DNA of 8,242 nucleotides from a virus. Its lineage: Duplodnaviria > Heunggongvirae > Uroviricota > Caudoviricetes. A program made the translations under genes and the position numbers. Positions 1-8,242 of this stretch are shown here, one piece after another (within the stretch, counting starts at the first letter, position 1; each line of letters begins with the position of its first letter). The DNA lies in the IMG/VR virus record IMGVR_UViG_2698536379_000012; one strand, 5' to 3'. A model generated the notes under the pieces. The model did no database searches. It saw only the letters and a program-made list of their open reading frames with translations, and was not told the DNA's origin.

Positions 1-6864: not shown

Positions 6865-7010
6865 TGGGGTGGCTAATGATATCAGATAAACTCATAACGC
6901 TGGTGAAGAGCCTCTGTGTACTTGTCGGCATTTCATTTTTAGTCATGCTGGTTGCCATTTTCTTTTCCACCGCCTGGCGAGTCCTGACGTTATCGGGACT
7001 GGTGGGGTGA
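6864..7010 (+). CDS. Small predicted membrane protein (about 44-48 aa) between ant and Rz
   Basis: ATG 6864 overlaps the ant stop (TGATG); an alternative in-frame ATG is at 6876. Translation [48 protein letters not shown] is one hydrophobic helix. Stop at TGA 7008-7010, 7 nt before the Rz start. Confidence 0.3.
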
Positions 7011-7017
7011 AAGAGAG

Positions 7018-7485
7018 ATGAACCGTGTTCTGTGTGTGGTGATTATTGTCCTGGCGGTTGGCTGTGGTGCGCTGTGGCTGGCAACAAACCATTACCGTGA
7101 CAACGCGCTCACCTACAAAGCGCAGCGCGATAAAAAAGCCAGAGAGCTGGAACAGGCGAATGCCACCATTACTGACATGCAGGTGCGCCAGCGTGATGTT
7201 GCTGCGCTCGATGCAAAATACTCGAGGGAGTTAGCCGATGCGAGAGCTGAAAATGAAACTCTGCGTGCTGATGTTGCCGCTGGTCGTAAGCGCCTGCGGA
7301 TCAACGCCACCTGCTCCGGTACCGTGCGTGAAGCCACCGGCACCTCCGGCGTGGATAATGCAACCGGCCCCCGACTGGCAGACACCGCTGAACGGGATTA
7401 TTTCATCCTCAGAGAACGGTTGATGACCATGCAGAAGCAGCTGGAAGGGACACAGGACTATATCCGCACTCAGTGCCTGAACTAA
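7018..7485 (+). CDS. Rz: Rz i-spanin (inner-membrane spanin subunit)
   Basis: N-terminal transmembrane helix [19 protein letters not shown], then a charged coiled-coil-like periplasmic domain. RBS AAAGAGAG. Contains Rz1 embedded in the +1 frame. 155 aa. Confidence 0.85.
7238..7423 (+). CDS. Rz1: Rz1 o-spanin (outer-membrane lipoprotein), embedded in Rz in the +1 frame
   Basis: [61 protein letters not shown] has a lipobox (VVSAC), a Pro-rich mature region and the lambda Rz1-like C-terminus [17 protein letters not shown]. The start could instead be the second Met at 7253. Confidence 0.8.
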
Positions 7486-7685
7486 GTTTTGCTGATGCGC
7501 CGTATCGTCGCCGTATTCCTGCATTAACAGAGACCGCAGCCCGACAGGGAGACTCCTCTGCGAGAGTGTGCGGGGATAATCAAAAACGATACACACCGGG
7601 GTTTACCGCGTAAACGGAGCGCGGCGTTCTCCCCTCATGGTCGCCCGTCCGGTGCGATGGTGGAAGAAACTGGAATCTGTTCAAT

Positions 7686-7715
7686 AAAAAAACTGCCGTG
7701 TTGGAGTCACAGCAG
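7686..7715 (-). terminator. Rho-independent terminator candidate on the minus strand, downstream of the minus-strand ORF
   Basis: Minus strand reads CTGCTGTG-ACTCCAA-CACGGCAG (8-bp stem with one G-U wobble, 7-nt loop) followed by TTTTTTT (plus-strand A-run 7686-7692). Confidence 0.5.
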
Positions 7716-7847
7716 TAATGTACTGATTGGGTAGAAGATTATTATTGTTATGCTTTATTTTTATTCTATATGGCTGATTATTTCAATTCGGAATTAATAC
7801 AGCTAATGTCTGTGAGTTTTTATAAATTCAGCAATATAAAGAAATAG

Positions 7848-8075
7848 TTATATGAACAGCCATCGCAGAGCATACTGTGTATCATTCTTTTTTATAGTCA
7901 ACTGACGGGCATATTTTATGTCTGCTGCCAGCTCCCGGCGGCAAGATTCAATGACCCACGCAGAAAAATTTTCTGAACCTTTCTGGTCAAGAGCGATGTT
8001 AATTTGTTCAATCATCTGGTTTGGAAATCGGATGTTGCGGGTTGTTGTTCTGCGGGTTCTGTTCTTCGTTGACAT
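7848..8075 (-). CDS. Putative small ribbon-helix-helix-like DNA-binding protein (75 aa), unknown function, in an AT-rich segment
   Basis: MSTKNRTRRTTTRNIRFPNQMIEQINIALDQKGSENFSAWVIESCRRELAADIKYARQ... has a basic N-terminus, a candidate beta-strand (RNIRFP) and two helices in an RHH-like pattern. It is the only ORF here with its own downstream terminator. RBS is weak and the fold assignment is by pattern only. Confidence 0.4.
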   Translation of the reverse strand: MSTKNRTRRTTTRNIRFPNQMIEQINIALDQKGSENFSAWVIESCRRELAADIKYARQLTIKKNDTQYALRWLFI

Positions 8076-8222
8076 GAGGTTGCCCCGTATTCAGTGTCGC
8101 TGATTTGTATTGTCTGAAGTTGTTTTTACGTTAAGTTGATGCGGATCAATTAATACGATACCTGCGTCATAATTGATTATTTGACGTGGTTTGATGGCGT
8201 AGATGCACGTTGTGACATGTAG

Positions 8223-8239
8223 ATGATAATTATTATCAT
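8223..8239. promoter_or_regulatory. Perfect 8-1-8 palindrome ATGATAAT-T-ATTATCAT matching the Fur-box 7-1-7 core (TGATAATnATTATCA); candidate Fur operator
   Basis: The two arms at 8223-8230 and 8232-8239 are exact reverse complements. The surrounding 19-mer matches the GATAATGATAATCATTATC consensus at about 15/19. A second, weaker ATAAT..ATTAT element lies at about 8168-8181. The target gene is unknown and may lie beyond the window. Confidence 0.35.
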
Positions 8240-8242
8240 TTT

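Follow-up and report, generated by a model that had tools for sequence, protein, structure and literature searches.

Fur sites within lambdoid prophages have been known in Escherichia coli K-12 since 2000 and 2007, at the prophage genes nohA and nohB. In the accessible parts of Chen et al. 2007 (PMC2189734), nohB is given as a 25.3-bit Fur cluster of four overlapping sites in 28 bp at coordinate 579824, third-ranked among the strong clusters shown in Table 4, and nohA as a 22.3-bit cluster at coordinate 1634624. The nohA site was picked by both the Fur model and the sigma-70 model of that study, and an oligonucleotide carrying it was gel-shifted by 150 nM Fur. The assayed nohA oligonucleotide has a C at the centre of the site; the T-centred allele at nohB is reported there as a predicted Fur site. 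According to the same source, an in vivo selection of Sau3A fragments that bind Fur had already yielded the nohA locus (Vassinova and Kozyrev 2000, cited in PMC2189734), and the nohA fragment titrates Fur when carried on a multicopy plasmid.

A further signal at nohA comes from FNR profiling. An FNR-antibody ChIP-seq summit at 1634625 lies on the nohA box, 1 bp from its centre (Myers et al. 2013, PMC3688515), and Table 4 of that paper holds ten FNR peaks without FNR-dependent expression, all of them upstream of operons known to be Fur-bound or Fur-repressed, a pattern that would also fit antibody cross-reaction with Fur. The Fur peaks listed for K-12 include none at nohA or nohD, and the prophage peaks that we checked in Fur ChIP-exo data from strain Sakai fall in tape-measure and P2-like genes, none at cos. 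We suspect that the multicopy nature of the cos region accounts for the missing cos peaks in both strains.

A second described case is strain CFT073, in which Gao et al. 2023 (PMC10164565) found a Fur ChIP-exo peak at 1424699–1424711 in iron-replete cells only. This interval sits on GTGATAATTATTCTC, directly before the cosQ of a prophage, and its upstream flank is unrelated to that of the locus studied here. Between Rz and cos, the CFT073 prophage also carries a TonB-family protein gene and iss (at 1423654–1423980 in CFT073, 38655–38981 in our locus L246), which places cargo related to iron some 700 bp upstream of the box that Fur occupies. Reviews of the lambda cos region name only cosQ, cosN, I2 and cosB as its subsites.

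We compared these systems with a palindrome close to the end of the window, by which we mean the whole 8,242-nucleotide stretch of DNA that was analysed. The window represents the late part of a lambdoid prophage and matches, at 99.9% identity from end to end, a prophage found in E. coli O55:H7 RM12579 and in relatives of that strain. Its genes comprise a Q-like antiterminator, an esterase, a holin, a lysozyme, an antirepressor-like gene and Rz; a ylcI-like gene comes next. In the intergenic DNA beyond, positions 8223–8239 read ATGATAATTATTATCAT, a perfect 8-1-8 inverted repeat (ATGATAAT-T-ATTATCAT) without strand. A sequence-only reading of the window had described it as a perfect inverted repeat matching the Fur 7-1-7 core, and this description is borne out. 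The core, TGATAATnATTATCA, is matched at 14/14 positions at 8224–8238 (centre 8231), the runner-up in the window reaching 11/14, and a search of the window for the 17-mer with up to three mismatches returned 8223–8239 as its single match, where 200 dinucleotide-preserving shuffles gave an expectation of 0.02. The classical Fur 19-mer, GATAATGATAATCATTATC, is matched at 15/19 positions at 8219–8237 and, in reverse orientation, at 16/19 at 8225–8243, 1 nt beyond the window. Both matches belong to an extended, likewise unstranded hexamer array, GTAGAT-GATAAT-T-ATTATC-ATTTT(g), which occupies 8219–8242, runs past the window end and is consistent with binding by several overlapping Fur dimers. The palindrome thus matches the Fur consensus, which may be written as the 7-1-7 unit, the 19-mer or an array of GATAAT hexamers. 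The plus-strand TATTAT that had been read at 8231–8236 is present as well, and Rfam holds no match at the palindrome site.

The window has three other notable features. Between the Q-like and esterase genes, positions 1923–2089 on the plus strand give a full-length match to the Rfam small RNA STnc100 (99.6 bits; gathering score 47). At about position 3411, four nucleotides (GGAC) of a GGACGGAC repeat are missing relative to O55:H7 RM12579, which splits a 645-residue SASA-family carbohydrate esterase into the overlapping open reading frames 2230–3447 and 3426–4163, a frameshifted gene. At about 121–182, a 31-nt tandem duplication (GCGCCGCCGTGACCTGGACAATATTCTGAAA, twice) lies inside a RusA-family gene and is absent from the RM12579 prophage.

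The palindrome has an exact counterpart in K-12. In the DLP12 prophage, upstream of nohD (formerly nohB), both the 17-mer and its flanks are identical; the copies in Qin, upstream of nohA, and in phage lambda have the C-centred allele and differ from the window copy at the centre base and at +8. After conversion from U00096.2 to U00096.3 by offsets that we take to be +777 for 579824 and +1976 for 1634624, the published nohB and nohA coordinates fall exactly on the palindrome centres, at position 1102 of our DLP12 locus (L004) and position 1601 of our Qin locus (L003), respectively. Judged by its sequence, the palindrome is a further copy of the Fur site known in K-12 at nohB and nohA and is in that respect already known; as a sequence feature it is ordinary. 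Fur very probably binds it, an expectation for the window's exact copy that draws on the binding found at the allelic site. Published work on the same or an allelic sequence thus supports well the part of the sequence-only reading that concerned Fur binding, and it is the proposed cargo target that fails.

That target, a Stx1-like iron-regulated cargo gene just past the window, was wrong. Extending the window through the near-identical O55:H7 prophages identified the neighbour as cos and the terminase genes. After ...ATCATTTT, prophages with 99.6–99.9% identity continue with gc, GGGTCCT (cosQ), ttccggcgatccgacaggttacg (a 23-nt spacer) and GGGCGGCGACCT (a lambda-type cohesive end). From the centre of the palindrome it is 14 bp to cosQ and 44 bp to the cosN nick, both of which lie just past the window. 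Records of mature phage genomes that share this right end terminate at the cosN cut, 32 nt beyond the last base of the window. Past cosN come cosB, with repeated CATGTCCGG-type motifs, and then a Phage_Nu1-family terminase small-subunit gene, which is about 230 bp away and starts about 239 nt past the palindrome centre. No toxin gene was found directly downstream of the palindrome in the near-identical O55:H7 prophages; a Fur box laid over a toxin or cargo promoter, as at stx1, is therefore not the arrangement here, where cos and the terminase gene follow.

The packaging region of these prophages has features of its own. Their cosB (4300–4440 in our locus L001, 9480–9600 in L249) contains three CATGTCCGG / CCGGACATG repeats, which are not lambda R sites, and the small terminase subunit paired with it has an N terminus unlike that of Nu1 (MATQTEVARHLSLTDRQL...). 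This suggests that the O55:H7-type prophage has another packaging specificity, yet the same cosQ, cosN and Fur box.

We gathered cosQ-N20-cosN sites from viral contigs and from genomes, taking a single genome for each species, and compared the DNA to the left of cosQ; GC-rich chance matches in the genome scan were filtered by spacer similarity and by I2-like sequence downstream. The box, TGATAATnATTATC with a free centre base, was present in 12 cos families whose upstream flanks are unrelated, among them several from Escherichia, three from Kluyvera, and others from Citrobacter, Buttiauxella, Trabulsiella and further sources. Its centre lies 13–14 bp from cosQ in 11 of the 12 families and 16 bp from it in the remaining one. 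Positions −7 to +6 are conserved in 10–12 of the 12 families, the centre being T in six and C in six; an A at −10 and TT at +8/+9 are also conserved across families, and the sequence beyond about −14 on the upstream side is random. Pairs of the 12 families have a mean identity of 0.88 over the 14 box positions, 0.68 over the cosQ-cosN spacer and 0.26 over the flank, and matches of 12/14 or better occur at a rate of 9e-5 per background window in 1.2 Mb of the same loci. Within the family that has the lambda/DLP12 flank (126 loci), no variation occurs at positions −10 to −1 and +1 to +5, the centre is T in 92, C in 33 and A in one, and nearby positions vary. Conserved arms around a free centre are the pattern to be expected of a palindrome that is bound by a dimer and kept by selection.

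A Buttiauxella metagenome-assembled genome (L093) carries two perfect copies of ATGATAATCATTATCAT in the 70 nt before cosQ, 23 nt apart, with the proximal copy at the usual distance from cosQ. The survey also returned exact lambda right-end/cos sequence at contig ends or on low-coverage contigs assigned to Oceanobacillus, Neobacillus, Shewanella, Leeuwenhoekiella and Raphidiopsis and on an Alicyclobacillus 'plasmid'; the lambda-cos contigs of unrelated organisms (L017, L023, L034, L067, L071, L078, L090, L100 and L114) probably reflect contamination of the assemblies with lambda DNA.

The same comparison bears on which protein would bind the box. It occurs together with at least three types of terminase small subunit, as distinguished by their N termini, and the genes upstream of it are many and varied, so whatever binds it should come from the host and be neither a neighbour's product nor terminase. 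The neighbour in the window, called an RHH gene in the sequence-only reading, is a minus-strand gene at 7848–8075 of the DUF3950 / YlcI-YnfO family (Pfam DUF3950, E=3e-17; NCBIfam YlcI_YnfO_N), for whose product a sequence search of the PDB found no solved relative. The palindrome lies 148 nt upstream of the start codon of this divergently oriented gene, in agreement with the roughly 150 bp given by the sequence-only reading, and small DNA-binding proteins often autoregulate through palindromes; on these grounds, it could be an operator of a phage-encoded regulator such as the DUF3950/YlcI protein that merely looks like a Fur box. The co-occurrence that autoregulation by DUF3950/YlcI would entail is not seen, as a ylcI-like open reading frame stands upstream in three of the 12 box-positive families (those with lambda/DLP12-type flanks and L216) and the other nine have unrelated open reading frames there. 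The palindrome is kept in cos regions that lack the DUF3950 gene, and its possible role as the minus-strand neighbour's operator, which the earlier reading had named as an outcome that would overturn its own proposal, does not apply. Moreover, the half-sites fit the Fur consensus at all specified positions, and binding of the allelic sites by Fur itself is established both in vitro and in vivo. Control by a phage-encoded regulator is, on this evidence, scarcely credible.

A second, weaker ATAAT..ATTAT element that had been proposed about 45 bp upstream of the palindrome does not hold up as a Fur site. At 8168–8181 it matches 7/14 positions of the 7-1-7 core, a background value below that of several random places in the window, and its half-sites are separated by 2 nt where the Fur core has 1. 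It belongs, as one arm, to a different and imperfect inverted repeat at 8145–8157 and 8165–8177 (ATCAATTAATACG / CGTCATAATTGAT; 85% complementary, with a 7-nt gap), 70–100 nt upstream of the ylcI-like start codon. This repeat is conserved in lambda and DLP12, is not Fur-like and could be a promoter or operator element of ylcI.

In lambda itself, the box reads ATGATAATCATTATCAC at 48451–48467, 5 bp from cosQ at 48473–48479, and the lambda reference annotation has no feature at 48451–48467. Across the families compared, conservation of the cos region of lambda-family phages begins, on its left side, with the box. It is missing from six other phage cos families that keep cosQ and cosN, and from both cos1 and cos2 of the phage-inducible chromosomal island (PICI) EcCICFT073, which are packaged by lambda and phi80. 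Because these six families and both island sites do without it, the box is dispensable, and an essential cos subsite it is not. At cos1 of EcCICFT073 (cos1 and cos2 lie in our locus L247, at about 15529 and on the minus strand), a GC hairpin with a T-run abuts cosQ where the phages have the Fur box, and a 144-residue gene downstream of the EcCICFT073 cos has weak helix-turn-helix matches only.

An accessory part in packaging has to be weighed against these absences. A typical Fur footprint spans about 30 bp and would reach cosQ from the box; Fur, or another protein bound there, could then modulate the action of terminase that ends packaging, or shield the cos of the prophage from cutting. The almost fixed distance between box centre and cosQ, 13–14 bp in nearly every family, would suit such a role, as would the position of the box as left boundary of the conserved cos block. 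Against it stand the boxless PICI sites cos1 and cos2, which lambda and phi80 package nonetheless, and the definition of cosQ, which the saturation mutagenesis of Wieczorek and Feiss in 2001 reportedly confined to 7 bp; cos reviews, too, list only the four named subsites. We regard a packaging element as improbable.

The best explanation, and in our judgement a probable one, is a Fur operator at the junction of cos and terminase that shuts off Q-independent transcription. Host Fur would be the binder and the palindrome a high-affinity operator. In iron-replete cells, Fe2+-Fur dimers would occupy the 7-1-7 core and the adjoining hexamers, and bound Fur would most likely stop Q-independent transcription that starts at or crosses the palindrome; one repressed direction would be rightward, through cos into the terminase and head operon. 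Iron starvation or loss of Fur would then relieve the repression. For direct transcriptional control of the cos/terminase junction by Fur, taken separately, we see the balance as even. The late genes of lambda are not known to be driven from any promoter but pR', which counts against transcription from this site.

A candidate promoter fits this arrangement. On the plus strand at 8212–8239, a putative sigma-70-like element combines a −35 hexamer GTGACA (8212–8217), a 16-nt spacer and a −10 hexamer TATCAT (8234–8239), a 10/12 match scored in the near-identical locus L001 that is not significant alone, as shuffles give 1.5 such sites. The Fur box covers its spacer and −10 hexamer, and transcription is predicted to start within cosQ, just past the window, and to proceed toward cosN, cosB and terminase. 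A sigma-70 promoter conserved across the families was not found; a good −35 hexamer occurs only in the lambda/DLP12-type flank.

Expression data from CFT073 fit repression of transcription around cos. In its fur mutant, transcripts were higher than in the wild type for C_RS07355, which encodes the terminase large subunit (+1.34 log2), C_RS07365 (+1.57) and C_RS07370 (+2.13), and also for the TU53 genes assigned to the same Fur peak, C_RS07340 (+2.33) and C_RS26755 (+2.95), on a scale on which fepA and entC are strongly positive (PMC10164565). C_RS07350, the gene for the CFT073 terminase small subunit, is absent from the significantly changed genes of the fur mutant. Derepression of the terminase operon is seen only in fur-mutant RNA-seq from this one strain. 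In K-12 fur mutants, nohD, nohA, ylcI and ynfO were unchanged (MG1655) or lower (W3110), at very low counts and alike with their neighbours. The direction in which Fur would act is inferred, as is any advantage to the phage.

The CFT073 derepression could also be indirect, through stress-driven induction of the prophage, as loss of fur is known to induce prophage indirectly in another enterobacterium, Yersinia ruckeri. Extended to the whole locus, this reasoning would have Fur bind without any phage role: the palindrome would be AT-rich DNA hitchhiking with cosQ, recombination joints happening to fall just to its left, and the expression changes would follow from stress. The dispensability of the box in six phage cos families and in two functional PICI cos sites speaks for such a passenger, as do the K-12 prophage genes that are not derepressed, and we found no published phenotype. 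Hitchhiking alone would leave unexplained why identity in the box (0.88) exceeds that of the adjacent cosQ-cosN spacer (0.68), with flanks at the random level (0.26), and why the sole freely varying base is the centre, which Fur does not read. The two perfect copies in one Buttiauxella prophage and the chance rate of 9e-5 per window likewise argue against it, and we consider a site without phage role unlikely.

Titration is another way in which Fur binding might matter. During lytic replication, hundreds of cos copies could act as a sponge for Fur and so derepress iron uptake by the host or phage cargo, such as stx1 in other prophages. Its support is the recovery of the nohA fragment through Fur titration on a multicopy plasmid, as reported in the accessible part of PMC2189734, and the one prophage with two perfect boxes. 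With thousands of Fur molecules in a cell, however, a single site per phage genome would be a weak sink, and the fixed position beside cosQ would go unexplained. A sponge is, in our estimate, very improbable.

Returning to the operator reading, the conservation invites a broader, tentative view, which we rate as rather unlikely: that selection maintains the Fur box as an accessory module of lambdoid cos, making it more than a chance passenger, and that through it host Fur ties iron status to Q-independent terminase expression or to cosQ access. Were this so, iron starvation would alter terminase levels, cutting of the prophage cos, or packaging. If Fur gates terminase transcription or access to cosQ, iron availability would act directly on late development or packaging in lambdoid phages, the Stx-converting ones included. 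The literature that we searched yielded no paper linking Fur to cos or terminase; in lambda, which has the box at 48451–48467, we found no description of such an iron link. Nor did the searchable literature yield a statement of the cos-adjacent conservation across lambdoid phages, of the presence of the box in lambda or of its absence from PICIs. In its wider context, the box marks a conserved left edge of cos in lambda and many relatives from several enterobacterial genera, and is missing from PICI cos sites.

Set against the described systems, the locus is closest to the K-12 nohB and nohA Fur clusters. The same element occupies the orthologous place there, and the DLP12 copy is identical over the 17-mer and its flanks; the window copy differs in that its prophage, of O55:H7 type, has another terminase small subunit and another cosB. 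In the accessible text of the K-12 study, the site is assigned to the promoter region of a cryptic prophage gene and its adjacency to cosQ goes unmentioned (PMC2189734). The CFT073 peak, P53, with its CFT073-unique regulon members, marks a homologous box that lies equally far from cosQ, again in a lambdoid prophage; Fur binds it in iron-replete cells only, and genes adjacent to it are derepressed in the fur mutant (PMC10164565). That allele is weaker (12/14) than the window copy, and neither the flank upstream of it nor its neighbouring genes are related to those of the window. With the Fur operator of the Stx1 promoter, the window box shares its placement in the late region of a lambdoid prophage, but what comes next is cos and the terminase genes and not stx or other cargo. 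Compared with lambda cos as it is defined by cosQ, cosN, I2 and cosB, the box lies outside the subsites, and cos sites without it are still packaged, yet it is physically contiguous with cos and co-conserved with it in most lambda-like phages.
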